DNA from: Moorellales bacterium | GTDB lineage: Bacteria > Bacillota > DSM-521 > Neomoorellales > SLTJ01 | Length of the DNA stretch: 64,000 nt | Direction: 5' to 3' | Assembly (NCBI GenBank): GCA_049719955.1 | Contig: JBNARC010000001.1 | Span: 1,887 to 65,886 of the forward strand | In this document: positions 1 through 64,000 of the stretch, in pieces | Numbering within the stretch: position 1 is the stretch's first letter | Layout of the letters: every line of letters begins with the position of its first letter | Position numbers and translations under genes: made by a program | The notes under the pieces: model-generated | What the model was told of the DNA's origin: nothing | The model's input: only the letters and a program-made list of their open reading frames with translations | Database searches by the model: none

Positions 1-330
1 GGAGTCGGTGTAGGGGCAGCGGTCGCGGCGCCAGGAGAGGTCCCAGTTCTCGCCGCTCATATGACCGGTAAATAGGGTGGGCAAGAGCCTCAAGCGGTTG
101 CGCCGGGCTACTTCAGCCACCTTTTCGAACCGGTCCAGAGCCACTTCGTCTATCCGGTCCGGTGCGGGCTGAAAGTCCGACCAGCGTAGGAAAATACGGA
201 CCACGTTCAACCCCAGACCGCGAATGAGCGCAAAGTCCCGGGCTACCTCTTCCAGCCGAAACTCTTCCCACCAGTGTACTCCGCTTTCCGCCGGCCAATA
301 GTTCACTCCCAACCAAAAGTCTCCGGTCAC
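1..330 (-). CDS. Glycoside hydrolase family 5-like (cellulase/mannanase-type TIM barrel) protein, N-terminal part; the gene runs off the left edge of the window
   Basis: My own minus-strand translation from GTG at 330, with GGGAGGG just upstream, reads VTGDFWLGVNYWPAESGVHWWEEFRLEEVARDFALIRGLGLNVVRIFLRWSDFQPAPDRIDEVALDRFEKVAEVARRNRLRLLPTLFTGHMSGENWDLSW. This fits my recall of GH5-type hydrolase N-termini. The ORF is not in the supplied track because it is edge-truncated. Confidence 0.5.
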   Translation of the reverse strand, partial: MTGDFWLGVNYWPAESGVHWWEEFRLEEVARDFALIRGLGLNVVRIFLRWSDFQPAPDRIDEVALDRFEKVAEVARRNRLRLLPTLFTGHMSGENWDLSWRRDRCPYTDS

Positions 331-406
331 CGGTTTCCCTCCCTGCTACCTTTGTCCTCATCATATCATTACCGGCGGCGGCCGGTAAACGGGGTCGGCC
401 CCGCTC

Positions 407-552
407 TGAGTTATCCCCCCTCTCTTAAGTTGGCTGGCGGTACCGGGTGCTCCCCGTTCGTACTGTCACCTCGCCGACTATACTTGCGCTTGGGCCTTCG
501 CGCTACGGCGGGCTCCCCTGTACCGCCCGTGGGAAGGTGGCGATACGTCAGG
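407..552. repeat. Copy A (short, internally deleted) of an intergenic imperfect-palindrome repeat family
   Basis: It shares three elements with copies B and C: the arm CCCGTTCGTACTGTCACCTCGCCGAC, the GGCGGTACCGGG / GTACCGCC inverted segments, and the outer CTGAGTTAT...GATACGTCAG ends. The supplied ORF track shows the same spurious peptide (AGGTGCSP) across copies A and C. Confidence 0.7.
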
Positions 553-628
553 GCCCGCTTGGTTGGCTTTCGCCCGGTCGGCTGCTATAATTAGGTGAGA
601 CCGCTAGCCGGAGGAAAGGGGGGCCCTA

Positions 629-1183
629 ATGAACAAGGTAAAGAGCGCGTTGGAAATCGCCCTGGAGCGTAGCCGGCGGGTGTCCGAGAAGGCCGACACC
701 GCCCAGGAGTGGGAGGAGCAGCAGCACCGGGCGGTGGGGGAAAACCTGGCCCGCCGCTTCCTTAAGCAGGAGATCACCACCTGGGATCTGCGGTCCCACC
801 TGGCCAAGTACCAGGGTAAGGCCCGAGAGCAGATCGCCCGGGCGGCGGCTGTGGCCCTGGCCCGGGAGCTCCGGCTGGACAATTACGCCCGGTTGCTGGA
901 GGGGATTGCCGCTCTCAAGGAGGATGAAGCGGGGCTCCGGTGGGTGGAGGAAACCAAACGGGCTTGTGAGCAGTTCGAGGCGGAATCGGCGGCGGAGGAG
1001 AGCGAGGTTAACCGGCGTTGGGCCGAAAAGCAGCGGGAAGAGTTGGCGCGGTTGGGTATCAGCGGAACCGCCATTGTGGGTTTTAACCTGCGGTCGGCCG
1101 GTGAGTGGGAGAAGCGGCGTCAGGTGTGGGACCAGCGCCTGGCGGAGATCCGGCGGCGGCTGGTAGAGTTCCTGGAGAGCTGA
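629..1183 (+). CDS. Hypothetical protein, charged and probably coiled-coil
   Basis: The ORF has an ATG start preceded by GGAGGAAAGGGGGG and a protein-like composition. I recognise no family motif. Confidence 0.5.
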   Translation: MNKVKSALEIALERSRRVSEKADTAQEWEEQQHRAVGENLARRFLKQEITTWDLRSHLAKYQGKAREQIARAAAVALARELRLDNYARLLEGIAALKEDEAGLRWVEETKRACEQFEAESAAEESEVNRRWAEKQREELARLGISGTAIVGFNLRSAGEWEKRRQVWDQRLAEIRRRLVEFLES

Positions 1184-1185
1184 CC

Positions 1186-1737
1186 ATGGGGGGAAACAGC
1201 ATGGACCTGATGGCAGTGATCGCCCGTCGGCGGTCCATACGTCGTTTCCGGCCCGACCCGGTGGAGGCAGAAAAACTGGAGGCGGTACTGGAAGCGGCGC
1301 GCCTGGCTCCTTCTTGGAAAAACGGGCAGTGCTGGCGCTTTGTGGTGGTTGCCGACGAGAATACCCGGCGCGAGTTGGCCGAGGCCGTTCCCGCCCACAA
1401 TCCCGGTCGGGCTTCCTTATTGCAGGCTCCGGTGGCCGTAGTGGTGGGCGTGGATCCGGCCGAATCCGAGGAATGGGAAGGGCGCCCCTATCACTTCGTG
1501 GACGGAGCCATTGCTCTGGAGCACCTGGTGCTGGCGGCGGCTTCTCTGGGGCTGGGGACCTGTTGGCTGGGAATGATTAACGAGACTAAGGTGCGCTCCG
1601 TCTTGGGGATACCGCCGGAGATCCGGGTGCTGGCGATGACTCCCCTGGGATATCCGGACGAAGATCCCCGGCCCCGGCGCCGCAAATCGCGGGAAGAGAT
1701 CGTATACTACGACCGCTGGGGCGCAAGGCGGGTCTAG
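1186..1737 (+). CDS. Nitroreductase family protein
   Basis: Motifs RRSIRRF, APSWKNGQCWRFVVV and LGLGTCWLG are typical of the FMN nitroreductase fold. The start could be ATG 1186 or ATG 1201; both are in frame. The track start at 1105 overlaps the upstream gene. Confidence 0.8.
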   Translation: MGGNSMDLMAVIARRRSIRRFRPDPVEAEKLEAVLEAARLAPSWKNGQCWRFVVVADENTRRELAEAVPAHNPGRASLLQAPVAVVVGVDPAESEEWEGRPYHFVDGAIALEHLVLAAASLGLGTCWLGMINETKVRSVLGIPPEIRVLAMTPLGYPDEDPRPRRRKSREEIVYYDRWGARRV

Positions 1738-1792
1738 GTCTCGCTCGGCAAAACCGTCGCCGGCGGCAGGTGAGGGCGTGGGCCGGGAGAGG

Positions 1793-2731
1793 TTACGGCT
1801 CGGTGCTAGGCTCGGCAGGCTTTGACGGGGGTTGCCGAACGGAGTTGGCCACGGATAGGACTTGGTCCGGTTGTAGGTTGGATTCGATCTCCAGGAAGAG
1901 CTGATCCTGCTCCCAGCGCAGGCGTACTAGCTGTTCCTGTCGGCTCATTACCCCTACCGCCCGCTCCAGGGTTACGCTTTCCGCCGGCTCCAGTGTTCCT
2001 TCTAGCGGTCCGTTACTCACCCGGAGGTATAAGTAGTTTCTTTCGCCCCGGTAAACCAGGGTGGCCACCGTCTGCTGCTCCTGCGATTCTACCTTAAGAT
2101 CGGAAAAGACCAAACCCGCCGGGAGTTCGGTCGGCGAAGGCAGGGCAAAGGGAAGTTGGTCGCGCACTTCTTCCCGGGTGGGGGAAACCGAGGGCCGTGG
2201 CGGGGGCTGATGGTTGCGGGCCGAGGGCAGGCTGTGGGCCCGCAGGCGGTCCGCTTCCGCCGCGGCCGGTGCCGGTTCCTCGCCCTTAGCGTCCTCCGAG
2301 GCGGCCGTTTCCCCTGAACCAGCCAGCGTTTCGGCCGCCGCAGACGGTGGCGCGAGTTTTTCCTGCCGCGCCTCAGCTTGGGCCTCTTCCCTCTTGAAGG
2401 GGGTGGCCGATTCCGTGGCTTCCAAGGGCTCACGGTCGGCGAGTAGGGAAGGGGTGGAGCCATCGTTCGCCGCTGAGCCCGGGCCCAGGGCCACTTGAGG
2501 CGGCGCCACTCCCCTCCCGGCCCCCCAGGGACCCGTTAGCACTAGCGCCAGTACCGCCGCCGCCAGGCCGCAGGCCACCAACACCGGCAGGAAACGCCGC
2601 CGGGGCGGACGGGAGGATATCCGCGTCCTGATCCGGGCCCAAACCTCTTCCGCCGGGGGCAGGATCGCCTTCTCGGCTTCTTCTTGCAGAGCTTCTCTTA
2701 TCTGCCGGCCTAGGTCTTCCTCGTTCAGCAT
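1793..2731 (-). CDS. Putative membrane anti-sigma factor (single transmembrane segment, Pro/Ala-rich linker, C-terminal beta-rich domain)
   Basis: It lies immediately downstream of the ECF sigma gene and has one hydrophobic span (FLPVLVACGLAAAVLALVL). The RBS GGAGAGGAGG precedes the ATG. The assignment rests on position and topology only. Confidence 0.5.
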   Translation of the reverse strand: MLNEEDLGRQIREALQEEAEKAILPPAEEVWARIRTRISSRPPRRRFLPVLVACGLAAAVLALVLTGPWGAGRGVAPPQVALGPGSAANDGSTPSLLADREPLEATESATPFKREEAQAEARQEKLAPPSAAAETLAGSGETAASEDAKGEEPAPAAAEADRLRAHSLPSARNHQPPPRPSVSPTREEVRDQLPFALPSPTELPAGLVFSDLKVESQEQQTVATLVYRGERNYLYLRVSNGPLEGTLEPAESVTLERAVGVMSRQEQLVRLRWEQDQLFLEIESNLQPDQVLSVANSVRQPPSKPAEPSTEP

Positions 2732-2764
2732 GGCCGATTTCGTCCTCCTCTCCCAGCGAGGGCC

Positions 2765-3304
2765 TCACCGGTCGCCGGGGCCGCCGCCCAGGGCCAGTTG
2801 CAGGGCTCTTAGTCCTCGGTGCAGTCGGGATTTCACCGTCCCTAGCGGGCAGTCGAGGGCGGCGGCAATCTCCTTAAGATCCAGGTCGCAGTAAAAGCGC
2901 AACACTATTACTTGGCGGTACAACGGCTCCAGTTCCTCCAGTGCCCGGCGCAGCAAGGCGCGGGTTTCAGCCTGTTCTCCCGCCTCCGCCGGCAGGGGGA
3001 AGAGGCGGGGCTCGGCCGTGGGATCGGGCTGCGGCCGGCAGTTTCTTTCCTGGCGCAGCAGGTCCAACGCACACCGACCGGCTATTGCCCGAAGCCAGGA
3101 GGGGAACTTCTGCGGTTCTCTCAGGCTGGCCAGGCGGGTAAAGGCCTTAAAGAACGCCTCTTGCGTAGCCTCCTCCGCCAGCGGTGCCTGCCGGGTGATC
3201 AGGAAGGCTACCCGGTAAACCTCGGCGTAGAAGGTGGTGAAGAGGTATTGCTGGGCTTCCTGGTCCCCCTGCCGGGAGCGAGAAACCGCGTCTACGATAT
3301 CCAT
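2765..3304 (-). CDS. ECF-type RNA polymerase sigma-70 family factor
   Basis: It has a region-2-like segment (FYAEVYRVAFLITR...EEATQEAFFKAF) and a region-4 HTH (LDLKEIAAALDCPLGTVKSRLHRGLRAL). Confidence 0.85.
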   Translation of the reverse strand: MDIVDAVSRSRQGDQEAQQYLFTTFYAEVYRVAFLITRQAPLAEEATQEAFFKAFTRLASLREPQKFPSWLRAIAGRCALDLLRQERNCRPQPDPTAEPRLFPLPAEAGEQAETRALLRRALEELEPLYRQVIVLRFYCDLDLKEIAAALDCPLGTVKSRLHRGLRALQLALGGGPGDR

Positions 3305-3404
3305 GCCTTCGCAGCCCTTCCGAATAAAATGACGGCAGAAGGCGCCGTCTTGTTCCCCGTCCCTAAATTCGCCGAAAACGCACCGCCTTCCTGCCGGGTG
3401 CCGG

Positions 3405-3660
3405 ATTACTAGTACCGGGTTGGGAGGCGGTCCCGGGTTTCGCCTGAGTACATTGGCACCTCGCCGGGCACCGAACTTGGCGAGGGCAAGCCCGGAGGCG
3501 GGCGCCAGGCCTCAGGACGGCCGAAGCGGCGGGGCGCCAGGGACGGCGCCTAAGCCGCAAGCCCCCAGAGCACGACGCCCGAGCCCTAGTTCGGTCGGCG
3601 AGGTGACAGTACGAACGGGGAAACCCGGGACCGCCTGAGGGTAAACTGGTGGGACGCATC
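3405..3660. repeat. Copy B (full length, inverted relative to copy C) of the imperfect-palindrome repeat family
   Basis: GGCGGTCCCGGG...GCCTGAGTACATTGGCACCTCGCCGGGCACCGAAC on the left pairs with GTTCGGTCGGCGAGGTGACAGTACGAACGG...CCCGGGACCGCC on the right. It aligns to the reverse complement of copy C. The spurious peptide SSVGEVTVRTG appears in the ORF track for both B and C. Confidence 0.7.
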
Positions 3661-3756
3661 GGCCCGGCCGAGCCTTGACTCTCCCGGCGGTCGGAAGGCC
3701 AGGTGTCGTCCCTCTGGGAGTGGGCAGGACCCGGCTTCGGGACCCGGGTCGGCAGC

Positions 3757-4317
3757 CTAGGCGGGCGCCTTACGGTCGGTGCGGGCGGCCGGGCCTTCCG
3801 GCTCGGGTATCCTTACCGTAAGTCCCTGATCCCGGCTCTGGTGGGCCAGGCGCGCGGCGGCGGCGGCGGCGATGGCCGCTACCAGATCGTCGAGGAAGGT
3901 GTTGACCTGGCTTCCCTTTCGGCCGTTTACCTCGCCGATAATGCCGCTTTTTACCTTGTCCAGATAGCCGAAGTTGGTAAGGCCTATGGAGCCGTAAATG
4001 TTGACGATGCTAAGGGCCAGGATCTCGTCGATGCCGTAAAGGGCGTCGTCACTCCACAGCATGCTCGCCAGGGGTTCGCCCAGCCTTCCCTGCTCCGCCA
4101 ATTCGTCTAGAGCCAGGCCGGTAAAGATGGCGTTTTGAACCTCGCGCTTGTCCAGCACCCGTTTGACGCTGGCCAGGCAGTGTTCCGGGTCAAGATGGGG
4201 CAGGTAGGGTTTCTGCAACTCGTACACCAATTCGGCGATAGACTCTACGGTTACTCCCCGCCGGGCCAGCCAGTCCTCGGCCAGGTGACGCAGTTGGGTT
4301 TGACTCTCTGCCGCCAT
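3757..4317 (-). CDS. Phosphatidylglycerophosphatase A family protein (Bacillus YutG-like)
   Basis: It closely resembles my recall of YutG: GVTVESIAELVYELQKPY, KREVQNAIFTG, YGIDEILALSIVNIYGSIGLTNFGYLDK and FLDDLVAAIAAAAAARLAH. Confidence 0.7.
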   Translation of the reverse strand: MAAESQTQLRHLAEDWLARRGVTVESIAELVYELQKPYLPHLDPEHCLASVKRVLDKREVQNAIFTGLALDELAEQGRLGEPLASMLWSDDALYGIDEILALSIVNIYGSIGLTNFGYLDKVKSGIIGEVNGRKGSQVNTFLDDLVAAIAAAAAARLAHQSRDQGLTVRIPEPEGPAARTDRKAPA

Positions 4318-4439
4318 GGCGGCGCCTCCTTCGGTCCAAAATATGGGGCATTAGTTCCACGGTAGCCGCCGGACTCCTGCATAAAAAGTCCGATGCCGGA
4401 CAAATTAAGGAGCGAAGAACCTGGATAGGGAGGTATTTT

Positions 4440-5561
4440 ATGGCCCTGGAGATTACCCCGCGCCTGCCCTTGAGCGCCGAGGTCCCCTACTACGAGGCCA
4501 ACCGGGGCATTGAGCGCTTCCTGACTCCCGATCTTGAGGCGTTGGTCCAGATACCGCTGAACAAGGCCCTGTGCCCCACGGTAACCCGAATGCACCTGTT
4601 GAGCGCCGGCGCCCTGGAGGGCTGGCAACAGTCGGTCTTACACTTCTTTTCTCAAGAAACCGTAAGCGAAGAACTTCGGGAACTCATGGGGTGGCTGCGA
4701 CGCTCGGAGGACCAGCACCGCAGCATCATGCTTTCCTATCTGGACCCGGAAACCACTCCCTTAGAAACCGGGCTGGCCTTGGAGCAGACCGCGGTAGAGT
4801 GGCAGGCGCGCCTGGCCATGGAGGAGCCCGATCCTTATGTGCGTAGCGCCTTCGAGTATCTGGCCCTGGAGGACCTGGAACACCTGCGGTTGTTTGCCCA
4901 GGCCCTGGCAGAGATGGAAGGCAAGACCGCGGATCTAATTACCCAGAATCAGGCCTTCATCGAGCCCGGCCGACCGGTAGAACAGCAACACTTGGCGCCC
5001 ATTCACTGCCTTAAGCAGCCGTACGAGCGCCACGCCGTAGACCCCATTACCCGCTACCACCTGCACTTCCTCCTGGCCCTGGAAACGCTGAAGCTGGAAC
5101 AGTACCACCATTTCCTGGCCCGCTCGCGCAGCCGGGTACTCCGGCAACTCTTTGCCGGCCTGGCCCGGTTGGAGGAAGTGCACGCCAGTCTATTGGGGTC
5201 TTACTTCGATCCCGCCGAAACCGTACTGGAGCGGCTGGTGGCGCAGCAGTGGAGCGAGTGGTACGCCTACTGCCGCCTGGCGGCGGAAGAACCCGATCCC
5301 CGGGTGCGAGGCATGCTGGAAATGATCAGCCACGATGAGGAGGAGCATCTGCGCCTGTCCGCCCAGGCCCTGAGCCGCTACGAAGGGAAAGACCCCGGAC
5401 GCTTCACCCAGACCCGCTTCTTCCATCAGCGGGCCACCCGGCCCCCGGCCGATTTCCTGCGCGAACTCCGGCAGACGCAGATGGGCCGCCGTTCCGTGGG
5501 CAAGAATTGGCAACAGGACGGCCAGATCGTGATTACCCCTCAGATCCACGCCTATCACTAG
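4440..5561 (+). CDS. Ferritin-like (diiron-type) domain protein, internally duplicated
   Basis: There are two halves. The first carries EEPDPYVRSAFEYLALEDLEHLRLF and the second EEPDPRVRGMLEMISHDEEEHLRLS, giving ExxH-type motifs. The family assignment is tentative. Confidence 0.4.
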   Translation: MALEITPRLPLSAEVPYYEANRGIERFLTPDLEALVQIPLNKALCPTVTRMHLLSAGALEGWQQSVLHFFSQETVSEELRELMGWLRRSEDQHRSIMLSYLDPETTPLETGLALEQTAVEWQARLAMEEPDPYVRSAFEYLALEDLEHLRLFAQALAEMEGKTADLITQNQAFIEPGRPVEQQHLAPIHCLKQPYERHAVDPITRYHLHFLLALETLKLEQYHHFLARSRSRVLRQLFAGLARLEEVHASLLGSYFDPAETVLERLVAQQWSEWYAYCRLAAEEPDPRVRGMLEMISHDEEEHLRLSAQALSRYEGKDPGRFTQTRFFHQRATRPPADFLRELRQTQMGRRSVGKNWQQDGQIVITPQIHAYH

Positions 5562-5574
5562 GGTTAGGCTATTC

Positions 5575-5602
5575 GGGACCGCCACGAGCGGTCCTTTATC
5601 TT
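5575..5602 (+). terminator. Rho-independent terminator after the ferritin-like gene
   Basis: The hairpin GGGACCGC-CACGA-GCGGTCCT is followed by TTTATCTT and begins 14 nt after the stop codon. Confidence 0.55.
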
Positions 5603-5758
5603 GCGAGAAACATAGTACCTGGCGATAATAATGAGCTACTATGACCTAGATAACAAGTACCGCCCTTCCGGACGGCGTAGCCGCAGCAACCGCGTTTGAC
5701 GCGCGGTGCTATATTCTGGTATGGTTAGGCTGAAACACGGGGGGAGGCAGGTTAGCTT

Positions 5759-6823
5759 ATGCCCGAGACCCTAACCGGAGGGCCCGGCCGGCTTCAGGAA
5801 GAAGTACTGGCGCCGGGAGAATGCGTGGCCTGCGGCCTTTGCGCGGCTTTGTGCCCGTACATCAGTTACGCGGGCGACAGGGTAAGGGTGGTATACCCCT
5901 GCGGCCGCATGGAGGGCGCCTGCTACGCCGTGTGCCCCCGGGTGAGGCGTCAGCCGGGGGTACCGGACCGGTCGGTGGAACCAACAGCGGAGCGAAGCGA
6001 GGCCGAACTAGGTCCCTACCGGGCCCTATGGTGGGCTCGGGCCACGGAGACGGCCAGGGCCGCGGCCGCCCAGTACGGGGGCACGGTAACGGCGCTGTTG
6101 GCGCTGGCCCTGGCCCGGGGATGGGCGGGCGGCGCGGTGGTGGTAGGGTCGGACGGACACGGCCGGCCCCGGCCGAAGCTGGTGACCGAGCCCGAGGCGG
6201 TGCGGGCTTGCGCCGGCTCCCGGTATGTAGCCGTTCCTTCTCTGGCCGTCCTGGCCGAGGCCCGACGGCAGGGTATAGAGCGGGTGGCAGTAGTGGGCCG
6301 ACCCTGTCAGGTGCAGGCGCTAAGGCGCTGGCAGGGGCGGGCGCAAGACGCGGGCGAGCGGCACTGGCTACCGGAACCGGCGGTAACCGTCGGCCTCTTC
6401 TGCTTCTGGGCCTTGCGGGAGGAGTTCTTAGATTACCTGGAGGAGCGGGTTTCGGAGCCCATTGTAAAGGTGGATATCCCCCCGGAGGAAGTAGTGGTCT
6501 ATACCGCCACCGGGTCTACCCGCTTGCCGCTGGCGGCGGCCCGGCCTTTCATCCGGCCCGGATGCCATACTTGCGCCGATCCCACCGCCGAGGCGGCCGA
6601 CGTTTCCGTAGGCGCCACCGAGGTCGATCCTCGCTGGAACACGCTGATCGTGCGTACCGCCCAGGGGCAGGAACTGGTGCAGGCGGCGGTGGCGGAGGGT
6701 TGGCTGGAGCTTGTACCCTATCCGGGGGAGCGGTTGCCGGTCCTGCGGCAGGCCGTGGCCAACAAGAAACGGCGGGTGGCGGACCTTGAGGCTGGCGGCA
6801 GTTCGGTCCCGGCGACAAGGTGA
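5759..6823 (+). CDS. Coenzyme F420 hydrogenase/dehydrogenase beta subunit-like (FrhB/FdhB family) iron-sulfur flavoprotein
   Basis: It has an N-terminal CVACGLCAALCPY 4Fe-4S motif and an FrhB-like central and C-terminal region (VVGRPCQVQALR, GLFCFW). The RBS GGGGGGAGG is upstream. Confidence 0.6.
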   Translation: MPETLTGGPGRLQEEVLAPGECVACGLCAALCPYISYAGDRVRVVYPCGRMEGACYAVCPRVRRQPGVPDRSVEPTAERSEAELGPYRALWWARATETARAAAAQYGGTVTALLALALARGWAGGAVVVGSDGHGRPRPKLVTEPEAVRACAGSRYVAVPSLAVLAEARRQGIERVAVVGRPCQVQALRRWQGRAQDAGERHWLPEPAVTVGLFCFWALREEFLDYLEERVSEPIVKVDIPPEEVVVYTATGSTRLPLAAARPFIRPGCHTCADPTAEAADVSVGATEVDPRWNTLIVRTAQGQELVQAAVAEGWLELVPYPGERLPVLRQAVANKKRRVADLEAGGSSVPATR

Positions 6824-6903
6824 CGGAACCGACCGGTCGTCGTGTGAGGCGACAGGAGAAGCGTGATTATGGGTAGGGCGGATAGCGGGGGAAGAGCGGC
6901 GCT

Positions 6904-8829
6904 ATGAATACCATGCGGGTAGTGATGGACGCACCCGGAGAAGTGGCCCTGCTTACCGGTAACGAGGCGGTGGCCCGAGGAGCCCTGGAGGCGGGGGTGC
7001 AGTACGCCACCTCCTATCCCGGTTCGCCCACGGCGGAGATCCTGGAGTGCATTGCCGCCGGGGCGGAAAAATTCGGGCTGTACGCCGAATGGTCGGTCAA
7101 CGAGAAGGTAGCCATGGAGGGCGCTGCTGCGGCCTCGTTTGCCGGTCTGCGCTCCATCACCATCATGAAGTGCGACGGTCTGAACGTAGCCTTCGATTTC
7201 TTGACCAGCTTCAGCATGGCCGGCTGCCGGGGAGGCATGGTTATCGTAGTAGGGGATGATCCCAGTGCTCACTCCAGCGCTAAAGAGGAAGACTCGCGTT
7301 ACCTGGGACGTATAGCCCACGTTCCGGTACTCGAACCAGCGGATAGCGGCGAGGCCAAAGAAATGGTGAAGCACGCTTTTGAGCTCTCGGAAGCCCTACG
7401 GCAGCCGGTGATGCTGCGGCTGGTCACCCGCGTGTGCCACGGGAGCGGCAATGCCATTCTGGGGGAGTTGGCGCCGCCGGGTAGAAGGGCTTACTTCCCT
7501 CCGGAGGAGAAGTTCTTCACCTGGATCGAGTTTCACCAGGTGCAGGAGGAAAAGCTGGCCCGCGCGGCGGAGCTGGCCGAGGCTTCTCCTTTCAACCGTT
7601 ATTGGGGCCCGATTGGGGCGCGGCTTTTGATCATCTGCGGCGGCCCCAGTTTCTACTACGCTCGGGAGGCGGTGGAGAAGCTTGGCCTGACCGAGGAAGC
7701 CGGTATCCTCAAGCTCGGAACCCTGTGGCCGCTGCCGGAAAAATTGATCCTTTCTCATCTGCGGGCGGCGGAAAAGGTGGTCTTTATCGAAGAGGTGGAG
7801 CCCTTCCTGGAGGAAAACATTAAAGCCCTGGCCGCCCAGTACTGGGAAGAGGTAGGCCCGCTGGCCTTCTACGGCCAGAAGTCGGGTCACGTGGCCGGAG
7901 CCAACGGCGTTGGCCTGGGAGAAATGAATCCGGAGCAGGTGCTTCGGGCACTGGCGGCCATTACGGGTAAGAGAGCGGCGCCGGCGGCCGGCGGACCGGC
8001 AGAATGGCCGGAGCCGGTACCCCGGGAGTTGGCTTTTTGCCCGGGGTGCCCGCACCGCACCTCTTTCTGGGCGGTCAAGGTGGCCCTAGAGCTAGACGGT
8101 CGCCAGGGAGTGGTGCTGGGAGACATCGGCTGCTACACCCTGGGTAAAGGCCGCACCGGTTATTACCTGTTGCAGACCCTGCACGCTATGGGCTCGGGTG
8201 TGGGTCTGGCCTGCGGGCTGGGGCAGCTCGGCCGCTTCGGCTTCACCCAGCCGGTGGTGGCCCTGGTAGGGGACTCCACCTTCTATCACGCCGTGGTGCC
8301 CGCTCTCATTAACGGTCAGTATAACCGGGCGGAATTCTTATGCGTGGTCCTGGATAACGAGGCCACGGCCATGACCGGACACCAGCCTCATCCCGGTTTG
8401 GGGATAGGGGCTATGGGCCAGCCCGCCAACAAGGTGGAGCTGGAGGCCCTGGTGCGGGGGGTGGGCATACCGGTATGGGTGGCCGACCCCTACCGGGTGG
8501 AGGATACGGTGCGTATGCTGGTGGAACTCTTGCGTCGGCCGGGGCCTAAGGTACTGGTCTTGCGCCGGGCCTGCGCCCTGGTGGCGGCCAAGAAGCGGGG
8601 ACCGGTAAGGGTATGGGTAGATCCGGAGCGCTGCCGGGGAGACGCCTGCGGTTGCGCCCGGTTTTGCAGCCGGGTTTTCGCCTGCCCGGCAAATATTTGG
8701 GACGAAGAACTGGGTCGGGCCCGCATAGACGAGGCCATCTGCAACGGGTGCGGGGTGTGCGCTACCCTTTGCCCGGCCGGTGCCATCCGGGTGGAAGGCG
8801 AGCCCTTGATGGCCACCCGGTCGGTTTAG
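6904..8829 (+). CDS. iorA: Indolepyruvate:ferredoxin oxidoreductase alpha subunit
   Basis: GNEAVARGALEAGVQYATSYPGSPT is a TPP-enzyme N-terminus and GDSTFYH is the TPP-binding region. The C-terminus has two cysteine clusters (CRGDACGCARFC...CP and CNGCGVCATLCP). Confidence 0.85.
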   Translation: MNTMRVVMDAPGEVALLTGNEAVARGALEAGVQYATSYPGSPTAEILECIAAGAEKFGLYAEWSVNEKVAMEGAAAASFAGLRSITIMKCDGLNVAFDFLTSFSMAGCRGGMVIVVGDDPSAHSSAKEEDSRYLGRIAHVPVLEPADSGEAKEMVKHAFELSEALRQPVMLRLVTRVCHGSGNAILGELAPPGRRAYFPPEEKFFTWIEFHQVQEEKLARAAELAEASPFNRYWGPIGARLLIICGGPSFYYAREAVEKLGLTEEAGILKLGTLWPLPEKLILSHLRAAEKVVFIEEVEPFLEENIKALAAQYWEEVGPLAFYGQKSGHVAGANGVGLGEMNPEQVLRALAAITGKRAAPAAGGPAEWPEPVPRELAFCPGCPHRTSFWAVKVALELDGRQGVVLGDIGCYTLGKGRTGYYLLQTLHAMGSGVGLACGLGQLGRFGFTQPVVALVGDSTFYHAVVPALINGQYNRAEFLCVVLDNEATAMTGHQPHPGLGIGAMGQPANKVELEALVRGVGIPVWVADPYRVEDTVRMLVELLRRPGPKVLVLRRACALVAAKKRGPVRVWVDPERCRGDACGCARFCSRVFACPANIWDEELGRARIDEAICNGCGVCATLCPAGAIRVEGEPLMATRSV

Positions 8830-8844
8830 TTCCTGGTCGGAGGG

Positions 8845-9477
8845 ATGCCCGTGGACCGACTGAATATAGTCATCGCCGGCGTCGGTGGGCAGGGTAACGT
8901 CCTGGCCTGCCAAATCATAGGCATGGCGGCGGTGGAAGAAGGGTGGCAGGTCAGCGCTGCCGATACCTTCGGCGTTTCCCAGCGGGGCGGGGCGGTAATG
9001 AGCCACCTCCGCCTGGGTCGGGGCAGGCCTTGGGGCCCGCTCATCGGCGCCGGCGAAGCCGATATTCTGGTGGGCTTGGAGCCCATGGAGGCGGTGCGGG
9101 TTCTGCGGCGCTTCGGCAACCCCCGCACCCGGGTGCTGGTGAATACTCGGCCCAACTACCCTCTGGCAGTGTTGTGCGGAGCCGCCAAATACCCGCGTGT
9201 GGAGGAGTTGTTGGCCGCCATAACGGCCAACTGCGCCCGGGTGCTGGAGGTTCAGGCCGACCGGTGGGCCGCGGAGGCGGGAAGCCTTTTGACCCAAAAC
9301 GTGGTTATGACCGGCGCCCTGGCGGGAACCGGCTGGCTACCTCTGGCGCTAACCACCTTCGAAAAGGTGCTCCAGTCGCTGTTTAGCGGGGCCATCCTGG
9401 AGAAAAACCTTCGCGCCTTCCACCTGGGGGTGGCGGCCACTCAGGACTGCCGGGCGCGGGCGGCGGTAGGGGCCTAG
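8845..9477 (+). CDS. iorB: Indolepyruvate:ferredoxin oxidoreductase beta subunit
   Basis: It carries NIVIAGVGGQGNVLACQI and DTFGVSQRGGAVMSHLRLG and lies directly downstream of iorA. Confidence 0.8.
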   Translation: MPVDRLNIVIAGVGGQGNVLACQIIGMAAVEEGWQVSAADTFGVSQRGGAVMSHLRLGRGRPWGPLIGAGEADILVGLEPMEAVRVLRRFGNPRTRVLVNTRPNYPLAVLCGAAKYPRVEELLAAITANCARVLEVQADRWAAEAGSLLTQNVVMTGALAGTGWLPLALTTFEKVLQSLFSGAILEKNLRAFHLGVAATQDCRARAAVGA

Positions 9478-10147
9478 CCGGGTCGCCGCCGGCGGGGAGG
9501 CCGTACAGACGCCGGCACCGGTGTGCTGCCCGTAGCACCTCGTAATACATCTTTAGCCGCAGGCCGAAGCCCTTTATCGGTCCGAACTTTTCCTCCTTGA
9601 TTACGTGGGTGAGCCCGTCCAGGTATACCTCGGTGAACGGGACCCGGCGGTGGGTGGCGAAACTGTTGAGCAGCACCTCCACTCCCCAGCGGGACCAGGA
9701 AAGGTCGGGCAGAAGGTCCAGGAAGGCCCGGGAAAGAGCGCGCTGGCCGTTAAGTACGCTGAAATGGCGCTGTTGCCAATCCACGTGCCAGCGTCCGCCC
9801 CGAAACGTTCCCACCACCATACCCAAATCCCGCCGCCGCAACAGCGGCTCCACAAGTACCCGCAAGTGTTTTTCCTCCAGTCCCACCAGGTCGGCATCCA
9901 GAAACAGCACCGCTTCCATGTCCCGCATTTGGGCCAATCCGGTCTGAAGGGCCGCGCCCTTACCCAGATTGTGACCGTGCTCCAGCACCAATACCGGGTA
10001 GCGGCGGGCCACCCAGCCGGTAGGGTCGGTAGAGCCGTCGTTTACCACCACTACCCGCCTAATCCAGGTGGCGCCGCTCAGTACCTCCAGAACCCGGCCC
10101 AGCCGGGGAGCTTCGTTATAAGCCGGAACCACCACTCCGACGCGCAA
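9383..10147 (-). CDS. Family 2 glycosyltransferase
   Basis: GT-A fold motifs are present: VVVPAYNE, VVVVNDGSTDPT, NLGKGAALQTG and LDADL. The start is TTG with GGAAAGGGGA upstream. The low-complexity Pro-rich tail overlaps the iorB 3' end convergently. Confidence 0.75.
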   Translation of the reverse strand: MRVGVVVPAYNEAPRLGRVLEVLSGATWIRRVVVVNDGSTDPTGWVARRYPVLVLEHGHNLGKGAALQTGLAQMRDMEAVLFLDADLVGLEEKHLRVLVEPLLRRRDLGMVVGTFRGGRWHVDWQQRHFSVLNGQRALSRAFLDLLPDLSWSRWGVEVLLNSFATHRRVPFTEVYLDGLTHVIKEEKFGPIKGFGLRLKMYYEVLRAAHRCRRLYGLPAGGDPARPLPPPAPGSPEWPPPPGGRREGFSPGWPR

Positions 10148-10206
10148 GGCTCATCCCCTTTCCTTCCCGAAATTTGCACCACCGGTCTCTTCGAGGTGGC
10201 GGGTTG

Positions 10207-10445
10207 CTGACGTATACCGAGTTTCCCATAGGCGGTACCGGGCGCTTCCCGTTCGTACTGTCACCTCGCCGACCGAACTAGGCCTCGGCCTTCGTGCTAC
10301 GGCGGGCTCCCCTCGGCTTCGGCCATCCATAGCCTTCGGCCCACCTTCGCCCTCGTCCTCGCCAGGTTCGGTGCCCGCCGAGTGGCCAATGTACTCAGGC
10401 GAGCACCCGGTACCGCCAGCCAACTCAAGGATGGGGATACGTCAG
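10207..10445. repeat. Copy C (full length) of the imperfect-palindrome repeat family
   Basis: The ends are CTGACGTAT...ATACGTCAG. The left arm GGCGGTACCGGGCGCTTCCCGTTCGTACTGTCACCTCGCCGACCGAACT is an imperfect reverse complement of the right arm AGGTTCGGTGCCCGCCGAGTGGCCAATGTACTCAGGCGAGCACCCGGTACCGCC. Confidence 0.7.
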
Positions 10446-10600
10446 GGCGGCTCGGCCGCCTGGGGCGGCGCCTCCTCGGTTCCTTGGGACGTAATTTCGT
10501 CTTCCCTCGCAATTCTCCTGTTCTCACTTGGCTGCCAATTCCTGCTTTACAAAGGCTTTGACCCCTGATAAGATATTTTTCGATTACGGGGGGTGGCAGG

Positions 10601-11566
10601 GTGCTTAAAGTAGAAGGCGTAAGCAAGAACTTCGGCCCCAAGGTGGCGGTTCAGGAGGTAAGCTTCTCGGTAGAGCCGGGCGAGATTCTGGGGCTATTGG
10701 GGCCCAACGGCGCTGGCAAGACCACCACTTTGCGACTCATAACCGGGTATATGCCGCCCAGCCGGGGCCGGATAACGGTTTCCGGAATTGACGTGGCCGC
10801 GAACCCCTTGGCGGTCAAGCGCCGTCTGGGGTATCTTCCGGAACAGCCGCCGCTGTACCCGGAGCTTACGGTGCGGGAGTATTTGGCCTTCGTGGCCCGG
10901 GTCAAGGGCTGGCGGGGAGCGGAGGCTAACCGCCGGGTGGACGAGGCTATGGCCCGGGCCGGGGTGGAGGAGGTAGCCGGTCGGCTCATCGGCCATCTGT
11001 CTCGCGGTTACCGGCAGCGGGTAGGTTTGGCCCAAGCCTTCCTGGGAGATCCCGAACTTCTGATCCTGGACGAGCCCACGGTAGGCCTGGACCCGGTGCA
11101 GATCGCTGAGGTCAGACAATTAATTAAGGACCTGGCCGGCAAACATACGGTGGTACTGAGCTCCCACATTCTGCCCGAGGTCAACCAGGTCTGCCATCGG
11201 GTGGTAATAATGAACCAGGGGCGGGTCTTGGCCCAGGACACCCCGGCCAATCTGGCCGCGGCTCTGGGTGGCGGGCAGTTGCGGGTGAAGATCAAGGGCC
11301 CGGTGTCGGAGGTGCTCTCCCTGCTGGAGAATTTGGAGGGGGTGCGCACGGTGCGCACCGAGGATGATGGCCGGCAAGAGCAAGCTGGGGTGCGGGAATA
11401 CGTGTTGGAGCTGGTACCGGGACGGGACGTGCGGGAAGCCCTCTTTTTTGCTCTGGCCCAGCGGGGTTGGCCCTTGCTTGAGGCCCATCTGCACCAGCTT
11501 TCTCTGGAAGAGGTATTCCTGCAACTGGTTACCGAAGAAGAAGGCCACGAAGGCGGGGGGAATTAG
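10601..11566 (+). CDS. ABC transporter ATP-binding protein (ABC-2/GldA-like)
   Basis: It has Walker A GPNGAGKTT, signature LSRGYRQR and Walker B LLILDEP. The start is GTG. Confidence 0.85.
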   Translation: MLKVEGVSKNFGPKVAVQEVSFSVEPGEILGLLGPNGAGKTTTLRLITGYMPPSRGRITVSGIDVAANPLAVKRRLGYLPEQPPLYPELTVREYLAFVARVKGWRGAEANRRVDEAMARAGVEEVAGRLIGHLSRGYRQRVGLAQAFLGDPELLILDEPTVGLDPVQIAEVRQLIKDLAGKHTVVLSSHILPEVNQVCHRVVIMNQGRVLAQDTPANLAAALGGGQLRVKIKGPVSEVLSLLENLEGVRTVRTEDDGRQEQAGVREYVLELVPGRDVREALFFALAQRGWPLLEAHLHQLSLEEVFLQLVTEEEGHEGGGN

Positions 11567-11569
11567 GCT

Positions 11570-12280
11570 ATGGCGGGAATATGGCACATCTTCTGCCGGG
11601 AACTCCGGAGTTATCTTTACTCTCCCTTGGCCTACGTGATTTTGGCGGTTTTTCTGGCCATCGGAGGATACATCTTCAGTGTGGTGCTGTTGGCCACCCG
11701 CTCCGCCGACCTGCGGGGCTACTTCAGCAATATCGGTCTTATCTTGATGTTCCTGGTTCCGGTATTGACCATGCGGCTGTGGGCGGAAGAGGAGCAACGA
11801 GGCACGGCCGAGTTTCTCCTTACTGCCCCGGTGGGCGTGGGGCAGGTGCTGGTGGGGAAGTATCTGGCCTCGGTGGCCATATTCTTGATCGGTGTGGGAA
11901 TCACCCTGGTTTACCCGTTGGTGCTGAGCCGCTTCGGCCAACCGGACTGGGGCACCATTTCCTGCGGTTATTTAGGCCTTATTCTCTTTGGTTCGGCCTA
12001 TCTGGCAGTGGGTCTTTTCGGATCGGCCATGAGCGGAAGCCAGGTAGTGGCGGGAGTGCTGAGTTTCGGGTTGCTCTTGGCCTTTTGGGTATTGGGGTGG
12101 CTATCCGAGGCCTTCGGAGGCAAGTTGGGAGAGGTGGCCAAGTCTCTGACCGTGGTGGGGCATTACGAGGACTTTCTCAAGGGCGTGGTCGATACCACCC
12201 ACCTTATTTACTTCGCCAGCTTCATCGGGGTGTTTCTGTTCCTGGCCGTAGAGGGGCTTAAGTCCCGGCATGGGGCCTAG
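11570..12280 (+). CDS. ABC-2 type transporter permease (GldF-like)
   Basis: It has multiple hydrophobic spans and lies 4 nt downstream of the ATPase gene. Confidence 0.7.
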   Translation: MAGIWHIFCRELRSYLYSPLAYVILAVFLAIGGYIFSVVLLATRSADLRGYFSNIGLILMFLVPVLTMRLWAEEEQRGTAEFLLTAPVGVGQVLVGKYLASVAIFLIGVGITLVYPLVLSRFGQPDWGTISCGYLGLILFGSAYLAVGLFGSAMSGSQVVAGVLSFGLLLAFWVLGWLSEAFGGKLGEVAKSLTVVGHYEDFLKGVVDTTHLIYFASFIGVFLFLAVEGLKSRHGA

Positions 12281-12293
12281 GGGGTGAGACAAG

Positions 12294-13706
12294 ATGTGGC
12301 AAAGGCATAGCCAGCGCTGGATCCTGGTGGCGGCAGTAGTGGGTCTGGTGGTCCTGGCCAACGTGATGGGAGCCAGGCACCACTGGCGTTGGGACCTAAC
12401 CGCCAGCAAGAAGTACTCTCTTTCCGTCCAGACCCGGGAGGTCCTGGGCCGGCTGGAGCAACCGGTAAGGCTTTTGGCCTTCTTGGAGAAAGGCAGTGAG
12501 GAAGCGGAGAAGCTGGAAGACCTGCTGCGGGAGTACGACTATGCCTCCCCCAAGGTGAGCTTCGAGGTGGTGGACCCGGTAGCCGAGCCGGCCTTGACCC
12601 AGCGCTACGGGGTACAGTACTACAATACCGTGGTGGTAGAGGTGGGCAACCAGAGCCGCAAAGTCGAGCCCTATAATATTTTCGGCCTGGGCGGCAGCAT
12701 GTACGGTTCCGAGTTTCGGGGCGAGCAGGCCGTTACCCGGGCCATAGTGGACCTGGTGCACCAGACCGCGGCGGTAGTGTACTTTCTGGAGGGGCACGGC
12801 GAGGGCAGCCTGGACCAAGATTTTAGCGATTTCAGGGATTTCCTGGAAGGCGACGGTTATACGGTTAAGAGCCTGAACCTGGCCACGAGCGGCAAGGTGC
12901 CGGCCGATGCTTCGGTGGTGGTGCTGGGCGGACCCCGCCAGGACCTGCCGACTCCGGAGGTAGAGGCGCTGAAGCAGTACCTGGCCGGGGGCGGCCGGCT
13001 GTTGGCTCTTATCGACCCGCTGCCCCGGCCTCTGCCCCAGCTTGAGGGGCTGCTGGCCGGGTTGGGCATAAAGTTGCACCAGGACGTAGTGGTGGATCCC
13101 CAGCGGGCCTTTTTCCTGGATGCGCTTAGCCCGGTGCCGGTGCTGGAGTGGCACGCCATAACCGAGAAGATGCTGGAGCAAAAGGTTAACCTGGTGCTAC
13201 CCCGGGCCAGGAGCCTCGCGGCCGCAGTACCGGGGGATCAGAAGGAACTCAAGGTGGAAACCTTGCTGCGCTCCAGCGACGGTGCCTGGGGAGAAACCGA
13301 CCTGGCCGCGGATAAGGCCCGCCGCGACGAGCGGGACCTGGCCGGCCCCCTAACCTACGCCGTGGCGGTAAGCCGAGCTAAGGGAGCTACCGAAAAGACG
13401 GCGCAGCCGGACCAGGAGCAGGAGGCCCCGGACAAGCAGCCGGTGGCCATAGTGGTGGGTAATTCCGGTCTGGCCCGGAACCAGGCCCTGGGATTCCAGG
13501 GTAACGCTGACTTTTTGGTAAACGGGGTCAACTGGCTGCTGGGCGAGGAGCAGATGCTCACCATTCGGCCCAAGGCGGAAGAGGTGCGTCTGGTGCAAAT
13601 GGAAGCCGGACAGGCGGCGCTGGTGTTCTACGGTACCACTTTCTTCCTGCCGCTGGCGATCCTGGCCTTGGGGCTGGGGGTGTGGCTAAGGAGGCGGGCG
13701 CGGTGA
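12294..13706 (+). CDS. ABC transporter auxiliary component (GldG-like)
   Basis: It has N- and C-terminal transmembrane anchors around a large extracytoplasmic region. Its position after the GldA/GldF-like genes matches the usual module order. Confidence 0.6.
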   Translation: MWQRHSQRWILVAAVVGLVVLANVMGARHHWRWDLTASKKYSLSVQTREVLGRLEQPVRLLAFLEKGSEEAEKLEDLLREYDYASPKVSFEVVDPVAEPALTQRYGVQYYNTVVVEVGNQSRKVEPYNIFGLGGSMYGSEFRGEQAVTRAIVDLVHQTAAVVYFLEGHGEGSLDQDFSDFRDFLEGDGYTVKSLNLATSGKVPADASVVVLGGPRQDLPTPEVEALKQYLAGGGRLLALIDPLPRPLPQLEGLLAGLGIKLHQDVVVDPQRAFFLDALSPVPVLEWHAITEKMLEQKVNLVLPRARSLAAAVPGDQKELKVETLLRSSDGAWGETDLAADKARRDERDLAGPLTYAVAVSRAKGATEKTAQPDQEQEAPDKQPVAIVVGNSGLARNQALGFQGNADFLVNGVNWLLGEEQMLTIRPKAEEVRLVQMEAGQAALVFYGTTFFLPLAILALGLGVWLRRRAR

Positions 13707-14659
13707 AGCGCTGGATAGCGCCTTTGGCGGCGGTGGCGGCCTTCGCCCTGCTGCTCTACTACGTCGTAGGGCTGGAAAAGCCCAAGTCACCGACAGAAGA
13801 GCAGCCCCAGAGCGTTTCCGTGCTTACCTTTGAGGCGGAGAAGGCCGACCGGGTGGAGATTCAGGGTCCGGACCGGCGGTTTTCTCTGGTAAAGAAGCCG
13901 GAGGAGGGGTTTACCTGGTGGCTGGAACCGGAGCACCTCCCGGGCAACGGCAGCCGGGTGGAATCGCTGTTGCTGGTCCTGGCCGACCTTAAGGCCACGC
14001 CCCTGGAGGCGCCGCCTCCGGCCGAAACCGTGGGGCTGGAGCGCCCGACCTGGAGGGTAGACGTTTACCGGGGCCAAGGGCGTTTGGCGCGCCTGGAGGT
14101 GGGAGATAGGGTACCGGTTACGCGTCTGGGCGAGGAAGGATCGTATTATGCCCGCGCCAACGGGCAGGCACCGGTATTCACGGTTTCCGAGGGTTTACTG
14201 GAGCAGGTGCGGGGAGATTTGGCCAGCTGGCGCGAACGGTTCCTGAGTGACGTTCCCACCCCCAAGGTGGTACGGGTGGAAGTGGTGGCGGCGGATTTCC
14301 GGCTGGCGGCGCGTCGGGAAGGGGAACAGTGGAAGCGTCTGGAGCCCGGCGCGGGGCAGCCGGAGGCGGATAAGGTGCGCGACCTGGTTCGGAAGGTGGC
14401 CTTCCTGGAGGCGGAGGAATTCGTCACCGATGCACCCACCCCGAAGCAACTGGCCTCCTGGGGGCTGGACCGACCCTGGCTGCGGGCGGTGGTGGCCACC
14501 GATGATGAGCCACCCCTGGTGCGGGAGGTTCTGGTGGGAGGGAAGGTGCCGGACCAGAAAAGGTACTACGCCCGGCTGGCCGACCGCCCCTGGATTTACC
14601 AGGTGGACCTTCAGGCGGCCGAGGATCTGCTCAAAGCGGCCAAGGAGTTGGGTTCGTAG
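13703..14659 (+). CDS. DUF4340-like secreted/membrane-anchored protein
   Basis: It has an N-terminal hydrophobic anchor (WIAPLAAVAAFALLLYYVV). The preferred start is GTG 13703, 8 nt after AAGGAGG and overlapping the upstream stop as GTGA. The track start is 13682. The family call comes from context and recall. Confidence 0.5.
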   Translation: MKRWIAPLAAVAAFALLLYYVVGLEKPKSPTEEQPQSVSVLTFEAEKADRVEIQGPDRRFSLVKKPEEGFTWWLEPEHLPGNGSRVESLLLVLADLKATPLEAPPPAETVGLERPTWRVDVYRGQGRLARLEVGDRVPVTRLGEEGSYYARANGQAPVFTVSEGLLEQVRGDLASWRERFLSDVPTPKVVRVEVVAADFRLAARREGEQWKRLEPGAGQPEADKVRDLVRKVAFLEAEEFVTDAPTPKQLASWGLDRPWLRAVVATDDEPPLVREVLVGGKVPDQKRYYARLADRPWIYQVDLQAAEDLLKAAKELGS

Positions 14660-14716
14660 GTGTAGCTCCGGCCGGAAGAGGGATCTTTCGGACCCAGGGT
14701 ATTGGAGGGTTAAAGC

Positions 14717-15478
14717 TTGCTTCTAGAACTAGATCCCTACGTTTTCCGCCTAGGTTCCTTCGGCGTACGCTGGTACGGCCTGTTCATGGCGGTATGCTTT
14801 CTAATCGGTACTTGGTACCTGCTGCGGGAGGGGCGGCGTCGGGGGTGGAGTGAGGATTTCTTGCTTAACCTGGCCTTGGTCGCTATCGTCGCCGGGGTAG
14901 TAGGGGCGCGGCTGTTGTTCGTAGCGGCAAATTATCCCCGGTGGTTCGTGGCCGAACCGCTGCACGTGCTGCGGGTGTGGGAAGGCGGGCTGGCCTGGCA
15001 CGGCGGCTTAGGGGGCGGTTTTCTGGCCGCCTGGCTGTACGCCCGTAGCCGGGGCATTAGTATCCACGCCCTGGCCGATCTGGCGGTTCCGGGAATGACC
15101 CTGGGGTATGCCGCCATCCGGGTGGCCAACATTTTTAATCAGGAAGTACTGGGCCGCCCCACCGCGTTCGGGTTCGGCCGTTGGCCGGCGCAGCCTATAG
15201 CTATGGCCTTGGCCCTAATCCTGCTGCTCCGCTACTTCTATCTGGCGCGGCGAAACCCGCCGGCCGGATACCAGTTTTGGTCGTTTGTCTTCTATCACCA
15301 GTTGTTACGGGGAGTGGTGGAGGAGAGCATTCGCGACATGCCTTTGGTGCTGTGGGGGCAGGTTTGGGAGGCGTGGGGGGTGGGTTTGTTCACCCTGGCT
15401 CAGGTGGCTACGCCGGCAGTTATGCTTTTGGCCTACTACTTCATGCGGCGTTCCCGGCGCGGGGAATTTGAAAATTGA
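14717..15478 (+). CDS. lgt: Prolipoprotein diacylglyceryl transferase
   Basis: Lgt-type motifs are present: FGVRWYGLFMAVCFLIG, GARLLFV and WEGGLAWHGGLGGG. Confidence 0.8.
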   Translation: MLLELDPYVFRLGSFGVRWYGLFMAVCFLIGTWYLLREGRRRGWSEDFLLNLALVAIVAGVVGARLLFVAANYPRWFVAEPLHVLRVWEGGLAWHGGLGGGFLAAWLYARSRGISIHALADLAVPGMTLGYAAIRVANIFNQEVLGRPTAFGFGRWPAQPIAMALALILLLRYFYLARRNPPAGYQFWSFVFYHQLLRGVVEESIRDMPLVLWGQVWEAWGVGLFTLAQVATPAVMLLAYYFMRRSRRGEFEN

Positions 15479-15628
15479 AATTTATTGCCGGGGTAGGAAT
15501 GCCCCTCTAGGGCGGCGAATTAATGGCACCGCAACCACGGTCGGGCCCCATTGCGGGACCGGGTTTCGGTCCTAAGTTTGGGACCGGGCCGTAAGGGAAA
15601 TACCAGTAGGGGGGAGGGTACAGGGAGT

Positions 15629-15802
15629 ATGGCCGCTATTGTTAATGAGGAAGAATGCACCGGGTGCGGAAGCTGCGCCGATGTGTGTCCGGAAAGCGCC
15701 ATTACCGTGGACGACGTGGCCAAAGTCGACGCAGATAAGTGCACCGAGTGCGGGACCTGCGTGGATGAGTGCGTGAACGAGGCCATCAGCCTGCCTGATT
15801 AG
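15629..15802 (+). CDS. 2x[4Fe-4S] ferredoxin
   Basis: It has CTGCGSCADVCP and CTECGTCVDECV motifs. ATG 15629 is preceded by GGGGGGAGGG. The track ORF starts further upstream at 15551. Confidence 0.8.
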   Translation: MAAIVNEEECTGCGSCADVCPESAITVDDVAKVDADKCTECGTCVDECVNEAISLPD

Positions 15803-15870
15803 TCAACAGGAAGCGGGGGGCACCTGGGTTCGGAGGGCAGCCGAACCGGCTGCCCTTCTCGGCCTGTCTT

Positions 15871-16458
15871 ATGGAACCGGTTAGCGGTTTGATACTCGCC
15901 GGCGGCCGGAGCCGGCGCATGGGTAGGCCCAAGGCGCTGCTGCGGTTGGGCGGTAACAGCATAATCGAACGGGTGATTGCGGTGGCCGCGGCGGTGGTGC
16001 AAGAGGTGCTGGTGGTGACCAACGAGCCCGGGGCCTATGCCGGCCTGGGGCTTCCTTTGGTGACCGACCGGGTGCTGGGCCGGGGGCCGCTGGCGGGAAT
16101 TCACGCCGGCTTGATGGCCGCTACTTGGGATCGGGCCCTGGTTTTGGCCTGCGATCTTCCTTTTTTGGAGCCGAGGCTTTTGCAGAACCTGGTGGAGGCC
16201 TCGTTCGACTTTGATGCGGCCGTTCCCATAGTTCGGGGCTATCCCGAGCCTTTAGTGGCGGTGTACGCCAAGAGTTGCCTGCCGGCGATTGAGCAGGTCC
16301 TTTTCGAGAGTGACAAGCCCAAGATAACCGGCTTTTTCTCCCAGGTGAGGGTCCGGTACCTGCCCGAGGCGGAGTTGGCCGCCTGGACGGACGTGCGTCG
16401 GGCTTTTCTCAACATCAATACTCCGGAGGACCTGGAGCGGGCGGCCCGATGGGCCTGA
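15871..16458 (+). CDS. mobA: Molybdenum cofactor guanylyltransferase
   Basis: It has the N-terminal motif GLILAGGRSRRMGRPKALL and the MobA-typical GPLAGIHAGL. Confidence 0.8.
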   Translation: MEPVSGLILAGGRSRRMGRPKALLRLGGNSIIERVIAVAAAVVQEVLVVTNEPGAYAGLGLPLVTDRVLGRGPLAGIHAGLMAATWDRALVLACDLPFLEPRLLQNLVEASFDFDAAVPIVRGYPEPLVAVYAKSCLPAIEQVLFESDKPKITGFFSQVRVRYLPEAELAAWTDVRRAFLNINTPEDLERAARWA

Positions 16459-16469
16459 GCTCCGTGTTC

Positions 16470-17579
16470 TTATTTTTGCGCCGGTCGGGACCAGCCGGGC
16501 AGATAAAGGCGCGAACTTCCCAGTCGCACCTCGCCGGTCGGAGCGGCCCCTTGGGGCGCGAGGGCGCGTTCGGCCAGAAGGCGAAAGAAGGGGATAAAGG
16601 CGGGATTAGCCCCTTCGTTTAGGGCCCGGGCCAGAGCCAGTGCCCGGCGGGCTTGCAGGGGTCGGCCGGTTTTCCAGAAGAGGTAGGCCATTTCTTCCAG
16701 CCGGCGGCTAAAGACGGGACGAAACTCCGGGTGGAAGTACTGTTCCACCAGTTCTTGCTTGATCCGCTCGGCTATTTCTCGAGCGGTCACCGGGCTGATC
16801 ACCAGGGGGCTGGATTGTTGCTGACCGATCTTTTTCTTGGCCCCCTCTACTTCCGGCCCTTCCAAGACCCAAGAAGACATTTCCTTTTCCGTAAGTAGCT
16901 CGTCCGACCCGGCCAGCAAGATCGGCCGTTCGGCCTCGAGATCTTGCGGGGAGAGGTGGTGGTAGACGGGGCATTCGGGTAGGGGTAGCTCCGGCCCGAG
17001 GCTCGCGCGGTAGAGTTCGAAATCGCGGGGCACCGGGCGACCCTGCTGCCGGTTGATCCGGTAATAGTGGTGAAGCCAGGCCCGGCAATAGTCGGGGTCA
17101 ACCGGGATAAAGGTGAGCCCTTCCATTTCCCGGATGCGTTCCTTCAGGGCTTGGTACTCTCGCTTGTTGGGCGGCTCGTAGACTTCGGTCATGACCAGGC
17201 CCCCCCTATCCCCGCCGATAGCCAGCAGGATCACGTAGGGACTGGAAGGTCGGCGGTAGGCGTAAAACAGGAAGCGGTCGCCCCGGCGGTCAATCTGGCT
17301 GGCCATCGCCCCCAAGGGCCGGGACTCGGCCTTCAAAGCCCAAGCCTGACCCGGCGAGGCCTGCGGGACCGCCAGGCCTCGGCTGCGCCAGAGGTGCAAA
17401 ACCCGTCTGGCTTCCTTAGCCAGAGGCTTGGGCGCGGTTTCGGCTACCGTTTCCAGAACCCGAGCGGTGGCGGGGTCGGGAACCAGCGCGGGTAGAAGCT
17501 TGATTAGGGTTGCCGGCTCGGGGGACTCCTCCGGTCCCAAAAGACCCTGCCTCCTCAGTTCGGCAATTAGTTCCTCCAC
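16470..17579 (-). CDS. Hypothetical protein
   Basis: This 369-aa ORF has a protein-like composition. I recognise no motif. Confidence 0.5.
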   Translation of the reverse strand: MEELIAELRRQGLLGPEESPEPATLIKLLPALVPDPATARVLETVAETAPKPLAKEARRVLHLWRSRGLAVPQASPGQAWALKAESRPLGAMASQIDRRGDRFLFYAYRRPSSPYVILLAIGGDRGGLVMTEVYEPPNKREYQALKERIREMEGLTFIPVDPDYCRAWLHHYYRINRQQGRPVPRDFELYRASLGPELPLPECPVYHHLSPQDLEAERPILLAGSDELLTEKEMSSWVLEGPEVEGAKKKIGQQQSSPLVISPVTAREIAERIKQELVEQYFHPEFRPVFSRRLEEMAYLFWKTGRPLQARRALALARALNEGANPAFIPFFRLLAERALAPQGAAPTGEVRLGSSRLYLPGWSRPAQK

Positions 17580-17692
17580 CGGGTACCACTCCCGTTTTTC
17601 TTCCTGCGCCGGAGCCAGTATATCATAGCGCGCCGGTATTGGAAAAGAGGCAGGAGGATTAGAACAAAATTTGGCGAAGTTAACAGTAAATT

Positions 17693-17788
17693 CGATTTCG
17701 CCCAGGGCAAACCGGTCGAAAGGCCGGGACGCAAAGCTACGGGTCTAAGGCCTCATGTGGGGCTATGATCGCCGGGCTGCCGAAATCG
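17693..17788 (+). promoter_or_regulatory. c-di-GMP-I (GEMM-I) riboswitch aptamer
   Basis: CAGGGCAAACCGGUCGAAAGGCCGGGACGCAAAGCUACGGGUCUAAGGCC matches the conserved GEMM-I core as in Vibrio Vc2: AGGGCAAAC, a GAAA tetraloop hairpin, GACGCAAAGC and CGG..CUAA. The closing helix is CGATTTCG (17693-17700) paired with CGAAATCG (17781-17788). Confidence 0.85.
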
Positions 17789-17827
17789 CTCGAGTCGGCG
17801 GCCGATCCGGAACCAGGAGGGAAGGCC

Positions 17828-19735
17828 ATGCCGGAAGAAGTGGTGGTGGAAGCCGGTAGTTTGGAGGAGGCGCGATCCCGGGCGGCCGCCGCGCTGGGAT
17901 GTCCGGCCGAGGCGCTGGAACTGGAGGTTCTGAGTGAGGCCAGGGGCGGGCGCTGGTCACGGGCGCGGATAAGGGTGCGGGCCCGCCTGGCGGATGACCA
18001 ACTGGACGGACGCGTAGCAATAAAAGACGGAGTGGTGGTGGTGATCGACCCCCGACCGGGAGGCCGGCCGGCGGTGCTGGGGTGCGGGCCCCACCTAAGG
18101 ATGTGGGTTAACGAGGTTCCGGTAAGCGAGCCTCGGCCGGTTACAAGCAGCGATCAGGTACGGCTGGAAGCCGAGACCGTGGAAGCGCTGAGCACGGTAG
18201 AGGTCGAGGTAACGCCGGACAAGATGAGTTGCCTGCTTCGGGTTAGGCGCCAGCCCCGCGAGGTTTACGCCGTGGAGGACGCCGAGCCCGCCAACCACCT
18301 GATCGTAAAGGCCCGCCTAATAGAAAGTTCTCTCCCCCCTTTGAGCGAGGAAGAAGTACTGGCGAAAATCGCCGCCGCGGGCGTGGTGTGGGGTTTAGAT
18401 CGGGAGGCGGTACGGCAGGCCCTGGAGCGGGGGGACGGCGAACCGGTAGTGGTGGCCCGGGGGACTCCGCCGCAACCGCCGGTGGACGCCCGGGTGGAGT
18501 ACCTTTTCTTGGCCAAGCTGGAAGAGTTCGAGCACCGGGCTCCGGGCCTGCGACGGGTTTTCGCCGTGGAACCGGGGGAAATCCTGGCGGTGAAGAAACC
18601 GGGTATTCCCGGCTCGCCCGGCAAGGACGTGTTCGGTCGGGTGCTGGAACCCCCACCTCCCCGGGACGCGCCCCTGCGAGCGGGCAACGGAACCCGCCTG
18701 CGGGAGGACGGCCTGGCGGTGGTGGCTACGGCGGTGGGGCGACCGGAGCGGCGCGGTAGCCTGGTCACCGTGGTGCCGGTGTACGTAATCGCCGGTGACG
18801 CCGATCCCCGGGGCGGGCCCATCAAGTTCAAGGGGGACATAGTAGTAGGGGGCGACGTGCTGGACGGCACGGTGATAGAGGCCGGAGGTAACGTGCGGGT
18901 GAAGGGGCTGGTGGCCAATAGCCACCTCAGCGCGGGGGGGAGTATTACGGTAGAAGGGAACGTGGTGGGCTCTAAGCTCAAGGCCGGGGGCCTGGCTCTG
19001 GTGTGGGAGAAGTGGTGGACGTTTTGGCAGGAAACGGGGGATTCCGTCCGGGAGTTGCTAAGCGCCCTGGCGCAGCTTCGGGAGCAGTGGGAGCGCACCA
19101 GGGCTGAGGAAGGGCCCCGTATCGCCGACGGCGCGCTGATCAAGGTGCTTCTGGAAACGCGCTTTCGTCGCTTACCCCACCAACTAGAGGACTGCCGGGC
19201 GGCGGCCGAAGAGTTGGCGGAAGCGGTAGGGCTTGAGGCCGAGCATCCCTTCCGGGAGCACTTGACCTACCTGCACCGGTGCCTGGCCGCGCAGGGGTAC
19301 ATGACCTTGGGTAGCGCCCAAGAGCTGGCGCGGCGATTTGAGGCGGCTCAGGAAGAGGCCCGGGCGCTGGAGGAAATGGCGCAGGCGGCCAGCAGGAACG
19401 CCAACATCACCGCCTCTTACGTTCAGAATTCGGTCCTGGAGACTACAGGGCAGGTGCTGGTGAGCGGTAAGGGATGCTACAACTGCTCGGTCTACGCCGG
19501 CAGCGGTGTGGTCATCGGCGGGGTGCCCGGAGCTTTTAGGGGCGGGCAGATAATCAGCAAGGGAAACGTGCGCGTGCAGCAGTTGGGCAGCCCGGCCGAG
19601 GTGAGAACCTATGTCCAGGTGCCCAAGCACTGCCACATCCGGGCGACGGAGGCCTACCCGGGGGTAATGCTGAAGGCCGGCAGCCGGATCGAGAAGGTGA
19701 CCGCCCGCATGGCAGTCAATCTTTTGGGGGAATAG
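17828..19735 (+). CDS. FapA/DUF342 family protein (flagellar-assembly-protein-A-like, beta-helical repeats)
   Basis: It has C-terminal repeats of the type GDIVVGGDVLDGTVIEAGGNVRVKGLVANSHLSAGGSITVEGNVVGSKLKAGG and a second block GSGVVIGG...GNVRVQQLG. ATG 17828 is preceded by AGGAGGGA. The track start at 17765 would lie inside the riboswitch. Confidence 0.7.
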   Translation: MPEEVVVEAGSLEEARSRAAAALGCPAEALELEVLSEARGGRWSRARIRVRARLADDQLDGRVAIKDGVVVVIDPRPGGRPAVLGCGPHLRMWVNEVPVSEPRPVTSSDQVRLEAETVEALSTVEVEVTPDKMSCLLRVRRQPREVYAVEDAEPANHLIVKARLIESSLPPLSEEEVLAKIAAAGVVWGLDREAVRQALERGDGEPVVVARGTPPQPPVDARVEYLFLAKLEEFEHRAPGLRRVFAVEPGEILAVKKPGIPGSPGKDVFGRVLEPPPPRDAPLRAGNGTRLREDGLAVVATAVGRPERRGSLVTVVPVYVIAGDADPRGGPIKFKGDIVVGGDVLDGTVIEAGGNVRVKGLVANSHLSAGGSITVEGNVVGSKLKAGGLALVWEKWWTFWQETGDSVRELLSALAQLREQWERTRAEEGPRIADGALIKVLLETRFRRLPHQLEDCRAAAEELAEAVGLEAEHPFREHLTYLHRCLAAQGYMTLGSAQELARRFEAAQEEARALEEMAQAASRNANITASYVQNSVLETTGQVLVSGKGCYNCSVYAGSGVVIGGVPGAFRGGQIISKGNVRVQQLGSPAEVRTYVQVPKHCHIRATEAYPGVMLKAGSRIEKVTARMAVNLLGE

Positions 19736-19795
19736 GCAGGATTCTGTCGGTTGCCGGGGAAAGATTAGGTTGCTAGGCTGGGGAGGTGCGGAAAT

Positions 19796-20284
19796 TTGAT
19801 GGAGGCCAACCAGGTTAAGTCGGCGGCCGAGCGCCAGCTTGTGGCCTTTGAGCTGGCCGGAGAGACCTACGGCGTGGATATTAACTGGGTGCACGAGATA
19901 ATTCGCATGCAGACGGTAACCCGGCTGCCCCGGACCCCTGAGTTTATCGAGGGGGTTATCAACCTGCGGGGACGGATCATACCGGTAATCGATTTGCGCA
20001 AGCGCTTCCACCTGCCGCCGCGGGAGCAGACGCCGGACACCCGAATTATGGTAGTAGAGATGGCCGGGGTAACGGTGGGGATGATTGTGGATGCGGTATC
20101 CGAGGTGGTTCGGTTACCGGCGGACAGCATCGAGCCCCCTCCGCCGATGATGCACGGCATAGACACCGCCTATCTAGAGGGAGTGGGCAAGTGGCAGGAC
20201 CGGTTGATAATCCTACTCAATCTGGATCGGGTCCTGCGCCAGGGCGAGCAGGAGCAGCTTGCCGAGACGACTCAGGCCCTGTAG
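19796..20284 (+). CDS. cheW: Chemotaxis coupling protein CheW
   Basis: The segment LVAFELAGETYGVDINWVHEIIRMQTVTRLPRTPEFIEGVINLRGRIIPVIDLRKRF is CheW-like. Confidence 0.9.
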   Translation: MMEANQVKSAAERQLVAFELAGETYGVDINWVHEIIRMQTVTRLPRTPEFIEGVINLRGRIIPVIDLRKRFHLPPREQTPDTRIMVVEMAGVTVGMIVDAVSEVVRLPADSIEPPPPMMHGIDTAYLEGVGKWQDRLIILLNLDRVLRQGEQEQLAETTQAL

Positions 20285-20309
20285 GCGGCAGGAAACGGAG
20301 GTGGCGGCG

Positions 20310-22346
20310 TTGGCCGACATGAGCCAGTATCTAAGTCTGTTCTTGGAGGAAACGGAGGAGCAGTTACGGCTACTGGATCAGAACCTGGTGCTGTTAGAAC
20401 AGCACCCGGAGGACCTGGAGATCCTGAATAACATTTTTCGCGCCGCCCACACGGTCAAGGGAGCGGCGGCCTCCATGGGGTTTGAGCGCCTGGCCGGGCT
20501 CACCCACGCCATGGAAGAAGTGTTAGACAAGCTGCGGCAGGGGCAGTTGGTCGTTACCAGCCGGGTGGTGGATGTGCTTTTAGCCTGCCTGGACGCTCTC
20601 CGGGAACTGAAGGAGGAGGCGGCCGGTGGAGGGGAACGGCCGGTAGAAGTGGAGGCGCTGGTGCGCCGGCTTCGCTCCCTGGTGGGAGCGGCCGAGGCGG
20701 AGCCGGCGAGTAAAGCCCCCGCCAAGCCCGGGCCGGAACTGGTTCTCAACGAGGTGGAACGGCACCTGGTGGAAACCGCCTACCTTAAAGGCTTTCGTGT
20801 GTGGCACCTGGTGGTCACCCTGGAAGAGGGTTGTTTGATGAAGGCGGCCCGGGCTTACATCGTCTATAAGAACCTCGAGGAAATAGGAGAGATTATCAAG
20901 ACCGTACCCTCCACCGAGGACATTGAGGCGGAGAAGTTCGACCGCACCCTGCACTTCGTCTTGGTCACCCGGGAAGACGCCGACGTGGTGGCCAGCGTGG
21001 TAAAGTCCACTTCGGAAATAGCCGCGGTGGAAGTAGGGGCCGTTTCGGTGGAGGCGGCCGAGCCCGCTCCGGTTTCGGCCGGGCCGGCGCGGGCGGAAAA
21101 AGAGGCGGCAGCCCCCAGGCGGGCGGAGGAGGCGCGGGCCGGTCAGACCGTCCGGGTGGACGTGCAGCGGCTGGACAACCTTATGAACCTGGTAGGCGAG
21201 TTGGTTATCGACCGCACCCGTCTGGCCGAGGTGGAGGCTTCCCTACGGGGTGAGTTGGGCAACAGTTCCCTCATAGAGACCCTAGAGGAAATATCGGTAC
21301 ATATCGGGCGGGTCACGGGGGAACTGCAGGAAGAAATAATGAAAGCGCGCATGTTCCCGGTGGAGCAGGTATTCAGCCGCTTCCCCCGCATGGTAAGGGA
21401 TCTGGCCCAGAAGGCGGGCAAGGAGGTCAACTTCGTAATCGAGGGCCAGGAGACGGAGTTGGACCGAACCGTGATCGAAGAGATCGGGGACCCGCTCATT
21501 CACCTCCTGCGCAACGCCATTGACCATGGCATTGAGCTTCCGGAAGAGCGGGAGCGGTTGGGCAAGCCCCGGCGGGGCACGGTGGAGCTTAGGGCGTTCC
21601 ATCAAGAGAACCAGATCGTGATCACGGTACGCGACGACGGCCGGGGCATGGATGTAGAGACCATTCGGGAGCGGGCCGTGGCCCGGGGCCTGGTCAGCCC
21701 GGACCAAGCGGCGCGGATGAGCGAGCGCGAGATCCTAAACCTTATTTTCCTGCCCGGATTCTCTACGGCGGAGACGGTTACCGACGTGTCCGGACGGGGG
21801 GTGGGCATGGATATAGTGCGCAATCACCTGGAGCGCATAAACGGGACCATCGATATTACTACCCGTCCGGGCAAAGGGACCACCTTCACCATCAAGCTGC
21901 CCCTTACCCTGGCCATTAACCGCTCCCTGCTGGTGCGGGTGGGCGAGCTGATTTTGGCCTTCCCGCTGGCCAACGTGGTGGAGATTCTGGAGGTGCCGGC
22001 CGCGGAAGTGCAGCACGTGCACCGGCAGCCGGTGGTGGTGGTGAGGGGAGAGGTGTTGCCGCTTTTCTCTCTGGCGGCGGTACTGGGGCTGGATGCCGGA
22101 TCCGTTCTGGAGCGGCCGCAGTTGGCAGTGGTGGTAGTGGCCCTCTCCGAAAGGCGGCTCGGCTTTGTGGTGGACGAGTTGATAGGAGAGCAGGAGATCG
22201 TGATCAAATCCTTGGGCCGCTACGTGGGTAGCATTCCCGGTTTGGCCGGCGCCACCATTATGGGCGACGGTAGCGTGGCCCTGATTCTGGACGTGCGGGG
22301 TCTTTTGGTTCAAGCCGCGGCCGGTTCCGGGATGGTGGCGGTGTGA
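20310..22346 (+). CDS. cheA: Chemotaxis histidine kinase CheA
   Basis: The HPt domain has HTVKGAAASMGF, the HATPase domain has DDGRGMD and GRGVGMDIV, and there is a C-terminal CheW-like domain. The start is TTG 20310 (8 nt after GGAGG) or ATG 20319. Confidence 0.9.
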   Translation: MADMSQYLSLFLEETEEQLRLLDQNLVLLEQHPEDLEILNNIFRAAHTVKGAAASMGFERLAGLTHAMEEVLDKLRQGQLVVTSRVVDVLLACLDALRELKEEAAGGGERPVEVEALVRRLRSLVGAAEAEPASKAPAKPGPELVLNEVERHLVETAYLKGFRVWHLVVTLEEGCLMKAARAYIVYKNLEEIGEIIKTVPSTEDIEAEKFDRTLHFVLVTREDADVVASVVKSTSEIAAVEVGAVSVEAAEPAPVSAGPARAEKEAAAPRRAEEARAGQTVRVDVQRLDNLMNLVGELVIDRTRLAEVEASLRGELGNSSLIETLEEISVHIGRVTGELQEEIMKARMFPVEQVFSRFPRMVRDLAQKAGKEVNFVIEGQETELDRTVIEEIGDPLIHLLRNAIDHGIELPEERERLGKPRRGTVELRAFHQENQIVITVRDDGRGMDVETIRERAVARGLVSPDQAARMSEREILNLIFLPGFSTAETVTDVSGRGVGMDIVRNHLERINGTIDITTRPGKGTTFTIKLPLTLAINRSLLVRVGELILAFPLANVVEILEVPAAEVQHVHRQPVVVVRGEVLPLFSLAAVLGLDAGSVLERPQLAVVVVALSERRLGFVVDELIGEQEIVIKSLGRYVGSIPGLAGATIMGDGSVALILDVRGLLVQAAAGSGMVAV

Positions 22347-22930
22347 TCCGGGTGGTGGGGATTGCCGCCTCCACCGGCGGCCCCGCGGCCCTACAGAAGA
22401 TAATTCCCCGGCTGCCGGCGGGGTTTCCGGCAGCCGTTCTTGTAGTCCAGCACATGCCCGCGGGCTTCACCCGGTCGTTGGCGGAGCGGCTGGCCAGCTT
22501 GAGCGCTTTGCCGGTGCGGGAGGCTAGCGAGGGAGAGCGGGTGGCCGGCGGGGAGGTGCTGGTAGCCCCGGCTGCGCGGCAGATGTGGGTGGTGAGGGAA
22601 GAGGGCGGCGTAAAGGTACGGCTGGGAGAGGAAGGCCCGTTAAAGAGCATTTACCGGCCCTCGGCGGACGTGCTCTTTACCAGTCTGGCCGAGGTTTACG
22701 GGCCAGAGGTGCTGGCGGTGGTCCTGACCGGCATGGGTAAAGACGGCCTGGTGGGGCTGGCGCGGGTAAAAGAGAAAGGAGGCCAGGTTCTGGCGCAGGA
22801 TCGTTCCAGTTCGGTGGTCTACGGAATGTCCCGGGCGGCGGTGGACGCCGGCCTGGCGGACGCCGTGGTAGCCCTGGAAGAAATGGCCGCGGTCATAGTG
22901 TCCCGGGTGCTAAAGAATCTCCGCTTCTGA
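22343..22930 (+). CDS. cheB: CheB-type glutamate methylesterase, catalytic domain only (no receiver domain)
   Basis: The protein begins directly with VGIAASTGGPAAL, followed by VVQHMPAGFT and LTGMGKDGLVGL. At 195 aa it has no room for a REC domain. The start overlaps the cheA stop as GTGA. Confidence 0.8.
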   Translation: MIRVVGIAASTGGPAALQKIIPRLPAGFPAAVLVVQHMPAGFTRSLAERLASLSALPVREASEGERVAGGEVLVAPAARQMWVVREEGGVKVRLGEEGPLKSIYRPSADVLFTSLAEVYGPEVLAVVLTGMGKDGLVGLARVKEKGGQVLAQDRSSSVVYGMSRAAVDAGLADAVVALEEMAAVIVSRVLKNLRF

Positions 22931-22937
22931 CCGATAA
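22911..22937 (+). promoter_or_regulatory. Sigma-28 (FliA/SigD)-type promoter upstream of flgM
   Basis: The sequence TAAAGAAT-N11-ACCGATAA (equivalently TAAA-N15-aCCGATAA) matches the consensus TAAAGTTT-N11-GCCGATAA. It lies in the last codons of cheB, 26 nt upstream of the flgM start. Confidence 0.6.
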
Positions 22938-22962
22938 GGTATTTAGAAAGACTAGGCGGCAG

Positions 22963-23262
22963 GTGAGGGAAGTGAAGATTGAAGGCCAGGGGCCGGCGGG
23001 GCCCGGGCGGGTCTACCCGGTAGAGGAAGGGGGGCGTCCGGAGGCAAGGGGCCAGGTAACGAAGCCCGAGGCGGATCGGGTTCAGGTTTCGGCCGAGGCG
23101 CGGTTGCGCCAGGAGTTGTTTTCCCGTCTCAAAGCGCTTCCCGAGATCCGGACGGAACTGGTGGAGGCGCTGATCCGTCGACGGGCGAGTGGGAGCTACG
23201 GCGTTGATCCGGAGGCTCTGGCCGCGGCTATAGTGGAGGAGTTGGGCATCCAGCGGCGCTAG
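22963..23262 (+). CDS. flgM: Anti-sigma-28 factor FlgM
   Basis: It is a small protein with a C-terminal FlgM-like segment (RVQVSAEARL...EIRTELVEALIRRRASGSYGVDPEALAAAIVEEL). Its position before flgN-flgK fits. Confidence 0.7.
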   Translation: MREVKIEGQGPAGPGRVYPVEEGGRPEARGQVTKPEADRVQVSAEARLRQELFSRLKALPEIRTELVEALIRRRASGSYGVDPEALAAAIVEELGIQRR

Positions 23263-23289
23263 CCGCACAGCGGCGGGAGGTTGAAAACC

Positions 23290-23769
23290 ATGCAGGATTT
23301 GGTGGCGGGCCTGGTGGGGCTTTTGGAGGAGCAGGAAGCCCTCATCCGCCGCCTGATCGAACTGGGGCGAGAAGAGACCAGAGCCCTGAGAAGGGAAGAC
23401 CTGGTTCGCCTGAGCACGCTGGTGGCGGAGCAGGAGCGGTATAGCCAGGAATTGGGGCGGCTGGAGACCAAGAGGTGGGCCCTGCAGCAGGAGATAGGCC
23501 GCCGGGTGGGGCGGTCCGAGGTGAGTCTGCAAGAACTGGCTGAGCAGGCGGGTTTGACAGCCGGCGAGATGGAGCAGGTGGTTGTCCGGCTGCGGCGTAG
23601 CTCGGAGGAGCTCAAAGAGTTAAATCGGATCAACCGCACCTTGGTACAGCAGGCGTTGGCCTACATTAATGGGGTGTTAGGGGCGCTGGGCAGTTACGCC
23701 GCCCGCTATGACCAGGATGGGCAGTTCGTAGAACCGGGAGAGAGGTCGCGGGTTAACACCGTGGTGTGA
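23290..23769 (+). CDS. flgN: FlgN-like flagellar export chaperone
   Basis: It is helical and Gln/Glu/Leu-rich (LLEEQEALIRRLIELGREETRAL) and sits between flgM and flgK. ATG 23290 is 9 nt after GGGAGG. The track start is TTG 23281. Confidence 0.55.
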   Translation: MQDLVAGLVGLLEEQEALIRRLIELGREETRALRREDLVRLSTLVAEQERYSQELGRLETKRWALQQEIGRRVGRSEVSLQELAEQAGLTAGEMEQVVVRLRRSSEELKELNRINRTLVQQALAYINGVLGALGSYAARYDQDGQFVEPGERSRVNTVV

Positions 23770-23784
23770 AGGGGGCAGCAGGGT

Positions 23785-25284
23785 TTGTCGCTTTTCTTCG
23801 CCTTAAGTATCGCCCGTCGGGCGCTATCCGCCCAGCAGGCGGCCATGAACACCGCGGGCCACAACATCGCCAACGCCAATACCGAAGGCTATAGCCGCCA
23901 GCGGGCGGTGATGCAGACCACCGCTCCCTGGCCGGTACCCTCGGTAAGCATGCCCGCTGGCGCGGGTCAAATCGGCACCGGGGTGGAGGTGGCCCTTATT
24001 CAGCGGATCCGGGACACTTTCCTGGACCGACAGATCCGAAACGAGCTTGCTACCTTAGGGCTGTGGGAGCAGCGCCGGGATACCCTTCAGCAGGTAGAAG
24101 TGGTGTTTATGGAGCCGGGCGAAACCGGCCTATCTACGCTTCTGTCGCAATTCTGGGACGCCTGGCAGGAGTTAAGCAAGTACCCGGAGAGCATGCCGGT
24201 GCGCACCACGGTGATCGAGACCGCCCAGTCCTTGGCCGAGGCCCTGCGCCACACCCACCAGCAGCTTACCAACCTAAGGAGCGACCTGAACGACCTTATT
24301 GCTCTAAAGGTCGAAGAAATAAACACTTTGGCCCGCCAAATCGCCGACCTTAACCAGCAGATCTTCACCATCACGGTGGCGGGTATATCCCCCAACGACC
24401 TCTTGGACCGACGGGATTTGCTGTTGGATCAGTTGAGTAAGATCGTCGCTATCACCGTGGAGCCGGTGACCATTGACCGCGGAAGCCAAACCGTTGACAC
24501 CGGCGCGGTAAGGGTGAAGCTACGGGAGGCTCAGGTTAGTGGTACTCCCGTGGAGCTGGTCGGGTGGGACGAGGGGAGGAGTAGCGCCCGGGTGGAAGGG
24601 CTTGAGGCGCGGTCGGGCACGGACGGTTATGAGGTGTACTGGTTGGGGGATACCTCGGCGCCGGTGCCCCAGCAGGATTTGGGCGGCGAACTGACCGGCT
24701 TGTTCTACGCCCGCGACGACGTCCTGCTACACGAGTACCTGGACCAGCTTGACCGCTTTGCGCAAGCCCTGGCAGCCGGGGTTAATAATCAACACCAAGG
24801 GGGATTTGATTACAACGGAATCGAGGGAGGAGCCTTCTTCGTGGACGACGAGGGGGGCACCGTGACCTCCGGGGGGGCTATATATGTCAACCCGGCTTTA
24901 GTGGCCGACGTGAGCAAGGTTGCCGCGGCGGGATCGCGGGAATCGGACGGCAGCCCAATAGTGGGTGATGGCACTAACGCGCTGGCCATAGCCCAGTTGC
25001 GCCGCGAGCCAGTATCGGACCTTGATGGTTTTACCTTCGACGACTACTACAAAAACCTCATCGCCCGGCTGGGGGTGGCGTCTAACGAGGCCCAGCGCAT
25101 GGTGGAGAACCAGAACGTACTGGTGGAGCAGTTGAACCAGCGGAAGGAGTCCATCTCCGGGGTGTCCCTGGACGAGGAAATGGTCAACCTCATCCAGTAC
25201 CAGTACGCCTACCAGGCGGCCGCCCGGGTTATCACCGTGGTGGACGAGATGCTGGACACGCTCATCAACCGGATGCTCCGGTAA
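23785..25284 (+). CDS. flgK: Flagellar hook-associated protein 1 (FlgK)
   Basis: The N-terminus (ALSAQQAAMNTAGHNIANANTEGYSRQR) and C-terminus (EEMVNLIQYQYAYQAAARVITVVDEMLDTLIN) are both FlgK-like. Confidence 0.9.
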   Translation: MSLFFALSIARRALSAQQAAMNTAGHNIANANTEGYSRQRAVMQTTAPWPVPSVSMPAGAGQIGTGVEVALIQRIRDTFLDRQIRNELATLGLWEQRRDTLQQVEVVFMEPGETGLSTLLSQFWDAWQELSKYPESMPVRTTVIETAQSLAEALRHTHQQLTNLRSDLNDLIALKVEEINTLARQIADLNQQIFTITVAGISPNDLLDRRDLLLDQLSKIVAITVEPVTIDRGSQTVDTGAVRVKLREAQVSGTPVELVGWDEGRSSARVEGLEARSGTDGYEVYWLGDTSAPVPQQDLGGELTGLFYARDDVLLHEYLDQLDRFAQALAAGVNNQHQGGFDYNGIEGGAFFVDDEGGTVTSGGAIYVNPALVADVSKVAAAGSRESDGSPIVGDGTNALAIAQLRREPVSDLDGFTFDDYYKNLIARLGVASNEAQRMVENQNVLVEQLNQRKESISGVSLDEEMVNLIQYQYAYQAAARVITVVDEMLDTLINRMLR

Positions 25285-25299
25285 AAGGAGGGGGCAGAA

Positions 25300-26211
25300 G
25301 TGCGGGTCACCAACCGGATGCTGGTCACCACCGTGCAGCACAACCTGGAGAAGAACCTGAGCCGGCTTATGAAGTTGCAGGACCAAATGTCCTCGGGCAA
25401 GCTGGTGAGCCGCCCCTCGGATAACCCCATGGCCCTCTCCCGGATCATGAGCCTGCGGACGGGCCTGGCCGAGCAGGAGCAGCACACCCGCAACATGGAG
25501 GATGCCATAGGCTTTTTGGACGCTTCCGAGAGCGCCCTGGCCAAGTTCACCGACACCCTGCAGCGGGTCAGGGAGCTTACCATTTACGGCGCCAGCGGTA
25601 CCCTTTCGGATTCCGACCGCCAGGCCCTGGCGGCGGAAGTGGATCAGTTGATCGACGAATTGGTACAGACCGGGAACACCGCCTACGCCGGCCAGTTTCT
25701 GTTCGGAGGGCAGAAGACCACCACCAAGCCATTGGAACGGCAGGGTGATGCGGTGGTGTACCAGGGTAACCAATCGCCCCTGCTTTGGGAAGTATCGCCG
25801 GACGTGACCATGGAGATCGGCGTGGCCGGAAGCGAGGTCTTCGACGTATTCGACGCAGATGACGGGACCCAGCAGAGCAAGTTGTTTACTACAATATTCG
25901 AGATTAAGCAAGCCTTGGAGGATGGAGACACCCAAAAGCTGGGCGGCGCCCTTCTGGGCGAGGTCGATCAACACATAGACCACCTCCTCCAGGTGCGGGC
26001 CATCTACGGGGCCAAGAGCAACCGCTTAAGCCTAGCGGTCGATCGCAACTTTGACAGCAAGATCAAGATGACCGAGCTTCTGTCGCGTCTAGAGGACGTA
26101 GATCTAGCAAAAATCTCCATGGAGTACAGCATCTCCCAATACGTTTACCAGGCTTCCCTGGCCACCGGGGCCAAGGTGGTGCAGCCCAGCCTGGTAGACT
26201 ATCTGACCTGA
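25300..26211 (+). CDS. flgL: Flagellar hook-associated protein 3 (FlgL)
   Basis: The N-terminus MRVTNRM...NLSRLMKLQDQMSSGKLVSRPSDNP and the C-terminus YSISQYVYQASLATGAKVVQPSLVDYL fit FlgL. The 303-aa length and position after flgK agree. Confidence 0.85.
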   Translation: MRVTNRMLVTTVQHNLEKNLSRLMKLQDQMSSGKLVSRPSDNPMALSRIMSLRTGLAEQEQHTRNMEDAIGFLDASESALAKFTDTLQRVRELTIYGASGTLSDSDRQALAAEVDQLIDELVQTGNTAYAGQFLFGGQKTTTKPLERQGDAVVYQGNQSPLLWEVSPDVTMEIGVAGSEVFDVFDADDGTQQSKLFTTIFEIKQALEDGDTQKLGGALLGEVDQHIDHLLQVRAIYGAKSNRLSLAVDRNFDSKIKMTELLSRLEDVDLAKISMEYSISQYVYQASLATGAKVVQPSLVDYLT

Positions 26212-26229
26212 GAAAAGAGGGCGGCGGTC

Positions 26230-26700
26230 GTGCGGGTGGAAACCGAGCGTTTTGGTGCTCTGGAAATCGAGGAACAAGAGATCCTGCGCTTCCCCTTCGG
26301 TCTGCCCGGATTTGAGCACCTTAAGGAATTTTTTCTGTTGCCCGTGCCCAGGAATCCCGCCTTCGTGTGGCTTCAGGCCGTGACCGAGCCGGCAGTGGCC
26401 TTTCTTTTGGCCGACCCTTTTTTGTTCTTCCCGGACTACGCCGTAGATCTGGGTGAATCCGAGGTGGCGGCCCTTAAGGCCGGGGGACCGGAAGAGCTTT
26501 CGGTTTACGTGGTCGTAACCATCCCTCCGGAAGGAGTGCGGGAAATGACCGCCAACCTCCTGGCCCCGGTAGTCCTCAATCTTCGCTCCCGCCTGGGTCT
26601 CCAGGTCATCCTGGACGGCAGCGGCTATACCACCCGGCACCGGCTTTTCCGCGAAGCCGAAAGCTCGACCAAGTCCGGCCGCGCGGCGGCGGCCGATTAG
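26230..26700 (+). CDS. fliW: Flagellar assembly factor FliW
   Basis: FliW-like segments are present: ILRFPFGLPGF, FLLADPFLFFPDY and TANLLAPVVLN. Confidence 0.85.
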   Translation: MRVETERFGALEIEEQEILRFPFGLPGFEHLKEFFLLPVPRNPAFVWLQAVTEPAVAFLLADPFLFFPDYAVDLGESEVAALKAGGPEELSVYVVVTIPPEGVREMTANLLAPVVLNLRSRLGLQVILDGSGYTTRHRLFREAESSTKSGRAAAAD

Positions 26701-26721
26701 GGCCTAACGCTTTCCGGAGCC

Positions 26722-26961
26722 ATGCTGGTTCTTACGCGCAGGCGGGGCCAGAGCATCCTGATCGGCGACCAGATCCGAATCACCGTTGTGGGCCTGGGCG
26801 AAGACCAGGTGCGGGTGGGCATCGAGGCGCCAAAAGATATAAGTGTTTATCGCGAGGAGATCTACGAGGCGATCAAACGCGCCAACCTGGAGGCAGCGCG
26901 CTCCTCGCTCTCACCGGAAGGGAAGGAGCTACCTCTCCCGTCCCCGGCCGGAGAGGAGTAG
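26722..26961 (+). CDS. csrA: Carbon storage regulator CsrA
   Basis: The sequence MLVLTRRRGQSILIGDQIRITVVGLGEDQVRVGIEAPKDISVYREEIY is a canonical CsrA fold sequence. Confidence 0.9.
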   Translation: MLVLTRRRGQSILIGDQIRITVVGLGEDQVRVGIEAPKDISVYREEIYEAIKRANLEAARSSLSPEGKELPLPSPAGEE

Positions 26962-27052
26962 TGCCTCGGCTAGACGGAGCGGCGGAGAGGTTTCGCGTCT
27001 TCACGCGGAGTAGTTCAGAGGTTCTGCGGTCGGCAGAGGGGTGCCGGAGTCT

Positions 27053-30000
27053 ATGCGGAGGTACGGGCGCGCCCGGTCAAAGGCCCCGGGCGCGGTACTG
27101 CTTTCACTTCTGTTGATTAATTTGCTGCTTTTGCCCGCACCGCCGGCGCGGGCACAAGACTATACCCCCCAAGTTACCGGTATTAGCCCCGACCAAGGCG
27201 GCATGGGCGGCGGCTACTTTATGACCATCACCGGCTCAGGCTTCGCCGCCGAAGCCCAGGGCCAGGTGGAGGTCGCCATCGGCGGGGTGGCCGCCCGGGT
27301 GGTGGCGCGTAGCGAGACCGAGCTCAAAGTGGAGGTGCCTCCCCGCGATCCCCTGCCTGCGGCGCCGGTACCGGTGGTAGTAGCCAACGTGATTGGCGGC
27401 CAGCGTTATGTAGCGGAGGACCCACCCCTCTTTACCTACCTGCCCGGCCCCATCGTGGACGCCTTGGTGCCTAACTTCGGCAGTAGTGAGGGAGGAGCGG
27501 CAACGGGGCGGGTAACCTTAGTCTTGGGCAAGAATTTTACCCTCACCGGATACGACGGTTTGGAGGTGCGCTTCGGAGAGGGAGAGGCCGCAACCCCGGC
27601 TGAGGTCCTGGACAGGCAGTCTACGTTTCTAAGAGTATATCACCCGCCCGGGGCTTATACCGGCCTTCCGGTGGCGGTGACGGTCCGGCTGTCCGGCTCC
27701 GGAGTAGTACCGGTAGAGACCCGGCTGAACAACGCCTTCATCTACGCCGTGGGCTCCAGCAATCCCCGGATAGTCTCGGTTTCGCCCAACGTCCTACCCA
27801 GCACCGGCGGGGAAATAATGGTCGGCGGCCAGGACTTCCGTTCCGAGACGGAAGCCGACGGCTTAACCCCGCGGCTGGCGGCCCTCTATCTGGTGCGGCC
27901 GGGTTATCAGTATGCGGCCGAGGTCTTGCGCCTGCGGTGGGACGAGATCCGCGCTCGGGTGCCGGCGCTGCCGGCGGGAGTTTACGACCTGAAAGTGGTA
28001 AACCCGGACGGCCGGCAGGCGGTCTTGAGCGCGGCGGTTACTATCAAGGCCGCGGAACAGGCCCTACGTCTGGTGAGCATCACTCCAAACCGGGGCAGCG
28101 TGGAGGGTGGGGTACCGGTCACCCTTAAGGTGGTTAACCTTCCTCCGGGCTGGCAGTCGGTGGGGCTAGAGATCGGCGGTATTCCCGCTTCAGAAGTAAA
28201 CGTAAAGGACGCCAACACCATTGAGGCCAGGGTGCCGGAGCGAATGGCGCCGGGCGCCTACGATGTGGCCCTAAGGGTTACCTACCAAGAAGAGGGCCAA
28301 ATTCGGGAGCAGGTGTCGGTGCTGCCGCAGGGTTTCACCTACGTTATTCCCACTAGTTCGCCTTCGGTAACCTTCTTGGCACCTAATTCGGGGCCTCTGG
28401 CCGGGGGCACCGAGGTTACCATAAATGGCAGCGACTTTCGGGCGCCCCAGGAGGGGCAGTCCTTGTACGTGTTTTTCGGGCTGCGGCTGGCCAGAAGCGT
28501 AAGGGTGGTGGACGCTTCCACTCTGGTGGCCGTTATTCCCGAGGCCGATGCCCCCGGGGCGGTAGATGTGACTGTGGTCAACCCCGACGGCGGCACGGCG
28601 GTACTGCCCCTAGGATTTACCTACCTGGGTAATCCCCCTTACCTGACCAGTATCACCCCGGCCTTCGGCACCAAAGGAACGCCGGTAGTGATTGCCGCGG
28701 CCAACCTCACCGTGAAGGGCACGGCGGCGGAGATCGGCGAAATCCGCTATGACGCGTTGGGAAACCCGATAGAATGGTTTGAGAATCTGCCCATTCAGAG
28801 ACTAGAGGAGTTGTCTGCCGGGGCCTGGCGGATTTACGCCGAAATCCCGGCTTTGGTACCCGGGCCGAAGCTGGTGCGGGTTAGGACCCCTTACGGCGTA
28901 TCGAACTACCTGGATTTTCAGTACCTGCCGGCCACCTACCCGGCACCGGTAGTGACCAGTGTGGATCCGGATAAGGGCCCGGCCCGCGGTGGGGTGGCGT
29001 TGGCGGTATACGGTGAGAACTTCCAGAGCGGAGCCCGGGTTTATCTAGGGGATAAAGAGCTTAACGGTGCGGTGGTGGAAAGCGTCCACAAGATAAGCGG
29101 ACGGACTCCGGCGGGACTACTACCAGGGGCTAGCTATCCCGTACGGGTGGTCAACCCTGACGGCCGGGAGGGGACGCTGGCCGACGCCTTCTACGTCTAT
29201 AGCGAGCCGCAGGTAACCCAGGTTACCCCGGCCACGGGCAGCGTGGACGGCGGAAACATCATCACCGTCAAAGGTCAAGAGTTCTACCCCGGCGCTCTGG
29301 TCAGGCTGGAGTGGAAGGCGATAGACGAATCTGGCCAGACGGTAACAGGGTTTGTCTACGCCAAGGAGGTAACCGTGCGCGGTACCACCGAGCTGCGCTT
29401 CCGGCTGCCTCCGGCTCAGGACGCCTCCGGTCCGCCTTTAGTGCTCAAACCCGGGGAGGAGTGCCAGGTTGATCTGGTGGTGATCAACCGGGACGGTGGC
29501 AGCTTCACCCTGGTCGACGGCTTTACCTACCGCGGGCCTCAGGTTACTCCCTCCATCGCCTCCGTTACCCCGCCCTGGGGGCCCACGGAGGGCGGCATAG
29601 AAATACTGGTTTCCGGCTCCGGCTTCTTGCCCGGCGCCCGGGTTTTCATCGGCTGGGAAGCGGCCAAGGTGGTGCAGGTAGGGCCCACCCTCATCCGGGC
29701 GGTAATCCCGGCCCAGCCGGAGGGGAAGTACGATGTGTCGGTGATGAACGACCTTGACGGCGGCGCGGCGGTTCTCCGTAGCGGTTTCGAGTACCGCCAG
29801 CCCCGAACCCAGCCCAAGATAACTTCCATCTATCCCAACCGGGGACCCAACTACCGGTCTACGTTGGTCACCCTCCGGGGTGAGAACTTCTGGCCGGGCG
29901 CGGAGGTGTTTTTCGGCTCCAGCGTGGCCAAGGCCGTGTACTACGTGGATACCACCGTGCTCAAGGTTTACACCCCCGAGGTGCCCGACTACGTGGGGCC

Positions 30001-32563
30001 GGTAGACGTGCGCCTGGTGGACCCTTACGGCGGGGTGGCCCTGGTGAGGAACGGCTTCACCTTTACCCAACCGGCCGCCGGGTACCTTCCGGTGATCGAG
30101 GCCCTCTCTCCCCGGGAAGGCTCTACTCAGGGCGGCACCCCGGTGGTTATTACCGGGCGGAACTTCTTCCAGGGAGCGGAGGTGTACTTCGACGGCCTGC
30201 CCTCACCTTCGGTGAAGGTTCTGGACACCGGTACGGTAGTGGCAGAATCCCCGCCGCACGCCCCGGGAGCGGTGGAGGTCACCCTGGTGAACTGGGATGG
30301 GGGCGCGGCTACTTATCACTGCTTCATCTACCGCCAGCCGGGAACGCCTCCGGAAATCCTCAAGGTCGATCCATCTGTGGGCCGGGCGAGGGAGGAAACT
30401 CCGGTCACCATCACCGGGCGTAACTTCCAGCCCGGTGCCAAGGTCTATTTCGGTCATACCGAAGCCGTTGAGGGGGAGGTAAAGGATTACTACACCATCG
30501 CCGCCACCGCTCCGGCTCTGCCTGCGGGTAAGGTGGACGTGCGGGTGGTCAATCCGGACTTCGGCGAGGCGGTGCTCCGGAACGGCTTCACCTACCAGTC
30601 ATCGGTGCCCAAGATTACCGCGGTGAACCCGAGCCAGGGACGGAAGGAAGGAGGCTACACGGTAGCCATCCTGGGCGAGGACTTCCGGCCCCCGTCAGAG
30701 CAAGCGGCTCTGCGGGTTTTCTTCGGAACCCAAGAGGTGAGTCCGGCTGACATTACCTACCAAGACGAAGGCACGGTGGCGGTGAAGGTGCCGCCCTCCT
30801 CCCGCGTAGGCCCGGTGGACGTACGCCTGATTAACCCCGACGGGGCCGAGGCGGTGCTGAAGAACGGTTTCATGTACACCAGCCCCGCCTCCGACCCGGA
30901 AGTTACCGGCGTGACGCCGGATAAAGGTCCTACCACCGGCGGGATATGGGTGACCATCAGCGGGAGCGATCTGCGGGAGGAGGCGCGGGTATACTTCGGC
31001 AGCCTGGAGGCGCTGAAAGTGCGCTTCGTGGACAACCAGACCCTTTTGGCCTTATTGCCCCCTCAGCCGGTGGGGCCGGTAGCGGTGACGGTGGTAAACT
31101 ACGACGGCGGCACCGCCACTAAGGAAGCCGCCTTTATCTACGTAATTCCGGAGTCTAGCCCGCGCATCGACCGGGTGGTGCCCAACAAAGGGCCGCACGT
31201 GGGAGGGACCAGTATTACCATTTACGGCCTGGACTTTCGCAGTGGAGCGACGGTGTACATCGACGGCGCGGCCGCCACCCAGGTGCAGGTGAAAAGCTAC
31301 AAGGAGATCGCGGCCGTAGCCCCGCCCGGCCGGCCCGGGGCGCGGGACGTTACCGTGATAAACCCCGACCAGGGCACCTATACCGCTTCGGGCGCTTTTA
31401 CCTACGTGGAGGTCAAGGTGCCCAGCATCAGCAAGGTAGAGCCGGACCGGGGGCCGAAGCAGGGCGGCACGGCCATTACCATCACCGGCACCAATTTTGC
31501 CTCCGGCGCCAAGGTCTACATCGGCGGCAACGAAGCCTCGGAAGTTAAGGTAACCGGCGGGACCCAGATCAGCGCTGTCGCCCCGGCGGGCGAGCAGGGC
31601 TGGCGGGAACTTAAGGTGGTCAACCTCGACGGCGGCTTTGCCAGCCTGGCCAAGGGTTTCCTTTATCTGGGGCCGCCGGGCGAGCCCGGCTGGCTTTCTG
31701 CCCGTCCGGTGGACGAGACTACCGTACGCCTGGACTGGGAAGAGGTAGAGTTTGCCTCGGCCTACGAGATTTTCGTAGCCCGGGACCCCGGCGGTCCCTA
31801 TGCCTTCCTGGACCGGACCATCGCCACCACCTACTACGCCACCGGTCTGGTAGCCGACCAGGACTATTTCTTCCGGGTGCGGGCGGTAAACGACCTCGGG
31901 CTTTCGGTGTTCTCCGGCGAGGCTTGGTCCCGGACCGAGGAGAAAGAAGAAGAGGCGGTCAGCGGAGAATTGGTGCGCGCGGTAAAGGGTAACCACCTTT
32001 ACGTGACCATCCCCAGTTCCTCGGCCTGGCGGAGCCTAGGGTCTACGCTGGATTTGACCGCCGGCGCTTACGCCGGCGTCCGGGGGGTCAGCCTGCGGGT
32101 GCCGGTCGACGTGGCCTTAAGTAGCGCCCGGACCCTGACGGTGGCGGGCTACCGGTTCAAACTAGAAATACCCGCGGGAGGGTTCCGGCCGGTCGAAGCC
32201 CGACGCCTGACGGCTTCGGAGCGCCAAAGGTCGGCGCTGGTGCTGCGGGTGGAAGAAGTGCCGGCCGCGGAAGCAGGGGAGCTGGCAAGGGCGGCGCCGG
32301 GGCGGGTAGTGTCCCGCTTGTGGCGCTTGGAGATGCGGCTGGAAATCGCGGGTCAAAACCGGCCGATCTTGAACCTCGATAACCAAGTCTTGGTTACTAT
32401 AACTTTTGATCCGGCTCTGGCCGGCTCCGCGGCGGTAGGGCTCTACCGTTACCGGCCGGACCGGGGGTGGGAGCGGCTGGGCGGCCAATCCCTTGCCGGG
32501 TGGCCGCAGGTGGGGGGAGCCAGCGCTACTACCGGCGTATTCGCCGCCGTGGCCGACCGCTAA
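27053..32563 (+). CDS. Giant secreted surface protein: signal peptide, 16 tandem IPT/TIG-like Ig repeats, one FN3-like module, and an unassigned C-terminal domain of about 230 aa
   Basis: It has a Sec-type leader (LLSLLLINLLLLPAPPARA/QD). Sixteen repeats of about 85-110 aa follow the pattern P.I.S..P..GP..GG..VTI.G..F..GA.V.FG...A..V......I.A..P....G.VDV.V.NPDG....L..GFTY. The FN3-like segment reads TVRLDWEEV...YEIFVAR...YFFRVRAVN. The start is ATG 27053 or the track GTG 27041. Confidence 0.85.
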   Translation: MRRYGRARSKAPGAVLLSLLLINLLLLPAPPARAQDYTPQVTGISPDQGGMGGGYFMTITGSGFAAEAQGQVEVAIGGVAARVVARSETELKVEVPPRDPLPAAPVPVVVANVIGGQRYVAEDPPLFTYLPGPIVDALVPNFGSSEGGAATGRVTLVLGKNFTLTGYDGLEVRFGEGEAATPAEVLDRQSTFLRVYHPPGAYTGLPVAVTVRLSGSGVVPVETRLNNAFIYAVGSSNPRIVSVSPNVLPSTGGEIMVGGQDFRSETEADGLTPRLAALYLVRPGYQYAAEVLRLRWDEIRARVPALPAGVYDLKVVNPDGRQAVLSAAVTIKAAEQALRLVSITPNRGSVEGGVPVTLKVVNLPPGWQSVGLEIGGIPASEVNVKDANTIEARVPERMAPGAYDVALRVTYQEEGQIREQVSVLPQGFTYVIPTSSPSVTFLAPNSGPLAGGTEVTINGSDFRAPQEGQSLYVFFGLRLARSVRVVDASTLVAVIPEADAPGAVDVTVVNPDGGTAVLPLGFTYLGNPPYLTSITPAFGTKGTPVVIAAANLTVKGTAAEIGEIRYDALGNPIEWFENLPIQRLEELSAGAWRIYAEIPALVPGPKLVRVRTPYGVSNYLDFQYLPATYPAPVVTSVDPDKGPARGGVALAVYGENFQSGARVYLGDKELNGAVVESVHKISGRTPAGLLPGASYPVRVVNPDGREGTLADAFYVYSEPQVTQVTPATGSVDGGNIITVKGQEFYPGALVRLEWKAIDESGQTVTGFVYAKEVTVRGTTELRFRLPPAQDASGPPLVLKPGEECQVDLVVINRDGGSFTLVDGFTYRGPQVTPSIASVTPPWGPTEGGIEILVSGSGFLPGARVFIGWEAAKVVQVGPTLIRAVIPAQPEGKYDVSVMNDLDGGAAVLRSGFEYRQPRTQPKITSIYPNRGPNYRSTLVTLRGENFWPGAEVFFGSSVAKAVYYVDTTVLKVYTPEVPDYVGPVDVRLVDPYGGVALVRNGFTFTQPAAGYLPVIEALSPREGSTQGGTPVVITGRNFFQGAEVYFDGLPSPSVKVLDTGTVVAESPPHAPGAVEVTLVNWDGGAATYHCFIYRQPGTPPEILKVDPSVGRAREETPVTITGRNFQPGAKVYFGHTEAVEGEVKDYYTIAATAPALPAGKVDVRVVNPDFGEAVLRNGFTYQSSVPKITAVNPSQGRKEGGYTVAILGEDFRPPSEQAALRVFFGTQEVSPADITYQDEGTVAVKVPPSSRVGPVDVRLINPDGAEAVLKNGFMYTSPASDPEVTGVTPDKGPTTGGIWVTISGSDLREEARVYFGSLEALKVRFVDNQTLLALLPPQPVGPVAVTVVNYDGGTATKEAAFIYVIPESSPRIDRVVPNKGPHVGGTSITIYGLDFRSGATVYIDGAAATQVQVKSYKEIAAVAPPGRPGARDVTVINPDQGTYTASGAFTYVEVKVPSISKVEPDRGPKQGGTAITITGTNFASGAKVYIGGNEASEVKVTGGTQISAVAPAGEQGWRELKVVNLDGGFASLAKGFLYLGPPGEPGWLSARPVDETTVRLDWEEVEFASAYEIFVARDPGGPYAFLDRTIATTYYATGLVADQDYFFRVRAVNDLGLSVFSGEAWSRTEEKEEEAVSGELVRAVKGNHLYVTIPSSSAWRSLGSTLDLTAGAYAGVRGVSLRVPVDVALSSARTLTVAGYRFKLEIPAGGFRPVEARRLTASERQRSALVLRVEEVPAAEAGELARAAPGRVVSRLWRLEMRLEIAGQNRPILNLDNQVLVTITFDPALAGSAAVGLYRYRPDRGWERLGGQSLAGWPQVGGASATTGVFAAVADR

Positions 32564-32572
32564 GGGGAGGGG

Positions 32573-35095
32573 GTGGGCTCGGTGAGAAGCGAGAGCCCTA
32601 TCTGGTGCCGCTCAAAGCCAACTGGAGATACGCCAGAGGCGACCGCAATCGGCCGGCGCGGCCGCAGCGGACCGAAGGGACGGTGCGTCGGCCTGATTGT
32701 CTTCGTGGCTCTGGTTTTGTGGGGCTTGTCGCTGTCCAATCCGGGTTTAGCGGCGGCGCAGGGCCAGCGCTACACCGGCTGGGCGGGAGCGGCCCGAGTG
32801 GCCTCCCGCCTAAACTACGCCGACCTTTCCGGCCATTGGGCCAAAGAAGCCATCCTGAGGGTAGCGGCCCTGGGGGTTTTGACCGCTACCGGAGACCGGT
32901 TTCGGCCTCAGGCCGCACTCACCCGAGAGGAGATCCTGGCCGCCCTGTTGGCTTTATCGGGGAATGGAAACAACGGAACTACGGTACTGGACCGGGCGGA
33001 GGGGGCGGGCCTGGTAAACCGGGAAGAACGCGCCAGGCTTGAGGGCGCGCTTTCGGCGCCGGCCGAGCGGCAGGAGGTGGCCGCCTGGCTGGCCCGGGCG
33101 GCGGGGCTGGTAGAGGCCACGGGGGCGGGGAACGTACGTGTGGCCGCCTTCGGCGACGCGGGCAAGGTGCGGCCTGAGTACCGCGGGTTCATAGAGGCTC
33201 TACTGGAAAAGGGGTGGCTGGCGGGCCGGGGAGGGCGGCTGGCGCCTACGGCCGCCGTCACCCGGGCGGAAGCGGCCAGCCTCCTTTACCGGGCTTTACC
33301 CGAGGTCTTGCCCCGGCAGGGTTGGCTGGTGTTCCAAGGGATAGTTGTCGGAAGGGAAGAGGCGCGACTGAGTCAGGGGCTGCGGCTCACTTTTGTGGTG
33401 CTTACCACCTCCGGTCAGAGCGTGGAACTGATGGCCGGTCCGGGCGCCGGTACCGCCTGGGGCCCCGACTGGCTTACCATAGCCGGGGGCCGGGTTTCTA
33501 CCGCCGGCGCTCTGGCTTCCGGCCAAGCGGTGCGGGTATGGGTTAACCCGCCCACGGTGGTGATGGTGGAGGTCTTATCCTCCCAGGCCCAGAGCCGCCG
33601 GGCGGTGTTAGAGGCGGTGAACTCCACCGCCGGAGAAATAACCGTGATAGTTGGCGGCCAGCGGACGGTTTTGGGCCTTGCCCCGGGGGTCAAGGTTACC
33701 GTAGCGGGCCAGCCGGCGCGGCCTGCCGACCTTTTGCCCGGGCAAGAGGTAACATTATCCCTGCGGGCGGGCCTGGTGGAGCAGGTGGCGGCGGAGCTTC
33801 CGCCCGTGGATTTGCCAGCTTATGCCCAGACGCCAGCCCGGGTGGTAACCGGTTACCTGGCCGGACGGGAGGGCACCAACCTGCGGGTAACCTTGACGGG
33901 CGGAGGCGAGGAAACCTTTGCCCTTACCTCGGTAACGGTAATCGTTTCCGGCAGCCGTACCCTTTCCGCTTCCGACCTGCGGCCGGGCGACCGGGTGCGG
34001 CTAACCGTTTTCGGCGATTCTTCCGGAGTGATTTCCCGGGTAGAAGTGGCCGCCGAGTATCCGCGGGAGGAACTCTGGTGCGGCCGGCTGGTGCGGGTGC
34101 TGGTGCCGGAGCGAGCGGTGCTGGTTTCCCAGCCCCGACGGCTCTATTTCGGCCGCTGGCGTTTCGAGGAAGGGCAGCGCGCCTTCACCCTGGCGGCAGA
34201 GGCCGGGTTTTACCTGGGTTCCCGGACGGTGAGTCTGGAGGAACTGGCCGGTCAAACCGGAGGGCAGGTTTTCCTCAGCCTGAGCCGGGCTTTCGGGCGG
34301 AAAGAAGTGGCCTGGCTGGCGGTGGAAGAAGGTGAGCCCTGGATCTACCAGGACCGTCTGGCCGACTGGAACCCGGGGTGGCGGAAGCTAGCCTTGAGCG
34401 GCGGCACTGGCCTGGTCTTGGCCGAGGGAGCGAGAGTGCTGCGGGGCGGCCGGGTGGTGGACCCGTCGGATCTGGAGGCCGGGCGGCCGGTAGTGGCGGT
34501 AGCGGCAGGGGACACCGGTCTCTTCGTGGAGCAGCCGGAGTACTATCCTCCTGCCTGGAGCTTCTTCTGCGGGACGCTACGGCGCTTGGAGGAGAAAAAG
34601 CTGGTTCTTTACCGCTGGCGCCGGTACGACGGCGACTACTGGAGCGCCACTTCCTATCAGGAGAAAGAACTAACCTTGTCGGCCAGCACCGTGGCTCTGG
34701 ACGGTACTAAGGAAACGCCGGTACTGCTCGACCTTCACACCTTCCTAGAGAGTCGCTATACCGATGCCTTCGTGGGCCGGCAGGTCTACCTGGTGGCGGA
34801 CGGAGAGGGTAGAGTGGTGGCTTTAGCCTTGCGGGGGGAAGAGCGCGGGCCGGAGGTAGCCGCTCTGGGGACGGTCCGGGAAGGGACGGACGGCCGGCGC
34901 CGCCTGGAAGAGGTGCTGGCGTGGAGTCCGGAGTACCGGTCCTGGAGAGAACTGGGAACTACGCTTACTCTTGATTTCTCCCGAGCCTTGGTATTTCGAG
35001 GTGGTACTTGGGTGGGTCCGGCCGGCCTCACCGAGGGCAGTCAGATTTATTTGCTGCACGACTACCAGGAGGCGTTGGCAGTTTTCCTGCAGTAA
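32573..35095 (+). CDS. SLH-domain cell-wall protein (N-terminal SLH region plus a C-terminal region of about 600 aa of unknown fold)
   Basis: It has a hydrophobic leader (VGLIVFVALVLWGLSL) and SLH-like segments (YADLSGHWAKEAILRVAALGVL...FRPQAALTREE and FGDAGKVRPEYRGFIEALLEKGWLAG...AAVTRAEAASLLYRAL). The start is 9 nt after the giant gene stop, with GGGGAGGGGG between them. Confidence 0.7.
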   Translation: MGSVRSESPIWCRSKPTGDTPEATAIGRRGRSGPKGRCVGLIVFVALVLWGLSLSNPGLAAAQGQRYTGWAGAARVASRLNYADLSGHWAKEAILRVAALGVLTATGDRFRPQAALTREEILAALLALSGNGNNGTTVLDRAEGAGLVNREERARLEGALSAPAERQEVAAWLARAAGLVEATGAGNVRVAAFGDAGKVRPEYRGFIEALLEKGWLAGRGGRLAPTAAVTRAEAASLLYRALPEVLPRQGWLVFQGIVVGREEARLSQGLRLTFVVLTTSGQSVELMAGPGAGTAWGPDWLTIAGGRVSTAGALASGQAVRVWVNPPTVVMVEVLSSQAQSRRAVLEAVNSTAGEITVIVGGQRTVLGLAPGVKVTVAGQPARPADLLPGQEVTLSLRAGLVEQVAAELPPVDLPAYAQTPARVVTGYLAGREGTNLRVTLTGGGEETFALTSVTVIVSGSRTLSASDLRPGDRVRLTVFGDSSGVISRVEVAAEYPREELWCGRLVRVLVPERAVLVSQPRRLYFGRWRFEEGQRAFTLAAEAGFYLGSRTVSLEELAGQTGGQVFLSLSRAFGRKEVAWLAVEEGEPWIYQDRLADWNPGWRKLALSGGTGLVLAEGARVLRGGRVVDPSDLEAGRPVVAVAAGDTGLFVEQPEYYPPAWSFFCGTLRRLEEKKLVLYRWRRYDGDYWSATSYQEKELTLSASTVALDGTKETPVLLDLHTFLESRYTDAFVGRQVYLVADGEGRVVALALRGEERGPEVAALGTVREGTDGRRRLEEVLAWSPEYRSWRELGTTLTLDFSRALVFRGGTWVGPAGLTEGSQIYLLHDYQEALAVFLQ

Positions 35096-35118
35096 CTCCA
35101 ATTAGGGGGAGCGGTTCC

Positions 35119-36663
35119 ATGCGGGTAGGGCGGGCGCGGTTGGGAGCGATTCTGCTGCTGGCAGCGTGGCTGGCAATGGCGGTTTGGCCTCGGCCGGCAC
35201 TGGCGGGGGGAGAAGAGCGGCTGGGGGGAGGCATAGGGGTCGGAAGCGAGTATAAAGAGCTTTTTGTTTTCGCCGGCCGGCCGGTGGTGCTAACCGGCCA
35301 GGCGAAGGTGAGCGCCAGTAGTGGCAGCAACGGTAAGGCTCAGGTGCGGGTGAGCCATAACCTCAAGAACGAGGCCAGCCAGGTCACCCTCACCCGCAGC
35401 TTATCTCTGGCCGGGGAAGAAAAGGAAGCCCTGGACGGCCGCCAACTGGTCACCAGCCTTACGGCCACTGCCTTCACGGAAAGCATCCGAGCGGGAAATC
35501 TCCGCTACACCCTCCGTCGTGGTCAACTCTCCTATACCCGGCTTACCGACCGGGCGGGAGGGGTGAACTACTTCACCAGTAACTGGAGCGGTACTAAGGT
35601 CTACGATTTTAACGGCAACCGCGGCACCCTTACCGTACAGATGTGGGGCCGGGGCATAGGCTACGAGCATGCTTGGGGCACCACTGAAACCCAGCATCTG
35701 GATCTGGTGTTGGATTTCGAAGGCCAGGTAGAAGAGCGGACCGCCGGGCGCCAGGTGACCGCCTATCCGGTGCAGTGGAGCGGTTCCGTCTCCCTGGATC
35801 TCACCTATACCCGTTGGCGGCGATTGGATTACCTGGAGAATGAAGCGGTGCCCATCAGTTTTGCCGGCGGCTATCTGGAAAGCCGGGGAGAGCAGGCTAC
35901 CCTGAAATATGAGGTAGACCTGCCGGTGCTAGATTCTTTGGGCCGGGTGGTGGCCGGAGGGCGGGTGCGGAACCAGGGCACCCTGGGACTGGAGTCCTCT
36001 CCTACTTACGCCCGGCTGCCGGTGCCGGTGCTGCGGGACCTGGAAGGGCACTGGTCCTGGCGAGAGGTCTTGCGGCTGGCCAGTCTGGGGGTATTTGCCG
36101 CCGGCGAGTATTTCGGGCCGGAACTGCCCATCACCCGAGGTGACTTCAGCTTAGCCTTGGCCCGGCTGCTTGAGTTGGAGCCCTCCCCTCAGCCGGCCGT
36201 ACCGGGCCTGGCCGGCTTGGCTCTGGCGAGCGGCCGATCCAGCCAGAGCTCTCCCTCTTCGCCTGCGTACCTGGACGTCCCGGAGGACAGCCCCTACTAT
36301 GGTGCGGTAGAGGCTCTTCGGCAGCGGCAGGTGCTGGCGGATAATAGCCTCTACTTCCGGCCCCAGGAAGGAATGACTCGGGCCGAAGCGGTGGCCCTGG
36401 TAGTGAGGGCCCTGGGCCTGGAAAGCCTGGCCGCCGCAGTAGTTCAGACCCCTTTCCAGGACGACCAAGCCATTCCTGCCGGTTGGAAGCGCGCGGTTTG
36501 GGTGGCGGAGCGTCTGGGACTGGTGGGGGGTACCTCCGGCGGCTACTTTCAGCCCCAGCGCCGCCTCACCCGGGGGGAAGCGGCCGCCCTGTTTAACCGC
36601 ACTCTAAGCTATCTTCAGGAGGGCCTGCGTCGGGACTACCAGAACTTGGTCTGGTTCCGTTAG
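35119..36663 (+). CDS. SLH-domain cell-wall protein (N-terminal beta-rich domain of about 300 aa plus three C-terminal SLH repeats)
   Basis: The signal peptide is MRVGRARLGAILLLAAWLAMAVWPRPALA. The three SLH-like repeats are LRDLEGHWSWREVLRLASLGVF...ITRGDFSLALARLL, YLDVPEDSPYYGAVEALRQRQVL...MTRAEAVALVVRAL and FQDDQAIPAGWKRAVWVAERLGLV...LTRGEAAALFNRTL. ATG 35119 follows GGGGGAG. Confidence 0.7.
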   Translation: MRVGRARLGAILLLAAWLAMAVWPRPALAGGEERLGGGIGVGSEYKELFVFAGRPVVLTGQAKVSASSGSNGKAQVRVSHNLKNEASQVTLTRSLSLAGEEKEALDGRQLVTSLTATAFTESIRAGNLRYTLRRGQLSYTRLTDRAGGVNYFTSNWSGTKVYDFNGNRGTLTVQMWGRGIGYEHAWGTTETQHLDLVLDFEGQVEERTAGRQVTAYPVQWSGSVSLDLTYTRWRRLDYLENEAVPISFAGGYLESRGEQATLKYEVDLPVLDSLGRVVAGGRVRNQGTLGLESSPTYARLPVPVLRDLEGHWSWREVLRLASLGVFAAGEYFGPELPITRGDFSLALARLLELEPSPQPAVPGLAGLALASGRSSQSSPSSPAYLDVPEDSPYYGAVEALRQRQVLADNSLYFRPQEGMTRAEAVALVVRALGLESLAAAVVQTPFQDDQAIPAGWKRAVWVAERLGLVGGTSGGYFQPQRRLTRGEAAALFNRTLSYLQEGLRRDYQNLVWFR

Positions 36664-36664
36664 C

Positions 36665-38203
36665 CTAGTCCGGGAGAAAAAGGTTGCCGCGGTTGAGAAC
36701 CAGGTTGGGATCCAGCGCCCGCTTGAGCTCGCGCATCTGCCGTACTCCCTCCTGCCCGTACATTAGGGGGAGGAGGTGCCGCTTTAGCTTGCCTATTCCG
36801 TGCTCGGCGGAAACGGTTCCGCCTAAGGAGACCGCCAGGTGTGCCAACTCCGTTACCGCCTCGGCGCACCGGGCAAGTTCGGTTTCGCTCTTGGGAAGCA
36901 GGTTGGTATGCAGGTGGTTCTGGCCGGCGTGGCCGAACACCACGTACTCTACTCCCAGGCGGCGGTAGGTTTCCCGATAGGCGTCAAACATTATTTCCTG
37001 CGCCTGATCGGGCACGGCGAAGTCGGTGCTTAACTTGTGCACGGGGGGGCAGGCTTTCTTGTTTTCGGCCACCAAAAGGTTCACCGCCTCGGGTAGGGCG
37101 TGGCGCAGGGCCCGCAGCCGCCCCCGCATCCGGGGATCGGTACCGGCCCAGGTGGCTGCCGGTGAGCTGCCGTGGGCCCGCAGCCGGAGCTCCCAGGCGG
37201 CCAGGATTTCTTCTTCCTCCTCCTCTTCTTCTCCACCGAAAAGTAGGGGCTGTTCGAACAGCACCGCCGCGCCCGCTTCCGGTAGCGGCGGATAGATTTC
37301 CGGGTCGCGCCGGTGGCGGAAGGCGTTTAGGAGGCGCAGGGAATGGGAGTCGAAGAACTCCAACGTCGAGGGGGTCAACTCCGGATCCCTACGGGCGGCG
37401 GCCACAAAGGCCAGGGCCGCTTCCTCGGTGGGGAAAAAGGCCAGTGCCTCCATGAAACCCGCTGGCTCGGGCACCAGCACCAGCTCCACCTCGGTAATCA
37501 CCCCCAGCGTCCCCTCGGAACCGATAAAGAGATCGATCAAGTCCATGTCCGGCCGGCTGTAGAACCCGGCGGCGTTCTTCACCGGTGGCGGCTCGTAGGT
37601 GGGCAAGGCGACCGAGAGTCGGCGGCCCGATAGGGGTATACTGGCCTGCCACCCGTAGGCCAGCAGTTCTCCCCGCCGCAGGGACAGCACTTCCCCGGTG
37701 GGCAATACTACCCGCAGCCCCCAAACGTAACCTCGGGTTTGGCCGTAGCGGAAGCTGCGGGCGCCGGAGGCGTTGGTGGCCACCGTGCCGCCGATTTGGC
37801 AGGAGGGTTCGGTGGGATCGGGAGGATAAAAGTATCCCCGGCGCTGGTTCTGAAAAGGCCTCAACTCCCGCTCGCTCAGCCCGGGAAGGTCGCGTTCCTT
37901 GAGGGCGCGGTTGAGTTCCGCCAGGGTCACTCCGGGCTGAAGGCGCAGAAGCCAGGCCTCCTTCTCCGGGTGGCGGATCAGCCCCAAGAAGCGGTTCAGG
38001 CGTTCCAGGCTGAGGACAATCCCGCCCTCCGGCACCGCCCCACCCACTGCACCGGTACGGCCCCCGGATACGGTGACCGGGGTGCAGCGCTCTTGGGCCC
38101 GGGCCAGGATTTGGGCCACTTCCTCTTCACCGGTGGGGAAGAGCACTGCGTCTGCCCTTCCGGGCCCGTAACGAGATTCATCACGCAGGTATTCTGCCAG
38201 CAT
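36665..38203 (-). CDS. FAD-linked oxidase (GlcD / D-lactate dehydrogenase family)
   Basis: It has an FAD-binding PCMH-type N-terminus (VLFPTGEEEVAQILARAQERCTPVTVSGGRTGAVGGAVP) and a C-terminus with SAEHGIGKLK. An acidic run GGEEEEEEEEIL is inserted. Confidence 0.8.
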   Translation of the reverse strand: MLAEYLRDESRYGPGRADAVLFPTGEEEVAQILARAQERCTPVTVSGGRTGAVGGAVPEGGIVLSLERLNRFLGLIRHPEKEAWLLRLQPGVTLAELNRALKERDLPGLSERELRPFQNQRRGYFYPPDPTEPSCQIGGTVATNASGARSFRYGQTRGYVWGLRVVLPTGEVLSLRRGELLAYGWQASIPLSGRRLSVALPTYEPPPVKNAAGFYSRPDMDLIDLFIGSEGTLGVITEVELVLVPEPAGFMEALAFFPTEEAALAFVAAARRDPELTPSTLEFFDSHSLRLLNAFRHRRDPEIYPPLPEAGAAVLFEQPLLFGGEEEEEEEEILAAWELRLRAHGSSPAATWAGTDPRMRGRLRALRHALPEAVNLLVAENKKACPPVHKLSTDFAVPDQAQEIMFDAYRETYRRLGVEYVVFGHAGQNHLHTNLLPKSETELARCAEAVTELAHLAVSLGGTVSAEHGIGKLKRHLLPLMYGQEGVRQMRELKRALDPNLVLNRGNLFLPD

Positions 38204-38285
38204 AACGGTTTTCGCTCCTCGGGCGTGCGGATAGAGGATTGATAAGATACTTTCGCCTTAGGGAGGATCACTCCCTTCCCGGGGC

Positions 38286-38312
38286 TAAAGTCGGGGCGGG
38301 TGGGGCCGATAA
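38286..38312 (+). promoter_or_regulatory. Sigma-28 (FliA/SigD)-type promoter upstream of flaG-fliD-fliS
   Basis: The sequence TAAAGTCG-N11-GCCGATAA (equivalently TAAA-N15-GCCGATAA) matches the consensus essentially perfectly. It lies 13 nt upstream of the flaG start candidate. Confidence 0.65.
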
Positions 38313-38324
38313 CCTATATTAGAG

Positions 38325-38714
38325 TTGTACGGCGTCGAGGGGGTAGGGGTCTTGAAGGTAGAAGGCGTGGATCAGGTGGTATTGGAGCGGATTCGGGCTC
38401 GGGCGGAGCAGGTGGAAGTTACCCAGACCCGGGACCTGCGCATTCGCAGCGAGGAGCAGCAGGAACAGGAGCGCCGCCACGCCCAGGAGCCTCAGGAGCA
38501 ACTGCGCCAGGCGGTTCGGCAGCTCAACGAGGCGAGCGATCTCTTCAACATCCGGCTGCGCTTCAAGCTGGACCAGGAAACCGGCGAGATTTACGTGCTG
38601 GTGATCGACCGGGAAAAGGGAGAGATAATTCGCCGCATACCGCCGGAGAAAGTGCTGGAGATGGCCTACCGCATGCAGCACATGATCGGCCTCTTGTTGG
38701 ACGAGCTGGTTTAG
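38325..38714 (+). CDS. flaG: Flagellar protein FlaG
   Basis: The C-terminal segment LRFKLDQETGEIYVLVIDREKGEIIRRIPPEKVLEMAYRM is FlaG-like. The start is TTG 38325 or TTG 38352. Confidence 0.75.
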   Translation: MYGVEGVGVLKVEGVDQVVLERIRARAEQVEVTQTRDLRIRSEEQQEQERRHAQEPQEQLRQAVRQLNEASDLFNIRLRFKLDQETGEIYVLVIDREKGEIIRRIPPEKVLEMAYRMQHMIGLLLDELV

Positions 38715-38732
38715 GGCGGCGGAGGTGAGAGC

Positions 38733-40676
38733 ATGCCCACCATGACCATAAGCGGTCTGGCCTCGGGCCTGGATACGGAAGAGATTATAAAGCAGCTCTT
38801 GGAGTTGGAGCGCACTCCGGTAACGCGGCTGGAGAAGCGCAAGTCGGAACTGACGGTGGTCAAGAATGCCTGGAAGGATTTAGGTACCCGACTTCAAAGC
38901 CTTCTTAGTACCCTTACCGCCCTAAAACTGGAGTCTACCTTTAAGGCCCGTACCGTTACCTCCTCCAACAGCAACGCCGTTACCGCCACGGCTTCGGCTA
39001 CCGCTTCCGCGGGCATCTACCGGGTGTGGGTGGGCCAACTGGCGCAGGCCCACAAGGTGGCCACCCCGCAACCTAGAGTTTACGGTACCCCCCAGAGTCT
39101 GATTTCCTGGGACGGGTTTGATGATCCCGTCCGCACCGATTCGTACTCCAGCCTCAATCAATTGACCTTCCTGGGAACTGAGGATAAGGCCCTTCAGATA
39201 TCCGGGTCAAGCCTTTCCGGCTCCATTGAGACCGACCCGATTGGCTTTGATGCCCCTCAAGGCGGTCGCTTCACCCTTACCGCCACCCACACCCGCACGC
39301 TCAACGTGCGGTTTCGCTACGAATATCAGTATTACCGCACCGATACCGGCGCTTGGAGCGGCTGGGTCCCCTTCGCGGGATCCCCCTTCACCTACTCCAC
39401 CGGCGGCGGTTCGGACACCGTGACCGTTTCCGCGGAGATTCCCTACCCGGTCAGCCAGGTACGGGTTAGAGCGGTGTTAGAGAGGACTGACACCCAGGTT
39501 ATCCCCTTACTTCTGGGTTGGTCCTTGCAAGGAGAGGCGGCCGGGCCGGTTGCCGACGCCTCCACTGCTTTGGGCCTTTCCGGCCGGTTTTCTATCACCG
39601 TGGGAAGCGAGGCGGTGGAGGTTCAGGTGGAGAGCCATTATAGCCTTAACGACATCAAGAATGCCATCAACGCCGCTACCGTGCAGGGCAAAACCCTAGT
39701 TACGGCGAGCGTGATTGACAATCGTCTGGTGATCACCAGTAACACCGTCGGCGCCGCCGGACGGATGCGGTTCGAGGATCTGGAGGGCAGCGTGCTGCAA
39801 ACCCTTGGTCTGATCGACCCGGGGGGGAACCTGGCCGAAGGGGCAGAGATCCAGGCGGCGCAGGACGCGGTTTTATGGCTGGACGGCCTAAGGGTGACTC
39901 GGAGCGGCAACGTGATAAACGACGTGTTGCCCGGGGTGACCCTTAACCTGCTGGCGGTTACCGATACCAACGGCAACTCCCAGCGGGATCCGGCCGAAGA
40001 GGTGGCGCTGGAAGTAAAGACCAATCAGCAAGCGGCGGTAGAGGCGGTAAGGGGGTTCGTGGAGCAGTACAACTCGGTGATGGACTTCATCGCCTCCAAA
40101 CTAGGCAAGACCGCCACCGGCGAGCCGGGAGACCTTTTCGGTGACCCCACCCTGGCCCGCATCCAACAGAGTCTACGGGAGCTGGTCTTCCGAAAAGTGG
40201 ATATCACCGGTACCCCGTACACCAGCGCCGGCACCGTGGGCCTCAGTACCGGGGCCTACTATACCGGATCCCTCGGTTTTGACCGGAGCGGCAAGCTCAC
40301 TCTGGACGAGGCCAAGCTGGCCCGGGCCCTGGAGGAGGACCCTAACGGGGTTTATCAGCTTTTCGCCTCTTCCGGCGGACTGGCCCGGCGGCTGGAAGAT
40401 TACCTGAAGCAGTTGACCCGCCTGGGTGCCGGGACCAACCCGGCGGTGGGCGAGGGGGTAATCGGCACCAAGCAGAAGATGCTAGATCTCACCCTCAAGG
40501 ACATAGACAACCAGATCGCCCGCTGGGAGGACCGGCTGGCCCGGCGGGAGGAACAGTTGCGGCGGCAGTTTACGGCCATGGAAGCCATGTTGGGTAATCT
40601 GCAGAGCCAGGCCAACTGGCTTGCCGGGCAGATTACGTCATTACAGAACCTGAGTTCGCAGTCGAGGAACCGGTAA
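38733..40676 (+). CDS. fliD: Flagellar filament cap protein FliD (hook-associated protein 2), with an enlarged central region
   Basis: The N-terminus ISGLASGLDTEEIIKQLLELERTPVTRLEKRKSELTVVKNAWKDL is FliD-like, and the C-terminus has a coiled coil (IARWEDRLARREEQLRRQFTAMEAMLGNLQSQANWL). Confidence 0.85.
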   Translation: MPTMTISGLASGLDTEEIIKQLLELERTPVTRLEKRKSELTVVKNAWKDLGTRLQSLLSTLTALKLESTFKARTVTSSNSNAVTATASATASAGIYRVWVGQLAQAHKVATPQPRVYGTPQSLISWDGFDDPVRTDSYSSLNQLTFLGTEDKALQISGSSLSGSIETDPIGFDAPQGGRFTLTATHTRTLNVRFRYEYQYYRTDTGAWSGWVPFAGSPFTYSTGGGSDTVTVSAEIPYPVSQVRVRAVLERTDTQVIPLLLGWSLQGEAAGPVADASTALGLSGRFSITVGSEAVEVQVESHYSLNDIKNAINAATVQGKTLVTASVIDNRLVITSNTVGAAGRMRFEDLEGSVLQTLGLIDPGGNLAEGAEIQAAQDAVLWLDGLRVTRSGNVINDVLPGVTLNLLAVTDTNGNSQRDPAEEVALEVKTNQQAAVEAVRGFVEQYNSVMDFIASKLGKTATGEPGDLFGDPTLARIQQSLRELVFRKVDITGTPYTSAGTVGLSTGAYYTGSLGFDRSGKLTLDEAKLARALEEDPNGVYQLFASSGGLARRLEDYLKQLTRLGAGTNPAVGEGVIGTKQKMLDLTLKDIDNQIARWEDRLARREEQLRRQFTAMEAMLGNLQSQANWLAGQITSLQNLSSQSRNR

Positions 40677-40754
40677 GGCGATCCAAGCGCCTATAGCGGC
40701 ATAAAGGGGGGAAGACCCTACCGGCTCCTTCCCGGCGGCGGTAGGGAGCGTGCC

Positions 40755-41174
40755 ATGTATGCTCAGCAGGCCTATCAGGCTTATCAGGAGAACCAGGTTC
40801 AGACCCAGCCTCAGGAGAAGCTGGTGCTAATGCTTTATGAGGGAGCTCTGCGTTTTATAAAGCAGGCCCAGGAAGCGGTGGCGGCCAAGAAGTACGACCA
40901 GACCAGTTATTTCCTGGGCCGGGCGCAGGACATATTGAGCGAGTTGATGCTTACCCTCAACCTGGAAGTAGGGGAAATTGCCCACCGTCTTTACGCCCTG
41001 TACGACTTTATGTACCGACACTTGGTGCAGGCCAACCTAAGGAAGGATCCGCAGATGATGGCCGAGGTCTACCGGCTGTTGAGCGAGCTGCGCGACACCT
41101 GGGAGGAGGCCACGCGGCGCCACCACAGCCACAATTACCTTACCCGTCCTGGCGGCCTGGAGGGCCACAGCTAA
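40755..41174 (+). CDS. fliS: Flagellin-specific chaperone FliS
   Basis: The sequence AYQENQVQTQPQEKLVLMLYEGALRFIKQA...GEIAHRLYALYDFMYRHLVQAN is typical of FliS. Confidence 0.9.
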   Translation: MYAQQAYQAYQENQVQTQPQEKLVLMLYEGALRFIKQAQEAVAAKKYDQTSYFLGRAQDILSELMLTLNLEVGEIAHRLYALYDFMYRHLVQANLRKDPQMMAEVYRLLSELRDTWEEATRRHHSHNYLTRPGGLEGHS

Positions 41175-41202
41175 GGGGTGTAGGACGACGGCGTGGGAGA
41201 GG

Positions 41203-41592
41203 GTGGAATTGTTGTTAGAGGAAGAGGCAGAGCGGCGGATAGCGGAGCTGAAGCGTTTGGTGGCGGAGCAGGGCGAGATGCTGCGTCAAGGCCGGTGGGA
41301 GGTAGCCCTTTACCGGCAGGAAGAGTTGCGGAAGCGGCAGGAGGAACTGGCGCCTCTTCTGGCCGCGGTGGTTGGCGCCGGCAAGGCGGAAACGGCGGAG
41401 AAGCTAGCGGGCCTCCTGGAAGAGATTCTGTTGGAGGTCCGGCGGCAGCAGTCCGCCTCGAGGATCCTACAGGAGGAACTGAAGGAAGAGGTGACGGGCC
41501 TTGCGGCCTGGCGGCGCCGGCTGCCCGGTTTAGGAGCTACCATCCGCGCCCTCTCTTCCGGAGCCGGAAGCTGTATCGATGAGCGGGGCTAG
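41203..41592 (+). CDS. Hypothetical helical protein occupying the FliT position
   Basis: It is a Glu/Leu/Arg-rich helical ORF directly after fliS. An overlapping alternative frame (41193..41582) is Gly/Arg-rich and less protein-like. The assignment is by position only. Confidence 0.35.
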   Translation: MELLLEEEAERRIAELKRLVAEQGEMLRQGRWEVALYRQEELRKRQEELAPLLAAVVGAGKAETAEKLAGLLEEILLEVRRQQSASRILQEELKEEVTGLAAWRRRLPGLGATIRALSSGAGSCIDERG

Positions 41593-41785
41593 TTCATCCC
41601 TCCCTAAACCCCAGGTCGGCATAACCCTTCGATTTATCCGGTACCGTTTAGAAACCTACCCCTCACCAAGACCCCCTTACTCCTTCCGTCGACAAAGTAT
41701 CCTGCAAGGGGACAAAAATGTTTGTCCGGCGGAAGGATTTTCTTTCCCTGTGTGGAATATTTAGTCGAAACATTTATAGAGAGGC

Positions 41786-41886
41786 GGCATTCACCGCTAA
41801 GGGCAAACTGCTCGAAAGGGCAGGGCGCAAAGCTTCGGGTCTAAGGCCCCTGCGGGGCTAAGACTGCCGGGTTGCCGGGGAATGGC
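41786..41886 (+). promoter_or_regulatory. c-di-GMP-I (GEMM-I) riboswitch aptamer upstream of the flgB operon
   Basis: UAAGGGCAAACUGCUCGAAAGGGCAGGGCGCAAAGCUUCGGGUCUAAGGCCCCUGCGGGGCUAAG shares the same conserved core as the copy at 17693. The P1-like pairing is CATTC.CCG (41888-41896) with CGG.GAATG (41876-41884). Confidence 0.8.
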
Positions 41887-41893
41887 GTAAGGT

Positions 41894-41925
41894 CCTACCA
41901 TGCCCGGCGGTAGGTCTTATTTATT
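41894..41925 (+). terminator. Candidate intrinsic terminator / expression platform of the flgB riboswitch
   Basis: A short hairpin CCTACC-ATGCCCGGC-GGTAGG is followed by TCTTATTTATT and sits just before the flgB RBS GGAGGG. The stem is only 6 bp, so this is tentative. Confidence 0.4.
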
Positions 41926-41937
41926 GGAGGGACAGGC

Positions 41938-42345
41938 ATGGACCTGCTAGGCGGACGGAATTGGGAGGTGCTGCAAAGGGCGCTGGCGGCTTACAGCCTG
42001 CGGCAGCGGGTTATTGCCCATAACGTGGCCAATCTCAACACTCCCGGATACAAGAAATACCGGGTGGGCTTCGAGGAAGAGCTGCGGGCGGCCCTAAGCC
42101 GCGGCGACCTATCGCTCTATCGCACCCACCCTCGGCACCTGGATCCGCGCCCGGCGTTGGAGGAGGTGGAGCCTAGGGTGGTACGAGAGACCAACACCTC
42201 CTCGCGGCCGGACGGCAACAACGTGGACCTCACCGAGCAAATGGTGCAACTGGCCGCCAACCAGCTCTGCTATCAGGTAGCGGCCCAGGCGGCCAGCGGG
42301 TACCTGGCGCGGTTGCGCCTGGTTATCACCGGCGGGCGGCGCTAG
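41938..42345 (+). CDS. flgB: Flagellar basal-body rod protein FlgB
   Basis: It has RQRVIAHNVANLNTPGYKK and the C-terminal NNVDLTEQMVQLAANQLCYQ. Confidence 0.9.
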   Translation: MDLLGGRNWEVLQRALAAYSLRQRVIAHNVANLNTPGYKKYRVGFEEELRAALSRGDLSLYRTHPRHLDPRPALEEVEPRVVRETNTSSRPDGNNVDLTEQMVQLAANQLCYQVAAQAASGYLARLRLVITGGRR

Positions 42346-42401
42346 GTTTGCCGCCCGGTGGGATACGATATGGCGGGGGAGATTTAGGAGGTGTAGTTCA
42401 T

Positions 42402-42815
42402 ATGGAACTGCTACCGGGGTGGGCCATCAGCGCCTCCGGTTTGGCCGCCGAGCAACTGCGGCTGGACCTGGTGGCCAGCAATTTAGCCAACCTGCATACC
42501 ACCCGGGCGGCGGACGGCGGTCCCTACCGGCGGCGGGTGGCGGTGTTCGCCGAGAAACTGGAGGCCGCCCACCGGTTTGCCGGTCGAGGGGTGCGGGTGG
42601 TGGGTATTTGGGCGGATACTTCACCTCCGCAACTGGTCTATGATCCCTCGCACCCGGACGCCGATGCTCGGGGCTACGTGGCCTTTCCTAACGTGAACGT
42701 GGTGAACGAGATGGTGGATCTTATCACCGCCACCCGCGCCTACGAGGCGAACGTGACGGTGTTTAGTGCCGCCAAGTCCATGGCCGCTAAGGCCCTGGAG
42801 ATCGGTCGGGCGTAG
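42402..42815 (+). CDS. flgC: Flagellar basal-body rod protein FlgC
   Basis: It has ISASGLAAEQLRLDLVASNLANLHTTR and YVAFPNVNVVNEMVDLITATRAYEANV. ATG 42402 follows GGAGG. The track start is 42348. Confidence 0.9.
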   Translation: MELLPGWAISASGLAAEQLRLDLVASNLANLHTTRAADGGPYRRRVAVFAEKLEAAHRFAGRGVRVVGIWADTSPPQLVYDPSHPDADARGYVAFPNVNVVNEMVDLITATRAYEANVTVFSAAKSMAAKALEIGRA

Positions 42816-42892
42816 AGGTTAGGAGGAGTGGCTGGCGGTACCGCCTGGGGGAAACCGGTGATACAACGGGAGAACGGAAGAGGTGAGCCCAA

Positions 42893-43189
42893 ATGCGGAT
42901 AGAGGCGGTGAGCGGTACCCCGGTGCTGGCGCCGGCCGGTGCCGGCGAGGAGCAGGGCAGCAAGCCGCTGCGGTCCTTCGGGGAGATCCTGGCCGAAAAG
43001 CTGGCCGAGGTAGACGCCCTCCAGAAGCGGGCGGCGGAGGTACTGGAAGGCTTCTTGACCGGACGGGTTACCGAGGTGCACGAAGTGATGTTGGCCGCCC
43101 AGCAGGCGGAGTTGGCGCTGCAGCTAACGGTGGAAATCCGCAACCGGGTGATCGAGGCCTATCAGGAAGTTGCCAGAATGCAGCTCTAG
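42893..43189 (+). CDS. fliE: Flagellar hook-basal body complex protein FliE
   Basis: It has FGEILAEKLAEVDALQ and VHEVMLAAQQAELALQLTVEIRNRVIEAYQEVARMQ. Confidence 0.85.
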   Translation: MRIEAVSGTPVLAPAGAGEEQGSKPLRSFGEILAEKLAEVDALQKRAAEVLEGFLTGRVTEVHEVMLAAQQAELALQLTVEIRNRVIEAYQEVARMQL

Positions 43190-43212
43190 CCGGAAAGGAA
43201 AGGGAGCCCTAG

Positions 43213-44769
43213 GTGCCGGCGTGGTGGGCGAAACTTAGGGAAAGGTGGGGGGCCGTGCCGGCCGGCCGGCGCACGGCCCTGGTGCTGGCGGTGGCGGCGG
43301 CCCTGGCCGCACTAATCCTGGCGGTGCAACTGGGAGGCCGGGAGAAGTACGTGCCCTTGTTTACCAATCTGGAGCTACCGGAGGCGGCGGAGGTCGTGGC
43401 CAAGCTGAAGGAGGACAAGGTCCCTTACCGTTTGGTGGCCGACGGTACCACCATCCTGGTTCCCGAAAGCAAGGTGTACGACCTGCGGCTGGAGGTAGCG
43501 GGAAGCGGTCTACTGGCCGGCAGCGGGGTGGGCTTCGAGCTCTTTGATAAGACCCAGTTGGGCATGACCGACACCCAGTGGCATCTGAACTACCAGCGGG
43601 CCCTGCAGGAGGAGCTAAGGCGCACTATCGTACAGTACGACCAGATCGAGCAGGCACGCGTGCACCTGGTCATTCCTCAACCCAGCGTGTTCCTGGAGGA
43701 AGCCCGCCCGGCTTCGGCGGCGGTGCTACTGAAGCTTAAGCCTATGGCTAGTCTCACCGCTGAGGAGGTGCGGAGCATCATATACCTGGTGGCCTCCAGC
43801 GTGGAGGGCATGCGGCCGGAGAACGTGCGGGTAGTGGACACCCAGGGCCGGGTGCTGAGCGAGGGGGTACTGCCGGAGGAGGAAGCAGGTGAAAACCTCC
43901 TGGCGGGGGTGAAACAGCAGGAGCTAAAACGGCGATTCGAGCAGGAATTGGAGCGCCGCATCCAACAAAAACTGGAGGCCGTGCTGGGACCGGGCAACGT
44001 GGTGGTGATGGTCACGGCGGATCTGGACTTCAGCCGGCGCGAGGTGACCCGGCTGGAGTACGACGATACCGGCGCGGTGCGCAGCGAGCAGGTGTTGCAG
44101 GAGCAGGGCAACAGTACCGGCGGAGCGGCCTTGCCGGTGGTGGGAGACGCGAACCGCCAGCCCGAGACTTACCTGCAGAGTACTTCCGGCGGGGAGGCCT
44201 CCTACAACCGCTCTCAGACCACCCGGAACTACGAGCTGGGAAAGACCGAAGAAAAGGTGGTCTATGCTCCCGGACGGGTGGAGCGGCTGGCCACCGCGGT
44301 AGTCATCAACGGGCCGGTAGACACCAGCACCCAGCAGCAGATTCGGGAAGTGGTGGAAGCGGCCGCGGGGTACAATCCCCAACGGGGGGACCAGATCGCC
44401 CTCACCAGCATGGCCTTCGACCGCACCTTCCAAACTCAGATGGAGCAGGAAATGGCCCGGGCCGAGGCCGAACTGCGGCGCAGGCAGCAAATCCAGCAGT
44501 ACGTTACCTGGGGGGCCACCGGGGCGGCCCTTTTGGGGGCCTTTATCTTAGGAATGCTGCTGGTGCGGCGGCGTCCAATGCCGGTACCGGTAGAGCTGGC
44601 TCCGGCATTGGAGGCGGCGGGTCCGGTAGTCGAGCCTTCCCGCGAGGAAGAGGTAGTGGCCACCGCCGAGCGGGAGGCACGCGATAAGGTAGAGAGGGTG
44701 CGGGAGATAGTGCGGCGGCGGCCGGAGGAGGCGGTGCAGTTACTCAAGGCCTGGCTGGGGGAGGATTAA
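43213..44769 (+). CDS. fliF: Flagellar M-ring protein FliF
   Basis: It has an N-terminal transmembrane segment, YVPLFTNLELPEAAEVVAKLKEDKVPYRL, LQEELRRTI, and a second transmembrane segment near the C-terminus. Confidence 0.9.
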   Translation: MPAWWAKLRERWGAVPAGRRTALVLAVAAALAALILAVQLGGREKYVPLFTNLELPEAAEVVAKLKEDKVPYRLVADGTTILVPESKVYDLRLEVAGSGLLAGSGVGFELFDKTQLGMTDTQWHLNYQRALQEELRRTIVQYDQIEQARVHLVIPQPSVFLEEARPASAAVLLKLKPMASLTAEEVRSIIYLVASSVEGMRPENVRVVDTQGRVLSEGVLPEEEAGENLLAGVKQQELKRRFEQELERRIQQKLEAVLGPGNVVVMVTADLDFSRREVTRLEYDDTGAVRSEQVLQEQGNSTGGAALPVVGDANRQPETYLQSTSGGEASYNRSQTTRNYELGKTEEKVVYAPGRVERLATAVVINGPVDTSTQQQIREVVEAAAGYNPQRGDQIALTSMAFDRTFQTQMEQEMARAEAELRRRQQIQQYVTWGATGAALLGAFILGMLLVRRRPMPVPVELAPALEAAGPVVEPSREEEVVATAEREARDKVERVREIVRRRPEEAVQLLKAWLGED

Positions 44770-44779
44770 TCATCCGACC

Positions 44780-45799
44780 ATGATGCCGGCGAGCAAGCTT
44801 CAGAAATTGACCGGCCTGCGCAAGGCGGCGGTGCTGCTCATCACCCTGGGACCGGAGTTATCGGCCTCGATCCTAAAACACTTTCCCCAGGAGGACATCG
44901 AGCGCATCAGTTCCGAGATCGCCAACACCTCGGCGGTGCCCCCGGAGGTTCAGCAGGCGGTGGTGGAAGAGTTCCTGGAGCTGAACGAGGTGCAGCAGTA
45001 CATCCTCCGGGGGGGCATTAAGTACGCCCGGGAGGTGCTGGAGCGCACCGTGGGGCCGCAGCGGGCCAGCGAGATAATTCGTAAGCTCACGGAAAGTTCG
45101 GCCATCCGTCCCTTCTCGCTGCTGCGCAAGACCGACCCCCGGCAGCTTCTCAACTTCATTAGCGGCGAGCATCCCCAGACCATCGCCCTCATCCTATCCT
45201 ACCTGGACCCGGAACAGGCGGCAATAATTCTGGGGGCCTTGCCCGAGGAGCAGCAGATCGACATCGCCAAGCGCATTGCTCAAATGGAACGAGCCTCACC
45301 GGAGATAGTGCGCGAGGTGGAGAAGGCGCTGGAGGGCCGCCTTTCCACCGTGGTAGGCCAGGACTTCACCGCGGTAGGCGGGGTGAAGGCCCTGGTAGAC
45401 ATCCTCAACCGGGTAGACCGGGGAACGGAGAAGACCATCCTGGAGGCCCTGGACCAGGAGGATCCGGAGCTGGCAGAGGAAGTTCGCAAACGGATGTTCG
45501 TGTTTGAGGACATCGTCACCCTGGACGACAACTCCATCCGGCGGGTGCTGCGCGAGGTGGACATGAAGGATCTGGCTTACGCCCTGAAGGGCAGCAGCGA
45601 GGAAGTGCGCCAGCGCATCTTCCGCAATATGTCCCAGCGGGCGGGAGAGATGCTGCGGGAAGACATGGAGATGCTGGGGCCGGTGCGTCTGCGAGACGTG
45701 GAGGCCGCTCAGTCCAAGATAGTGCAGATAATCCGGAGGCTGGACGAAACCGGCGAGATTATCATCTCGCGGGGTGGCGAGGATGCCATTGTGGTCTAG
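44780..45799 (+). CDS. fliG: Flagellar motor switch protein FliG
   Basis: It has LTGLRKAAVLLITLGPE and MFVFEDIVTLDDNSIRRVLREVDMKDLAYALKGSSEEVRQRIFRNMSQRA. Confidence 0.9.
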   Translation: MMPASKLQKLTGLRKAAVLLITLGPELSASILKHFPQEDIERISSEIANTSAVPPEVQQAVVEEFLELNEVQQYILRGGIKYAREVLERTVGPQRASEIIRKLTESSAIRPFSLLRKTDPRQLLNFISGEHPQTIALILSYLDPEQAAIILGALPEEQQIDIAKRIAQMERASPEIVREVEKALEGRLSTVVGQDFTAVGGVKALVDILNRVDRGTEKTILEALDQEDPELAEEVRKRMFVFEDIVTLDDNSIRRVLREVDMKDLAYALKGSSEEVRQRIFRNMSQRAGEMLREDMEMLGPVRLRDVEAAQSKIVQIIRRLDETGEIIISRGGEDAIVV

Positions 45800-46550
45800 A
45801 GTGTTCAAGAACGGGGAGGCTCTACCCGACGGCCGCTATCTGGTGGCGGTACGGGTGCCGGCCCTTCCCCAGGGGGGGGTCGGCCGGAACCCAGATGAGG
45901 ACAGGGCCCAAGAGATGGTCCGGGAGGCGGAGGCCCAGTTGGCCCGGGCTCGGGAGGAGGCCGAGGCCCTCTTGCGCCGGGCCGAGGCCCGAAAGGCGGA
46001 GATAGAGAGAACCGCCTTCGAGCAGGGGTACCGTAAAGGATACGCCCAGGCCCTGGAGGAGGCGCGGCGGGAGGCAGAAGCCTTGCGGAGCCAGGCCCGG
46101 GCGGTTCTGGAGGAGGCCAGGCGGCGACGGGAGGAAATGATAGCCGCCGCCGAGCCCGAGGTGGTGGAACTGGCGCTGGAGGTGGCCCGGCAGGTGGTAC
46201 ACCGACAGTTGGCGGTTGAACCCCAGACCGTGGTTTCCGTGGTCCGCGAGGCCTTGCGGCGGCTGCGGGGCCGACGCCAACTGGTAATCTGTCTTAACCC
46301 GGAGGACGTGGCCACGGTGCGCGCCGAACTCGCCCGCCTTCAGGAGGAAATCGGGACCGACGCCTCCCTGCACCTATTGGTCGATCCCGAAATCTCTCCC
46401 GGGGGCTGTCGGGTGGAGTCCGAAGCCGGCCAGGTGGACGCTACCCTGGAGGGCCAGCTTTACCGCCTGGGAGAAGCCTTGCGGGAGCTGGCTAGGGCTC
46501 GGGTCGGGGGCGGGGAAGTACCGGCCGGGGAGGCGAACCCCGGTGCTTAG
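45774..46550 (+). CDS. fliH: Flagellar assembly protein FliH
   Basis: It has a Glu/Ala/Arg-rich coiled coil followed by the FliH/YscL-like C-terminus ([13 protein letters not shown]...[20 protein letters not shown]). It sits between fliG and fliI. Confidence 0.7.
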
Positions 46551-47844
46551 CCTGGCCGCCTATCGGGAGCTGGCCCGAAGCTTCGACCCCCTGGAAGTTT
46601 CCGGCCGGGTGACCCGGGTAATCGGGCTTACCGTAGAGGTGGCCGGGCTGGAGCTTCCGGTAGGCGAACTTTGCCTGGTGGGTGCCGCAGAAGCGCCGGT
46701 AGTGGCGGAAGTGGTGGGCTTCCGGGAGGGGGTAGCCATACTGCTGCCTTTGGGCGAGTTGGGCGGCATCGCTCCCGGCCAGAAGGTAGTGCCCACCGGT
46801 CGCTCCCACGTGATCGGGGTGGGGCGCCAACTCCTGGGCCGGGTGTTGGACGGACTGGGCCGTCCCCTCGACGGCCGTCCCCTGCCGCCGCCGGAGGCCT
46901 GGTATCCGGTGAAGGGGTCGGTTCCCAACCCGCTTTCCCGCCGTCGCATCACCGAGGCCCTGCCCACCGGAGTGCGGGCCATAGACGGCCTGCTTACCCT
47001 GGGCCGGGGGCAGCGGATGGGGATCTTTGCCGGTAGCGGGGTCGGAAAGAGCACCCTTCTAGGCATGATCGCCCGGCACAGTCGGGCGGAGGTGAACGTT
47101 ATCGCCCTGATCGGCGAGCGGGGGCGGGAGGTGCTGGACTTCCTGGAAAGGGATCTGGGGCCGGAGGGCCGGGGGCGATCGGTGGTGGTGGTGGCCACCT
47201 CCGACCAGCCGGCGCTGGTGCGGGTCAAGGGGGCGTTGGTGGCCACGGCCATTGCCGAGTACTTCCGCGACCGGGGAGCACAGGTCATGCTGATGATGGA
47301 TTCCCTCACCCGTCTGGCCATGGCCCAGAGGGAGGTGGGACTGGCGGTGGGCGAGCCTCCCACGGCCCGGGGATACACTCCCTCGGTGTTTGCCCTGCTG
47401 CCGCAGTTGCTGGAACGGGCGGGCCAGACGTCGCAGGGCTCCATCACCGGCTTGTACACCGTGCTGGTGGACGGGGATGACTTCAACGAACCCATTAGCG
47501 ACGCCGCCCGGGCCATTCTGGACGGGCACATTGTGCTCTCCCGGCGGCTGGCAGCCCGCAACCACTTTCCGGCCATCGAGGTATCGGCCAGCGTGAGCCG
47601 GCTGATGTCCGAGGTGGTTTCCGCCCGGCACCGGGAGGCCGCCGGCCAGTTGCGGGACCTCCTGGCCGCCTACGAGCAGGTGGAAGACCTGATCCACATC
47701 GGTGCCTACCAGAAGGGCACCAATCCCCGCGTGGACCGGGCGGTGGAAAGGTACGACCGCATCATGGCCTTCCTGCGGCAGAAGCTAGAGGAGTACAGCC
47801 CTCTTGAACAAACCCTGGCGGGGCTGGAGGCGCTGGTGGCCTAG
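46543..47844 (+). CDS. fliI: Flagellum-specific ATP synthase FliI
   Basis: It has Walker [18 protein letters not shown], Walker [11 protein letters not shown], and [11 protein letters not shown]. Confidence 0.9.
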
Positions 47845-47855
47845 GAGGGTGGGAC

Positions 47856-48317
47856 ATGGGCCGCTACCGTTTTTCTTTAGAAGGAGTACTCCGTTACCGA
47901 CGCTTCCGGGAGGAAGAGGAGATGCGCGGGCTGGCAGCGGCGTACCGCCGCCGGCGGCGGGCGGAGAAGGAACTGGCCGCGCGCTGTCGGGAGTTAGCCG
48001 GCCGGCAGGAAGAGCCCATCGACTCCCGTTGGATACTGGCGGAGCAGTTTCACCGGGCGGCATATCTAGACCTTCTGGCCCGGAGGGTGCATGAGGGTCG
48101 GGCCGAGGTGGAACGGGTGTGCCGGGAGGTGGGGGAGTGGGAGCGCCGGGCCACCAAAGCGGCCCAGGAGCGTCGGGCCTTGGAGCGGTTGAAAGAGCAG
48201 CGTTTGGAACAGTGGCGCTATGAGGAGGGAAGGCGCAGCCAGCGCGAGGCGGACGAGATGGTGTTGCTTCGCTACGGCCGCGGTGACGGGAGCCGGAAAG
48301 GAGGTGAGGCTTATTGA
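47856..48317 (+). CDS. fliJ: Flagellar export protein FliJ
   Basis: It is a 153-aa charged coiled-coil protein (RFSLEGVLRYRRFREEEE...) directly after fliI. Confidence 0.7.
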   Translation: MGRYRFSLEGVLRYRRFREEEEMRGLAAAYRRRRRAEKELAARCRELAGRQEEPIDSRWILAEQFHRAAYLDLLARRVHEGRAEVERVCREVGEWERRATKAAQERRALERLKEQRLEQWRYEEGRRSQREADEMVLLRYGRGDGSRKGGEAY

Positions 48318-49414
48318 CGGCAGTGGCGCAAGTGGCGGTCGAGAACCCGGCGGCGGGCTTGAGGGAAACCCCGGCGCGCGAATCCGAAGCGGATGCGGAT
48401 TTTGCCGCGTGTCTGGCGTTGCTTCTTTTCGCGCCGGCGGGGTTGGCCCCTCTCGGGGGTGAACTTGCTGCCGGCCCGAATGCCGACGGCCTGGGGAGCC
48501 CGGCTTCCGCCCCCCCAGCCGGGGTGGGGGACCGGGTACCGCCAGATCCGTTCGGTCCGTTGCTGCCGGCCGACGCCCGGGCTGCCGGTAGCTTGGGCGA
48601 AGAGACCGCGGCGGCTTTGGTAGCGGCCGGGACGCAAGAGGCGCAGACAGCGTTAGGAGAAAGTCTGGGGAAAGGTTCGGTCGAGCCGGTGGCCGAAGGC
48701 CGCCTCCTTGGGAGCCTTTCTGGTGACTTTCCCGTGACGGACGCTTCCGAGGTGGACGCCGGGGCGGGCCGCGTCCCGCCGCCAGGACCGGGATTCCAGA
48801 CCGAGGGCCGGAATTCGGAGAGCCCCGAAAGGTTTTTGGCGCCCGGGGCGGAAGGGCAAGGGCCTAAGGATCGGCAAACCGCCGGAATCCTACGGCCTGA
48901 TAGCCTGGGGACCCGCCAATGGGGCGGAGTAGAGGCCCAGGCGGCGGTTAAGGAAGCGGGGGGCAGAGAGGTTTCGGCTCCCACCGGCGGGGCCGAAGCC
49001 GCCGCGCCGGAGGCGCTGCTGGCCCGGGAACTGGTGGAGCGGGGTCTGGCGGTGTGGCAGCACGGGTACGGCTACATGCGGCTGAAACTGAAACCCGAGT
49101 TTTTGGGACAGGTGGAGTTACAGGTGAGCAGCCGTTTGGGCCGGCTGGTGGCGCAAGTGGTGGTGGAAAGCGAGGTGGTGCGGAACCTGGTCCAGGCCAG
49201 CTTCGCTCACCTGCGGGACAACCTGGCCCAGTACGGTCTCAGTCTGGAACGGCTCAGCGTGGAAGTAGGCGGAAACGGAAACGGTTCGACCGGTTCCCAA
49301 TTCCCATTTCAGGAGCCGGGACATTTCGGTCGTCCCGCTCACGCGTTCGGCTGGAGCGGGGGCCAGACTCGGCCGCAAGCGGCGGGCAGATCCTTGTTGA
49401 ACTGCCTGGCCTAG
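48314..49414 (+). CDS. fliK: Flagellar hook-length control protein FliK-like
   Basis: It has a low-complexity Ala/Gly/Pro N-terminal region and a C-terminal Flg_hook-like domain (MRLKLKPEFLGQVELQVSSRLGRLVAQVVVESEVVRNLV). Confidence 0.65.
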   Translation: MTAVAQVAVENPAAGLRETPARESEADADFAACLALLLFAPAGLAPLGGELAAGPNADGLGSPASAPPAGVGDRVPPDPFGPLLPADARAAGSLGEETAAALVAAGTQEAQTALGESLGKGSVEPVAEGRLLGSLSGDFPVTDASEVDAGAGRVPPPGPGFQTEGRNSESPERFLAPGAEGQGPKDRQTAGILRPDSLGTRQWGGVEAQAAVKEAGGREVSAPTGGAEAAAPEALLARELVERGLAVWQHGYGYMRLKLKPEFLGQVELQVSSRLGRLVAQVVVESEVVRNLVQASFAHLRDNLAQYGLSLERLSVEVGGNGNGSTGSQFPFQEPGHFGRPAHAFGWSGGQTRPQAAGRSLLNCLA

Positions 49415-49450
49415 AGCGGGTTGGCGAGTGAGGAACGGGAGGGGAAACGT

Positions 49451-49945
49451 ATGGCGGTGGAAGCGGTAGGCGCCGCCACGGGAAACCAAAAGACTGCGTC
49501 CGGCACCCGGGGAACGCTGGGGCTTACCGGCGAGGACTTCCTCCAGCTTCTGGTGGCTCAGTTGCGCTACCAGAACCCGCTGGCGCCGATGGACAACCTT
49601 CAGTTCATGACCCAGCTTGCCCAGTTTGCCGTACTCCAGGAGATGGTCACTTTGCGCGGCGAACTGGAGGAAGCTAAGCAGCAGCTTGAAGAACTGGGGC
49701 GGGCCAGCCTGGCCGAACAGGAAGCCTGGCGGGCCTTGAACCTCATGGGCCATGAGGTCAGTGCGAAAGACGCCGAAGGACACATCTATACCGGGGTAGT
49801 AACCGGGGTGCGCTTGGTTGATGGGGTGCCTTACCTGCTGCTGGGCGAGGTAGCGGTGAAGCTGGACGAGGTGCTGGAGGTGCGGTCGCCGGCGGAGACC
49901 GAAGCCAGGGTGGAGACGGAAGAGGAACAGAGCGGCTCGGCCTGA
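49451..49945 (+). CDS. flgD: Flagellar hook capping/assembly protein FlgD
   Basis: It has LTGEDFLQLLVAQLRYQNPLAPMDNLQFMTQLAQFAVLQEM. ATG 49451 follows GGGAGGGG. The track start is 49421. Confidence 0.8.
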   Translation: MAVEAVGAATGNQKTASGTRGTLGLTGEDFLQLLVAQLRYQNPLAPMDNLQFMTQLAQFAVLQEMVTLRGELEEAKQQLEELGRASLAEQEAWRALNLMGHEVSAKDAEGHIYTGVVTGVRLVDGVPYLLLGEVAVKLDEVLEVRSPAETEARVETEEEQSGSA

Positions 49946-49964
49946 TCCGGGCAGGGAGGAAGCC

Positions 49965-50339
49965 ATGACGGAGCGGATAGGATCCGTGCGGTCGGGAGCG
50001 TTACCAGTGGCTACTCAGGGCGCGCCGACTTCTCCGGTAGCGGGCCTGAGCTTCGAGGACGTGTTGCGGCAGAAGCTGGCCACCGCCGAGGTGCGCTTTT
50101 CCCAGCACGCTCTGGCGCGACTGCAAAGCCGGGAAATAGTGCTGTCTGCCGGACACCTCGAGCGCCTCGGCCGGGCGGTTTCTCTGGCCGCGGCCAAGGG
50201 GGCCAGGGAATCCTTGGTGCTTATGGACGATTTGGCCTTGTTGGTAAGCGTTTCCAATCGTACGGTAATTACCGCCCTCAAGGGGGCGGAAAAGCGGGAG
50301 CGGGTGTACACCAACATCGACAGCGCGGTCATTATCTAG
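49965..50339 (+). CDS. Small 'flagellar operon protein' found between flgD and flgE in many Firmicutes
   Basis: Position and the segment FSQHALARLQSREIVLS...SLVLMDDLALLVSVSNRTVITAL resemble that conserved small family. This is from recall and was not searched. Confidence 0.55.
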   Translation: MTERIGSVRSGALPVATQGAPTSPVAGLSFEDVLRQKLATAEVRFSQHALARLQSREIVLSAGHLERLGRAVSLAAAKGARESLVLMDDLALLVSVSNRTVITALKGAEKRERVYTNIDSAVII

Positions 50340-50421
50340 CGGGGCGGACCTCTGCCGAGGGGCCCCGGGGCGGGCGGACCGACCGAAGCCCGCCCAGACC
50401 ACGAGGGAGGTCGACTCTCTT

Positions 50422-51297
50422 ATGATGCGTTCCATGTACGCGGCGGTGGCCGGCCTGCGTAACCACCAGATCCGCATGGACGTCATCGGCAACAACATCG
50501 CCAACGTCAACACCGTGGGCTTCAAATCCAGCCGGGTGACCTTTCAGGACACGTTTTACCAGATGATCCGGGCGGGATCGGCGCCGGATCTGGAGGGCGG
50601 AGTGGGCGGTACCGCTCCCCGCCAGGTGGGTATTGGTATGGCGCTCAACAGCATCGACACCTATTTTACCCAGGGCGCGGTGCTGCCTACCGGCAACTTT
50701 ACGGACTTGATGATCCAGGGCGACGGGCTGTTCATGGTGAGCGCCAATCCCGAAGCTCAGGTGGAGGCCGGCGCCACCGAAGCCCCTTCGGCCGAAGTTC
50801 TTTATACCCGGGCAGGCGTTTTTGGCTTTGATGCTGCGGGCAATCTGGTGAATAAGGCTAACGGCATGTACGTGCTGGGTGCCGAGGTGGCCGAAGACGG
50901 AACCTACGGTAGCACCTTTGGTAAGATCACTATTGAGGACTTTGCCTCGGCCAACACCGTGACCCTCAACTCCCGGGGCGAGATAGTGGTGGACGGGGTC
51001 CCCAAGTTCGTGGTGGGGTTAGCTAAGTTTCCCTCGCCGGAGGGATTGACCAAGGCCGGCCAGAATCTTTTCGCCGTCGATCCCAGTGCCGGTGTCCCCC
51101 AGATCGGCACCGCGGGCAACAGCGAGGCCGGTTTGGGCAATACCACCATCGTGCCGGGGGCGCTGGAGATGTCCAACGTGGACCTGGCCCTGGAGTTCAC
51201 GGAGATGATCACCACCCAGCGGGGTTTCCAGGCCAACGCCCGCACCATCACCACCTCGGACGAGATGCTTCAGGAACTGGTGAACCTCAAGCGTTAA
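50422..51297 (+). CDS. flgE: Flagellar hook protein FlgE (short Firmicutes type)
   Basis: It has MRSMYAAVAGLRNHQIRMDVIGNNIANVNTVGFK and the C-terminal GALEMSNVDLALEFTEMITTQRGFQANARTITTSDEMLQELVNLKR. Confidence 0.8.
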   Translation: MMRSMYAAVAGLRNHQIRMDVIGNNIANVNTVGFKSSRVTFQDTFYQMIRAGSAPDLEGGVGGTAPRQVGIGMALNSIDTYFTQGAVLPTGNFTDLMIQGDGLFMVSANPEAQVEAGATEAPSAEVLYTRAGVFGFDAAGNLVNKANGMYVLGAEVAEDGTYGSTFGKITIEDFASANTVTLNSRGEIVVDGVPKFVVGLAKFPSPEGLTKAGQNLFAVDPSAGVPQIGTAGNSEAGLGNTTIVPGALEMSNVDLALEFTEMITTQRGFQANARTITTSDEMLQELVNLKR

Positions 51298-51357
51298 GAG
51301 GCTATTGGGGGGCAGGAGGGTGGCTCCTGCCCCCGGCGAATTTGAGGAGGCAGGAAG

Positions 51358-51576
51358 TTGATTAAGGTGACTGCGCTGGACGGCCGGGAGATCGTGCTCA
51401 ACGCCGAGCTGATCGAGCGGGTGGAGACGGTTCCGGAAACGGTGATCAGCCTGGTGACCGGCAAGAAGGTCCTGGTGCGGGACACGGTGGAGGAGATAGT
51501 GGACAAGGTCGTAGCCTACCGCCGGCGGGTAGGGTCCCAGCTCGTGCCGGCTACGATCGGGCGGGACGAGGGTTAG
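51358..51576 (+). CDS. flbD: Flagellar protein FlbD
   Basis: The sequence MIKVTALDGREIVLNAELIERVETVPETVISLVTGKKVLVRDTVEEIVDKVVAY is FlbD-like. Confidence 0.8.
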   Translation: MIKVTALDGREIVLNAELIERVETVPETVISLVTGKKVLVRDTVEEIVDKVVAYRRRVGSQLVPATIGRDEG

Positions 51577-51617
51577 GGGTCAGAGGGGCCCGAGCCGGAC
51601 TACGAGGTGAAGGCAGC

Positions 51618-52436
51618 GTGCGCAAAACGGATGTGCTAACCATCGTGGGGATACTATGCGGGTTTGCCGCCATCCTGCTTGCCATCCAAATGGGCGGCAC
51701 CCTTAAGATGTTTATCAATATCCCCTCGATTTTGATCACTGTGGTGGGCTCCTTTTCGGCCATTCTGATCCACTTCGGCATGGATGAGGTGAAAAGCGTT
51801 CTTGCCATCACCGGCCATGCCTTCCGGGCCCCGGACTGGAAACCGGCGGAACTGATCAGCCTGTTAACCGATCTGGCCCGCAAGGCCCGGCGGGAGGGTC
51901 TTTTGGCTCTGGAGGACGACATCAACCGGGTGGACGACCCCTTCTTCCAGAAGGGCTTGCGCATGGTGGTGGACGCCATCGACCCGGAGGTGATTCGGGA
52001 GGTTCTGGAGACCGATATCGAGTGCACCGAGGAGCGGCACCAGCGCGGCCAGCGGGTTTACCGGGCCTGGGCCAGCCTGGCCCCGGCTTTCGGGATGATT
52101 GGAACCCTTATAGGCTTAATTCAGATGCTGGCCAAGCTGGACGATCCCAGCGCCCTCGGTCCGGGCATGGCCGTAGCCCTGATTACCACCTTCTACGGCA
52201 GCATTATGGCCAACCTGCTTTTTACCCCGTTGGCCGGGAAGCTGGCCCTGCGCGGGGAGGAGGAAATGCTGGTGCGCCGTCTGGTTCTGGAGGGGCTGAT
52301 CTCCATCCAGTCGGGTATGAATCCGCGGCTCCTGGAGGAGAAGTTAAAGTCCTTCCTACCTCCCAAGGTCAGGGCGGGGGCGGCCGTCGAGTCGCGGGCA
52401 GCGGTGGGCGAAGAGGTCCGTCGCCCCGCCTACTAG
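51618..52436 (+). CDS. motA: Flagellar motor stator protein MotA
   Basis: It has four transmembrane segments and the MotA/TolQ/ExbB signature region (APAFGMIGTLIGLIQML...MAVALITTFYG). Confidence 0.85.
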   Translation: MRKTDVLTIVGILCGFAAILLAIQMGGTLKMFINIPSILITVVGSFSAILIHFGMDEVKSVLAITGHAFRAPDWKPAELISLLTDLARKARREGLLALEDDINRVDDPFFQKGLRMVVDAIDPEVIREVLETDIECTEERHQRGQRVYRAWASLAPAFGMIGTLIGLIQMLAKLDDPSALGPGMAVALITTFYGSIMANLLFTPLAGKLALRGEEEMLVRRLVLEGLISIQSGMNPRLLEEKLKSFLPPKVRAGAAVESRAAVGEEVRRPAY

Positions 52437-52467
52437 GCCTGGTTGGGTTTCGGGGGAGGGAAAAGCC

Positions 52468-53247
52468 GTGTTAGGGCGCCGGCGACGGCAGGAAGAGGAG
52501 AATGCGGGTCCGGGGGAGTGGATACTCACCTATTCGGATTTTATTACCCTGGTGCTCACCTTCTTCATCTTGCTGTACTCCTTTTCCAATCTGGACGTGC
52601 AGAAGTTCCGGGTATTCATCGCCTCGTTCCAAGGAGTTGGCATAATGAACCAAGGGCCGCAGCCACTGGAAAACCAAAGAATCCAGATCGAGCAGGAGCA
52701 AATTCCTATGTTTCAACCCAATCCTTCCATTTTAGAGGCGGCCCAGCGGGAGCAGCAGAAGGTGCAGGAGATTTTCGCCCAGGTAAAGGCTTACTTGGAG
52801 CAGAACGGACTGGAGGACAAGGTGGAGCTGCGCTATACCGACCGGGGGGTGGCGCTGGACGTAAAGGAGCGCATCCTTTTTGACACCGGCAAGGCGGACC
52901 TGAAGCCGGAGGCCAGAACCGTGCTGGACCGGCTGGCCGGGCTTTTCGGCCGCCTGCCCTACCAAATTCAGGTAGAGGGGCACACCGACATCCGCCCCAT
53001 ACATACGGTGGAGTTTCCCACCAATTGGGAGCTTTCCACCGCCCGTTCCGCGCGGGTGGTGCGCTATTTCACCGAGGTTCACGGTCTGGACCCGCGCAAG
53101 TTTGCGGCCGTAGGTTACGGAGAGTTTCGCCCCCTGGTGCCGAACGATAGCGAGGAGAACATGGCCCTGAACCGGCGGGTAGTCATGGTGATACTGGTGG
53201 CAGAAGCAGCCGAAACCGGAGGGAGCTTACTTGGCCAAGGGCATTAA
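52468..53247 (+). CDS. motB: Flagellar motor stator protein MotB
   Basis: The N-terminus WILTYSDFITLVLTFFILLYS contains the conserved Asp. The C-terminal domain is OmpA-like (GHTDIRPI...NWELSTARSARVVRYF...NRRV). Confidence 0.85.
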   Translation: MLGRRRRQEEENAGPGEWILTYSDFITLVLTFFILLYSFSNLDVQKFRVFIASFQGVGIMNQGPQPLENQRIQIEQEQIPMFQPNPSILEAAQREQQKVQEIFAQVKAYLEQNGLEDKVELRYTDRGVALDVKERILFDTGKADLKPEARTVLDRLAGLFGRLPYQIQVEGHTDIRPIHTVEFPTNWELSTARSARVVRYFTEVHGLDPRKFAAVGYGEFRPLVPNDSEENMALNRRVVMVILVAEAAETGGSLLGQGH

Positions 53248-53707
53248 GCTGGGCGGAAAGAAACTAGTGGTCGGGATATTGGTCCTGGTGCTGGTGGCCG
53301 GGGGAGCGGGCTACTTTGTTTTGGGGGGCGGAGGTCTGCCTTTTCTTCCGGTAGGCAAGAGCCAGGGAGAAGAAAAGGGCTCGACTGCGGCCAAAGCGCA
53401 AGCGCAAGAACTGCGGCAAACCGCCTTGGAACCTCTGGTGGTGAACCTGGCCGATTCCGGAGGGCGCCGTTACTTGCGGGTGACCATCACCCTGGAGTAC
53501 GCCGAGCCCCGGGTGGAGAAGGAACTGCAGAAGGCGGGCTATAAGATCCGCGACGCCATCATCCAGGCGCTGCGCTCCAAGACCGCGGCGGATCTGGCTC
53601 CCGACCGGGCGGAACAGATCCGACAGGAACTAATCGAGACCGTCAACCGGTACCTGGAGACCGGGCGGGTTACCGGCCTATACTTTCAGGAGTTTATTAT
53701 CCAGTAG
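53231..53707 (+). CDS. fliL: Flagellar basal body-associated protein FliL
   Basis: It has a single N-terminal transmembrane segment and VVNLADSGGRRYLRVTITLEY...IRDAIIQALRSKTAADL. Confidence 0.75.
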   Translation: MAKGIKLGGKKLVVGILVLVLVAGGAGYFVLGGGGLPFLPVGKSQGEEKGSTAAKAQAQELRQTALEPLVVNLADSGGRRYLRVTITLEYAEPRVEKELQKAGYKIRDAIIQALRSKTAADLAPDRAEQIRQELIETVNRYLETGRVTGLYFQEFIIQ

Positions 53708-53717
53708 GAAGGAGTTA

Positions 53718-54062
53718 ATGCTGTTGCCGGCCGCGGACAAGAGGTTCACGCCAGACATACCCACGGTAAAGAAGGCCGAGTTCAGCCCCTTGACGCCGGT
53801 TACCGGGCTGCCTGCCGCCAAGGCGCCCCTGGAGGCCCTGGGCGAGGTGACGGTGGAGATCACCGTGGAGCTGGGCAAGGCCCAGGTGCCGGTCAAGGAA
53901 GTGCTGGAGTGGGAGCCGGGGTCGGTGCTTCGCCTGGACAAGGTGGCGGGAGAACCGGCCGAGGTACTGGTAAACGGGTGTCCGGTGGGAAGCGGCGAGG
54001 TAGTAGTGGTGAGCGACCGTCTGGCCTTCCGCCTTCGATCCTTCCGGGAAGGAGGCCGTTAG
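53718..54062 (+). CDS. fliN: Flagellar motor switch protein FliN (SpoA domain only)
   Basis: It has VEITVELGKAQVPVKEVLEWEPGSVLRLDKVAGEPAEVLVNGCPVGSGEVVVVSDRLAFRL. At 114 aa it has no CheC-like or FliM-like region. Confidence 0.75.
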   Translation: MLLPAADKRFTPDIPTVKKAEFSPLTPVTGLPAAKAPLEALGEVTVEITVELGKAQVPVKEVLEWEPGSVLRLDKVAGEPAEVLVNGCPVGSGEVVVVSDRLAFRLRSFREGGR

Positions 54063-54065
54063 CCC

Positions 54066-54434
54066 TTGGACCGCGAGTTTTTCTGGGCGCTGCTACAGGT
54101 GGCAATATTTCTTCCCCTGGTTTTGGCGGGCGCGTACCTGGTGGCCCGTTACATTACGGCTTGGCGGTTTTGCTGGCCTAGGAGCGGATCGTACCTGGAA
54201 GTGGCGGAGCGGGTCATGTTAAGCCCCCGGGCCGGGCTTTACGTGGTGCGGCTGGGCGACAAGTACTGTCTTTTCGCCCTCAGCGAAAGCGGACTAAGCC
54301 TGTTGCGAGAACTACCGGACTATTGGGCCGCCTCCCGAGGTGGGGAGCCGGGCCTAAGGCGGCCTCGGCCTTGGCCTTTCTGCGGGGCCGGGCGCGAGGA
54401 GCGGCGGGGAGGAGACGGGACTGGTGCGCCGTAG
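54066..54434 (+). CDS. fliO: Flagellar biosynthesis protein FliO/FliZ-like
   Basis: It has a single N-terminal transmembrane segment (ALLQVAIFLPLVLAGAYLVA) followed by LSPRAGLYVVRLGDKYCLFALSE. It sits directly before fliP. Confidence 0.5.
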   Translation: MDREFFWALLQVAIFLPLVLAGAYLVARYITAWRFCWPRSGSYLEVAERVMLSPRAGLYVVRLGDKYCLFALSESGLSLLRELPDYWAASRGGEPGLRRPRPWPFCGAGREERRGGDGTGAP

Positions 54435-55179
54435 CGGGGGGATACTGGCCGCGGTAGCCCTGGTGCTGCTGGTCGGGCTGGCCCTGCGGCCTGCCCTGGC
54501 CCAGAACTGGCCGGGCCTAGAACTAAACATTTCCCCTACGGAGGAGCCGGCGGGGGTGGTCAATACCCTGCGGCTACTGCTGATGCTGACCGTTCTGGCC
54601 CTGGCCCCGGCAGTGCTGGTAATGATGACCTCCTTCACCCGCATCGTGGTGGTACTGGCCTTCGTCCGCAGCGCCCTGGCCACCCAGCAGACGCCGCCCA
54701 ACCAGGTGCTGGTGGGTCTGGCCTTGTTCCTCACTTTCTTCACCATGTACCCGGTTTGGCAGCAGATCCAGACCCAGGCGGTGCAGCCCTATTTGGCGGG
54801 GAGCCTCAGCCAGACTGAGGCCCTGGACGCCGCCGCCAAGCCTCTGCGGGAATTCATGCTGCGGCAGACGCGGGAAAAGGATTTGGCCTTGTTCGTCCGC
54901 ATGGCCCGGCTTTCCGAGCCCCCCAGCCGGGAGAACGTGCCTTTGCACGTTCTGGTACCGGCCTTCACCATCAGCGAACTCAAGACCGCTTTTCAGATGG
55001 GATTTCTGCTTTACGTTCCTTTTCTGATCATCGACCTGGTGGTAGCTAGTACCCTAATGTCCATGGGCATGTTCATGGTGCCGCCGATAATGATCTCTCT
55101 GCCCTTCAAGATCCTGCTTTTTGTGTTGGTTGACGGTTGGTATCTGGTAGTCAAGTCGCTTTTGGAAAGCTTCGCCTAG
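54424..55179 (+). CDS. fliP: Flagellar export apparatus protein FliP
   Basis: It has LLLMLTVLALAPAVLVMMTSFTRIVVVLAFVRSALATQQTPPNQVL and FTISELKTAFQMGFLLYVPFLIIDLVVAS. Confidence 0.9.
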   Translation: MRRSGGILAAVALVLLVGLALRPALAQNWPGLELNISPTEEPAGVVNTLRLLLMLTVLALAPAVLVMMTSFTRIVVVLAFVRSALATQQTPPNQVLVGLALFLTFFTMYPVWQQIQTQAVQPYLAGSLSQTEALDAAAKPLREFMLRQTREKDLALFVRMARLSEPPSRENVPLHVLVPAFTISELKTAFQMGFLLYVPFLIIDLVVASTLMSMGMFMVPPIMISLPFKILLFVLVDGWYLVVKSLLESFA

Positions 55180-55191
55180 GGGGATAGAGGT

Positions 55192-55461
55192 TTGAACGAG
55201 CAGTTCGTGCTGGGCCTGGCGCGACAAGGTCTTACCGTGGCGCTGATGCTGGCGGCCCCGGCGCTGGTTACCGCCCTGGTGGTAGGCGTGGCCATCAGCA
55301 TCTTTCAGGCCACCACCCAGATCCAGGAGCAAACTCTGACCTTTGTGCCCAAGATCGTGGCCGTGTTGGTGGTAATGCTGATCTTCGGCGCCTGGATGCT
55401 CAATCAACTGCTGGCCTTCACCGAAAACCTGTTCGGCAATTTGGGAGTTCTGATCCGATAG
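55192..55461 (+). CDS. fliQ: Flagellar export apparatus protein FliQ
   Basis: This 89-aa protein has two transmembrane segments and the motif ISIFQATTQIQEQTLTFVPKI. Confidence 0.85.
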   Translation: MNEQFVLGLARQGLTVALMLAAPALVTALVVGVAISIFQATTQIQEQTLTFVPKIVAVLVVMLIFGAWMLNQLLAFTENLFGNLGVLIR

Positions 55462-55473
55462 GAGGAGGCAGAG

Positions 55474-56244
55474 TTGGACCTAGGGGCCTGGCAGTCGATA
55501 TTGCTGGTGTTCGCCCGGTTGAGCGCCTTCATGGCCGTAGGTCCGCTTTTTGCCCTGCGGCCGGTTCCGGCGTTGCTAAAGGCCGGCGCGGCCCTGCTGC
55601 TAGCCTATCTGTTGATTCCGGTGGTCCGGCTGCCCGTCATTTCCGCGGAGGCAGGAACCTTTGCCCTGCTGGTGGTAGGTGAGGTGCTGGTGGGCCTGGC
55701 CCTGGGATACGCGGCAACTTTGGCCCTCCACGCCTTTCGGGTGGCGGGCCAGTTGCTGGATCTGGAAACCGGCCTGGCCATGGCCAACCTCCTGGATCCG
55801 GAAACCGGGGCCGGCGTAACCCTTCTGGGGGAGTTCTTTTACCTCCTGGGCCTTTTGCTGCTCTTGCTGATGGACGGCCACCACGGTCTTTTACGGGCCC
55901 TGGCCGATAGCTTCCAGTTGGTGCCCCCGGGCACGGCGGCCTGGTCGGGAGGCCTGGCGGCGGAGGTAGCCCGACGGTTTGCGGCGATGTTCGCCCTGGC
56001 CCTGCGCCTGGCGGCGCCGGTGGCGGCGGTGCTGGTGGTGAGCGACGTGGCCCTGGCCCTGGTGTCCCGGACCGTGCCTCAACTCAACGTTTTCATGCTG
56101 GGGTTTCCTCTCAAATCCGGTCTGGGGCTGGTCGCTTTAATCTTGGTATTGCCTTTGCTGGCCCAGGCCTTTGCCCCGGTGCTTAAGCTGATGGAAGAAA
56201 GCATGGCGGTGGTCAGCCGCTACCTGGCAGGAGCGAGTATATGA
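55474..56244 (+). CDS. fliR: Flagellar export apparatus protein FliR
   Basis: It is a polytopic membrane protein with FARLSAFMAVGPLF and AGQLLDLETGLAMANLLDP. Confidence 0.85.
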   Translation: MDLGAWQSILLVFARLSAFMAVGPLFALRPVPALLKAGAALLLAYLLIPVVRLPVISAEAGTFALLVVGEVLVGLALGYAATLALHAFRVAGQLLDLETGLAMANLLDPETGAGVTLLGEFFYLLGLLLLLLMDGHHGLLRALADSFQLVPPGTAAWSGGLAAEVARRFAAMFALALRLAAPVAAVLVVSDVALALVSRTVPQLNVFMLGFPLKSGLGLVALILVLPLLAQAFAPVLKLMEESMAVVSRYLAGASI

Positions 56245-57344
56245 GCGACCGGTGGCTGAACCTGCAGCTTTTCGCTGCCGAGGAAAAGACCGAAGAGCCC
56301 ACTCCCCACCGCCGGGAAGAGGTACGTAAGCAGGGCCAGGCCGCCCGTAGCGCCGACTTGAACGCCGCCGTGGTGCTGCTGGCGGGAATGCTGATGCTCT
56401 GGAGCGGGCACCGGGTCTTCCTAGAGCGTCTGGCGCGACTGGGATACGCCACCTGGGGGCACGGCGCGACGGAACTTACCGTTCCCGAGGTGATCGGCCT
56501 ATTCAGAAGTGGGTTGGCCTGGGTGGGACAGAGCCTGGCCCCCTTGGTGGCCGTGGCTCTGACCGCCGGGCTGGTGATCAGTTTCGCTCAGGTGGGCTGG
56601 ACGGTTTCCTTTGCGCCCCTAAGACCCCGGCTGGAGAACGTCAATCCCGCCCGGGGGTTCCAGCGGATGTTCTCCCGTCGGGCGCTCATGGAATTGGCCA
56701 AGGCCCTTCTCAAGGTGGTTCTGACCGCCTTGGTGGTCTACCTCTTGGTGCGGGACCAGGTGCGGAATCTCTTGCTTCTGGCCTATTCTACGAGCGGCTG
56801 GCAGGTATACGCCACGGTAAGCGAACTCTTGCTGCGGTTGGGGCTGTTGGTGGGCGGGATATACGGGGCGGTGGCGGTATGGGATTATGCCTTCCAGCGG
56901 CGTCAGTTCCTGCAACAGCTTCGCATGACCCGGTTCGAGCTCAAGGAAGAGCTGCGCCAGACCGAGGGCGACCCCCAGGTCCGGGCCCGGCTGCGCCAGC
57001 GGCAGCGTCAGCTGGCGCGCCAGCGAATGATGCGGCAGGTTCCTCAGGCCACGGTGGTCATCACCAACCCCACCCACCTGGCGGTAGCCCTGCGCTACGA
57101 CCAGAAGGTCATGAAGGCGCCGGTGGTGGTGGCCAAGGGGGTCAACTGGCTGGCGGAGAGAATCGTCAAGGTGGCCCGGGAGAGCCGGGTGCCGGTGGTG
57201 CAGAACCCGCCCCTGGCCCAGGCGCTCTACCGCACGGTGGAGGTGGGCCGGGAGATACCGCCGGAGCTATATCATGCGGTAGCAGAAATTTTGGCCTTAC
57301 TCTACCGCACTTACGGCCGGCTGGGAGGAGCGGTGGAAGGGTGA
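56241..57344 (+). CDS. flhB: Flagellar export apparatus protein FlhB
   Basis: It has EEKTEEPTPHRREEVRKQGQ, the autocleavage site NPTHLAVAL, and a PPLAQALY tail. Confidence 0.9.
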   Translation: MSDRWLNLQLFAAEEKTEEPTPHRREEVRKQGQAARSADLNAAVVLLAGMLMLWSGHRVFLERLARLGYATWGHGATELTVPEVIGLFRSGLAWVGQSLAPLVAVALTAGLVISFAQVGWTVSFAPLRPRLENVNPARGFQRMFSRRALMELAKALLKVVLTALVVYLLVRDQVRNLLLLAYSTSGWQVYATVSELLLRLGLLVGGIYGAVAVWDYAFQRRQFLQQLRMTRFELKEELRQTEGDPQVRARLRQRQRQLARQRMMRQVPQATVVITNPTHLAVALRYDQKVMKAPVVVAKGVNWLAERIVKVARESRVPVVQNPPLAQALYRTVEVGREIPPELYHAVAEILALLYRTYGRLGGAVEG

Positions 57345-57397
57345 GCAGGCGGTGCTTCCGGCCGGGCCTTGGAGCCGTGCCGAGGGGAGGGTGAGGA

Positions 57398-59455
57398 ATG
57401 GCTGATCCCTGGACTCCATCGCTGGGAAGACGTCTTACCGCCTACCGGGACGTGCTGGTAGCCGGCCTGGTGGTGGCCATCGTGATCCTCATCGTGGTGC
57501 CCATCCCCACGGTGCTGCTCGACTTTTTGCTGGCCACCAGCCTGGGTTTTGCCTTGCTGGTGCTGCTAAACACCATGTTTACCACCCATCCTTTGCAGTT
57601 TTCGGTATTTCCCTCCTTGCTGCTGGTAGCCACGCTTTTCCGCCTGGCCCTTAACATTTCTTCTACCCGGCTAATTCTGGGACAGGCTTATGCCGGTCGC
57701 ATCATTGAGGCCTTCGGCAGCTTTGTGGTAGGCGGTAACTATGTAGTAGGCTTGGTAATATTTGCCATCATCACGATTATTCAGTTTGTGGTCATTACCA
57801 ACGGCGCCGGGCGGGTGGCGGAGGTGGCCGCCCGGTTTACCCTGGACGCCCTTCCGGGCAAGCAAATGAGCATTGACGCCGATCTTAATACCGGCCTTAT
57901 CACCGAGGAAGAGGCCCGGGCCCGGCGGCGGGAACTGCAGCGGGAAGCGGATTTTTACGGCGCCATGGACGGCGCCAGCAAGTTCGTGCGCGGGGATGCT
58001 ATCGCCGGCCTGGTAATCACCCTCATAAACATCGTCGGCGGCCTGGCGGTAGGGGTGTGGCAGCGGGGGTTTAGCCTGCAGGAGGCCATAGACCGCTACA
58101 CCGTGCTTACCGTGGGAGACGGGCTGGTAAGCCAGATACCGGCCTTGTTGATCTCCACCGCCACCGGCATTCTGGTCACCCGGGCCGGGGCTACGGCCAA
58201 CCTGGGGAGGGAACTCTCCCGTCAACTCACCGGTTTTCCTCAAGTCTTGGGCCTGGGGGCGGTTATACTGGCCGCCCTGGGGCTGGTGCCCGCGGTTCCG
58301 CCCTGGCCGTTCTTCCTTCTGGCCGGGGCCTGCGCCTACGGCGCCTACACCCTGGCCCGGGAGGAGCGGGAGAAGGTCCGGCTGCCACAAGAAACGCCCG
58401 TCAGGCGGCGGGAGCCGGAAAACGTGCTACCGCTCTTTCAGGTGGAGCCGCTGGAAATCGAAATCGGGTATAATCTGGTGGGGCTGGCGGACGAGTCCCA
58501 AGGGGGCGATCTGCTGGACCGGTTAGGAGCGGTGCGGCGTCAGTGCGCCACCGACTTGGGCATATACGTCCGGCCCATACGGGTGCGGGACAACCTCCGG
58601 TTGCCGCCGAACGGCTACGTCTTTAAGCTTCGCGGAGTAGAGGCCGCCAAGGGCGAGCTGATGCCTGGCTACTACCTGGCCATGGCCCCGCCGGGGGTTA
58701 AAGGAGAGATCCGGGGACTGCCTACCCGGGAGCCCACCTTCGGGCTTCCCGCCTGGTGGGTGGCGGAATCCGAGCGGCTGGCCGCCGAGACTGCGGGCTA
58801 CACGGTGGTAGACTGCGGCACGGTGCTGATCACCCACCTCACGGAGTTCATCAAGCGCCACGCCCACGAACTTCTGGGTCGGCAGGAGGTGCGGGAACTC
58901 CTGGACGTGGTGAAGGAAACCAACGCCGCCTTGGTGGAAGAGCTGGTTCCGGGGCTGTTGTCGCTTGGGGAGGTGCAGAAGGTGCTTCAGAACCTGCTCC
59001 GGGAGCAGGTGCCCATTAGAGACTTGGTCTCAATTTTGGAGGCCCTGGCCGATCACGCTCCCCGCAGTCGCGACCCCGACTATCTAACCGAAGCCGCCCG
59101 GCAGGCCTTGCGCCGCACCCTTACCCGGACTTACGCTCCAGAGGGAAAACTGGTGGCCATCACCCTCCACCCCAAGCTGGAAGAGATGGTGGCTGAAAGT
59201 CTTCAGCCCACCCCGCAGGGCACCTATCCGGCTCTAGCGCCGGAGGTTACCAAACGGCTCCTGGAACGACTGGGAAACTTGGCGGAGGAGGCCGTACGGC
59301 GCAACCTTCAGCCGGTGGTGTTGGTATCTTCGCGCGTGCGCCTGCCCTTGCGTCGTTTGTTGGAACGCTTTCTTCCGGGGGTGGCCGTTCTTTCTCTGGC
59401 CGAATTGTTGCCGGACCTGGAAGTTGAGACCCTAGGGACGGTGGTGGCGGATTGA
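57398..59455 (+). CDS. flhA: Flagellar export apparatus protein FlhA
   Basis: It has FPSLLLVATLFRLALNISSTRLIL, GAMDGASKFVRGDAIAG and TVGDGLVSQIPALLISTATGILVTRA. Confidence 0.95.
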   Translation: MADPWTPSLGRRLTAYRDVLVAGLVVAIVILIVVPIPTVLLDFLLATSLGFALLVLLNTMFTTHPLQFSVFPSLLLVATLFRLALNISSTRLILGQAYAGRIIEAFGSFVVGGNYVVGLVIFAIITIIQFVVITNGAGRVAEVAARFTLDALPGKQMSIDADLNTGLITEEEARARRRELQREADFYGAMDGASKFVRGDAIAGLVITLINIVGGLAVGVWQRGFSLQEAIDRYTVLTVGDGLVSQIPALLISTATGILVTRAGATANLGRELSRQLTGFPQVLGLGAVILAALGLVPAVPPWPFFLLAGACAYGAYTLAREEREKVRLPQETPVRRREPENVLPLFQVEPLEIEIGYNLVGLADESQGGDLLDRLGAVRRQCATDLGIYVRPIRVRDNLRLPPNGYVFKLRGVEAAKGELMPGYYLAMAPPGVKGEIRGLPTREPTFGLPAWWVAESERLAAETAGYTVVDCGTVLITHLTEFIKRHAHELLGRQEVRELLDVVKETNAALVEELVPGLLSLGEVQKVLQNLLREQVPIRDLVSILEALADHAPRSRDPDYLTEAARQALRRTLTRTYAPEGKLVAITLHPKLEEMVAESLQPTPQGTYPALAPEVTKRLLERLGNLAEEAVRRNLQPVVLVSSRVRLPLRRLLERFLPGVAVLSLAELLPDLEVETLGTVVAD

Positions 59456-60507
59456 AAATCAAACGTTACCTGGTAAAGAGCATGCCCGAAGCCATGGCCC
59501 ACATCCGCCGAGACTTGGGGGCAGAGGCGGTGATCATCGGCACCCGCAAGGTCCGACAGCGGGGTTGGCGGGGCTGGTTTGGCCCTCCCTGGCTGGAGGT
59601 TACGGCCGCGGTAGATGCCCGGCCGCCGGAGACTTCCGCCGTTCAGCTCCGGCGGGAAGTAGAGGAAATCAAGGGGCTGCTGCAGAAGGTTACCGGCCAT
59701 CTGGGTCTGGCAGAGCCCGAGCCGGCGGTACTCCTGCGCTGGCGTGAGTTGCTGCAGCAGATGGAAGTCAATGCGGAAATCACCGAGCGGCTCCTGGTGG
59801 GGATGGAGGAGAGCCTCCGGAACTTGGGTCCCGAAGACCCGGTCCGGGATCCGGAGGAGTTGGTAGCCCGGCTGGCCCGCTTCCTGGCTCCGGCCTGGCC
59901 GGGAAAGCCTCCCGGCCGGGTGATGGCTTTTATCGGGCCTACCGGAGTGGGCAAGACCACCACCTTGGCCAAGCTGGCCGCCCGTTACCGGTTGCTAGAC
60001 CGCAAGAAGGTGGGGCTGGTTACCATAGATACCTACCGCATCGGCGCGGTGCAGCAGTTGTCCATTTACGGTGAGATTCTGGGAGTTCCGGTGGAAGCGG
60101 CGTTTACCCCGCAGGAACTGCGCCAAAAGGTAGAGGGCTTTGCCGACCGGGACGTGGTGCTTATCGATACCGTGGGCCGCTCGCCGCGAAACGATCTACG
60201 GCTGGCGGAGCTGCAAAGCTTCCTAGACACCCTGGATCAGGTAGATAGTTTTCTGGTCTTGAGCTGCACCACCCGGGCCAGGGATTTGGAGGAAGCGGCG
60301 GCCCGGTACGGGCGGCTTAAGCCGTCCTGGCTAATCTTCACCAAGTTAGACGAGAGCACCTCCCGGGGAGCGATTGTCAACGTGGTAGCCAGCACCGGCC
60401 TGCCGGTGGCCTACATAACCAACGGGCAAAACGTGCCGGACGACATAGAGCGCGCCAGCCCGGAACGGCTGGCCCGGCTCATACTGGGGGTGGGGGGCAG
60501 TGGCTGA
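59452..60507 (+). CDS. flhF: Flagellar biosynthesis GTPase FlhF (SRP-type)
   Basis: It has IGPTGVGKTTTLAKLAA, DTVGRS and FTKLDES motifs. Confidence 0.85.
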   Translation: MKIKRYLVKSMPEAMAHIRRDLGAEAVIIGTRKVRQRGWRGWFGPPWLEVTAAVDARPPETSAVQLRREVEEIKGLLQKVTGHLGLAEPEPAVLLRWRELLQQMEVNAEITERLLVGMEESLRNLGPEDPVRDPEELVARLARFLAPAWPGKPPGRVMAFIGPTGVGKTTTLAKLAARYRLLDRKKVGLVTIDTYRIGAVQQLSIYGEILGVPVEAAFTPQELRQKVEGFADRDVVLIDTVGRSPRNDLRLAELQSFLDTLDQVDSFLVLSCTTRARDLEEAAARYGRLKPSWLIFTKLDESTSRGAIVNVVASTGLPVAYITNGQNVPDDIERASPERLARLILGVGGSG

Positions 60508-61375
60508 CCAGGCGGACCGGTTGCGGGAGTTGGCAGCCCATCGCCTGCTGCCGCTGCGGGCCTTGGCCGTGACCAGCGGCAAGGGCGGGGTGGGCAAGAC
60601 CAGCCTGGTGGTCAATCTGGCCCTCGCCCTGGGGCTGCGGGGCAGGCGCGTCGTGGTGCTGGACGGCGACTTGGGCCTGGCCAACGTGGACGTGATGCTG
60701 GGCCTATGCCCCCGCTACAGCCTTTATGAAGTCTTGAGGGGCGAGTGCCGCCTGGAAGACGTTATCCTGGAGGGGCCGGCCAATCTGCGGCTCATTCCCG
60801 CCGGTTCGGGTATTGCCGAGCTGGCGGACATGGACGGCAACCAGAGGCTCAGGCTGGTGGATACCCTCCGCCGTAGCGTGGCCGGAGCCGAATTCCTGCT
60901 TATCGATACCGGGGCGGGCATCGGCCGGGGGGTGGTTAGCCTGCTTTCGGCCGCGGACGAGGTGATCGTGGTGCTCACCCCCGAGCCCACCTCCCTGGCC
61001 GACGCCTATGCGCTAATTAAGGTGTTGTCCGAAAACCGCCTGCACCCCTGGGTCAACCTGGTGGTGAACCGGGTGGGCAACGCCACCGAAGCCCAGCAGG
61101 TAGTGCGGCGGTTGAGCATGGTGGTGCAGCGCTTTTTGGACATCGAGCTGCGTTACTGGGGATTCGTATATGACGACCCGGCAGTAGCCAAGTCCATCGC
61201 CCGGCAGCAGCCGCTAATGTTAAGTTTCCCTCACTCCCGGGCGGCTCAACAGTACCGCTATCTGGCCGCCCGGGTGTTGGCGGAGGAGGTACCCCAGGAC
61301 GGCGGCTTTATGAGGCGTTTGCTGCGGTTACTGGGCTCGGTGGGAGCGGGTGCTGCCGGACCCAATGGGAGCTAG
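60500..61375 (+). CDS. flhG: MinD/ParA-type ATPase FlhG (YlxH)
   Basis: It has the deviant Walker A SGKGGVGKTS and LDGDLGLANVDVMLG. It sits after flhF. Confidence 0.85.
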   Translation: MADQADRLRELAAHRLLPLRALAVTSGKGGVGKTSLVVNLALALGLRGRRVVVLDGDLGLANVDVMLGLCPRYSLYEVLRGECRLEDVILEGPANLRLIPAGSGIAELADMDGNQRLRLVDTLRRSVAGAEFLLIDTGAGIGRGVVSLLSAADEVIVVLTPEPTSLADAYALIKVLSENRLHPWVNLVVNRVGNATEAQQVVRRLSMVVQRFLDIELRYWGFVYDDPAVAKSIARQQPLMLSFPHSRAAQQYRYLAARVLAEEVPQDGGFMRRLLRLLGSVGAGAAGPNGS

Positions 61376-61398
61376 AGCAGGAAGACGGGGGAAGCAGC

Positions 61399-62082
61399 TT
61401 GGCCAGAGAAAGCGAACTCTTAAGGGTAAACCAGCGGATCGAGCTCCGGCGGGAGAACGACGACGAAGTTTACTTTTCGCTGGTTCAGGAGGTAGGCGAG
61501 GAGCATTTTGCCGTGCAGTTGCCCATGCGGGGAGGCACGGAGGTGCCCCTTCACCCCGGAGAACAGGTGGAGGTGCGGATCCCAACCGAGAGGGGCCGGT
61601 ACGTTTTCAACACTTCGGTTCTAGAGCGCTACTACGACCGCGTGCCCCTGTGCCGCCTGGCCAAGCCGCGAGAGATTTTCCGGATACAGAAGCGGGAGTA
61701 CGTACGCTGGCGGGTGAGCCTGGAGGTGCGCTACGAGGTGGCCGAAGGACCCCCGGGAGATAGTGCCCCGGTGCCCGCATTGCGGCGGCGGGCGGTCTCG
61801 GTGGACCTTAGCGGCGGCGGCATACAACTTTTGGTCCGGGAGGCCCTACCGGTAGGCACTTGGTTGTGGCTGGAGTTCGAGCTCCCCTACCGCGGAGCCA
61901 CCCGGCGGATACAGGCTCTGGGTAGGGTACGGCGCCTGGCCTCATTAGAGGACGAAGGGCCCAGGCGCTTTGCCGTGGGCATATCCTTTGAGAGAATCGG
62001 GGAGCGGGAGCGGGAGGCAATCATTGCCTTTATTTTCCAGCGGATGGTAAGCGAGCGCACCTACGTCTTACCGGAGGGCTGA
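61399..62082 (+). CDS. PilZ-domain c-di-GMP receptor (YcgR/MotI-like, with an N-terminal PilZN-like barrel)
   Basis: The RxxxR motif is in QKREYVRWRV and the DxSxxG motif is in VSVDLSGGGIQL. It sits between flhG and fliA. Confidence 0.75.
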   Translation: MARESELLRVNQRIELRRENDDEVYFSLVQEVGEEHFAVQLPMRGGTEVPLHPGEQVEVRIPTERGRYVFNTSVLERYYDRVPLCRLAKPREIFRIQKREYVRWRVSLEVRYEVAEGPPGDSAPVPALRRRAVSVDLSGGGIQLLVREALPVGTWLWLEFELPYRGATRRIQALGRVRRLASLEDEGPRRFAVGISFERIGEREREAIIAFIFQRMVSERTYVLPEG

Positions 62083-62099
62083 GCAGGGAGGCGGGAGAC

Positions 62100-62861
62100 T
62101 TGAAGACCGACCCGGCTTTTCGGGAGCGCCTCTGGGACCGGTACCTGCGAAACCGGGACCCGGAAACCCGGCGGGAGCTGGTTTTGGCCTACCTGCCCCT
62201 GGTGAAGTATCTGGCCGCCCGCCTCAAGGTACGGCCGCAGACCGGGTTAACCCAGGAGGATCTGGAAGCCTACGGGGTGGTGGGGCTGCTGGAGGCCCTG
62301 GAGCGTTACGACCGGGGTCGGGGAGCGGGGTTCGAAACCTTTGCCCGCCGCCGCATTCAGGGTGCCATGTTGGATGCCCTTCGCCGCCAGCAGTGGGTTC
62401 CCCGTTCGGTCCGGGAGCGGCTGCAGCAGGTAGGCTCGGCGGTGCGGGCGCTGGAGCAGGAAAAGGGGGAGGCGGTGACCGATGAGGAGTTGGCGGCGTA
62501 CCTGGGCTGGTCGGTGGCCGAAGTGCAGGAGGTGTGGCTGGAGGCGCACGAAGCCGCCCTTACCTCTCTGGAGGAGGTACTCTTCTCCGGTGAAGGGGAG
62601 CCCCCGGCCCGACCGGTGGCCGACCCTGAAAGCCCCGATCCGGTGAAGGCTTACGAAGAAAAGGAGTTGCGGGCTCTGTTGGCCCGGGCCCTGACCGAAT
62701 TGGGGGAAACCGACCGGCTGGTGTTGAGCCTTTACTACTACGAGGGCCTCACCCTGAAGGAAATCGGCCAAGTGCTGGGGGTTTCGGAATCCAGGGCCTG
62801 CCAGTTGCGGGGTCGGGCGTTGGTGAGGCTAAGGGCCCGCATTAAGGAGTGGGGCTACTGA
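62100..62861 (+). CDS. fliA: Flagellar sigma-28 factor FliA/SigD
   Basis: It has region 2 (LVLAYLPLVKYLAARL...DLEAYGVVGLLEALERYD), a region 3 segment, and the region 4 HTH (LSLYYYEGLTLKEIGQVLGVSESRACQLRGRAL). Confidence 0.85.
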   Translation: MKTDPAFRERLWDRYLRNRDPETRRELVLAYLPLVKYLAARLKVRPQTGLTQEDLEAYGVVGLLEALERYDRGRGAGFETFARRRIQGAMLDALRRQQWVPRSVRERLQQVGSAVRALEQEKGEAVTDEELAAYLGWSVAEVQEVWLEAHEAALTSLEEVLFSGEGEPPARPVADPESPDPVKAYEEKELRALLARALTELGETDRLVLSLYYYEGLTLKEIGQVLGVSESRACQLRGRALVRLRARIKEWGY

Positions 62862-62862
62862 C

Positions 62863-63279
62863 GTGGGTTACCTTCTGATTTTGTTAGGTATAACGTTGGT
62901 GGCGCTTACTTTGAAGCCCGCCCTTTCCGGTCGACCGGAGCGGCCGGGGTCGGAGCCACAAGGCCCGCCAGAACGCGACGCCGTCTGGGAGGAGTTATTG
63001 GAGCGGCTTAGCACTTTGGAGGAGCGGCTGTTGGCCTCCGGACCGCCGGTCGGAGCGGGGTCGGCAGCCGAAGAAGGTTCTAGAGGGGCTTGCGGCCCTA
63101 CGGAGGCAGGAGGTTCCCCGGCCTTCGGCGAAATACTGGGCCAACTTTACCGGGAAGACTGGCGGCAGCAGGTGTACGCTGCCTACGATGCCGGAGAAGG
63201 CATTGAGGACATTGCCCGCCGTTTGGGGCGGGGAAAGGGGGAGGTCGAATTAATCCTGCGCCTGCGCTCAACCGGCTAA
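62863..63279 (+). CDS. Hypothetical small membrane protein
   Basis: It has an N-terminal transmembrane segment (YLLILLGITLVALTL) and a C-terminal short helical segment IEDIARRLGRGKGEVELILRL. I recognise no family. Confidence 0.4.
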   Translation: MGYLLILLGITLVALTLKPALSGRPERPGSEPQGPPERDAVWEELLERLSTLEERLLASGPPVGAGSAAEEGSRGACGPTEAGGSPAFGEILGQLYREDWRQQVYAAYDAGEGIEDIARRLGRGKGEVELILRLRSTG

Positions 63280-63305
63280 AGGAGTGGTGGCCCTCGCTGG
63301 CCAAG

Positions 63306-63722
63306 GTGGGGCTGGGGATGGGTCTGGGTTTGATCTTAGCCGGGTTGCTGGTAGTGGCCCAGCCGTCGCCGGAACCCAGTCGACAGGAGATTGAGAGGCA
63401 GGCCCGAGCCCTGGGAATGGTGTACCGGGACGAGGTGGTGGCCTGGGCACCGGAGCCGGCCCCCACCTCGGCGGCGTCGTCGGGCGGTGGGAGCGAGGAC
63501 GGGGGTTCGGGAGAGGTGCAGGTTTACATCCCTCCCGGTTTTACCTCCTACCAGGTGGCGGAACTATTGGCCCGCCAGGGGCTGGTGGAGGATGCGGCCG
63601 CTTTCGAACGTTTGATCGGAGAGATGGGGGCCAGTCGGCGGCTGGTGGCCGGTTATCACCGCTTGCGGCTGCCGGCCGATCCCCGAGAAATAGTGGAGGA
63701 ACTTACCCGTCAAGGACGCTAA
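63306..63722 (+). CDS. Hypothetical small membrane protein
   Basis: It has an N-terminal transmembrane segment (GLGLILAGLLVVA) and a C-terminal segment VQVYIPPGFTSYQVAELLARQGLV that faintly resembles the YceG/MltG N-terminal region. This was not verified. Confidence 0.4.
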   Translation: MGLGMGLGLILAGLLVVAQPSPEPSRQEIERQARALGMVYRDEVVAWAPEPAPTSAASSGGGSEDGGSGEVQVYIPPGFTSYQVAELLARQGLVEDAAAFERLIGEMGASRRLVAGYHRLRLPADPREIVEELTRQGR

Positions 63723-63839
63723 GGTGCGGCTTCTCCCGGTGCCTGCACAAGGTATTGGTGGCCCGGGGCTGAGGCCGGGCAGCCGAACGGCGTCGCCGAG
63801 CGGGAACCCCCTGAAAAGTGGGGGTAAGGAGGTGATACC

Positions 63840-64000
63840 GTGCTCAGAGGAATATATATGGCCAATACCGCCCTAGTAACCCAGCAGGTACGGGAAGGAG
63901 TAATCGGGCAGAATCTGGCTAACCTCAGCACCTGGGGTTACAAGGCGGACCGCGCTGTGCTCCGGAGCTTTCCGGAAGTGCTCTGGTGGCGGCTGGAAGG
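63840..64000 (+). CDS. Flagellar basal-body rod protein (FlgF/FlgG family), N-terminal fragment; runs off the right edge of the window
   Basis: My own translation from GTG 63840, 7 nt after AAGGAGG, reads VLRGIYMANTALVTQQVREGVIGQNLANLSTWGYKADRAV. This matches the rod-protein N-terminal signature. It is not in the ORF track because it is edge-truncated. Confidence 0.7.
   Translation, partial: MLRGIYMANTALVTQQVREGVIGQNLANLSTWGYKADRAVLRSFPEVLWWRLE

Follow-up and report, generated by a model that had tools for sequence, protein, structure and literature searches.

Transposition of IS10 and Tn10 relies on a DDE transposase, proceeds by cut-and-paste through hairpins at the element ends and inserts the element at a 9-bp staggered cut. 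Among the other small repeats of bacterial genomes, ERIC/IRU, Correia/NEMIS and RUP are imperfect palindromes of 100-150 bp that are intergenic or 3'-untranslated and often co-transcribed, and REPs are 20-40-bp units that have neither terminal inverted repeats nor target duplications. IS110 and IS200/IS605 elements are not known to make 9-bp duplications. In the IS4 family, every subgroup is marked by a conserved terminal signature of its own, and family members generate target duplications of about 10 bp (PMC2266710). Bacterial MITEs are defined as small, non-coding, intergenic elements with inverted repeats and target duplications, which can form a long hairpin and are presumed to be mobilised in trans (PMC5896051, PMC3852290), a definition that the repeats described here match. 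We have analysed a family of such repeats in a 64-kb stretch of DNA (the window, which here always means this whole stretch), and conclude that they are very probably non-autonomous MITEs of about 274 bp, derived from and mobilised in trans by an insertion sequence of the IS10 subgroup (IS4 family, DDE transposase). This reading is based on their IS10-type terminal inverted repeats (TIRs), on 9-bp target duplications and on the presence or absence of copies at orthologous sites in related genomes, in elements that are also small, dispersed and devoid of conserved coding capacity.

Three copies, A, B and C, were located in the window with a repeat finder, blastn and an nhmmer profile, with E-values from 1e-21 to 1e-70 (Table 1). 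The long blocks of near-identical sequence reported in a preliminary description of this DNA are indeed present: the 25-mer CCCGTTCGTACTGTCACCTCGCCGA has exactly three matches in the window (453, +; 3595, -; 10248, +) and none in shuffled versions of it, GCCTGAGTACATTGGC is common to copies B and C, and a 26-nt block is identical in all three. The coordinates first given for copy C stand, and those of A and B have been corrected to the boundaries listed in Table 1, that of copy B at 3398, its right terminus, coinciding exactly with an indel boundary relative to the related contig L064. As had been claimed, all copies lie between called genes (gene calls of contig JBNARZ010000001.1, assembly GCA_049721505.1). 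Copy A sits within a divergent gene pair and is flanked by two divergent promoter-like sites (389-360 on the - strand and 563-591 on the + strand), and copy C separates a glycosyltransferase gene (-) from an ABC ATPase gene (+). Copy B, an old and immobile copy, has pgpA and an ECF sigma-factor gene as neighbours, both on the - strand; it falls after the pgpA stop codon and ahead of a terminator-like hairpin (3349-3331), and is therefore probably part of the pgpA 3' untranslated region. A fourth stretch, between flgC-like and fliE-like genes, consists of the left-end region of the element and about 12 nt of its inner right end, joined at a single GGCGGTACCGCC palindrome; from its sequence we tentatively take it for an end-only relic (relic D), the match being statistically weak. 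Between window positions 1 and 18800, the assembly GCA_049721505.1 shows 69 single-base differences in about 18,800, clustered around 13768-14143, three of which fall within copy C (10243, 10336 and 10433).

Table 1. Coordinates of the repeat copies, their termini and flanks, and of other features noted in the window
Feature	Position	Strand	Sequence	Remarks
Copy A	406-551	+		146 bp derivative; both termini, inverted interior, centre and right arm deleted; nhmmer E = 9.6e-21
Copy A termini			CTGAGTTATCCCC and reverse complement of CTGACGTATCGCC	
Copy A left 9-bp flank	397-405		GGCCCCGCT	6/9 vs right flank ungapped, 8/9 with one indel
Copy A right 9-bp flank	552-560		GGCCCGCTT	
Copy B	3398-3661	-		about 264 bp; full-length body, decayed termini; nhmmer E = 3.8e-70
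Segment from copy B to pgpA stop	3662-3756			about 95 nt, G+C-rich, no counterpart in L064; GGGACCCGG/CCGGGTCCC-type inverted repeat
Copy C	10207-10445	+		239 bp; complete, both termini, 25-nt internal deletion; nhmmer E = 2.9e-68
Copy C left terminus	10207-10219		CTGACGTATACCG	
Copy C right terminus	10433-10445		reverse complement of CTGACGTATCCCC	
Copy C left 9-bp flank	10198-10206		GGCGGGTTG	decayed target-site duplication, 7/9 identical to right flank
Copy C right 9-bp flank	10446-10454		GGCGGCTCG	
c-di-GMP-I-type riboswitch aptamer	17697-17785	+		Rfam RF03167, 72.8 bits; just upstream of a FapA-domain gene
TIG/IPT and S-layer-homology genes	27041-36663			1840-aa protein with at least 11 TIG/IPT domains, then two SLH-domain (S-layer-homology) proteins; flagellar gene clusters on both sides
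c-di-GMP-I-type riboswitch aptamer	41792-41879	+		Rfam RF01051, 80.9 bits; about 1 kb upstream of the flagellar-cluster flgC-like and fliE-like genes
Possible relic D	42825-42869	-		45 bp; blastn E = 0.014 and 0.048 (two colinear matches); nhmmer E = 0.13

The sure copies are confined to the first 10.5 kb of the window, the remaining 53 kb and 8.5 kb of flanking sequence holding none, a clustering that would suit a local segmental duplication, with the copies as three paralogous pieces of one region. The preliminary description would have fallen back on this reading had there been these three copies alone; it is hardly credible now. An exact 21-mer scan of JGI metagenomes identified six more copies, one each on the short contigs L003-L008, and a profile search added another in the MAG of a sister species (L064), so that seven further copies occur in unrelated loci on other contigs. 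The copies have defined termini and target duplications, the flanks of A, B and C share no similarity, and relatives have empty sites, all of which refutes a segmental duplication. In all, 11 copies are known, 6 of them ascertained through one exact 21-mer; they occupy ten distinct loci with differing housekeeping neighbours.

Alignment of these copies, which range from 146 to 276 bp, gives a full-length element of about 274 bp, represented by L005 and L008. The centre, previously thought to vary between copies, is conserved across the family, and copy C merely lacks 25 nt of it; the missing nucleotides lay between direct repeats of CCTCGG, found on either side of a small central hairpin. Copy A has a more complex history. 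Its left end is the reverse complement of the right end of C and its right end that of the left end of C, whereas its interior matches the left arm of C in forward orientation; as read from its sequence, the interior of copy A would therefore have been flipped across the 17-bp inverted repeat GGCGGTACCGGGTGCTC, after which most of the right half was deleted. No reading frame is open in all copies, and indel lengths are not divisible by three. To catch other copies that might have been miscalled as ORFs, the six translations of the element were used as protein queries, which returned no match. The novelty of the sequence family, proposed from the start, holds in the representative-genome, viral, plasmid and phage collections: among 185,579 species-representative genomes, an exact 20-mer had 0 matches, so neither the species of the window nor any carrier is among these representatives; three scans of viral contigs gave chance matches or none; and a full copy queried by blastn (distant mode) matched nothing in the plasmid and phage collections. 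Our literature search found nothing on this element family or on MITEs in Moorella. The sequence family is thus undescribed; it has so far been seen in three metagenomes and in two uncultured Clostridia that are close relatives, the nearest named genome being a 'Moorellales' MAG.

The termini of the element read CTGA(G/C)(T/G)TATCCCC, which is the CTGAnnnATCCCC signature of the IS10 subgroup. The ends of L005 are CTGAGTTATCCCCAC and, read inward, CTGACGTATCCCCAC, and these ends recur in L008, L007, A and C; over positions 1-13, the signature is present with 0-2 mismatches at 5/5 left and 4/4 right ends that are still recognisable. For comparison, we read the ends of five IS10-subgroup elements off their sequence records and located the inverted repeats there. 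IS10/ISVsa5 of plasmid R100 has CTGATGAATCCCC on the left and CTGAGAGATCCCC on the right; the corresponding ends are CTGAAGAATCCCC and CTGAAGGATCCCC in IS10A, CTGAGGAATCCCC and CTGAGGGATCCCC in ISSfl1, CTGAGGTATCCCC and again CTGAGGGATCCCC in ISEc29, and CTAAAGTATCCCC and CTAAGGGATCCCC in an unnamed Pseudoalteromonas relative. CTGAnnnATCCCC is found at both ends of the four named elements, the Pseudoalteromonas relative having CTAA for CTGA, and the left end of ISEc29 is identical to that of L007 in 14/15 bases. The transposases of these elements are 35-100% identical to that of IS10, and since the signature persists in relatives down to 35% identity, it is a property of the IS10 subgroup. Only the terminal 13-20 bp serve as functional TIRs, and the term, as applied to transposase substrates, does not cover the long arms. 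The earlier argument, from differing centres in B and C to selection on the arms as TIRs, is wrong in detail, this difference being the 25-nt deletion in C. In the old copies B and L003, column identity at the termini has dropped to 16-50%, compared with 80-90% in the arms. A TIR-like 13-mer in the related contig L066 was dropped as a chance match inside an HTH gene.

Target-site duplications, whose search had been suggested at the outset, were found at several copies. L005 has the perfect 9-bp duplication CAGGCTCCG on both sides (chance 7.5e-6 at its base composition). The flanks of copy C agree at 7/9 positions (chance probability of 7/9 or better about 0.002), and those of copy A at 6/9 (P about 0.015). 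L008 taken alone shows 3/9, that is, no duplication, which we put down to a rearrangement at this copy: ACTCTAGCC survives as the left flank in L008 and as the right flank in L064, and together they reconstruct a perfect 9-bp duplication, with a 7-nt deletion across the left junction of L064 and a different right neighbour in L008. The flanks of the copies are G+C-rich 9-mers and not TA, and membership of the IS630/Tc1-type MITEs (e.g. Correia) was rejected on this account; ISSfl1 is flanked by a 9-bp duplication in its own record as well. On the larB side, L008:568-843 and L064:2770-3042 represent one and the same MITE insertion, their flank CCGCTCGGCCGTCAAGGCACTCTAG being identical; the other flank differs, with cobU in L008 and a nitroreductase gene in L064, and a genome rearrangement must therefore have had its break point at or in the element.

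Related genomes were compared through the IorA-like gene between copies B and C, for which a protein search found orthologues at 89, 85, 83 and 75% identity on contigs that share synteny with the initial 19 kb of the window. Over a total of about 100 kb, the profile recovered a single copy from them, the full-length one of L064 (E = 1e-82), which lies between a nitroreductase gene and larB; its position is a 59-nt spacer in L067, and the window lacks this copy. Site A is empty in three relatives, where the spacer measures 168 nt (L064), 122 nt (L067) and 96 nt (L068); both flanks are recognisable, with a GTAAAC motif on the left and a TTGGCT...TATAAT promoter-like site on the right. At site B, L064 and L065 retain only a remnant of about 20 nt of the left subterminal region of the element (AGAGGTAAACGGGTAAGGCA, L064:6724-6743 and its equivalent in L065), which by its sequence appears to be an end-only deletion product similar in kind to relic D, and the more distant L068 has a 51-nt spacer and no remnant. 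The insertion of copy B must therefore be older than the divergence of the two closest species, in keeping with the decay of its termini. None of the relatives that cover site C (L064, L065, L066 and L068) has a copy there, L067 ending upstream, and their spacer is too diverged to place the exact empty site. Of the empty sites that the preliminary description had hoped for, that of A was thus obtained in three relatives, that of B in one relative next to two remnants, and that of C as a copy-free region. In the same relatives, larB- and larC-like genes (AIRC, Ni_insertion) lie between the nitroreductase and ECF sigma-factor genes, and the genome of the window lacks both; this variable segment corresponds to window 1737-2765, L064:2766-6049, L067:3709-6663 and L068:4035-7428, with the MITE of L064 at one of its edges.

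The body of the element is a long imperfect palindrome, and copy C is predicted to fold from either strand, as had been proposed (-104.6 kcal/mol and z = -3.9 for the + strand, -120.1 and z = -4.6 for the - strand); a full-length copy folded as DNA has z = -8.35. The paired arms, initially put at about 70 nt, measure about 100 nt and form 71 pairs, of which 68 are Watson-Crick in L005. In the six near-complete copies, 92.8% of the cells of this consensus hairpin are paired, against 35-44% in slid controls, and compensatory double changes affect 6 pairs versus 3.1 +/- 1.2 in shuffles, a number reached in 10/500; counted by cell there are 8 versus 3.4, reached in 1/500. For instance, GGCGGTACCGGG/CCCGGTACCGCC has become GGTCCC/GGGACC in B and GGTAGC/GCTACC in L003. 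The covariation check thus gave a modest signal from few sequences, which is the only hint of constraint on the hairpin.

These data raise the question of whether the repeats are structured non-coding RNA genes or cis-acting hairpins, such as mRNA 3'-end stabilisers or attenuators, whose transposon-like ends are incidental. The very stable folding, well above shuffled controls, the pairing and its compensatory changes all speak for such a role, as do the location of copy B between the pgpA stop and a terminator-like site, the several metagenome copies that abut the 3' ends of genes, and the body of the old copies, better conserved than their termini. Against it, almost all pairs are Watson-Crick and G.U mismatches are as rare as A.C, so that neither strand is favoured; the copies point either way with respect to the adjacent genes; and no consensus of a promoter or terminator was found inside them, such sites lying outside. 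Syntenic relatives lack the element at the same sites and have their neighbouring genes intact, and the body of copy B diverges by about 15%, which, given an orthologous spacer identity of about 78%, is close to the neutral decay expected since the species split. As the preliminary description had it, no known RNA family is matched: Rfam returned nothing at gathering thresholds on any window copy, its sole match to a copy at E <= 10 was a chance-level sodF sRNA (21.6 bits against a gathering score of 46), and at E <= 1 there was nothing on the six metagenome copies. The RNA reading is accordingly quite improbable in our judgement, and of the two descriptions offered earlier, MITE-like or long-hairpin RNA, the first is borne out by the IS10-type TIRs, the 9-bp duplications and the presence/absence pattern, while specific support for the second is lacking.

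Two observations are nonetheless not predicted by a purely selfish element: the compensatory excess, and the greater divergence of termini than of bodies in the old copies. The latter may reflect gene conversion among copies that seldom extends to their edges, end damage suffered when a copy became immobile, or weak selection for the body. It is conceivable, though unlikely, that co-option followed insertion, the palindromic body being kept since then as a functional RNA or DNA hairpin that might, for instance, stabilise the 3' ends of upstream mRNAs such as that of pgpA, or act as a site of recombination or cruciform formation. If true, co-option would explain the well-paired bodies with decayed ends in B, L003 and L004, the pair-restoring changes above expectation and the 26-nt block identical in A, B and C. 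For the copies in the window, we have seen no evidence of any service to the host.

The palindromic architecture and intergenic location would also suit a REP/BIME-type or other palindrome with another mobilising enzyme, such as a Y1 transposase of the RAYT type or an IS110-family recombinase, and an IS110-family transposase gene does abut a truncated copy in L004. This L004 segment (1516-3091) holds a gene with PF01548 and PF02371 domains (ORF 1623-2864, - strand), the MITE copy is cut off after GCCAATGTACT on the IS110-facing side, and GAAAACGGAT is found in inverted orientation near both ends of the presumed IS110-type element, the contig ending before the other junction; from its sequence, this looks like an IS110-type element inserted into a MITE. 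Truncation on the IS110-facing side is what such an insertion into the copy would leave, and guide-like complementarity between the non-coding ends of the IS110 element and our element does not exceed 7 nt, which is the chance level. With termini that match IS10 and duplications of 9 bp, mobilisation by either of these enzymes is very improbable. Membership of the RAYT-mobilised REP/BIME class was rejected for the unit of about 274 bp, its IS10-type ends and its 9-bp duplications.

The IS10-type MITE reading can be followed through to a mechanism by analogy with IS10/Tn10. A transposase encoded elsewhere in the genome would bind the terminal 13 bp or so, excise the element by cut-and-paste via hairpin intermediates at its ends, and integrate it at a 9-bp staggered cut. 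No transposase domain was detected in called genes or in ORFs of at least 250 aa in the window and 8.5 kb of flanks, in agreement with what had been noted for the window, and no cognate DDE (PF01609-type) transposase with matching ends was found in the window and its flanks or in the approximately 100 kb of relatives' loci. The suggested search for an insertion sequence with matching TIRs has therefore succeeded in part, in that elements of the IS10 subgroup share the end signature and the cognate one is absent from the window and 8.5 kb around it. The 71-pair body would not be required for the transposition chemistry, and its main visible effect is instability: loss of the segment between the short direct repeats around the central hairpin (copy C), an interior flip across the 17-bp inverted repeat (copy A), and reduction to the ends alone (relic D and, in L064, site B). 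If one may speculate, the long palindrome probably goes back to a fragment near one end that was duplicated in inverse orientation.

These findings have consequences for the uncultured, Moorellales-related lineage that carries the element. In annotation, recognising palindromes of about 150-275 bp as IS10-type MITEs avoids calling them riboswitches, small RNAs or promoters, and the copies flag likely assembly break points and rearrangement sites, one of them already lying at a synteny break. They also add high-GC, probably thermophilic Clostridia to the known hosts of IS10-like mobilisation, and predict that an IS10-subgroup transposase is, or recently was, active in that lineage. The derivative copies, moreover, form a small natural series of palindrome rearrangements, comprising a deletion, a flip and an end-only remnant. 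Beyond annotation, host range and palindrome instability, this is an ordinary kind of bacterial mobile-element family.

In comparison with the systems described so far, the element shows both similarities and differences: (i) With IS10/Tn10 and the IS10 subgroup (IS10A, ISSfl1, ISEc29) it shares CTGAnnnATCCCC at both ends and the 9-bp target duplication. However, it has no transposase gene and measures 274 bp instead of about 1.3 kb, its interior is a long palindrome of unrelated sequence, its termini lack a GATC (dam) site, and it resides in an uncultured, high-GC, Moorellales-related member of the Clostridia instead of a proteobacterium. (ii) Its palindrome-driven rearrangements resemble the 'nearly precise excision' of Tn10, which is also promoted by structure. 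(iii) Among bacterial MITEs generally it is a new sequence family, and its palindrome spans the whole body rather than the ends alone. (iv) Like ERIC/IRU, Correia/NEMIS and RUP, it occurs in size variants produced by internal deletion or insertion and folds in either orientation, but those repeats have other termini, short TA-type duplications or none, belong with other IS families and show no sequence similarity to it. (v) The MIC231 elements of IS231, also of the IS4 family, are likewise non-autonomous, with IS4-family ends and a cognate transposase acting in trans; they carry passenger genes between IS231-type ends, whereas the element described here has no gene and ends of the IS10 type.

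Follow-up and report, generated by a model that had tools for sequence, protein, structure and literature searches.

Our analysis of a 64,000-nucleotide stretch of DNA from an uncultured Moorellales bacterium (the window, below) revealed a complete c-di-GMP-I (GEMM type 1) aptamer, including the closing helix P1, on the plus strand at 17693-17788, in the 5' leader of a fapA (DUF342)-cheW-cheA-cheB gene block. It is almost certainly a canonical member of its class, and its sequence points to c-di-GMP as the ligand. Cis-regulation of fapA-cheWAB by the aptamer is very likely, and the explanation that best accounts for the whole is a canonical c-di-GMP-I riboswitch that would turn these genes off through a translational read-out (probability about 0.5). 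A c-di-GMP-I riboswitch in a terminator-less leader of this gene block was also the central reading of an earlier note on the same DNA, made from the sequence alone, and it is upheld by the Rfam and Pfam matches and by the occurrence of the aptamer at every fapA orthologue found. Coordinates of the features are collected in Table 1.

When the full window was scanned with cmscan at the Rfam gathering thresholds, the element was reported as RF03167 (72.8 bits, E=2.4e-15, 17697-17785; gathering score 59); the core stripped of P1 (about 17703-17782), scanned again, matched RF01051 with 71.5 bits (E=5.9e-15, gathering score 35) and with posterior probabilities of approximately 1 along the alignment (17704-17782). 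On re-reading of the sequence, the core motifs, the GAAA-capped hairpin and the 8-bp closing helix described by the earlier note were all found where it had placed them, as was the Shine-Dalgarno motif, AGGAGG, which starts 26 nt past P1. The two adjacent hairpins, the first with a GNRA tetraloop, the internal-loop core formed by GGCAAAC and ACGCAAAGC, and the type 1 GEMM tetraloop receptor in P2 (RF01051 alignment) are present. The three ligand-contact positions, G17706, A17733 and C17780, are canonical in the alignment to the model consensus; they are called here G20, A47 and C92 in the numbering of the Vc2 structure. The G at the G20 equivalent fits selectivity for c-di-GMP over cGAMP, as had been suggested from the sequence. 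Among six related aptamers, compensatory changes were found in 14 of the 29 predicted pairs, both in P1 and in the inner helices; in P1 itself they affect seven of the eight pairs (for example, A-U in the window is replaced by G-C in L010), the eighth being an invariant G-C. The aptamer lies on the same strand as the downstream gene, and the FapA-family start that it had been said to precede, the ATG at 17828, follows the end of P1 after 39 nt.

Table 1. Features of the fapA leader and of the downstream genes (positions in the window).
Feature	Position	Strand	Evidence
Complete aptamer	17693-17788	+	RF03167 and RF01051 scores; covariation; conservation against L004
P1, 5' strand, CGATTTCG / CGAUUUCG	17693-17700	+	Perfect 8-bp complement of 17781-17788
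AGGGCAAAC	17704-17712	+	Sequence reading
GGCAAAC core half	17706-17712	+	Sequence reading, RF01051 alignment
G20-equivalent ligand-contact base, G	17706	+	Alignment to Rfam consensus
Hairpin CCGGUC-GAAA-GGCCGG, tetraloop 17718-17721	17712-17727	+	Sequence, both Rfam alignments
GACGCAAAGC	17728-17737	+	Sequence reading
ACGCAAAGC core half	17729-17737	+	Sequence reading, RF01051 alignment
A47-equivalent base, A	17733	+	Alignment to RF01051/RF03167 consensus
CGGGTCTAAGG, given also as CGGGUCUAAGG	17740-17750	+	Sequence reading
Distal P2, receptor-like UCUAAG (17744-17749) and UAUGA (17764-17768)	17744-17768	+	RF01051 CUAAgg...cuAuGa, high posterior probability
Aptamer 3' side GGCUGCCGA, predicted partner of the switch strand in the ligand-free fold	17775-17783	+	9-bp helix, minimum-free-energy fold of 17767-17840
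C92-equivalent junction base, unpaired C between P2 and P1	17780	+	Both Rfam alignments
P1, 3' strand, CGAAATCG / CGAAAUCG	17781-17788	+	8-bp pairing, covariation
Candidate switch strand UCGGCGGCC	17795-17803	+	Two mutually exclusive 9-bp partners (folding)
Shine-Dalgarno AGGAGG	17815-17820	+	Sequence; GGAGG kept in all orthologous leaders
GGCC-AU-GCCGG round the start codon (17828-17830), predicted alternative partner	17824-17834	+	Fold with aptamer blocked
Conserved upstream block GCAGGAGGATTAGAACAAAATTTGGCGAAGTT	17650-17681	+	Fixed 12-nt internal spacing in four leaders
fapA/DUF342, 635 aa, Jag_N, FapA_N and FapA domains	17828-19735	+	Pfam
cheW	19796-20284	+	Pfam CheW, 145.8 bits
cheA, Hpt, P2, dimerisation, HATPase and CheW domains	20259-22346	+	Pfam; start in source record at 20319
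cheB, methylesterase domain only, 195 aa, no receiver (REC) domain	22343-22930	+	Pfam CheB_methylest, 212 bits
Sigma-28-type promoter TAAAGAATCTCCGCTTCTGACCGATAA, TAAA-N15-CCGATAA, before flgM	22911-22937	+	Pattern match

The 635-aa product of the first gene is identical to an NCBI protein annotated as 'MAG: DUF342 domain-containing protein [Moorellales bacterium]', and its N-terminus is conserved from the ATG at 17828 onward. The window was matched to contig JBNARZ010000001.1 of the metagenome-assembled Moorellales genome GCA_049721505.1. An in-frame ATG at 17765, taken as the start by the ORF finder, was discarded, as it has no Shine-Dalgarno sequence and lies inside P2, while protein conservation, like the gene call in the database, starts from 17828. 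The cheB gene overlaps the cheA stop codon by 4 nt and is followed by genes for FlgM, FlgN, FlgK and a flagellin-like FlgL (Pfam). The earlier note let the control by the riboswitch run through cheB into the flgM block. The part concerning fapA-cheW-cheA-cheB stands with the Pfam assignments; the extension is weakened, since flgM has a canonical and conserved sigma-28-type promoter of its own, and the flgM-flgN-flgK-flgL genes need not depend on the riboswitch. This promoter overlaps the end of cheB and is conserved in L004/L005 (at 9105); the sole other copy in the window, at 38286, lies ahead of the late flagellar genes flaG-fliD-fliS. Most likely, the riboswitch-dependent unit is fapA-cheW-cheA-cheB, with the promoter at 22911-22937 as the downstream limit of exclusive control. 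A second element of the c-di-GMP clan was found in the window at 41792-41879 (RF01051, 80.9 bits); it precedes flgB-flgC-fliE-fliF and is accompanied by a hairpin plus U-tract.

Upstream of the leader there is a divergent minus-strand gene (16470-17579) with an extended -10 element, TGATATACT (TGnTATACT, 17617-17625, minus strand), conserved in all relatives. No convincing sigma-70-type promoter of the plus strand was found in 17580-17692, the only consensus match there being the TGnTATACT of the divergent gene. The conserved upstream block (Table 1) forms a hairpin in the minimum-free-energy fold, and one part of it, GGCGAAGUU (17673-17681), is the complement of GAUUUCGCC (17694-17702) in the region of the P1 5' strand; the block could be either a promoter element or a competitor of P1. 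Its identification as a sigma-28 or sigma-54 element was rejected, as it does not fit the sigma-28 motif of the window and, judged by eye, has the wrong spacing for sigma-54.

A protein search yielded five clusters of orthologues (L004/L005, L006, L007, L008/L009, and L010/L011), which are 63-77% identical, together with two paralogues that reach 33-37%, and the contigs of both groups were scanned with Rfam. The aptamer was present directly upstream of fapA in all five orthologue clusters, and the Rfam scan did not find it at the paralogues (L012, L013) or at the distant DUF342 loci L001 and L002. A scan of genome contigs with the FapA protein returned two distant DUF342 loci only (Desulfamplus and Turneriella), neither with a riboswitch, and a plasmid megablast of the locus gave no match. 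The scan of metagenome contigs with the 3' motif of the aptamer, GAYCGCCGGGCTGCCGAAAYC, produced 41 loci, among which no further relative of the fapA leader was found; most of the hits were coding sequence, or GEMM aptamers that precede other genes and are not related. The gene order in L004 is the same as in the window, fapA-cheW-cheA-cheB-flgM; in L006, L007 and L010/L011 a methyl-accepting chemotaxis protein (MCP) gene follows fapA, and in L010/L011 cheW and cheA come next. The aptamers of the window and L004 share 93% identity, against 58% in the linker to the ATG, 65% in the upstream spacer and 53% at the third positions of conserved fapA codons, and the seven aptamer differences are confined to the junction, the distal loop and a single base of the receptor. 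Since the aptamer is this much better conserved than the neutral sites (53-65%), it is under purifying selection and most probably still in use.

The read-out of the riboswitch is best approached through its relatives. In four orthologous leaders (L006, L007, L008, and L010), a strong hairpin (U)GCCUUUUCG...AAAAGGC(A) with six U begins 5-6 nt past P1. Terminator and aptamer are separate here, as in the C. difficile Cdi-1-3 type; the window leader does not have such a terminator. As the two structures do not overlap, termination can go together with a folded aptamer. The 3' strand of the aptamer, CUGCCGAAA, is complementary to the 5' strand and loop of the terminator in the orthologous leaders, the partner UUUCG(CC)GCAG in L006 and L007 giving approximately -11 kcal/mol before the 3' strand of the terminator is made; in these folding models, pairing of CUGCCGAAA with the terminator 5' strand would be the antiterminator. 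In the orthologous leaders, which have the classical arrangement, stabilisation of P1 by the ligand would then let the intrinsic terminator form and turn expression off. An independent terminator right after P1 in four leaders implies an OFF switch, and for the window, too, we consider OFF logic probable.

In the window leader itself, sequence reading and a terminator scan revealed no hairpin plus U-tract between the aptamer and the ATG (17789-17827), just as the earlier note had reported; the scan gave 9 sites in all, no more than expected from shuffled sequence (7.2 +/- 3.0). The window and L004 lack a block of approximately 46 nt that holds the terminator elsewhere, the segments flanking it being still alignable. 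When the proteins were placed in a neighbour-joining tree (paralogues as the root, no support values), L008 came out basal and the window and L004 as sister to L010 with the pair L006 and L007, so that the terminator-less pair lies among orthologues that bear a terminator. A single loss requires fewer events than two gains, and on this tree, which is without support values, the lineage of the window and L004 has lost a terminator that its relatives keep.

In the 39-nt linker two islands are kept in L004, CGGCGGCCG and the Shine-Dalgarno sequence. Folding suggests how a translational switch could work here. The partner of UCGGCGGCC in the minimum-free-energy fold, GGCUGCCGA, extends from the base of P2 across the C92 junction into the P1 3' strand, of which it takes in three bases at the beginning, and an 8-bp equivalent of this helix exists in L004. 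When the aptamer strand was blocked, UCGGCGGCC paired with GGCC (17824-17827) and GCCGG (17830-17834), and UCC (17806-17808) paired with GGA (17820-22), the 3' end of the Shine-Dalgarno sequence. Long leaders were also folded by minimum free energy without constraints; these folds were set aside as uninformative, as they pair the aptamer with coding sequence. With the folds enforced, the native aptamer had -51.8 and the anti-aptamer helix -57.6 kcal/mol, a gap of approximately 6 kcal/mol in favour of the ligand-free fold; given the affinities of c-di-GMP-I aptamers, such a gap is plausibly within the ligand binding energy. In the proposed mechanism, UCGGCGGCC would pair with 17775-17783 in the absence of ligand, leaving the Shine-Dalgarno sequence and the AUG in an open loop. 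With ligand bound, P1 and P2 would hold the 3' side of the aptamer and free UCGGCGGCC, which could then pair with the flanks of the AUG (17824-17834), the UCC pairing with the 3' end of the Shine-Dalgarno sequence. If fapA is translated less, cheW-cheA-cheB would presumably be lowered as well, by polarity, so that high c-di-GMP would mean lower expression of the motility and chemotaxis genes fapA-cheWAB.

As the leader is GC-rich, the linker pairings were compared with 2000 dinucleotide shuffles. For the window, the p values were approximately 0.04 for the pairing with the aptamer, approximately 0.08 for that with the ribosome-binding region, each marginal by itself, and 0.005 for both jointly. 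For L004, the aptamer pairing is kept (0.06), while the ribosome-binding-region pairing is at chance level (0.59), so that conservation does not extend to the sequestering half of the model; these are the only two terminator-less leaders, and their switch strands are identical. In the partition function, accessibility in the two states was 0.69 versus 0.64 for the Shine-Dalgarno sequence and 0.44 versus 0.58 for the stretch from it to the AUG. The translational mechanism as drawn is thus a tentative proposal from folding models, with chances slightly short of even.

These small shifts in modelled Shine-Dalgarno accessibility and the chance-level pairing in L004 would also suit a control of RNA synthesis or stability that dispenses with a canonical terminator (Rho termination early in fapA, ligand-dependent pausing, or access of RNases), as would the clear purifying selection on the aptamer and the transcriptional mechanism that is ancestral to the fapA leader family. 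We regard this as unlikely: there is no hairpin plus U-tract in the window leader, the part of the leader past P1, only 39 nt long and G-rich, would probably make a poor Rho loading site, and a conserved strand with two alternative partners speaks rather for a structural switch close to the ribosome-binding site.

The missing terminator in the window and L004, together with the weak thermodynamic evidence for a replacement platform, could also mean that the aptamer is a relic, which folds and may bind its ligand while controlling nothing in this lineage. At the divergence of the window and L004, however, a neutral relic should have decayed, as the third codon positions of fapA (53%) and the flanking leader (58-65%) have, but the aptamer is 93% identical, its seven differences are confined to the places named above, and the linker island CGGCGGCCG is likewise conserved; this makes the relic improbable. 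An ON switch, with c-di-GMP raising fapA-che expression, is not without precedent, as some c-di-GMP-I riboswitches are of this kind, e.g., C. difficile Cdi-1-1, where downstream expression rises with c-di-GMP (PMC6200980), and the modelled differences in accessibility are small enough for their sign to be insecure. Nevertheless, the terminators of the four orthologous leaders do not overlap the aptamer, so that a folded aptamer permits termination, the aptamer-folded state of the window is the one with the AUG flanks paired, and c-di-GMP generally represses motility genes, as is well established (PMC6200980); ON logic is accordingly quite improbable.

The Rfam label of the element calls for explanation. 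The best model at 17697, RF03167, is that of the c-di-GMP-I-GGC variant, and clan competition reports only the best model of a clan, for which reason RF01051 was scored on the core alone. In the core the two consensus sequences differ by one base, GACGCAAAgC in RF01051 and GACGCGAAgC in RF03167, and the window has the A (GACGCAAAGC); the variant-type G at the position-47 equivalent (GACGCGAAG) is absent from the window and from all orthologues, which read GCGCAAAG or GACGCAAAG. The name GGC presumably refers to the bases at positions 20, 47 and 92, according to the two consensus lines. The receptor part of P2 falls into matched columns of RF01051, whereas the RF03167 consensus is without a receptor and shows a low-confidence insertion there; the short, receptor-less P2 that it expects is not found in the window. 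Orthologue copies truncated at the 5' end by contig ends were scored as RF01051, at 71-72 bits. RF03167 thus appears to come out narrowly on top because an outer helix is modelled there, which the 8-bp P1 satisfies. We conclude that the GGC label is a product of model competition and that, as far as the sequence comparison goes, c-di-GMP-I, the label given by the earlier note, is the right one; the identity as a GGC variant was dropped after the consensus comparison and the rescan of the core without P1 flanks. An A at the position-20 equivalent is the diagnostic base of c-AMP-GMP (GEMM-Ib) riboswitches; the window has G17706. A sensor of another ligand, be it of the GGC variant, as the top rank of RF03167 would suggest (72.8 bits, above its gathering score of 59), or of the c-AMP-GMP class (PMC7266159), is therefore highly improbable, given the A of RF01051 instead of the G of GACGCGAAG, the tetraloop receptor that is an insertion relative to RF03167, the RF01051 scores of the P1-less core and the truncated orthologues, a lead of RF03167 that appears due solely to the outer helix, and G rather than A at the G20 equivalent.

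The core motifs CAGGGCAAACC and GACGCAAAGC are identical to those of Vibrio cholerae Vc2, the type 1 GEMM aptamer that serves as structural reference of the class; the GAAA tetraloop with its receptor, the G20/A47/C92 signature and the short distance to the coding region are also shared. Unlike in Vc2, the host belongs to another phylum, the regulated gene is not tfoY, as it is in Vibrio, and the expression platform sequences are unrelated. The RF03167 variant resembles the window aptamer in overall fold and in its modelled outer P1 helix; unlike the variant, the window has A at the diagnostic position and keeps the tetraloop receptor. Another of the closest known systems is Cdi-1-3 (Cd1) in the leader of the C. 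difficile flgB operon, where c-di-GMP binding has been shown experimentally to cause transcript termination (PMC6200980). It shares with the 17693 aptamer the class, a Firmicute host, the position in the leader of a motility operon and the OFF logic (proposed in the window), and its direct analogues are the aptamer before flgB in the window (41792-41879) and the terminator-bearing fapA leaders. Unlike Cdi-1-3, the 17693 element has no terminator, lies 39 nt from the start codon, and heads fapA/DUF342-cheW-cheA-cheB rather than an early flagellar operon.

Location of the motif 5' to chemotaxis regulators is known from the GEMM set of Weinberg et al. (2007), whose Table 2 lists cheW, cheY, MCP and many flagellar genes with more than one instance (PMC1950547). 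In contrast to those chemotaxis cases, the first gene here is DUF342/FapA, and the whole CheW-CheA-CheB core is included. The earlier note knew of no report of such a riboswitch on FapA/che genes; for the che genes this does not hold (PMC1950547), and for DUF342/FapA as the lead gene the association appears unreported in the searched open-access literature. There, no report combined DUF342, c-di-GMP and riboswitch, and a search for FapA, riboswitch and c-di-GMP returned only Shewanella PdeB-HubP work in which FapA is mentioned once. With DUF342/FapA in first place, the association seems to be new, in a functional category that was to be expected.

A well-supported c-di-GMP-I riboswitch, an ordinary member of a well-known class, is thereby documented in the genome of an uncultured Moorellales bacterium; the understanding of the class is unchanged, and the link to DUF342/FapA is a small new gene association. 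Two separate motility units of the window, flgB-flgC-fliE-fliF and fapA-cheW-cheA-cheB, appear to be under c-di-GMP-sensing RNAs, and the late genes (the flgM block and flaG-fliD-fliS) have sigma-28-type promoters, which makes a testable regulatory hierarchy. The unusual trait is the loss of the terminator in one lineage: with the terminator kept in four leaders and lost in two, and the aptamer conserved, the fapA leaders are a clean natural case of expression-platform turnover. A bolder reading, possible but doubtful, would have the read-out moved from termination to translational occlusion, the terminator being deleted and a pre-existing strand (CGGCGG/CGGCAG) reused, so that c-di-GMP would gate DUF342/FapA and CheW-CheA-CheB directly on the RNA, in parallel with the flgB riboswitch; if true, it would assign DUF342 proteins to the motility circuit of c-di-GMP. 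The misleading variant label is of modest added interest and a practical caution, in that this aptamer, though canonical, comes out of Rfam clan competition as the GGC variant, as do its orthologues. Finally, at the paralogue L012 an EAL phosphodiesterase gene lies immediately 5' of the DUF342 gene, which is consistent with a place of DUF342 in a c-di-GMP motility circuit.

The window holds a second c-di-GMP-I aptamer (41792-41879, +; RF01051, 80.9 bits), which is followed by a hairpin with a T-rich tail (see table) and directly, from position 41938, by flgB-flgC-fliE-fliF (Pfam: rod proteins, FliE and FliF). As this aptamer heads the flgB unit and the first lies in the leader of fapA-cheW-cheA-cheB, two riboswitch-headed motility units occur within one 64-kb window.

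Two sigma-28-type promoters were also found. The one preceding flgM shares sequence with the final cheB codons and is kept in the closest relative (contigs L004/L005, 9105-9131). Because this conserved promoter stands in front of flgM, the sequence implies that read-through from the riboswitch-controlled unit would not be the sole source of flgM-flgN-flgK-flgL expression.

Features of the window and of the orthologous fapA loci (L006, L007, L010, L011)
Feature	Sequence	Position	Strand	Context
Canonical sigma-28/SigD-type promoter	TAAA-N15-CCGATAA	window 22911-22937	+	just 5' of flgM
Second sigma-28-type promoter	TAAAGTCGGGGCGGGTGGGGCCGATAA	window 38286-38313	+	upstream of flaG-fliD-fliS
flaG		window 38325-38714	+	3' of second sigma-28-type promoter
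fliD		window 38733-40676	+	3' of second sigma-28-type promoter
fliS		window 40755-41174	+	3' of second sigma-28-type promoter
Hairpin and T-rich tail	AGGTCCTACC...GGTAGGTCTT	window 41892-41931	+	3' of second c-di-GMP-I aptamer
Conserved bipartite block	GGAWTW-N12-KCGAARW (GCAGGAGGATTAGAACAAAATTTGGCGAAGTT in window)	window 17650-17681	+	equivalents in L004, L008, L010
Extended -10 promoter	TGATATACT, with TTTCCA -35 element	window 17617-17645	-	for divergent gene
HAMP-MCPsignal gene		L006 2071-3873		
HAMP-MCPsignal gene		L007 2062-3855		
HAMP-MCPsignal gene		L010 5279-7087		
HAMP-MCPsignal gene		L011 3123-4931		

The cheB gene (22343-22930, +) encodes the methylesterase domain only (195 aa), the usual N-terminal receiver domain being absent, as it is from the 193-aa product in L004. 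About 66 nt into the gene there is a 10-bp perfect GC-rich hairpin, CGGCTGCCGG...CCGGCAGCCG (22409-22436, both strands), scored as terminator-like by the scan, though its T-tail is weak. A HAMP-MCPsignal chemoreceptor gene lies directly 3' of fapA in the terminator-bearing loci L006, L007, L010 and L011, the order in L010/L011 being fapA, the chemoreceptor gene, then cheW; no such gene is present in the loci of the window, L004 and L008.

In the region 5' of the fapA aptamer, the bipartite block retains constant internal spacing in the window, L004, L008 and L010, while its distance to the aptamer closing helix P1 varies. Its GGCGAAGUU part complements the region of the P1 5' strand GAUUUCGCC (17694-17702), and is predicted to form a hairpin in the minimum-free-energy fold. 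The block could compete with P1 from the 5' side, or it could belong to a promoter type so far unrecognised. The divergent gene (16470-17579) encodes 369 aa with a faint Y4lR_C match, and the AGTATA core of its extended -10 is kept in every one of the four orthologous intergenic regions that are full-length. The ORF finder placed the fapA start at an in-frame ATG within the inner aptamer helix P2 (17765, +; 656-aa product); this was rejected in favour of 17828, where the start is conserved and has a Shine-Dalgarno sequence.

Contig L012 (266-3733, +) carries an EAL-domain (c-di-GMP phosphodiesterase) gene followed 15 nt on by a DUF342/FapA paralogue (33% identity); judged from gene order, this adjacency independently ties DUF342 to c-di-GMP at the genomic level. 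A separate RF01051 aptamer on the opposite strand (7618-7707, -; 75 bits) precedes small ORFs that lack annotation, as well as a GAF-SpoIIE / anti-sigma-factor (HATPase_c_2) / STAS cluster.

Short aptamer motifs alone are poor probes, since the aptamer's 21-nt 3' motif GATCGCCGGGCTGCCGAAACC recurred in the metagenome scan as coding sequence in many unrelated contigs (L014, L021, L023, L037, L039, L046, L049 and others), where it encodes the C terminus of the product of a conserved gene, ...CKIAGLPKPTGC*.
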